DNA of 26,902 nt from an uncultured Pseudomonadales bacterium (lineage in GTDB: Bacteria > Patescibacteriota > Microgenomatia > UBA1400 > PJMF01), in assembly GCA_964635585.1 (NCBI GenBank), contig CAZWOQ010000001.1:1-26902 (forward strand). Reading direction: 5' to 3'. The position numbers were made by a program, and so were the translations under genes. Below the pieces are notes generated by a model. That model worked only from the letters and a program-made list of their open reading frames with translations, ran no database searches and was not told where the DNA came from. Of the stretch, positions 1 to 26,902 are shown in pieces; within the stretch, counting starts at the first letter, position 1; every line of letters starts with the position of its first letter.

Positions 1-2
1 AA

Positions 3-830
3 ATTGATAAAACAGAAATTACCCAAACTGCCGACGAAAAACTCTGTATCGTCATTGCCGGTAGCCAGGGCCAAGAGGGTTCTTCACTGGTTAGAGCTGT
101 TTATGGAGAGCACCAAATCATCCAAATTACGGCTAAAGATAAAGTTGTTTTTTCGGCTGATGTTATTCCGGGAAATGAAGTTAATTATTTTGCTGCTATC
201 GATGAACTTGCAGCGAACGGTATTGATGTGGTCTATCCAGACATTTATCCAGGAATTCACCAGTCTGGTCACGCAGCGGCCCCTGAGCAAAAACTCATGG
301 TTGAAACCCTTCAGCCTCGTTTCGTCATGCCGATCGGTGGTGCTGACCGCCACCGTGCCTTGTTTTTGAAAAACGTCGCTTTACCAGCGGGGATGCAAAA
401 AGATCAAGTGCTTCTTCCTACGATTGGCCAAGTTTTGGGCATTGATGGGACATCAGTGAGTGTAATTGATGAGGTGAGTTTGATGCCGCGAACCGTTGAT
501 GGTCTGGGGATCGGTGATGTGGGTCCAATTGTCCTTTCGGATCGACTTTCTCTCTCCAAAGCCGGCATTATTGTTTTAGTTTTGCCAAGAACCGCTGGCA
601 GTTTCGATTTCAAAGACATCAAAGTCATTTCTCGAGGTTTTGTCTTCATGAAAGAAGCCGACGAAGTCATTCGTTTTGTCAAAGAACAAGCCATGGAAGT
701 GATTCAGGCAAATGCCGGTCAACTCAAAGATGAAGAACTCAAGAAGAAAATTGAAAAACGCTTGAGTAAAAAACTCTATCGAGTGATCCAACGTGAGCCA
801 CTCATTGTGCCCGTGATTATCGATTTCTAA
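3..830 (+). CDS. rnj: Ribonuclease J, C-terminal part (5'-truncated by window edge)
   Basis: The frame is open from position 3, not just from 228: IDKTEITQ...IVIAGSQGQEGSSLVRA...DKVVFSADVIPGNE...GIHQSGHA...RGFVFMKE...REPLIVPVII. GSQG, IPGNE, HxSGH and the C-terminal SRGF/P-x-I-x-P are RNase J signatures. Confidence 0.93.
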   Translation: MDKTEITQTADEKLCIVIAGSQGQEGSSLVRAVYGEHQIIQITAKDKVVFSADVIPGNEVNYFAAIDELAANGIDVVYPDIYPGIHQSGHAAAPEQKLMVETLQPRFVMPIGGADRHRALFLKNVALPAGMQKDQVLLPTIGQVLGIDGTSVSVIDEVSLMPRTVDGLGIGDVGPIVLSDRLSLSKAGIIVLVLPRTAGSFDFKDIKVISRGFVFMKEADEVIRFVKEQAMEVIQANAGQLKDEELKKKIEKRLSKKLYRVIQREPLIVPVIIDF

Positions 831-837
831 AATCAAC

Positions 838-898
838 GGAAAAACGCCACTTTCTCAAGCAAAAAGGATTTTCCCAGCTGACAAAGTGGCGTTTTTCC
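838..898 (+). terminator. Long hairpin after rnj, probable terminator or processing stem
   Basis: Perfect 16-bp inverted repeat GGAAAAACGCCACTTT (838-853) / AAAGTGGCGTTTTTCC (883-898), 7 nt after the rnj stop and followed by tcttt. Confidence 0.6.
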
Positions 899-928
899 TC
901 TTTAATAGAGAAGTGAGTTGTTGCTTAT

Positions 929-957
929 TTGACAAGCACAACAGAATATGATATATC
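929..957 (+). promoter_or_regulatory. Putative sigma70 promoter of ftsK
   Basis: TTGACA (929-934), 17 nt, then TG-n-TATATC (952-957). The -10 is imperfect at its last position. Confidence 0.45.
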
Positions 958-981
958 CTATAGTAATATAAAAAGTATTGT

Positions 982-3156
982 ATGGCAAAGAAACAGACCC
1001 GTAGAAAGAAGCAAGCATTTCGTATCAAGATGAAGAGCGAAACAAAGTACTCCATCTTGGCCGTGATCCTCATTTTCTTTGCGCTGCTCGTGTTAATCTC
1101 TTTTACTGGTCAAGGCCAGTGGCTTTCCTGGTTAAATGCTTTTCTCCGCCAGAAAATTGGTATTGCGACACTTTTTCTTCCTTTTGTGTTTCTCTCGGCT
1201 GGTTTAGTGATGATGCGCAGCAAATTTGCATGGTCAAATCCTGCTGTACTCTTAGGTACCTTGTTGTTGATGTTTGGGGTGACGGGTTTTGCTGGATCAG
1301 GAGAGATTGGCGCGAATTTACTGGCAAATTTGGGAAATCTGATTACCCATACAGGCGCTTTGCTCTTTTTTGCGACCGCGAGTGTCGCCGGACTCTTAAT
1401 TTTGTCTCAATCTTCTCTAATTGAGTTTGTTACTGCGCTTTTCAAACTTTTCAGCAAGAAAGCCAAGCCAGAGTTGGCGAAAGATGACTTGTTCAAGAAT
1501 CAAATTACCGAGAAAGAGATGAAGAAAGCCCACGGCTTTTCTATTCCTAAATTAGTTTTTGGCAAGGAGAAAGAATTAAAACAAGGCAAAGGTTTCGAAC
1601 AGCCTCTCGAAGAAGATCAGAGTAGCAGTAAGGCAATTATTGAGAATTCTGCCGCTCCAACAACTCCAAGTCTTGAGGGTGAAGAGGCGCTCAACACAGC
1701 CGCAATGCCGATGCTTTGGGACTATCCGCCACTCTCTCTGCTTTCAAGTAAAACTGGCGGCAAGGCTGATCGCGGTGATGTCAAAGGGAATGCTCAGATT
1801 ATCGAAAACACTTTGGAATCTTTTGGTATTAAAGCGAAGGTGGTGGAATACAATCCTGGTCCCGCAGTGACGCAGTATGCCTTAGATATTTATAAAGGTA
1901 CGCGTCTAGCAAAAATTACGGCTCTTTCGACTGATTTAGCTTTGGCTTTGGCTGCGCCAACGGGGCAAATTCGTATCGAAGCCCCAATTCCAGGACGAAA
2001 TTTAGTTGGTGTGGAAGTGCCAAACCGCAGTGCGGAGTTTGTGACTTTACGTACGATGCTTTCTTCACCAAAAATGAAAAAGCATCCATCAAAATTAGCA
2101 GTAGCTTTGGGAATCGATGTGTCTGGTCAGCCAGTGGTGGTTGATATTGCAGATATGCCTCACGTGTTGATCGCTGGATCGACGGGTTCAGGAAAATCAG
2201 TTTGTGTAAACTCATTCTTGTGTTCCATCTTATTCCGGGCTACCCCTGAAGAAGTGAAATTTATTTTGGTTGATCCGAAACGTGTTGAGTTGACTGGTTA
2301 CAATGACATTCCTCATTTACTTACCCCAGTGATTGTTGAGCCAAATAAAGTAGTCTCCGCCCTAAAGTGGGCTTGTCAATTGATGGATCAGCGCTACAAG
2401 ATGTTGGCTGAAGTGGGTGTACGGAATATTCATGACTACAATGAACTTTCTGGTTTGGCGACCATGCCAAATATTGTGATTGTGATCGATGAGTTGGCTG
2501 ATGTGATGCTTTTCGCTCCGGCAGAGGTAGAAGAAAGTGTGACGCGTTTAGCGCAGATGGCGCGGGCCGTGGGAATTCATCTTGTTTTGGCCACACAGCG
2601 ACCATCAGTAGATGTTTTGACAGGTTTGATTAAGGCGAATGTACCCACCCGAATTGCTTTTAATGTGGCTTCTGTGACAGACAGTCGGGTAATTTTGGAT
2701 ACTCCAGGGGCTGAAAAGTTGCTGGGGCGGGGTGATATGTTGTACCAGGCGCCAGACAAAGCAAAACCGGTGCGGGTTCAGGGAACTTTTGTCAGTTCTC
2801 AGGAAACAAAGAGCTTGATTGATTTCATCAAAGCTGAGGGACAGAAACCTCAATATGAAGAAGAAATTGTGACGAAATTCCAGTCTACAAAAGTGACGGG
2901 GGGCAGTGCCGGTGAAGCAGGGGGTGATGTGGATGGCAAATTTGTTGAAGCGGTGCGTTTGTTTGCTCGGGCAGACAAGGCCTCTTCTTCCTTGATTCAG
3001 CGCCGTTTATCGGTTGGTTATGCGCGGGCGGCCCGAATTCTTGACCAGATGTATGAAGCTGGTTTAGTTGGTCCACCCGATGGCAGTAAACCTCGAGACA
3101 TCAACACCACCAAGATGAATGAATTTCTCATTCAGCAGAATCAAGAAGAAAGCTAA
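982..3156 (+). CDS. ftsK: DNA translocase FtsK/SpoIIIE
   Basis: N-terminal TM segments; alpha domain (GPAVTQY, RIEAPIPG...GVEVPN); Walker A GSTGSGKS; DPKRVEL; Walker B IVIDELAD; LATQRPS; C-terminal gamma domain SSSLIQRRLSVGYARAARILD. Confidence 0.97.
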   Translation: MAKKQTRRKKQAFRIKMKSETKYSILAVILIFFALLVLISFTGQGQWLSWLNAFLRQKIGIATLFLPFVFLSAGLVMMRSKFAWSNPAVLLGTLLLMFGVTGFAGSGEIGANLLANLGNLITHTGALLFFATASVAGLLILSQSSLIEFVTALFKLFSKKAKPELAKDDLFKNQITEKEMKKAHGFSIPKLVFGKEKELKQGKGFEQPLEEDQSSSKAIIENSAAPTTPSLEGEEALNTAAMPMLWDYPPLSLLSSKTGGKADRGDVKGNAQIIENTLESFGIKAKVVEYNPGPAVTQYALDIYKGTRLAKITALSTDLALALAAPTGQIRIEAPIPGRNLVGVEVPNRSAEFVTLRTMLSSPKMKKHPSKLAVALGIDVSGQPVVVDIADMPHVLIAGSTGSGKSVCVNSFLCSILFRATPEEVKFILVDPKRVELTGYNDIPHLLTPVIVEPNKVVSALKWACQLMDQRYKMLAEVGVRNIHDYNELSGLATMPNIVIVIDELADVMLFAPAEVEESVTRLAQMARAVGIHLVLATQRPSVDVLTGLIKANVPTRIAFNVASVTDSRVILDTPGAEKLLGRGDMLYQAPDKAKPVRVQGTFVSSQETKSLIDFIKAEGQKPQYEEEIVTKFQSTKVTGGSAGEAGGDVDGKFVEAVRLFARADKASSSLIQRRLSVGYARAARILDQMYEAGLVGPPDGSKPRDINTTKMNEFLIQQNQEES

Positions 3157-3175
3157 TTTCTTTTTGAAAGACTTG

Positions 3176-3754
3176 TTAGACCAAGCGAAAACCGCGAGCT
3201 TCACCTAAGTGGAGAAATCCATCAAAATCCAGCAAAGTTCCTTGAGTTTTACATTCAATGAATTGGATTCCCTCGGTGTTGGTTCCAGAAAAATTGCTTT
3301 CGCGAAGATTACAGTGATCAAAACAAGTTTGCCGCAGTTCGCTTCCGGTAAAAGCGACCTTTTGCAGATCGCAGTGAGCAAAAACACTTCTTTCAAGTTG
3401 GCAGTCAGTAAATTCTGAGTCGCGCAGATCCCAAGTTTTCCAAAGTCGATCCCGCTCGTTTTTGAATTGTTGAAAGAGCGAATTTTCAATAATGGCCTGT
3501 TGAAAATGACAAGAACGAAAATTGACAGGAGAAAAGTCAAGGTTACTGAGTTTACTGCCAGGAAATTGACAATTTTCAAAAAGACTGATGGCAAAATGGA
3601 CAGCAGTGAAATCACAGCTTTCAAAGCGGCAGTGAAAAAAACTACTGAGCTTCAAGTCAGCGCCAGAAAACTGGCAGTGCAGGAAAGTCTGATTTTCAAA
3701 GGTTTCACCTTGGAGTTCATGGGCAAAGTGCAGGTTTTTGAAATCAGGTCGCAT
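3176..3754 (-). CDS. Pentapeptide-repeat protein (Qnr/MfpA-like)
   Basis: 192 aa of tandem (S/A/C)-x-F/L-x-x pentapeptides (ADLKL SSFFH CRFES CDFTA...), ending in a helix-like segment GTLLDFDGFLHLGEARGFRLV. Confidence 0.9.
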   Translation of the reverse strand: MRPDFKNLHFAHELQGETFENQTFLHCQFSGADLKLSSFFHCRFESCDFTAVHFAISLFENCQFPGSKLSNLDFSPVNFRSCHFQQAIIENSLFQQFKNERDRLWKTWDLRDSEFTDCQLERSVFAHCDLQKVAFTGSELRQTCFDHCNLRESNFSGTNTEGIQFIECKTQGTLLDFDGFLHLGEARGFRLV

Positions 3755-3801
3755 AGCGATATTGTAAGCCCTTTGGGTGAGGAAAAGGGCAAAAAGAGTT
3801 G

Positions 3802-4199
3802 TGGAGATGGCGGGTTATGACCCCGCGTCCGAAGCATCGTTCCAGTGTATGACTACAAGTTTAGGATATTTTTGATTTGAATTCGAGCGAAAGTACCCAA
3901 ACGGTTCCGAATTCATCCATATCAAAGTCTTGGAATTAGGTTGATATGAGCGCCTAATTTTGCCACAGAGCTGAGGTTTTCACCCAATAGTCACCACTCT
4001 GAGAGTGAGTTATTGAATGCCAAATTACGCAAAAGCGTAGTTTGGAGCAAAGAAACCGGCCAAACGGTCGAGACCGCGACTGAAGGTTTCTTTGAGTTGA
4101 GATAAACTTTTGACAGTTATTTTTTGCTGATTTTTGCGTCTGTCAGCGAAGACGACTTGCCACGAACTGCATTGATGTCCGTCAAAGCAATACATCCCC
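3802..4199 (-). ncRNA. ssrA: tmRNA (transfer-messenger RNA), one-piece, about 398 nt
   Basis: The 5' end GGGGAUG pairs with the 3' CAUCUCC-A and includes the Ala identity pair G3:U. T-stem GCGGG/CCCGC follows GGAC. Helix-2 pairings catc/gatg, cagt/actg, gtggc/gtcat and caagt/acttg are present. PK1 is cgtct/agacg plus gctga/tcagc, followed by AAAAAAUAACU and a tag frame ending NYAFA*. CCA is not fully encoded. Confidence 0.95.
4025..4114 (-). other. tmRNA tag reading frame: (A)VKSLSQLKETFSRGLDRLAGFFAPNYAFA*
   Basis: Resume codon GUC directly follows AUAACU, the usual resume context. There are 29 codons to TAA, and the C-terminus YAFA resembles the YALAA degron. Confidence 0.8.
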
Positions 4200-4215
4200 T
4201 GTTAAAGAACTCCTT

Positions 4216-4244
4216 AGTATAGCATATTTAGCCTGGAAATTCAA
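4216..4244 (-). promoter_or_regulatory. sigma70 promoter of ssrA
   Basis: TTGAAT (4244-4239), 17 nt, then TG-c-TATACT (4221-4216); it lies 16 nt upstream of the mature 5' end. Confidence 0.75.
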
Positions 4245-4912
4245 GTTTTTTTGCTGGCGACGGCCAAGATGCTGATTTGTTGGGGACCAGCCAGGCGGAG
4301 CGCCTGGCTGGCCATATTTACTGTGGCTCCCGTGGTAAAAACGTCATCGAGTAAAAGGATTTTTTTGTTGGTCAGTTGTGTTTTTACCTCTGGTTTCAGT
4401 AGAAAAACACCTTGCATTCGCTCAATGCGTTTTTTTTGATGAGAGACTTGAGCTTGGGCAGTCAGATAGCGTCTTCTTTCGAGGCAATCAAGATAAGGAA
4501 TCTGACTGAGCTCTGCCAGATGCTGGGCAATGGCAGCGGCTTGGTTATAACCGCGTTCCCGAAGTTTTTCTGGGTGCAGTGGAATGGCAGTGAGATAGTC
4601 AGCTGGCGGAAATTTCAAATGTTGCCAGAGCAGTTCTGCCAAGTATGGGGCAACATTTTTCGCGCCAGCGTATTTCAGTTGATAAATTAACAAGGAAAGC
4701 GGTTTTTGTAGTTGGGCCAAAATGCAAACTTGGTCAAAATAAAGCGGACCAAGACTGTTGGCCAAACTGCGTTGACTGGGATTTTGCCAGATGAACTCAA
4801 TCCCATGTTGGCAGTCATGACAGAGAAAGTTCTCCAAACGTTGGCAAGAAAGACAGCTGGGAGGATAGAGGCAATCTAAGAGAAAAGTCCGAATTTTTTG
4901 CCAAGTTAGCAT
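4241..4912 (-). CDS. comF: ComF family protein (zinc ribbon plus phosphoribosyltransferase-like domain)
   Basis: N-terminal CLSC...LCHDC; PLHPEKLRERGYNQA; PRPP motif ILLLDDVFTTGAT. Confidence 0.93.
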   Translation of the reverse strand: MLTWQKIRTFLLDCLYPPSCLSCQRLENFLCHDCQHGIEFIWQNPSQRSLANSLGPLYFDQVCILAQLQKPLSLLIYQLKYAGAKNVAPYLAELLWQHLKFPPADYLTAIPLHPEKLRERGYNQAAAIAQHLAELSQIPYLDCLERRRYLTAQAQVSHQKKRIERMQGVFLLKPEVKTQLTNKKILLLDDVFTTGATVNMASQALRLAGPQQISILAVASKKT

Positions 4913-4918
4913 GTCTTT

Positions 4919-4927
4919 AATTTAGCA
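4919..4927 (-). promoter_or_regulatory. Extended -10 element 6 nt before the comF ATG (leaderless)
   Basis: Minus strand reads TG-c-TAAATT-aaagac-ATG. Confidence 0.5.
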
Positions 4928-5126
4928 AAACTCACAAACTGGATCTTTGCTTTTCCTTAATGGAGTGCGCTTCAAACTCCGGGAATTTTCTTGGATTCTG
5001 GCTGAGGAAAGCACTGCTGGCGTTTTTGGTCGAGTTTTCATATAATACCAACACTGGTGAGGAATGGTGGACAAGGCAAAGTCAGCCTTTTTGTTTGGCT
5101 GTGAAGGCAGTTTATCGTTAAAAATT

Positions 5127-5200
5127 GGTCAATTAGCTCAGTTGGTTAGAGCGCACGATTCACATTCGTGAGGTCACTGGTTCAAGTCCAGTATTGACCA
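5127..5200 (+). tRNA. tRNA-Val (anticodon CAC)
   Basis: Full cloverleaf: acceptor GGTCAAT/ATTGACC, D-arm GCTC/GAGC, anticodon arm CACGA-TTCACAT-TCGTG, T-arm ACTGG-TTCAAGT-CCAGT, discriminator A. CCA is not encoded. A TATAAT at 5041-5046 upstream may be its promoter. Confidence 0.97.
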
Positions 5201-5220
5201 CAGTTAGTTTCCCCAGAAAC

Positions 5221-5249
5221 TTGACCGAAGTTTTTTTCTTTGCCATAAT
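5221..5249 (+). promoter_or_regulatory. sigma70 promoter 6 nt before ATG 5256 (leaderless)
   Basis: TTGACC (5221-5226), 17 nt, TG-c-CATAAT (5244-5249), attttc, ATG. Confidence 0.7.
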
Positions 5250-5255
5250 ATTTTC

Positions 5256-5519
5256 ATGGACTCTGCCACAAAAAACGCTCTACTTTGGATTTTTGGCCTT
5301 TTGGCACTTTTTCTGTTTCTCACGAGAGAGACACACTACAAAGGACAAACAGCAGAAGAATGGGCGGATGAGGCGGCCTATTGGTATTCTGAGGCGGAGA
5401 ATACTCAAGAGGCTTTAGACCAAGCGAATAGGAATATCGAAGACGCGAAATATTACGCTTGGGAAAGTTATGATGAGATGGGCGAGGCACTCGATTATCT
5501 AGAAACAGTTGAGCCCTAA
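5256..5519 (+). CDS. Small hypothetical protein with N-terminal membrane anchor and acidic helical C-terminus
   Basis: 87 aa. Hydrophobic ALLWIFGLLALFLFL is followed by an acidic, aromatic-rich segment. It has its own near-consensus promoter and fits the intergenic space exactly. Confidence 0.75.
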   Translation: MDSATKNALLWIFGLLALFLFLTRETHYKGQTAEEWADEAAYWYSEAENTQEALDQANRNIEDAKYYAWESYDEMGEALDYLETVEP

Positions 5520-5554
5520 GTGGTTTTTTTACTCGTCCACTAGAATGTGTAGAT

Positions 5555-6163
5555 ATGACCGTGGCGGTATTTGGAGATAGTATTGCTTGGGGGATGGTTG
5601 ATCCTTTGGGTGGTGGTTGGGTGAATCGCAGTAAGCGTTTACTCGAAAAGCAATTTCCCGATTTAGACTTTTATAATTTGAGTGTTCCAGGAGATACTAC
5701 GGCAGATGTTTTGCGGCGCTTTGAGGTCGAGAGCAAATCTCGAGAACCAGAAGTGATTATTTTTGCGATTGGAATCAATGACACCGTGATCAGTACTGTT
5801 GGTCAGCGGGCTAAAGTAGCGGAGTCGACCTTTCTTCTCCACCTACAAAAATTATATCGTCTAGCGTCTCTCTTCAGTCGTCAAGTTTTTTTTGTTGGGT
5901 TGACTCGAGTTGATGAAAAGCGCAGCCAGCCAATGCGGCTTGATCCCAGCATTACCTATCAGAATCGCCGAATTAAGCGTTTTGACCAGTTGTTGCGTAA
6001 TTTTGCTGAAACGCAGTCAGCTCTCTATGTTCCGGTTGCAGAGGTTTTGAAACCGAGTGACCTTATTGATGGGTTGCATCCAAATACACAAGGTCATCAG
6101 AAGCTTTTTCGTCAACTTCGCCAACAGCTTTTGCCGGCAGTCATTGCTGCTTTGCAAAAATAA
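5555..6163 (+). CDS. SGNH/GDSL-type esterase/lipase
   Basis: Block I VFGDSIAWG, block II G (VPGDT), block III GIND, block V DGLHP. TAGAAT at 5541-5546 lies 8 nt before the ATG. Confidence 0.92.
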   Translation: MTVAVFGDSIAWGMVDPLGGGWVNRSKRLLEKQFPDLDFYNLSVPGDTTADVLRRFEVESKSREPEVIIFAIGINDTVISTVGQRAKVAESTFLLHLQKLYRLASLFSRQVFFVGLTRVDEKRSQPMRLDPSITYQNRRIKRFDQLLRNFAETQSALYVPVAEVLKPSDLIDGLHPNTQGHQKLFRQLRQQLLPAVIAALQK

Positions 6164-6228
6164 AAGAGTTTCGCGTCAATCTTTCTCGAGTTGCTTTTTC
6201 CTGTATAATACAGGTTGGAAGGATTCCT

Positions 6229-6663
6229 ATGACATTACAAGAACAACTTATGGAAGATATGAAGACCGCCATGAAGGCGCATGAGACTATGCGTCTGGAT
6301 GTTATTCGTATGATTCGTGCGGCAGTGAAAAATTATGAGATTGATCACGGTGTTGCCGATGATGCGAAGGTGCAAAATATTATTTCGACTATGGTCAAAC
6401 AACAGCAGGATGCGCTCAAAGATTTCGAGCGGGCTGCTCGGCAAGATTTGATTGATGAAGCCAAGGCAAATATTGAAATTTTAGCTGCCTATCTCCCCGC
6501 TCAACTCAGTGATGAAGAACTAGAAACAGCGGTCAAAGAAGTGCTGGCCCAAGCGAGCACGAAGGATTTCGGTCCCCTGATGGGTCAGGTAATGAAGCGT
6601 GTACAAGGCAAAGCCGATGGCACTCGAGTTACTCAAGTTCTAAAAGCACTTTTGGCTGCCTAA
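6229..6663 (+). CDS. yqeY: GatB/YqeY domain protein
   Basis: L-x-E-x-L-x-x-D-M-K-x-AMKA...IRMIRAAVKN...YLPAQLS...DFGPLMG-x-VM...KADG. TATAAT at 6204-6209 and SD-like GGAAGGA upstream. Confidence 0.93.
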   Translation: MTLQEQLMEDMKTAMKAHETMRLDVIRMIRAAVKNYEIDHGVADDAKVQNIISTMVKQQQDALKDFERAARQDLIDEAKANIEILAAYLPAQLSDEELETAVKEVLAQASTKDFGPLMGQVMKRVQGKADGTRVTQVLKALLAA

Positions 6664-6687
6664 GCAGAGAAATTTCTCCTTGGGGGC

Positions 6688-6716
6688 TTGAGTCTGCTTG
6701 GCTTTTTCTCTAGAAT
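6688..6716 (+). promoter_or_regulatory. sigma70 promoter 6 nt before ATG 6723 (leaderless)
   Basis: TTGAGT (6688-6693), 17 nt, TAGAAT (6711-6716), agcgct, ATG. Confidence 0.7.
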
Positions 6717-6722
6717 AGCGCT

Positions 6723-7367
6723 ATGAAGACGCAGAGCGTAGGTGAACTTCTTTCAGCGGCTCGACAGCGGGCACGGCTTTCTCTCGAAGATCTTGCGGTG
6801 GAAACGCGGATCCAGTCAGAGTATTTAGAGGCTCTTGAAGCAAATGACTTTGAAGTTCTTCCAGAAGCAGTTTTTGTGAAAGCAATGATCCGCAATTATG
6901 CTCGGGTTTTGTCTCTTGATGCGGCTCCACTTTTGGCGGTGTTGCGGCGAGACTATGAAGAAAGTGCTCGTGGCCAACTTATTCCTCGAGAATACTTATT
7001 TCCCGTTTTACGAAAAAGACAATTTTGGTCGCCAGTGCGGCTTTTGGTGCTTGCTGCCGTAGCGGTTTTCGTCATGGTAAGCGGTTATGCTGCTTGGAAA
7101 TGGTACCAAATGAATCGTCCACCAGAGCTTATTGTTCAAGAACCCACAGAAGCTGCCGTAGTTTCAGCAACATTGCAAGTCCAGGGGAAAAGTACAGCAG
7201 ATACTGTCGTGACGGTGAATGGACAGCCCGTGGCATTGCGACAGGACGGCTCCTTTACGGCTGAAGTAAATTTCCCAGAGGAAGGGCCGACTAATATCAG
7301 CATTAAAGTAACCGACAAAAAAGGGCGAAGTAGTATGGTCCAACGCTCAGTTTTGGTGCAATTCTAA
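6723..7367 (+). CDS. RodZ-like protein: XRE/HTH_25 domain, TM helix, extracellular Ig-like domain
   Basis: VGELLSAARQRARLSLEDLAVETRIQSEYLEALEANDFEVLPEAVFVKAMIRNYARVLSLD is the RodZ HTH pattern. TM is LLVLAAVAVFVMVSGYAAW. The C-terminus is beta-rich (PPELIV...VTVNGQ...DGSFT...IKVTDKKG). Confidence 0.85.
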   Translation: MKTQSVGELLSAARQRARLSLEDLAVETRIQSEYLEALEANDFEVLPEAVFVKAMIRNYARVLSLDAAPLLAVLRRDYEESARGQLIPREYLFPVLRKRQFWSPVRLLVLAAVAVFVMVSGYAAWKWYQMNRPPELIVQEPTEAAVVSATLQVQGKSTADTVVTVNGQPVALRQDGSFTAEVNFPEEGPTNISIKVTDKKGRSSMVQRSVLVQF

Positions 7368-7411
7368 AGTTTTTCCTTTTTTTGGAAAACATCTTGATTT
7401 TTTCAATGGAT

Positions 7412-7440
7412 TTGGGGAAAAGGCGAAACTTTGCTACAAT
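7412..7440 (+). promoter_or_regulatory. sigma70 promoter 9 nt before ATG 7450
   Basis: TTGGGG, 17 nt, TG-c-TACAAT (7435-7440). Confidence 0.6.
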
Positions 7441-7449
7441 GAAGCCACT

Positions 7450-7782
7450 ATGTGGGCAAATTATCTTCCTCTCATTTTAGTTGTTTGTGTCGTCATTCTG
7501 ACCGTGGTTTTGGTGGTCTTAGGTATCCAATTGATGGCGATTTTGGCTGAATTCCGCAAAACTTTGCAGAAAGCCAATGATACCGTGGAACGAGCCAATC
7601 AAATTTTGACCACGACTCAAGACAAAGTTGAAGGAATTTTAAATCCTTTCCACAGTTTGAGTGCTTTTGTGAGTAATTTTACAGCAGGCTTAAAAGTTGC
7701 CGAAGGCTTCATGGGTTGGTTATCTAAAAATCGCAGTGAAGATGCAGAAATTGAAGATGAAAGAACCAGTAAGCGAAAATAA
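7450..7782 (+). CDS. DUF948/YtxG-like membrane-anchored coiled-coil protein
   Basis: N-terminal TM (LILVVCVVILTVVLVVLGIQLM) followed by the heptad helix LAEFRKTLQKANDTVERANQIL. It sits next to a YtxH-like ORF, as in Bacillus ytxG-ytxH. Confidence 0.7.
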   Translation: MWANYLPLILVVCVVILTVVLVVLGIQLMAILAEFRKTLQKANDTVERANQILTTTQDKVEGILNPFHSLSAFVSNFTAGLKVAEGFMGWLSKNRSEDAEIEDERTSKRK

Positions 7783-8110
7783 AACGGCAGCTTCGCTGGT
7801 GACCTTTACCTCAGCTTTTGCTTTGGGAGCTCTCTTGTCGTATTTTGCGACGCCAGCGGGTAAGAAAACCTGGCGAAAACTTGCTAAAGAATGGGAAAAG
7901 GCTCGTCAAGAGCTCTTCAATCAAGGTTTGATTCCCGATGCCAAAATGAGTCTGGATGAATTTCGAGAAAATTATGTCAGTTTGTTGAGTGGATCGCTGC
8001 AGGGCCTCAAGGAAAGTTGTCAGGGGTTTCTTGATCTCAGTAAACAGGTTCTCCAAGAGAAAAAAGACGCACGCAAAAAGCGTAAAAAGTTTACCTTCAA
8101 AGGTGTTTGA
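7757..8110 (+). CDS. YtxH-like protein (start uncertain: 7757 preferred; 7742 or 7697 possible)
   Basis: FTSAFALGALLSYFATPAGKKTWRKL resembles the YtxH motif (GalxG...LlAPxxGxxxRxxl) and is followed by a helical, charged tail. It overlaps the upstream ORF by 26 nt. Confidence 0.65.
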   Translation: MKEPVSENKTAASLVTFTSAFALGALLSYFATPAGKKTWRKLAKEWEKARQELFNQGLIPDAKMSLDEFRENYVSLLSGSLQGLKESCQGFLDLSKQVLQEKKDARKKRKKFTFKGV

Positions 8111-8148
8111 GCAGAGTTTGGGGCCGGCCGCCGTTCTGGTTGTTGGCC

Positions 8149-8157
8149 TGCTATAAT
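8149..8157 (+). promoter_or_regulatory. Extended -10 element 6 nt before the alaS ATG (leaderless)
   Basis: TG-c-TATAAT (8152-8157), agcgcc, ATG at 8164. Confidence 0.7.
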
Positions 8158-8163
8158 AGCGCC

Positions 8164-10083
8164 ATGTCAAATCTCTCTCTTATTCGTCAAAAGTACCTAG
8201 AATATTTTCGGCAGCTCCATACGGCGGCCGGCCAAGATTTCTCTCACGCCATTGTGCCTTCGGTGAATTTGGTTCCGGAAAATGATCCGACGACACTTTT
8301 TACTTCTGCAGGCATGCAGCCGATGATTCCTTATTTTTTTGGTGAGCCGCATCCTTTGGGAAAACGAATCGCAAATTCCCAGAAGTGTTTTCGTGCGGAG
8401 GATATTGAGGAAGTTGGTGATAATCGTCACACAACTTTTTTTGAGATGTTGGGCAATTGGTCTTTGGGTGATTATTTTAAGAAGGAGCAGATTGCATTTT
8501 TCTTTCGATTTTTAACAGAAGAAATTGGTCTTGATCCGCGGCGTCTCTATGTGACGGTTTTCGCGGGGAATAAGCAACTTGGTATTCCCCGAGATGATGA
8601 AGCGGCGGCGACTTGGCAGAAATTGTTTGCGGAGGCAGGGGTTGAGGCAAAAATTGTCGAAAATCCTGAGAAGGGTTTGCAAGAGGGTCGAATCTTCTTT
8701 TATCCAGAAAAAAAGAACTGGTGGTCTCGTTCGGGTGTACCAGATAAGATGCCAGTTGGTGAACCGGGTGGTCCTGATAGTGAAGTTTTCTATGACTTTG
8801 GCAGCTTGCCAGCTTTTGCGGAAATTCATGAACATTCACTGTGGGCTGATCAACCTTGCCATGTGAATTGTGATTGTGGTCGATTTTTGGAAATTGGAAA
8901 TTCAGTTTTCATGCAATATCAGCGTAGCGAGCAGGGTTTTGAACCGCTGAAACAGCAAAATATTGACTTTGGGGGTGGCTTAGAGCGTATTTTGGCAGCT
9001 TTTGAGAATCAGCCTGACATTTTCCAGACAGACGCTTTTTTGCCGATAATTCGGTCTTTAGCGGGCTTAGCAAACAGCACTTACGCCGAGCAGCCTGCAG
9101 CCTATCGGATTGTGGCAGATCATTTACGAGCGAGTGTGATGCTCATCCATGATGGTGTCTTGCCAAGTGGTAAAGAGCAGGGCTATGTTTTGCGGCGTTT
9201 GCTGCGTCGAGCCATGCGCCAGGGGCAAATGCTTGGGATTGACGGGAATTTTACGAGTCAATTGGTTCCCAGTGTGATTGAAATTTATGCTGATTTTTAT
9301 CAGGAGCTTTCTGCAAAAGCTGCTGAAATTGCTGACATTATTGATCAAGAAGAGAAGAAATTCCGTCAGAGTATGCAAAGGGGTTTGCGTGAATTTGAAA
9401 AAATGATTGTTGGCAAAGATCAACTGACCGCGGAGTTAGCTTTCAAGCTCTACGAAAGCTATGGTTTTCCTTTTGAGCTTTCTATTGAAGAGGCGAAGAG
9501 CCGTCAGCTTGATTTAGAGGTTGGTCTTGAGGAGAAGATTGCCGAAAGACGGCAAGCTCACGCGGCGCTTTCTCGTTCTGCTTCGGAACAAAAGTTTAAG
9601 GGTGGTTTAGCAGATCAAGGCGAACTGACGACGCGTTTCCATACGGCGACGCATCTTTTGCATGCTGCTTTGCGACAAATTCTTGGTGAAGCGGTTGGAC
9701 AAAAGGGTTCGAATATTACGGCAGAACGTTTGCGTTTTGATTTTTCTTTCCCTAGAGCGCTTAGCGAAGCCGAAAAAATAGCAGTCGAAGATCAAGTAAA
9801 TGCTTGGATCAAAGCAGATTTGCCTGTTACTCGTCAAGAAATGCCAAAAACCGAGGCGCTGAAATCTGGAGCAATTGCTTTCTTTTTAGAAAAGTACCCA
9901 GAACGAGTTTCGGTGTACACGGTTGGTCAGCAACCTGATGGGCAAAAAGGCAAGGATTGGATTTCGAAGGAATTTTGTGGTGGGCCACACGTGACTCACA
10001 CTGGCGAAATTGGGAAAATTCATATCTTTAAAGAAAAAGCAGCGGCGGCAGGGGTACGCCGAATTTACGCTACTTTTGCGTAA
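8164..10083 (+). CDS. alaS: Alanine--tRNA ligase, short form (639 aa): catalytic and editing domains, no C-Ala domain
   Basis: DPTTLFTSAGMQP; QKCFR...RHTTFFEMLGNWSLGDYFK; motif 3 GGGLER; GYVLRRLLRRA; YGFP; editing motifs HTATHLLH and CGGPH; ends at GVRRIYATFA. The start is moved from 8107 to 8164 on promoter geometry and homology. Confidence 0.96.
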   Translation: MSNLSLIRQKYLEYFRQLHTAAGQDFSHAIVPSVNLVPENDPTTLFTSAGMQPMIPYFFGEPHPLGKRIANSQKCFRAEDIEEVGDNRHTTFFEMLGNWSLGDYFKKEQIAFFFRFLTEEIGLDPRRLYVTVFAGNKQLGIPRDDEAAATWQKLFAEAGVEAKIVENPEKGLQEGRIFFYPEKKNWWSRSGVPDKMPVGEPGGPDSEVFYDFGSLPAFAEIHEHSLWADQPCHVNCDCGRFLEIGNSVFMQYQRSEQGFEPLKQQNIDFGGGLERILAAFENQPDIFQTDAFLPIIRSLAGLANSTYAEQPAAYRIVADHLRASVMLIHDGVLPSGKEQGYVLRRLLRRAMRQGQMLGIDGNFTSQLVPSVIEIYADFYQELSAKAAEIADIIDQEEKKFRQSMQRGLREFEKMIVGKDQLTAELAFKLYESYGFPFELSIEEAKSRQLDLEVGLEEKIAERRQAHAALSRSASEQKFKGGLADQGELTTRFHTATHLLHAALRQILGEAVGQKGSNITAERLRFDFSFPRALSEAEKIAVEDQVNAWIKADLPVTRQEMPKTEALKSGAIAFFLEKYPERVSVYTVGQQPDGQKGKDWISKEFCGGPHVTHTGEIGKIHIFKEKAAAAGVRRIYATFA

Positions 10084-10219
10084 GATTTTTCCTCAGGAGA
10101 GAAGAAGCCCTGTTGTACAGGATATTCTTTCATTTTGCTTTGGAAGCTACTCTTCAAAAGTATCAGAAAATTTGCTTTAATGGAGAGGACCGAGTCTCTG
10201 ACTCTGTCGTATTCGTTCT

Positions 10220-12445
10220 ATGCCAAATATTCTGCCTTTTTCTCCGCCAAAAGACCGTTCTGAAAAAAATACGGTTTCTGAACCACTGGCTACGTCGGGT
10301 AAAAAACAGTTTTTTTTCACGATTATTTTGACTGATACCCTCCTGCAGTCAGCTTTAGTTGCAGGTTCGGAACAGGGTGCGCAGGTTAAAGAAGTATCTC
10401 AAATTCACAAGTATTTTGACCGTAAGGACTTATTAGAGCAACTTGACCAGAGTTTGCAGGAGCTTGGTCCAGATTCCGAAGATGTCACGGAAACGGTTTT
10501 TGCTTTTGATCAGAATTGGTTACAAGATGGGGAATTAAAAGACGACAAAAAAGTCATTGTCAAAGAACTTGCTGAACAGCTAAGTCTCGAGGCTTTGGGA
10601 CAATGTAGTATTCCTGAAGCATTGGCGGAAGCGCGCCTGATGGCCAATGAACACGATTCTTGCTTTATTTTTTATTTACAAGAGCAGCATTTCCAGTTAG
10701 TTTTTCTCAAGCATGGGCAGCTGTTGGATGTTTTGTCTATTGGTCGCTCAGCGCATTTTTTGGCAGATGCGACAGAAGCTTTTGCTCGCGCGGCGAAAGA
10801 TCTTCGGGAAGATGGCCAATATTTCCCAGAAAAAATTCTTTTGTGTTCTTTGGTGCTTTCTGACAAAGAATTACAGAATTTACGCCAAGAATTGGCAAAG
10901 TTCTCTTGGACAGAAAACCCTGGTTTTCTCCAGACTCCAGATATTGCAGTTCTTGAAGGTGATTATATTATCAACTCCATGAGTCTTGGTGCGGGTAAAG
11001 TGTTGACAAATCAATCCTTTCATCAAGTAGAACCCAAAAAAACACCTGTTGAAACTTCTCCGATCGCTCCAGAAAATCCAGCAGAATTTGCTGAAAAGCC
11101 CAGTGAGCTTGCTCCAGTTTCGGCAGCGGACGAGGAGTTAGCGGTGGAGCTTCCAGAGGCAAAGAGCTTTGGCATTCCTTTCTCGAAACAGTATTTTGAG
11201 CAACGTGCTTTGGATCCTCTGCCCGATCAAAAATCTTCAGCGGAGACAAGTAAGCCAAGCAAAAAACGGAGTCAATGGCAACGCTTTCTTTTACAACACA
11301 AAAAGGCTTTGATCTTCGGAGCCTTGAGTGGTTTTTTGGCTTTGCTCCTCTTGTTGGTGCTGTACAGTTTCTTTTTTGCCAAGGTACTCATAACAGTTTC
11401 GCCAAAAACGCAACTTTTGCAGGAGGAAAGCATGATTACGCTTGCCCCCAACGCTGAATCTTCGGATTATCAAAAGTTGCTCCTAAAAGCGAGTCTTGAG
11501 GAAAAAACCCTCAGCGGTGAGGATGTTTTGACCACTACTGGCGTTACATTGGTTGGTGATAAAGCTACCGGCAAAGTTACGCTGTTTAATAAAACGAAAG
11601 CGGAAAAGACTTGGAACGCGGGAACACAGTTAACTGCGGATGGCGATTTACATTTTGTTTTTAATGAAACAGTGACGCTGCCCGCGGCCACGGAAAAATC
11701 TGGGGGTGATGGTTTAGATTATGGTAAACTTGAAACTTCTGTAACGGCAGCTGAGATTGGTGCGGAAAGTAATTTGAAAAAAGAGACAAAACTTCGTGTT
11801 GATAATAGCTACGATGATGAGTTTTCAGCGACCGTACTTGAGGATTTCACTGGTGGTTCGAGCCGAGAAGTGAAAGTTGTTGCTAAGGAAGATCAAGACA
11901 AATTGGCGGAACAATTAGCGGAAAAACTGAATCAAGAAGCACTCAAAGAGTATGCCGCGGCAAATGGCGGTGGAACCTATTATGTTCCTACGGGCATCTA
12001 TAGTTTTGCGAGCAAAAATTTTTCCGCAAAGGTTGGTGACGAAGCTGATAGTCTTACGCTGAAAGCAGATTTGAATGTTCAAGCAGTGAAATACACTTCT
12101 TCAGACCTCAAAGAATTAGCCTATGAGGTGTTGAAGAATGAGTTACCAGAAGGCTATGAGTTTTCAAGCGAAGATCCCAGTTTGCTGAGTGATGCTGCGA
12201 GTGCTTCGGCAGATGCTGAGACGATTCAAATGAAGGTTCAGATTAGTAATAAAGCGCAGGCAAAAATTGATCAAGATGCGCTTCGCGCAAGTTTGTTGGG
12301 TGAATCCCTGGAGTCAGCCAAACAACAGCTCGCTAATAATCAAGCTCTGAGTCAATATACCTTGCACTATCAGCCGGCTTTTCTGGATCGTTTGCTTTCA
12401 ACTTTACCAAAACAGAGTCAGCGTTTGCTTATCAAAGTTGAGTAA
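10220..12445 (+). CDS. 741-aa bitopic membrane protein: degenerate actin/FtsA/PilM-like N-domain, TM helix, baseplate-J-like extracellular domain
   Basis: The N-terminal beta-beta-beta-alpha pattern (FFFTIILTDTLLQSALV; ETVFAF; CFIFYLQEQHFQLVFLKHG) has no DxG phosphate motif. A P/E/S-rich linker leads to a TM at about aa 364-386. The C-domain KATGKVTLFN...AGTQLTADGDLHFVFNETVTLP...VTAAEIGAESN...DFTGGSSRE resembles Baseplate_J. These domain calls are by eye. Confidence 0.6.
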   Translation: MPNILPFSPPKDRSEKNTVSEPLATSGKKQFFFTIILTDTLLQSALVAGSEQGAQVKEVSQIHKYFDRKDLLEQLDQSLQELGPDSEDVTETVFAFDQNWLQDGELKDDKKVIVKELAEQLSLEALGQCSIPEALAEARLMANEHDSCFIFYLQEQHFQLVFLKHGQLLDVLSIGRSAHFLADATEAFARAAKDLREDGQYFPEKILLCSLVLSDKELQNLRQELAKFSWTENPGFLQTPDIAVLEGDYIINSMSLGAGKVLTNQSFHQVEPKKTPVETSPIAPENPAEFAEKPSELAPVSAADEELAVELPEAKSFGIPFSKQYFEQRALDPLPDQKSSAETSKPSKKRSQWQRFLLQHKKALIFGALSGFLALLLLLVLYSFFFAKVLITVSPKTQLLQEESMITLAPNAESSDYQKLLLKASLEEKTLSGEDVLTTTGVTLVGDKATGKVTLFNKTKAEKTWNAGTQLTADGDLHFVFNETVTLPAATEKSGGDGLDYGKLETSVTAAEIGAESNLKKETKLRVDNSYDDEFSATVLEDFTGGSSREVKVVAKEDQDKLAEQLAEKLNQEALKEYAAANGGGTYYVPTGIYSFASKNFSAKVGDEADSLTLKADLNVQAVKYTSSDLKELAYEVLKNELPEGYEFSSEDPSLLSDAASASADAETIQMKVQISNKAQAKIDQDALRASLLGESLESAKQQLANNQALSQYTLHYQPAFLDRLLSTLPKQSQRLLIKVE

Positions 12446-12466
12446 GCGGCGGAAGAGGATAGATTC

Positions 12467-13414
12467 ATGGCCAAGAAACAAAAAGGCAATTCGCTTCCAG
12501 TCAATAAAAAGAGTTTAGTTTCCCTCTACCGGGAGGCTTTGGTGGCAGGTGTTTCTCTCGAGGACCTTGATCAAAAAGTTGAAAAATTCGCGGCTCGCAA
12601 ACAATTAAAAAAAGAGTTTGAACAGGAAGTTGACGAGACTTTTCAGGATAAACTTTGGGGTTTGCCTCGGATTTGGCGCAAAGTCAGCGCGGCGTTGCCT
12701 ATTTTTTTAATGATCTTAGGAATGGGCCTAGCGCTTTCTGCACTTTGGCCAATTTTGAGTCATTATTTACCCAAAACTTCAGGGAATGATTTACTTTCTC
12801 CGATTAGTGAAGCGCATCCGATTGAAGCCAAAACAAATATTGTTTATGCCCAGAAACTGAGTGAGGAAAGCTATGGTCAGGCAGAAGTGCTGGATGAACC
12901 AGTAATTTCTAGTAAAGGTTTGGATTACAGTGATTTGCGAAACTGGTTTGCTGAAGATACAAATTTAGAAGCAGATTCTGAGGATTCCTTGGAGGAGTAC
13001 CGAATTGATATTCCTAGTCTAAAAGTGAGTAATGCGATGGTTCGCGTTGGTGGAACGGATTTGAACAAAAATTTGATCCAGTATCCGGGTACGGCTTTAC
13101 CAGGGCAACAGGGGGCACCAGTAATTTTTGGCCACTCAGTTTTGCGGCAATTTTATAATCCTTCGGAAAAGAATTCCAAGCGCTATGGGTCAATTTTTAG
13201 TACGATTATGACCCTAAAAGAAGGTGACGAGATTTTTGTCACCTACAAAAATGTCAAATATACCTATCGAGTTGTCAGTCATACGGAAGTAAAACCCACC
13301 GATACTTTCATTCTTGCCCAGCGTTACGATGCTCGCCAGCTTAAATTGGTAACTTGTGTCCCCGAAGGAACCACTTTACGTCGAGGCGTGGTGACTGCAG
13401 AATTAATAAAGTAA
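12467..13414 (+). CDS. Membrane-anchored sortase (class D/E-like)
   Basis: TM ALPIFLMILGMGLALSALWPIL; RIDIPSLKV; catalytic His in VIFGHS; Cys in LKLVTC; Arg in TTLRRGVV. SD-like AGAGGA upstream, and it starts 21 nt after the 741-aa gene. Confidence 0.9.
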   Translation: MAKKQKGNSLPVNKKSLVSLYREALVAGVSLEDLDQKVEKFAARKQLKKEFEQEVDETFQDKLWGLPRIWRKVSAALPIFLMILGMGLALSALWPILSHYLPKTSGNDLLSPISEAHPIEAKTNIVYAQKLSEESYGQAEVLDEPVISSKGLDYSDLRNWFAEDTNLEADSEDSLEEYRIDIPSLKVSNAMVRVGGTDLNKNLIQYPGTALPGQQGAPVIFGHSVLRQFYNPSEKNSKRYGSIFSTIMTLKEGDEIFVTYKNVKYTYRVVSHTEVKPTDTFILAQRYDARQLKLVTCVPEGTTLRRGVVTAELIK

Positions 13415-13461
13415 TCTGGGTGCTTTTTTGAAATCAGCATTCGCCCTGCTTTTTATTCCCG

Positions 13462-13470
13462 TGTTACAAT
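13462..13470 (+). promoter_or_regulatory. Extended -10 element 6 nt before the ruvX ATG (leaderless)
   Basis: TG-t-TACAAT (13465-13470), caaagc, ATG at 13477. Confidence 0.65.
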
Positions 13471-13476
13471 CAAAGC

Positions 13477-13893
13477 ATGCAAGCAGTTCTCGGTATTGAT
13501 TTTGGTAAAAAAAGAATTGGTACAGCAATCAATTTTTCTGATATGGCTGAACCATTAGAAGTAGTTGCTAATGAATTCCAATCAGCGGAACAGCCCGTTT
13601 CCTTGGCTGCTCTTCAGCGTTTACGAGAAATTTGCCAGGAACGGCGAATTGAGCAATTAGTAGTGGGGGTATCTGAACAAGAAATGGCTGGATATAGCCG
13701 TCATTTTGGTCAAATTCTCGCCCAAGAAACCAATTTGCCCGTGGCTTTTGTCGATGAAACGCTGACTTCTCGAGAAGTGGCTCAGCGTTTACTTGAATCA
13801 GGAGCTTCATTGCAGAAGCGCCAAGGGCCGATTGATCATTTTGCTGCGGCACTCATTCTTGAAGCTTGGCTTGATCAAGCAAATCTTGGCTAG
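13477..13893 (+). CDS. ruvX: Putative pre-16S rRNA nuclease / Holliday-junction-resolvase-like RuvX (YqgF)
   Basis: VLGIDFGKKRIGTA; LVVG; FVDETLTS; IDHFAAALILE. Confidence 0.93.
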   Translation: MQAVLGIDFGKKRIGTAINFSDMAEPLEVVANEFQSAEQPVSLAALQRLREICQERRIEQLVVGVSEQEMAGYSRHFGQILAQETNLPVAFVDETLTSREVAQRLLESGASLQKRQGPIDHFAAALILEAWLDQANLG

Positions 13894-13959
13894 ACCAAGC
13901 AAAGCAGGTTTCGATTCTTCGAGAGTCCTTCCCATAGTTTCGCAGAAAGCAAAAATATG

Positions 13960-13968
13960 TGTTAGACT
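13960..13968 (+). promoter_or_regulatory. Extended -10 element 8 nt before the mltG ATG
   Basis: TG-t-TAGACT (13963-13968), gatatctc, ATG at 13977. Confidence 0.5.
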
Positions 13969-13976
13969 GATATCTC

Positions 13977-14957
13977 ATGCCAAAAAAGTCAAAGAAGAAA
14001 TTCCTTAGTATTTCATTTGCTCTTGTCATTCTCTTGGTTTCTGCGACCGTTGTGGTGATCAGTTCGCTGGCTGCACCCAGTCCAAAACTCACGAAAACTG
14101 AGCGTTTTGTGATTCCTAAAGGGCAATCTATCGCTGGAATTGCTGAACGTCTCGAGGATGCTGGTCTTATTCGCAGTCATTGGGCTTTTCGTCTTTGGGT
14201 GAGCAAAAACCAGTTGCAAAATAAAATTCAAGCAGGAAGTTTCGAATTAAGTGACAATTTAACTCTGCCAGAATTGGCTCTCGCTCTTACTCGAGGGACT
14301 GATGATCTTTGGGTGACAGTGCCAGAAGGCTGGCGACGAGAAGAAATTGCAGCCAGTTTGGCGAAACAGGAGCTGAGTGAATTTGACGAGAAGGAGTTTC
14401 TGCAACTGACGACAGGTCTTGAGGGACAACTTTTCCCTGATACCTATTTGCTGTCCAAAGAAAGTAGTACGAAAGCGGTGGCGCAATTATTTGCCAACAC
14501 TTTTGAAAGTCGAGTGAAACAGGGTTTAGCTACCCAACTTGCAGAGGCCCAGATGTCGCTTAATGAAGTGCTCACCCTTGCTTCTCTGGTGCAACGTGAA
14601 AGTGCCAATGAAGCGGAAATGCCTCTGGTAGCAGGAATTCTTCTAAATCGTATGGAAATTCAGATGCCGCTTCAAGTTGATGCCACTTTGCAGTATGTGA
14701 AAGCAACCGGGGCTAATGGTGATTGGTGGCCTGATGCTTTGGCAGCGGACAAGGAACTTGATTCTCTCTACAATACCTATCAACACGCTGGTTTACCGCC
14801 AGCACCAATTTGCAATCCTGGTTTAGACGCGATTAAAGCGGTTCTTTCTCCAGAGAAAACTTCTGCCCTCTATTATCTTCATGATAGTCAGGGACAGATT
14901 CATACCGCGCAAGACTTGGCAGGTCATAATGCCAACGTAAACAAATACTTGCGCTAA
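13977..14957 (+). CDS. mltG: Endolytic transglycosylase MltG
   Basis: N-terminal TM; IPKGQS...IQAGSFEL; VTVPEGW; LEGQLFPDTY; catalytic ASLVQRE; NRM...PLQVDAT; YNTYQHAGLPPAPICNPG; LYYLHD. Confidence 0.95.
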   Translation: MPKKSKKKFLSISFALVILLVSATVVVISSLAAPSPKLTKTERFVIPKGQSIAGIAERLEDAGLIRSHWAFRLWVSKNQLQNKIQAGSFELSDNLTLPELALALTRGTDDLWVTVPEGWRREEIAASLAKQELSEFDEKEFLQLTTGLEGQLFPDTYLLSKESSTKAVAQLFANTFESRVKQGLATQLAEAQMSLNEVLTLASLVQRESANEAEMPLVAGILLNRMEIQMPLQVDATLQYVKATGANGDWWPDALAADKELDSLYNTYQHAGLPPAPICNPGLDAIKAVLSPEKTSALYYLHDSQGQIHTAQDLAGHNANVNKYLR

Positions 14958-14977
14958 TCAAAAGTTTTTGCTATAAT
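14949..14977 (+). promoter_or_regulatory. sigma70 promoter upstream of the rpoB leader
   Basis: TTGCGC (14949-14954), 17 nt, TG-c-TATAAT (14972-14977); it lies about 300 nt before the rpoB ATG. Confidence 0.75.
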
Positions 14978-14983
14978 AACCAA

Positions 14984-15201
14984 TTGTCTAAAAAACAAAT
15001 CTGTCGACTGTCCGAAGTACTGACAGAAAGCTGAGAGATAACGCGTGTCTTTTGCTTTTATAACAACACAACTCAATCGGTAAGAGTAACACACAGCCTT
15101 CATTTTGATGTCTGTGTTTTTTTGCTTTCACCGACTTTTTGGGTTGCAGAGTCAGTATTTCGCGGAAGAAGATTTTTGTCAAGAAGAAACAGTTTTTCTT
15201 G
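14984..15201 (+). ncRNA. Candidate structured leader/attenuator RNA upstream of rpoB
   Basis: A 12-bp long-range helix (15013-15024/15151-15162) encloses two hairpin arms. An embedded ACACAG/CTGTGT stem is followed by a T run, and a further hairpin lies at 15180-15201. Folded by hand. Confidence 0.5.
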
Positions 15202-15279
15202 AGAGAAATTCAGTTGACTTTTAGGAGCGAACAGTAAAAAGTTACAGAACTTCAAATTACGGAAAAAAAGAAGGAATCT

Positions 15280-18200
15280 ATGTCGCATAGCACCACTCGC
15301 CAAAACTGGGGCCAAAAGCACCAAATTTTACCAAAGCTTGACTTAACGAAATTACAAAAAGAAAGTTATCAAGAATTCTTGGATTCCGGAATTGGTCTCG
15401 CCCTGCAAGAAGTTAACGGCGAACGTGGCATTGAAGATTTCACTGGGAAAAACTGGTCTCTGAAATTTGGTAAATATCGTTTTGGTGAGCCAACTCACAC
15501 TCCTGAACAAGCAAAATCAAAAAATATTTCTTATGATTTTCCTCTTTATGTCGAAGCCACTTTGCTGAATAAGCGTACTGGCGAAGAACGAACGCAAGAG
15601 GTCTTTTTGGGCGATTTGCCTCGTATGACCCAAACGGGTACTTTCATCATTAATGGTATTGAGCGTGGTATTGTGACGCAGTTGGTTCGTTCTCCTGGAG
15701 TTTTCTTCATGGGTGAAGAGGACGCAGTGAGTAAACGTTTGCTTTACAAGGCAGAATTCCGGCCAATGCGTGGTTCTTGGTTGGAAATCAATATTAGTCG
15801 ACGCAACGTGATTACGGTCAAAATTGATCGCCGCCGCAAGATGCCTGTTACGGTGTTGTTGCGCGCTTTTGGTTTTGAAACTACTGATGAAATCGTAGAA
15901 ATGTTTGGGGAAGTTAGTAAAAAAGATAAGTACGACTTGTTGGCAAATACTTTGCAAAAAGATTCTACGACCAATCAAGCGGAGGCTTTAATTGAAATCT
16001 ACGAAAAGATGCGACCTGGTGAGCCAGCAGTTTTGGAAACGGCCAAAGAATTTTTGAAAAATATGTTCTTTGACGCTCGACGCTATGATTTGGGTGAAGT
16101 TGGTCGTTATAAAGTGAATCGCCGTCTGAAAATTGACGTTGATCAAAAGAATACAGTTTTGGATCCAAAAGATTTGGTTGCAACCATCAAATATTTAGTT
16201 GCTTTACAAAATGGTGAAGGAAAAGTTGACGATATTGACCACTTGTCAAACCGCCGCGTGCGCTGTGTGGGTGAGTTGATTGAAGGCAATGCTTTCCGAA
16301 TTGGTCTAATCCGTTTAGAGCGATCTATCCGTGAAAAAATGTCTCTTACCAAAACTGATGAAGTGCTTACGCCTTCGGCTTTGGTGAATGCGCGACCCTT
16401 AATTGCTGCTGTTTCGGAATTTTTCCGTCGAAACCGTTTGTCTGCGATTTTGGATCAAACGAATCCTTTGTCTGAAGTTGATAACTTACGTCGTCTTTCT
16501 GTGATGGGAACTGGTGGTGTGACTCGTGAGCGGGCCAGTTTCTCGATGCGTGATATTAATGCTTCACAGTATTCAAGAATTTGTCCAATTCGTTCGCCAG
16601 AAGGTCCAAACATTGGTTTGGTGACGTATTTGGCTCTCTACACTCGAGTGAACAAATATGGCTTCTTGGAAGCACCTTACCTTAAGGTAGAAAACCTCAA
16701 GGGAAAGATGCACATCACTGATGAAATTGTGTATCTTAGTGCTGACGAAGAGGAAGATTATCACATTACTCACGCGAGTATCGATATTGATGAAAAGGGT
16801 TACATTACCCAAGATTGGGTGCCAATGCGTTATCGCAATGAGTTCATTGAAGGTTCCGCTGAAGAAGTTGAATACATCGACGTGGTGCCTCGCCAAGTGG
16901 TGGGAAGCAGTGCTTCCTTGATTCCTTTTGTTGCTCACGATGAAGCGAACCGTGCTTTGATGGGTTCTCATATGCAGTGTCAGGCTGTGCCTTTGGTTTG
17001 TCCTCAGGCACCAGTGGTGGGTACTGGTATGGAACATGACATCGCTGTAGCGATGGGCCGAACGATTTTGGCTCCATTTGCTGGAGAGATCACAGTGGCT
17101 GATGGTACTCAGGTGCGTTTGAAAGTGGCCAAAGAGGACCAAGAAAAAGCAAAAAGCTATGTGGAAGCTGCAGAAAATGAATTGATTCACTACACAAAGG
17201 GTGAAATTGTTTTCTCACTTTCGAAGTATTTACGCACTTCTCAGAGTACTTGTTTTTCACAGCGACCAGCGGTGAAGATGGGACAAAAAATCAGTAAGGG
17301 TGACGTCTTGGTTGATGGCCCAGCAACTGATGAGGGTGAATTGGCTCTTGGTACAAACTTATTGATTGCTTATATGGCTTTCAATGGTTTGGGCTATGAA
17401 GATGCTTTGGTTATTTCTGATCGTTTGGTCAAAGATGATGCTTTGACTTCAATTCAGATCAGTGAACATAAAGCGCGGGTGATGGATACTCGCTTAGGAC
17501 CAGAGGAGTTGACGAATGATATTCCCAATGTGAGTGAGACATTTTTGTCAAACTTAACTTTGGATGGCATTATTCGTATTGGAAGTCACGTAAAATCTGG
17601 CGATATTCTCGTCGGAAAAGTTGCTCCAAAAGGTGAAACCGAGCTTTCTCCAGAAGAGCGTTTACTGAGAGCTATCTTTGGTGAGAAATCCAAAGAAGTT
17701 CGTGATACTTCCCTGCGCATGCCTCATGGTGAAGAAGGGGTAGTCATTGATGTTCAGGTTTTAGACCGTGACCTTGGTGACGAACTCGATCCCGGTACGA
17801 TCAAAGAAGTGATCGTAAAAGTTGCCGAGATGCGGAAGATCACTGTCGGTGATAAGTTAGCTGGACGCCATGGAAACAAGGGTGTTATTTCTAAGATTGT
17901 GCCTGCGGCTGACATGCCTCACTTGGAGGATGGTACGCCCGTGGACATTATCATTTCACCACTGTCTGTCTTGGCTCGTATGAACTTAGGACAGCTGTTG
18001 GAAACGCACTTGGGTTGGGCCGCAGAAAAATTGGGCTACAAAGTGGCAGTGCCTGCTTTTGAAGAGTTTGATGAAGATAAAATCTGGCAAGAACTTGGAA
18101 AAGCTGGTCTTCCAGTCTCCGGAAAAGCGCAATTATATGATGGCCAAACAGGTGAACCCTACAACGAGAAATCGGTGGTTGGTATCAACTACATCTTGAA

Positions 18201-18732
18201 ACTGAGTCACATGGTTGAGGATAAGACGCATGCTCGTTCCACAGGGCCATACTCCTTGGTGACGCAACAGCCTTTGGGTGGTAAAGCTCAAATGGGTGGT
18301 CAGAGAGTTGGTGAAATGGAAGTCTGGGCACTTGAGGCGCATCGTGCGGCTCACGTACTCCAAGAAATGTTGACGATCAAGTCTGATGATGTTCATGGTC
18401 GCGCGAAAGCTTTTGAAGCGATTGTAAAGGGTGAAGAAATTCCTACTCCAACAGTGCCAGAGGCTTTCAAGGTGGTCTGTAAAGAATTGAATTCTTTGGG
18501 TCTGAATGTGATCGCGATTGATCCTCAGGAAGAAGAAGTCAAAGACGAAGTCAGTGAAGAAATCAAGCAAGAACTTATGGAAGCCGCAGCGAAAGAAGCA
18601 GAAGCAACACAAAGTGAAGCTGAAGCCGAATTCGACGAGGAGTCAGAACCAGAAGAAGAGACAGCTGATGATTTTGAAACTGAGGAAGACCTCATAGACG
18701 AAGAACTCAGCGATGAGGAGGAAGTCAAGTAA
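15280..18732 (+). CDS. rpoB: DNA-directed RNA polymerase subunit beta
   Basis: GTFIINGIER; DDIDHLSNRRVR; PEGPNIGL; HDEANRALMGSHMQCQAVPL; GDKLAGRHGNKG; HARSTGPYSLVTQQPLGG; GEMEVWALE. SD AAGGA upstream. Confidence 0.99.
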   Translation: MSHSTTRQNWGQKHQILPKLDLTKLQKESYQEFLDSGIGLALQEVNGERGIEDFTGKNWSLKFGKYRFGEPTHTPEQAKSKNISYDFPLYVEATLLNKRTGEERTQEVFLGDLPRMTQTGTFIINGIERGIVTQLVRSPGVFFMGEEDAVSKRLLYKAEFRPMRGSWLEINISRRNVITVKIDRRRKMPVTVLLRAFGFETTDEIVEMFGEVSKKDKYDLLANTLQKDSTTNQAEALIEIYEKMRPGEPAVLETAKEFLKNMFFDARRYDLGEVGRYKVNRRLKIDVDQKNTVLDPKDLVATIKYLVALQNGEGKVDDIDHLSNRRVRCVGELIEGNAFRIGLIRLERSIREKMSLTKTDEVLTPSALVNARPLIAAVSEFFRRNRLSAILDQTNPLSEVDNLRRLSVMGTGGVTRERASFSMRDINASQYSRICPIRSPEGPNIGLVTYLALYTRVNKYGFLEAPYLKVENLKGKMHITDEIVYLSADEEEDYHITHASIDIDEKGYITQDWVPMRYRNEFIEGSAEEVEYIDVVPRQVVGSSASLIPFVAHDEANRALMGSHMQCQAVPLVCPQAPVVGTGMEHDIAVAMGRTILAPFAGEITVADGTQVRLKVAKEDQEKAKSYVEAAENELIHYTKGEIVFSLSKYLRTSQSTCFSQRPAVKMGQKISKGDVLVDGPATDEGELALGTNLLIAYMAFNGLGYEDALVISDRLVKDDALTSIQISEHKARVMDTRLGPEELTNDIPNVSETFLSNLTLDGIIRIGSHVKSGDILVGKVAPKGETELSPEERLLRAIFGEKSKEVRDTSLRMPHGEEGVVIDVQVLDRDLGDELDPGTIKEVIVKVAEMRKITVGDKLAGRHGNKGVISKIVPAADMPHLEDGTPVDIIISPLSVLARMNLGQLLETHLGWAAEKLGYKVAVPAFEEFDEDKIWQELGKAGLPVSGKAQLYDGQTGEPYNEKSVVGINYILKLSHMVEDKTHARSTGPYSLVTQQPLGGKAQMGGQRVGEMEVWALEAHRAAHVLQEMLTIKSDDVHGRAKAFEAIVKGEEIPTPTVPEAFKVVCKELNSLGLNVIAIDPQEEEVKDEVSEEIKQELMEAAAKEAEATQSEAEAEFDEESEPEEETADDFETEEDLIDEELSDEEEVK

Positions 18733-18757
18733 TTTACAAAATTTTTGGAACACCTTT

Positions 18758-21700
18758 ATGAAAAACATTGTCGATTTCTCAGCTCTACAAATTAAAATCG
18801 CTTCTCCAGCCGACATAATGTCCTGGTCTCATGGCGAGGTCAAAAAACCAGAAACGATCAACTACCGCTCTCTCAAACCAGAGAAAGACGGTCTTTTTGA
18901 CGAGAAAATTTTTGGACCAAGCAAAGACTACGAATGTTACTGTGGCAAATACAAGCGCATCCGTTACAAAGGAATTATTTGTGACAAATGTGGTGTAGAA
19001 GTGACCGAATCTCGGGTCCGCCGTGAGCGTATGGCTCATATCAAATTGGCTGCTCCTGTGGCCCATATTTGGTTCTTCAAGGGCGCACCTTCGAAACTTT
19101 CTTTGTTGTTGGACATTTCTCCACGCAATTTAAACTCGATCATGTACTTCTCTCAATACATCGTTTTGGGAGTTGATACTGAAGAGCGCAAAGAAGTTTT
19201 GGATCGTTTGGAAGTGAATGAAGTCGCAGCAGCAGATCAACTGCGTGATCATGCAGAAAAATCGATTCAACAAATCAAAGATGATTTGCAAAAAGAAAAA
19301 GATGCCCTCAAAGAAAAGGTGAAAAGTAAAGAAACCTTGCAATTGAAATTGGCAGAATTGGAGTTGAAGGCCAAAAATAAAATTGCCGCCACCAAGCAGC
19401 AGCTTGAGGTGCAGTTAGAGCAAACTGATGAGATTTACAAAACCATCAAACAAATGGTGAAGAAAATCAAAGTCAAAACTGTTCTGACGGAAGATGAATA
19501 CTTGAAGCTTGATGAATATGATGCCGCTTCTCACCTGCGTGTAGGCATGGGTGCAGAGAGTGTTCTTGAGCTCGTTAAGAATGTAAATCTTGATGAAGAA
19601 ATCAAACAATTGCGTGATGAGTTGGCCGAAAGTAAAGGAGCCAAAAAAGCGAAAGTAATTAAGCGCTTGCGCGTCGTGGAAGGTTTCAAAAAAGCTGCGA
19701 TTGATCCAGCTTGGACCTTCATGACGGTTTTGCCAGTGTTACCTCCAGATTTGCGTCCAATGGTGCAACTTTCTGGTGGCCGTTTTGCCGCTTCCGATTT
19801 AAATGATCTGTATCGTCGCGTTATTAACCGAAATAATCGTTTGGCGCACTTGATTCATTTGGGAGCACCTTCGATTATTTTGCGTAACGAAAAACGCATG
19901 CTGCAGGAAGCGGTTGATGCTTTGATTGATAGTTCTCAAGCCAAACAAAATCGCCGCCGCAGTACTCGCCGACCACTTCGCTCACTTTCTGAGATGCTTC
20001 GAGGAAAGACTGGTCGTTTCCGTCAAAACCTTTTGGGAAAACGGGTCGACTATTCTGGTCGAAGTGTGATTGTGGTGGGTCCAGAATTAAAACTCAATCA
20101 ATGTGGTTTGCCAAAAGATATGGCTTTGGAAATGTTCAAACCTTATGTTTTGCGTGAACTCATTGTTCGAGGCATTGCGCCAAACGTTAAGAGTGCTCGT
20201 CACTTGGTTGATCGCCGAGAATCTGAGGTCTACGCCGTTTTGGAAAAAGTGATTGAAAATCACCCAGTGCTTTTGAACCGTGCTCCAACTTTGCATAAGT
20301 TAGGTATTCAAGCTTTCTATCCAGTTTTGATCGAAGGCAATGCCATCGCTTTACATCCTTGTGTTTGTTCTGGTTACAATGCTGACTTTGATGGTGACCA
20401 GATGGCTGTTCACGTGCCTTTGACCAAGCAAGCGCAAGAAGAGGCAATTGAACTGATGATGGCGAACCACAACTTGTTGAAACCAGCAAACGGTGAGCCA
20501 ATCACGGTGCCAAACAAAGACATGGCTTTGGGTTCGTATTACTACACCAGCTTTGATGAGCGCATTGAGAAATTCCCCAGTGTTTTGGGTAGTCAAGATG
20601 AAGCGATTCACTTGTACCAAACCGGTAAATTGCAATTACGTCAACGAGTGACCTTGATGATGGAATTGGCCGGGAAAGAACAGCTGGTTGAAACCTGTGT
20701 TGGTCGTTTATTGTTCAATGCAGTTTTGCCAGAGAGTCTTCGCTTTATCAATGAGCCAGTCAACGCTAAGAAGATCAAACTGATCGTGACGCGCGCGATT
20801 GAAATGGAAGAGACCCAAGTGGTAGCAGACATGATTGACGCAATCAAAGATCTTGGTTTTGCGGCCGCAACGAAGTCAGGTCTTTCTGTCTCGGTGACGG
20901 ACTGTGGCATGATTGATGAAAAAGATCAAATCATTGACACCGCCAACCAAAAGGCTGAATTGATTAAAGATAATTATCTGCAAGGTTTGATCACTGATGA
21001 AGAACGTCGTCGTCAATCCTTGGATGTTTGGATTAAGACCACTGATGAATTGGCTGAGAAAACTTGGGAAACCTACACGGATGACAATTCGGTCAAATTG
21101 ATTATCGATTCTGGTGGTACCCGTGCTTCCAAAGATCAGGTCAAACAGCTGGCTGCAATGCGTGGTTTGGTGGTTGATCCTTTGGGAAACATTGTGGAAA
21201 TGCCTACCAAGTCGAACTTCCGTCAGGGTTTATCAATCTTTGAATACGTGACTTCGGCTCGTGGTTCTCGAAAAGGTCTGACCGACTCAGCTATCAAAAC
21301 TGCTGATGCTGGTTATTTGACTCGTCGTTTAGTGGACGTCGCTCATGATGCCATTATTCGCACTGAGGACTGTGGCACGACCGAAGGAGTGGAAATCAAG
21401 CGTGAACCACGCAAAGATGTTTTCTACCAGAGAATTCTTGGTCGCTATACCACGAAGGAAGTGAAAGCTGGCAACAAGGTTTTGGCTGCTGCTGACAGTA
21501 TGATCACGGATGAAGTGGCCCAAACAATTGTGGCTTCTGACGTTGATTCCGTTTTTGTTCGTTCGCCATTGACTTGTCGTTGTACGAAGGGACTTTGTGC
21601 GAAATGTTATGGTTGGGATTTCTCTACCCGCAGCAATGTGGAAATTGGTGTCCCAGTCGGTGTGGTTGCCGCTCAGTCTATTGGTGAGCCAGGTACGCAG

Positions 21701-22447
21701 TTGACGATGCGAGTGAAACACTCGGGTGGTATTGTCGGCTTGGACGTGACTCAAGGTTTGCCTCGCGTAGAAGAATTACTCGAAGCAAGAAACCCCAAGG
21801 TGCAGGCAATCATTGCTCATTTCGCTGGTAAAGTGAAAGTTGAGGAAGCGGAAGCAGAACACGTGGTGACGATCAAAGGTCAAGCCGGTGAAGAGGAGAG
21901 TTATCACATTCCTTCGACTGTTACGCTTTTGGTCAAAGACAAAGATCTGGTTGCGATGGGTCAAGAACTTACGCCAGGCGGCATCAACGTTCAAGAGATG
22001 TTGCAATTGGTCGGTTTGATTCCCACTCAAGCTCACATTATTGATCAAGTGCAAGCAGTCTATGAATCTCAGGGTATTGCGATCAATGACAAGCACTTCG
22101 AAGTAATTGTGCGCAAGATGGGTGATAAACTGCAGATTGAGATGCCTGGTGACACTGACTTCCTAGTCGGTGAAGTGGTTGAGCGAAGTCGCTTCATGGA
22201 TGTCAATGACAGCGTTATGGCTGCCGGTGGTGATCCAGCTACAGCTCGAGTTTTACTCTTGGGTATTACTCGTTCTTCTCTGTTTACCAGTTCTTGGTTA
22301 TCAGCGGCTTCTTTCCAACACACCAAGCATGTTCTGACCGATGCTTCTTCAGAAGGGGCAGTCGATTACTTGGAAGGTTTGAAGGAAAACGTCATTATTG
22401 GACGTTTGATCCCAACCAGCGAAGAAAGAGCTCGTTTGAGCAAATAA
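18758..22447 (+). CDS. rpoC: DNA-directed RNA polymerase subunit beta' (1229 aa from ATG 18758)
   Basis: Zn finger CYCGKYK...CDKC; RFRQNLLGKRVDYSGRSVI; catalytic YNADFDGDQMAVH; GYLTRRLVDV; QSIGEPGTQLTMR; LKENVIIGRLIP. Confidence 0.99.
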   Translation: MKNIVDFSALQIKIASPADIMSWSHGEVKKPETINYRSLKPEKDGLFDEKIFGPSKDYECYCGKYKRIRYKGIICDKCGVEVTESRVRRERMAHIKLAAPVAHIWFFKGAPSKLSLLLDISPRNLNSIMYFSQYIVLGVDTEERKEVLDRLEVNEVAAADQLRDHAEKSIQQIKDDLQKEKDALKEKVKSKETLQLKLAELELKAKNKIAATKQQLEVQLEQTDEIYKTIKQMVKKIKVKTVLTEDEYLKLDEYDAASHLRVGMGAESVLELVKNVNLDEEIKQLRDELAESKGAKKAKVIKRLRVVEGFKKAAIDPAWTFMTVLPVLPPDLRPMVQLSGGRFAASDLNDLYRRVINRNNRLAHLIHLGAPSIILRNEKRMLQEAVDALIDSSQAKQNRRRSTRRPLRSLSEMLRGKTGRFRQNLLGKRVDYSGRSVIVVGPELKLNQCGLPKDMALEMFKPYVLRELIVRGIAPNVKSARHLVDRRESEVYAVLEKVIENHPVLLNRAPTLHKLGIQAFYPVLIEGNAIALHPCVCSGYNADFDGDQMAVHVPLTKQAQEEAIELMMANHNLLKPANGEPITVPNKDMALGSYYYTSFDERIEKFPSVLGSQDEAIHLYQTGKLQLRQRVTLMMELAGKEQLVETCVGRLLFNAVLPESLRFINEPVNAKKIKLIVTRAIEMEETQVVADMIDAIKDLGFAAATKSGLSVSVTDCGMIDEKDQIIDTANQKAELIKDNYLQGLITDEERRRQSLDVWIKTTDELAEKTWETYTDDNSVKLIIDSGGTRASKDQVKQLAAMRGLVVDPLGNIVEMPTKSNFRQGLSIFEYVTSARGSRKGLTDSAIKTADAGYLTRRLVDVAHDAIIRTEDCGTTEGVEIKREPRKDVFYQRILGRYTTKEVKAGNKVLAAADSMITDEVAQTIVASDVDSVFVRSPLTCRCTKGLCAKCYGWDFSTRSNVEIGVPVGVVAAQSIGEPGTQLTMRVKHSGGIVGLDVTQGLPRVEELLEARNPKVQAIIAHFAGKVKVEEAEAEHVVTIKGQAGEEESYHIPSTVTLLVKDKDLVAMGQELTPGGINVQEMLQLVGLIPTQAHIIDQVQAVYESQGIAINDKHFEVIVRKMGDKLQIEMPGDTDFLVGEVVERSRFMDVNDSVMAAGGDPATARVLLLGITRSSLFTSSWLSAASFQHTKHVLTDASSEGAVDYLEGLKENVIIGRLIPTSEERARLSK

Positions 22448-22457
22448 CGTTATTAAG

Positions 22458-22497
22458 TGGAAAAAACAGGGAGCATGTGTTAAAATTGCTCCCTGTT
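22458..22497 (+). promoter_or_regulatory. Putative rpsL promoter whose extended -10 is the loop of an 11-bp inverted repeat
   Basis: TGGAAA, 17 nt, TG-t-TAAAAT (22481-22486). Arms are AACAGGGAGCA (22465-22475) and TGCTCCCTGTT (22487-22497). Confidence 0.55.
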
Positions 22498-22519
22498 AGA
22501 AATTTAGAATACAGAAATT

Positions 22520-22933
22520 ATGCCAACCATAAACCAACTTATTAGAAAAGGCGGACGGAAAAAGAGAGTTGCACGCGTCAAAGCGACCGCGCTGCGCCGG
22601 AGTTTTAACTCCGTGATTAACCGTCCAGTCGACACCTTTAGCCCGCTGAAACGAGGTGTTTGTACTGTGGTGAAAACCATGACCCCAAAGAAACCTAACT
22701 CCGCTCTTCGTAAAGTGGCGAGAGTACGTCTTTCTAATAAAGTTGAAGTCACCGCTTACATTCAAGGTGAAGGCCACAACCTGGCTGAACACAGTATTGT
22801 TTTGGTTCGCGGTGGCCGTGTCAAAGACTTGCCAGGTGTGAAATATCACATCGTTCGTGGCAAATTTGACTGTGCTGGTGTGGTTGATCGCAAGACCAGC
22901 CGCAGTAAATATGGGGTGAAAAGAGCAAAATAA
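22520..22933 (+). CDS. rpsL: 30S ribosomal protein S12
   Basis: MPTINQLIR; [17 protein letters not shown]; [13 protein letters not shown]43 and K88 equivalents are wild-type. Confidence 0.99.
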
Positions 22934-22945
22934 AGGGAATTGAGT

Positions 22946-23422
22946 ATGAGAACCAAGAAGGCACAAGTTCGAGAAACTGAAAAAGACGCAAAGTACGGTT
23001 CAAGCACCGTACAAAAAATTATTAATCGCTCCATGATCGATGGCAAAAAATCTGTTGCCCAAAAGCAAGTTTACCTTGCTTTAGCAATGGTGGAAGAACA
23101 AAGCAAGAAAAAGGCTTTAGATGTCTTACAAGAGGCATTAGAAAAAATTAAGCCTCAAATGGAAGTACGTTCCCGTCGAGTAGGTGGCGCTTCTTACCAA
23201 GTGCCAATGCCGGTTCGTGGACGTCGAGCCAGTTCTTTGGTGGTCCGTTGGTTGGTGACTGAAGCCAACAAACGCCCCAATAAGCAATATCACAGCTATG
23301 CTGAGAAATTAGCAGCTGAAATTTTGGATGCTTTGCAAGAGCAAGGTGGAGCAATCGAGAAGCGCAATACTTCGCACCGTATGGCCGAAGCCAATAAAGC
23401 TTTCTCACATTTCCGCTGGTAA
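22946..23422 (+). CDS. rpsG: 30S ribosomal protein S7 (ATG 22946 preferred over TTG 22940)
   Basis: DGKKSVAQ; VRSRRVGGASYQVP; HRMAEANKAFSHFRW. Confidence 0.98.
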   Translation: MRTKKAQVRETEKDAKYGSSTVQKIINRSMIDGKKSVAQKQVYLALAMVEEQSKKKALDVLQEALEKIKPQMEVRSRRVGGASYQVPMPVRGRRASSLVVRWLVTEANKRPNKQYHSYAEKLAAEILDALQEQGGAIEKRNTSHRMAEANKAFSHFRW

Positions 23423-23473
23423 AATTGAGTACAAAAGTGATTCGTTTTACGGGCTTGCTCCGCAATTCGGCTT

Positions 23474-23502
23474 TTGAAAAATGCCTCTCGGCAACATACA
23501 AT
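23474..23502 (+). promoter_or_regulatory. Internal sigma70 promoter for fusA
   Basis: TTGAAA (23474-23479), 17 nt, TACAAT (23497-23502), within a 119-nt intergenic gap. Confidence 0.6.
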
Positions 23503-23541
23503 AGAATCTTGTTAAAAAAGAGAGAAAAATAAAAGGTTTTT

Positions 23542-25677
23542 ATGTCAGACATTTCTTCGCACCGTCAAGTGCCTTTAGACCATATTCGCAATATTGGTAT
23601 TATTGCGCATATTGATGCAGGTAAAACCACGACTTCCGAGCGGATTCTTTTCTACACGGGAAGAAACTACAAAATTGGTGAAGTTCATGAAGGTGCGGCA
23701 ACGATGGACTGGATGGCTCAGGAACGTGAGCGTGGTATCACGATTGTGTCTGCGGCCACGACTTGTTTCTGGACGCCCTATTTTGAAACCGCTCTTCCCA
23801 AAGATCGATATCGTTTTAACATCATTGATACACCAGGACACGTTGATTTCACTGCAGAAGTTGAGCGTTCTTTACGCGTACTTGATGGTGGTGTAACGGT
23901 TTTGGATGCTTCCGAGGGTGTGCAATCTCAGTCAGAAACCGTTTGGCGTCAAGCTGATAAATATCATGTTCCTCGTATTTGTTTTGTAAACAAAATGGAT
24001 AAATTGGGTGCTGATTTCATGGCAACCGTGGAAGACATCCGCAGTAAATTTGGTGTGGTGCCTGCTCCAATGGTTTTACCCATGGGTTCCGAAAATTCTT
24101 TCCAAGGGGTCATTGATCTGATTACCCGCGAAGCCTATTTCTGGGAAAATCATGAGGCAGCGACCGAACCAGAAGTTTTACCTATTCCTGAAGAATTCAA
24201 AGAGCAGGTCGAAATTGAACGGGCCAAACTCGTAGAAGCAATTGCGGAAACGGATGATGCTTTGATGGAAAAATTCTTCAATGAAGAGGAGATTCCCGTC
24301 AATGATTTGAAAGCGGCGCTCCGTCGGGCAGTCATCGATTACAAATTGGTGCCAGTCTACGCAGGTTCTTCTTTGAAAAATACGGGTATTCAGCCCCTTT
24401 TGGATGCAATCGTTGAATACTTGCCATCTCCTATGGATATTGATCATATTAAGGGAACAAAACCCCGAAGTGAGGAAGAGATCACTCGTCAGCTCACTCC
24501 AGAAGAGAAATTTTCAGCTTTGGCATTCAAAATTCAAACCGATCCTCATGTTGGAAAATTAACCTATGTACGGGTATATTCTGGTGTTTTGAAGTCTGGA
24601 AGTTACGTGTACAACTCAACGAAAGACAAAACGGAACGGGTTGGTCGCTTACTCTTAATGCATGCAAACGATCGTGAAGAAATCACTGAGGCTCGAGCTG
24701 GTGAGATTGTTGCGGTAGTCGGTTTGAAAGAAACCAAAACCGGAGACACTCTTGCTGATCAGGCTGATCCAATTGTTTTGGAAGGTATCACTTTTGCTGA
24801 ACCAGTTATTTCTTTGGCAATTGAACCAAAAACGAAGTCAGATCAAGAAAAGATGGGCTTGGCTTTGGCGAAACTTTCTGAAGAAGATCCTACTTTTACG
24901 ATCAAAGTCAACCAAGAAACTGGCCAAACCATTATTGGTGGTATGGGTGAACTCCATTTGGAAATCATTGTTGACCGTATGAAACGAGAGTTTAAGGTTG
25001 ATGCAGAAATTGGGAAACCACAAGTTGCCTATCGCGAAACCATTACCAAATTGGCTGAGGGTGAAGGAAAATACATCAAACAGTCAGGTGGTCGCGGTCA
25101 GTATGGTCATGTGCTTCTGCGTATTGAGCCAAAAGATCGTGGAACTGGTTACGAATTTGTTAACGCAATTACCGGCGGTGTGGTGCCTCGGGAATACGTC
25201 GAACCAACCAATAAAGGTATTCAAGAATCTCTGGAACGAGGTTTCTTGGCAGCTTACCCAATGACTGATTTGAAGGTGACCCTCTACGATGGTTCGTATC
25301 ACGAAGTTGACTCAAGTGAAATGGCCTTTAAGATGGCTGGTTCTTTGGGTATGCGTGATGCTGTCAGCAAAGCAGGAATGGTTTTGTTGGAACCAGTGAT
25401 GAAGGTGGAAGTAAGTACTCCAGAAGAATTTATGGGTGACGTGATTGGTGATTTAGGAAGCCGACGCGCGCAAATCCAAGGAACAACTTCTCGAGGAAAT
25501 GCGACGATCATTACGGCGCTTGCACCTTTAGCAGAAATGCAAGGTTACGTCACAACCCTTCGCGGTATGACGCAAGGTCGAGCCAGTAGTGTGATGATCC
25601 CCAATCACTACGAAGAAGTGCCAAAAACCATTACTGATAAAATTGTGGAAGAGAGAAAAGGCATCCACAATCGTTAA
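23542..25677 (+). CDS. fusA: Elongation factor G
   Basis: [16 protein letters not shown]; QERERGITI; DTPGHVDF; NKMD; GMGELHLEI; [12 protein letters not shown]; [14 protein letters not shown]; LLEPVM. Confidence 0.99.
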
Positions 25678-25700
25678 AAATCTTTGCTTGGAAAAAAGAT

Positions 25701-25729
25701 TTGTTTATCAGAGGTTTTTAGGATAAAAT
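25701..25729 (+). promoter_or_regulatory. Internal sigma70 promoter for tuf
   Basis: TTGTTT (25701-25706), 17 nt, TAAAAT (25724-25729). SD AAGGAG at 25778-25783. Confidence 0.55.
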
Positions 25730-25790
25730 AGAGGACGCCAAAAAGTAGAAGTTAGTAAAAAGCAATAAAAAAAGAAAAAGGAGACGTTTT

Positions 25791-26902
<1,112 letters not shown>

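Follow-up and report, generated by a model that had tools for sequence, protein, structure and literature searches.

The fused actin-fold and baseplate-J-like membrane protein P0001 of a Microgenomates genome and its two-gene counterpart in Patescibacteria

The protein P0001, encoded in a stretch of 26,902 nucleotides (the window) from the genome of an ultra-small parasitic bacterium of the Microgenomates (Pacebacteria-like), a class within Patescibacteria, is the fused form of a near-universal Patescibacteria two-gene module. It is confirmed as a single-pass membrane protein with a disabled actin-like domain inside and a phage-baseplate-like stalk outside, and its gene occurs in one copy in the source genome. 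The family is present in 183 of 201 Patescibacteria genomes (~91%), mostly as a single copy; the 201-genome tallies take in the unpublished genomes G154 and G258. A sequence-only reading of the same DNA had proposed a fused architecture in a CPR host. The host assignment agrees with the Microgenomates genome and the fusion is real, a single 741-aa frame, but that reading missed that it is class-wide (114/121 genomes of Microgenomates) and that an intact FtsA paralogue serves as partner elsewhere. The features of the gene and its locus are as follows.

8107..10083, + strand: alaS (short form), conserved upstream neighbour (61/70 class loci, 49/60 phylum loci)
10220..12445, + strand: P0001, fused actin-fold / TM / baseplate-J-like-ectodomain protein, 741 aa, frame without stops
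10295..11017, + strand: cytoplasmic minimal actin fold, aa 26-266 (fold model, hhalign to the FtsA2 family, conservation)
11018..11305, + strand: acidic/Pro-rich linker with basic juxtamembrane end (sequence)
11165..11176, + strand: conserved linker motif S-F-G-[IVFL], aa 316-319 (fused proteins only)
11306..11380, + strand: single TM helix, aa 363-387, N-in/C-out
11381..12442, + strand: ectodomain, aa 388-741, an out-and-back stalk of alpha/beta modules bearing a beta-barrel (model pLDDT 96)
11555..11863, + strand: beta-barrel, aa 446-548, common to GlxA domain 2 and the baseplate gp6/J barrel (structure matches, Pfam)
12272..12442, + strand: C-terminal alpha/beta module, probably the counterpart of the gp6/J C-terminal domain (alignments reach model residue 353/354)
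12467..13414, + strand: sortase, 21 nt downstream of the P0001 gene (Pfam E 4e-20; His/Cys/Arg motifs visible)
13477..13893, + strand: ruvX/yqgF, conserved downstream neighbour (68/71 class loci)
13977..14957, + strand: mltG (YceG), an endolytic transglycosylase and a common though not obligatory neighbour (60/71 class loci)

Architecture of the fused protein

The proposal of an ATPase-dead actin-like N-domain is borne out by the fold model of aa 26-266 (pLDDT 94), in which the two RNase-H-like lobes (1A, 2A) are present and match PilM and FtsA with VIA Z 15-17 over 211-222 residues (PilM 2ych: VIA Z 17.0, rmsd 2.6 Å, 211 residues; FtsA 3wqt: VIA Z 16.8, rmsd 3.1 Å, 222 residues). Alignment with the FtsA2 family described below (hhalign, prob 98.5, E 1.8e-15) identifies the domain as an FtsA-paralogue core of 1A and 2A from which 1C and most of 2B are deleted. 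The phosphate-1 DxG is replaced (I36-L37-T38), neither the phosphate-2 DIGGGT (Y152...) nor the adenosine GGG motif (S210...) is retained, and all three motifs are unconserved across 150 fused homologues, whose conserved patch consists of G175-R176-S177, D183, E186 and A189-R190. PDB sequence searches with full and half alignments returned no match, and P0001 has no consistent Pfam match in the N-domain and no NCBIfam match. Compared with FtsA (TIGR01174; PDB 7q6d, 3wqt, 1e4f), the actin fold is common to P0001 and FtsA2, but P0001 is TM-anchored and without 1C, 2B and the ATP site.

The claimed topology of a cytoplasmic N-domain, one TM and an outward domain is likewise supported. The Kyte-Doolittle maximum (2.75) begins at aa 363, aa 363-387 are hydrophobic and preceded by a basic stretch, and in 55 of 60 homologues more K/R residues are found before the TM than after it, which indicates an N-in/C-out orientation. 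The preceding linker (aa 267-345) is rich in E/P/A/S, and its S-F-G-[IVFL] motif, present in 137/187 fused and 0/52 non-fused proteins, is a candidate intramolecular ligand. In the type II secretion protein GspL/EpsL and in PilM-PilN (PilM PDB 2ych, 5eou), an actin-like domain in the cytoplasm is likewise joined to a single TM and a domain beyond the membrane; GspL is ATP-blind, keeps SHS2/1C, carries a small ferredoxin-like outer domain and is encoded in the gsp operon. P0001 resembles these systems in design, and GspL also in its loss of ATP binding, but differs from GspL in the deletion of 1C, the 350-aa stalk with its barrel and the housekeeping locus. A second PilM/PilN- or GspL-like platform, serving a machine for type IV filaments, competence or secretion whose genes lie elsewhere, could be proposed since PilM ties with FtsA as the best fold match of the N-domain, GspL is a known dead-actin/TM fusion and NCBI names the counterpart gene of Southlakia epibionticum 'PilM'. 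We judge such a platform distinctly improbable, because a true pilM is encoded separately both in the source genome and in Southlakia, for the intact partner FtsA is a stronger sequence match (E 6e-31) than PilM (7e-22 to 2e-15), the neighbours are alaS, sortase, ruvX and mltG, and the recurrent neighbour families identified include no pilus genes.

The P0001 ectodomain is homologous to the non-fused ectodomains over 348 columns (prob 100). Its barrel has its best structural match in Streptomyces GlxA (PF21110; PDB 4unm, 5lxz; Z 13.0-13.7, 22-23% identity); both are cell-surface proteins, but GlxA is a copper-radical oxidase and only the accessory barrel is common to the two. The barrel also matches Mu gp47 (Z 12.7, rmsd 2.1 Å, 90 residues), and the baseplate J/gp6/Mu gp47 wedges (PF04865; PDB 9ki1, 8v3w, 8kea, 5iv5) have the barrel (Z 10-13, rmsd 2-3 Å) and, probably, the C-terminal module in the same order. 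Pfam Baseplate_J is detected at aa 447-550 (E 1.8e-4, 21.3 bits vs a cut-off of 21.1) and in 28/35 homologues; among 61 members, Pfam GlxA is found in 26, Baseplate_J in 29 and PHROG 6 in 29. With the whole-ectodomain model, wedge alignments add ~50 residues past the barrel and run to the C-terminal end of many wedges. The baseplate match noticed earlier is limited to the barrel and ~50 C-terminal residues and does not extend over the whole 350-aa domain. One module of the ectodomain resembles the domain by which G3P of phage IKe binds the pilus (Z 7.8), and the conserved ectodomain residues are mainly Gly, Pro or structural, with no variable adhesin-like tip. A PASTA-like reading of the last module was dropped (0 PASTA matches among 61 ectodomains), and no other long protein with the ectodomain in fusion turned up when such proteins were looked for, a result that weighs little as evidence and leaves the Chloroflexota kinase fusion described below as an Atlas lead.

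Collinearity of barrel and putative C-terminal module with many gp6/J structures, together with the PHROG 6 matches, could suggest that the ectodomain is a genuine baseplate wedge, domesticated but still assembling into a ring or an injection-like apparatus in the envelope. This is highly improbable: the N-terminal helical core bundle of wedges is absent, beta-strands and the TM anchor standing there in the P0001 model, every wedge match begins only at residue 74-155 of the chain, phage residues before ~74-100 are unmatched throughout, and the whole-ectodomain TM-score to phage wedges is ~0.23, reflecting another domain arrangement. No sheath or gp25 genes (PF04984, PF04965) were found in the window or in the source genome (G000, 95.5% complete), in agreement with the earlier statement that this is not a prophage, and no tube or spike genes lie within the window. 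No tblastn match was obtained in a phage collection of 50,697 records, and FtsA2 was not found in viral contigs. Because the barrel matches GlxA equally well, the core bundle is missing and no other baseplate part was found, the label 'domesticated baseplate module' is unproven; descent between the ectodomain barrel and the phage wedge barrel could have run either way.

The two-gene module in Patescibacteria

In most other Patescibacteria the module consists of two genes, an intact second FtsA paralogue (FtsA2) and a STAS-TM-ectodomain gene, usually located after alaS and often before ruvX-mltG. Intact FtsA2 occurs in 135/201 genomes, the STAS gene in 147/201 and both in 132/201, while among 11 own-class genomes none has intact FtsA2 or STAS and all carry the fusion; this co-occurrence and the joint absence alongside the fusion constitute a Rosetta-stone pattern. 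FtsA2 is directly upstream in 47 of 52 non-fused loci, with most gaps below 30 nt. The STAS gene is kept without FtsA2 in families f22, f44 and f85, and both are missing in f29, which indicates that the actin part is not obligatory. A ~390-aa upstream gene in f22/f44 was rejected as a diverged FtsA2 since it encodes a phosphoglucose-isomerase-like protein, and what looks like a 1003-aa fusion of alaS and FtsA2 in G194 is an artefact of an N-gap.

In FtsA2, subdomain 1C is present and the ATP motifs are intact (D in 44/46 and 45/46, G336 in 46/46), and many members carry an amphipathic-looking C-terminal tail. It differs from canonical FtsA by forming a separate clade on a long branch (100/100 support), by scoring 112-120 against the TIGR01174 cut-off of 175.85 bits and by not lying beside ftsZ. 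Moreover, the position of E. coli R300 is R in 12/12 canonical CPR FtsA vs 0/46 FtsA2 and that of E303 is E/D in 12/12 vs 1/46, a hydrophobic V/W patch standing at these positions in FtsA2. In E. coli FtsA, R300 and E303 are reported to bind FtsZ (PDB 4A2A).

The STAS partner is bitopic, with a STAS-like N-domain, a linker, a TM and the stalk-plus-barrel ectodomain. Its N-domain has no Pfam or PDB sequence match in non-fused members; the strand/helix pattern is compatible with a SpoIIAA-like fold, an assignment borrowed from Southlakia Table S2. In the Microgenomates fusion the STAS domain is gone and an actin fold without nucleotide site and 1C/2B is found; the inner module differs by lineage. 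This variation, the STAS/SpoIIAA-like assignment and a match of the ectodomain model (TM 0.48) to Ser/Thr kinases of 834 aa, an Atlas cluster commonest in Chloroflexota and half with Baseplate_J, would fit trans-membrane signalling, in which the ectodomain senses the state of wall or host and relays it via inner modules that can replace one another (STAS + FtsA2, dead actin fold, kinase). We consider signalling quite unlikely, as no kinase, phosphatase or regulator occurs among the conserved neighbour families, the position of the SpoIIAA phospho-serine varies (Asn44 alone reaches 90% conservation or more) and the kinase match, which lies below TM 0.5, was not borne out by sequence.

A complex of FtsA2 and the STAS protein was modelled from the two-gene version (L134) rather than from P0001, with its own alignments, and scored 0.67 vs 0.00 for the best control; the mark set for this score is reached by 58/80 solved pairs and 2/110 mismatched pairs. 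Model runs share at least 97% of contacts with a partner pLDDT of at least 84, and the predicted interface on FtsA2 comprises 251-264 and 299-310. In this model, the STAS domain docks on the FtsA2 face that replaced the FtsZ-binding residues. In MreB-RodZ, the partner of the actin homologue is a bitopic protein that binds it through a small cytoplasmic domain and has an outer beta domain. The FtsA2-STAS module similarly pairs an actin homologue with a bitopic partner, but its actin is of FtsA type with 1C, the adaptor is STAS rather than HTH and the ectodomain is unrelated.

Genomic context and the Southlakia counterpart

Wall-acting genes are recurrent neighbours of the module, namely sortase, mltG and LysM/CHAP. 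The sortase is linked to the fused form in 80/81 Microgenomates loci; P0001 itself lacks a C-terminal sortase signal (LPxTG-like motif, hydrophobic segment and basic tail), and a genome scan for such signals did not retrieve it. mltG lies within ~5 kb in 19/52 non-fused loci, and its link to the module may be positional, as the downstream genes are an rpsM-rpoA block in 16/52 and MltG is dispensable in the Tn-seq screen described below. The ftsA-ftsZ genes of the source genome are on a separate contig (C21). A promoter scan at the locus gave chance-level results and terminator-like sites were uninformative.

In Southlakia epibionticum, the pair SEML1_0655/SEML1_0656 is listed without discussion in a supplement, with Tn-seq. 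It is the probable counterpart, judged by synteny and architecture: the order alaS, actin gene, J-like gene, ruvX, mltG is like that at P0001, the sizes of the proteins (427 and 556 aa) match and the domain list (barrel, G3P-like module, gp6 CTD) is the same, while it differs in having two genes, an FtsA-type gene, a SpoIIAA-like domain and no adjoining sortase. Southlakia Table S2 assigns SEML1_0655 a 'gp6 C-terminal domain III' (DPAM 0.864) and a STAS/SpoIIAA-like N-domain (e1t6rA1, 0.888), and the tables flag the family as core and CPR-enriched. The module appears in tables only, the words baseplate, FtsA and PilM being absent from the main text, and our literature searches found no paper discussing it. 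In the published Tn-seq, reads for SEML1_0655 fall 40->9->1->2 (TRANSIT adjusted p 0.003/0.0007/0.001); the strict set of 79 genes does not include it, and its insertions could have polar effects on ruvX, with which it overlaps. For the FtsA2 gene the defect appears only late (325->1364->219->18), and MltG is dispensable in the screen (3879->11871->5549->1380 reads).

These data also bear on a host-contact or attachment component, in which the stalk-tip barrel would bind the host surface and the actin-fold side would organise the contact site of the epibiont. The family is core, CPR-enriched and depleted during growth on the host, the ectodomain has its G3P-like module and a barrel common to baseplates, and the sortase link suggests surface display. 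Still, Tn-seq on a host cannot tell growth from attachment, the ectodomain has the conservation pattern described above, and Atlas clusters made up chiefly of Chloroflexota, which are mostly free-living, contain similar ectodomains (feature scores 0.84-0.85 with a TM of only 0.48, hence a lead). We regard host contact as unlikely, though worth keeping in view.

A putative envelope scaffold

The best explanation, to which we give about an even chance, is a trans-membrane envelope scaffold built like PilM-PilN, MreB-RodZ or GspL and acting apart from pilus and Z-ring. This rests on the fold matches, the Rosetta-stone pattern, the complex model, the wall-acting neighbours, the Tn-seq depletion and the separate ftsA-ftsZ and pilM; the envelope role suggested earlier agrees with this reading. 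FtsA2 would form a membrane-bound, ATP-dependent filament or cluster that places the stalk protein, the stalk would extend into the peptidoglycan layer, and the barrel would bind wall polymer or wall-acting enzymes and so organise local wall growth or anchoring. Against this, P0001 is missing a catalytic or known wall-binding domain, which makes its outside ligand putative. In Microgenomates, the covalent tether may have made docking and polymerisation needless, leaving a static adaptor that would localise sortase-dependent wall anchoring. Its conserved GRS/D183/E186/R190 patch could have taken on another ligand, possibly the SFG motif in the linker of the protein itself or the tail of the sortase.

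More tentatively, and with the balance somewhat against it, the module could be a third, FtsZ-independent actin-based envelope machine of Patescibacteria besides divisome and elongasome, in which an FtsA paralogue swapped its FtsZ site for a STAS membrane partner with a stalk related by descent to phage baseplate wedges. The machine would be needed for growth, might build the host-contact site, and would be fused in Microgenomates into an ATP-independent, sortase-coupled scaffold. Envelope construction and host attachment in Patescibacteria are questions of long standing, and the module is among their most conserved genes without a studied role, mis-named in databases as 'PilM' and 'baseplate J'. 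It is directly testable in the genetically tractable S. epibionticum, with the predictions that FtsA2 does not bind FtsZ and that residues around V303/W304 bind the STAS domain. Furthermore, the turning of a cytoskeletal ATPase into a dead fused adaptor throughout one class amounts to a natural experiment, and the shared fold prompts one to ask whether domains passed between cell-surface barrels and phage wedges, and which way.

The gene under study and its inner domain

P0001, the protein of the gene under study, is encoded in the window together with the following features:

3176-3754, minus strand: pentapeptide-repeat protein
4241-4912, minus strand: ComF-like zinc-ribbon/PRTase protein
6723-7367, plus strand: RodZ-like gene (HTH_25 and Ig-like domain), 2.8 kb upstream of the P0001 gene
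8107-10083, plus strand: alaS, a short AlaRS of 658 aa, lacking C-Ala and ending immediately past the editing (SAD) domain
10220-12445, plus strand: P0001, 741 aa, no stop within the frame
26247-26762, minus strand: 171-aa ORF, no Pfam match

Short AlaRS lengths of 560-700 aa recur among the fetched loci. The nearest named relatives come mostly from bins of Ca. Pacebacteria/Woesebacteria and other Patescibacteria, which identifies the host as a CPR bacterium of Microgenomates type; a CPR host is also what the sequence-only reading had assumed. Many records titled 'uncultured Pseudomonadales' (L032 and L042 among them), one 'Methylococcaceae' and one 'TM6' carry this Microgenomates-type locus, probably through mislabelling or contamination of the bins. 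The sole hydrophobic helix of P0001 (aa 363-387) is preceded by a basic stretch, and K/R residues are more frequent ahead of it in 55/60 homologues, which argues for the N-in/C-out topology with a single membrane span proposed earlier.

The inner domain was modelled with AlphaFold2 (aa 26-266, alignment of 150 homologues, pLDDT 94), and structure comparison, with Foldseek also run, matched it to the actin-like ATPase fold, with PilM as best match (Z 17.0, rmsd 2.6 A, 211 residues) and FtsA close by (Z 16.8, rmsd 3.1 A, 222 residues). Both lobes are covered, at a length about 130 residues below that of PilM/FtsA. The inner domain also aligns by profile (prob 98.5, E 1.8e-15) with FtsA2, an intact second FtsA paralogue encoded beside the membrane-protein gene outside the host's class, and a tail motif W...F...P is common specifically to these two. 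That the domain is ATPase-dead, as first read, is a well-supported prediction from this alignment, since the domain lacks subdomain 1C and most of 2B and has all three nucleotide motifs replaced. P0001 resembles PilM-PilN, GspL and MreB-RodZ in joining an actin-fold adaptor, one TM helix and an outer domain, but it cannot be placed in FtsA, PilM/GspL or baseplate J. A pilus or secretion platform is a quite improbable reading.

The outer domain and its baseplate likeness

The sequence-only reading saw a baseplate-J-like signature in the ectodomain and inferred a domesticated baseplate module. The Baseplate_J Pfam match is marginal (aa 447-550, E 1.8e-4) and also found in 28/35 homologues. In the model of aa 388-741 (pLDDT 96), long N-terminal strands pair with later alpha/beta modules and a barrel (aa 446-548) is inserted, which we read as a predicted out-and-back stalk with the barrel at its far end. 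Structural matches of this barrel are Streptomyces GlxA at Z 13.0-13.7 and, over ~90 residues, baseplate gp6/J proteins at Z 10-13 and rmsd 2-3 A. Alignments to many wedge proteins take in the C-terminal ~50 residues as well, and a middle module is SHS2/dodecin/G3P-like (Z 7-8). None of the outer-domain alignments matched the wedge core bundle, and the whole domain reaches a TM-score of only ~0.23 against viral proteins. The baseplate link is real at the level of domains; with wedge matches confined to the barrel and ~50 C-terminal residues, neither a complete wedge nor domestication from phage is shown. The locus was rightly held not to be a prophage: sheath and gp25 had no match in the window's own genome (G000), and searched phage collections yielded no P0001 family member. 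A baseplate-like apparatus is highly improbable.

Fused and split forms across Patescibacteria

By profile search, the P0001 family occurs in 183/201 Patescibacteria genomes, mostly once, and in 164/174 good ones; 9,654 clusters at 50% identity reach E<=0.001. The N-domain is fused, in single copy, in 114/121 genomes of the host's class (Microgenomates). Outside it the gene is split: 47/52 fetched non-fused loci, a non-random sample from better-scoring matches, carry directly upstream a ~415-aa gene, FtsA2, often overlapping the membrane-protein gene or within <=30 nt. FtsA2 is FtsA-type, keeps a 1C domain and has its DIG, DIGGGT and GGG motifs intact; it is separated from canonical FtsA by a 100/100 branch, and in most of these genomes it accompanies a canonical FtsA, which G000 also has. 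Intact FtsA2 (E<=1e-60) was counted from result tables in 135 genomes, the membrane protein's small N-domain in 147 and both in 132, with profiles built from 46 of these partly related, non-independent genomes and with unpublished G154 and G258 included in these tallies alone; own-class genomes had neither (0/11). Some families keep the small N-domain without FtsA2 and others lack both, which makes the membrane protein the core component.

Several lineages deviate. The P0001 family was mostly not found in families f14 (1/8) and f10 (1/3), possibly Gracilibacteria-like, with larger, less complete genomes; either loss or divergence may account for this. In f29 (L144, whose protein is named Andersenbacteria in NCBI, L150, L194, L195) no STAS domain is present in the membrane protein, which begins with M-R-D-I directly after alaS; no FtsA2 was found at these loci, and a short peptide may stand in for the inner module. 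FtsA2 copies whose phosphate motifs are eroded and whose branches are long (L122, L123, L126, L128, L192:3653-4774, L193:3265-4386) sit in the clade of WWE3 member L121 and also in two other families, possibly because the ATP site decayed independently or before fusion. At L188:3512-4644 (G081) FtsA2 forms two adjacent ORFs (198 and 176 aa), through frameshift, sequencing error or a real split.

The P0001 gene follows alaS and precedes sortase, ruvX, mltG, rpoB and rpoC. Surveyed across Patescibacteria, as had been suggested, this order holds within the class (sortase downstream in 80/81 loci, ruvX 68/71, mltG 60/71) and varies downstream of non-fused genes (ruvX 29/52, mltG 19/52, an rpsM-rpoA block 16/52). 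A near-constant association with mltG is not supported for the phylum as a whole. P0001 has no sorting signal. A 180-aa G000 protein without Pfam match (C68:661-1203, L196), ending in LPVSG, a hydrophobic segment and a basic tail, is a candidate sortase substrate; G000 has a second sortase (C118:1201-2139, L197). The best mreB match of G000 (C4:1904-2878) scores 119 against the TIGR00904 cut-off of 366 bits, so its MreB may be divergent. Four genomes (L134, L139, L165, L169) carry an mreB-like gene on the downstream side, a few genes past the FtsA2-membrane-ruvX-mltG block, so that two actin homologues share one region.

Our literature search found no papers discussing the FtsA2-membrane-protein module. 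The main text of the Southlakia epibionticum preprint does not mention the gene pair, and its tables give the order alaS, SEML1_0656 ('PilM'), SEML1_0655 ('baseplate J/gp47'), ruvX, mltG, with true pilM (0104) and ftsA (0174) elsewhere (10.1101/2023.05.02.539146); orthology to the module rests on synteny, size and architecture. Both genes are core and CPR-enriched, and SEML1_0655 was assigned SpoIIAA-like, barrel, G3P-like and gp6-CTD domains (10.1101/2023.05.02.539146). Tn-seq reads of SEML1_0655 fell from 40 to 9, 1 and 2 (TRANSIT adjusted p 0.003, 0.0007, 0.001), possibly with polar effects on overlapping ruvX, those of SEML1_0656 showed a delayed fall (325, 1364, 219, 18), and mltG did not change significantly (10.1101/2023.05.02.539146). 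SEML1_0655 lies outside the strict 79-gene set of the screen (10.1101/2023.05.02.539146). A role of the module in host contact is unlikely in our estimate.

The predicted FtsA2-STAS interface and a possible role of the module

The predicted complex of FtsA2 with the small STAS/SpoIIAA-like N-domain (locus L134) scored 0.67 (best control 0.00), at a mark reached by 58/80 solved complexes and 2/110 mismatched pairs; runs, made with our own alignments, had >=97% common contacts and partner pLDDT >=84. This model lends support to a putative binding of FtsA2 to the small N-domain; a solved FtsA-STAS complex is not known to us. The predicted interface (FtsA2 residues 251-264 and 299-310) includes the helix that in E. 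coli FtsA carries R300 and E303, which bind the FtsZ tail. Both residues are kept in 12/12 canonical CPR FtsAs. At these positions Arg occurs in 0/46 FtsA2 sequences and Glu/Asp in 1/46, position 303 being V/I/L and 304 Trp in 44/46.

In the fused domain, the conserved patch (G175-R176-S177, D183 at 100%, E186 at 97%, A189-R190) maps onto the predicted STAS-binding face of FtsA2, which suggests a new ligand: with the STAS domain gone, the patch would bind this ligand instead. A linker motif SFG[IVFL] marks 137/187 fused proteins and 0/52 non-fused ones. A signalling role is improbable. P0001 is a genuine fusion, found class-wide, of a near-universal and unstudied Patescibacteria module. The most probable reading, at about even odds, is that it serves as an envelope scaffold independent of FtsZ.
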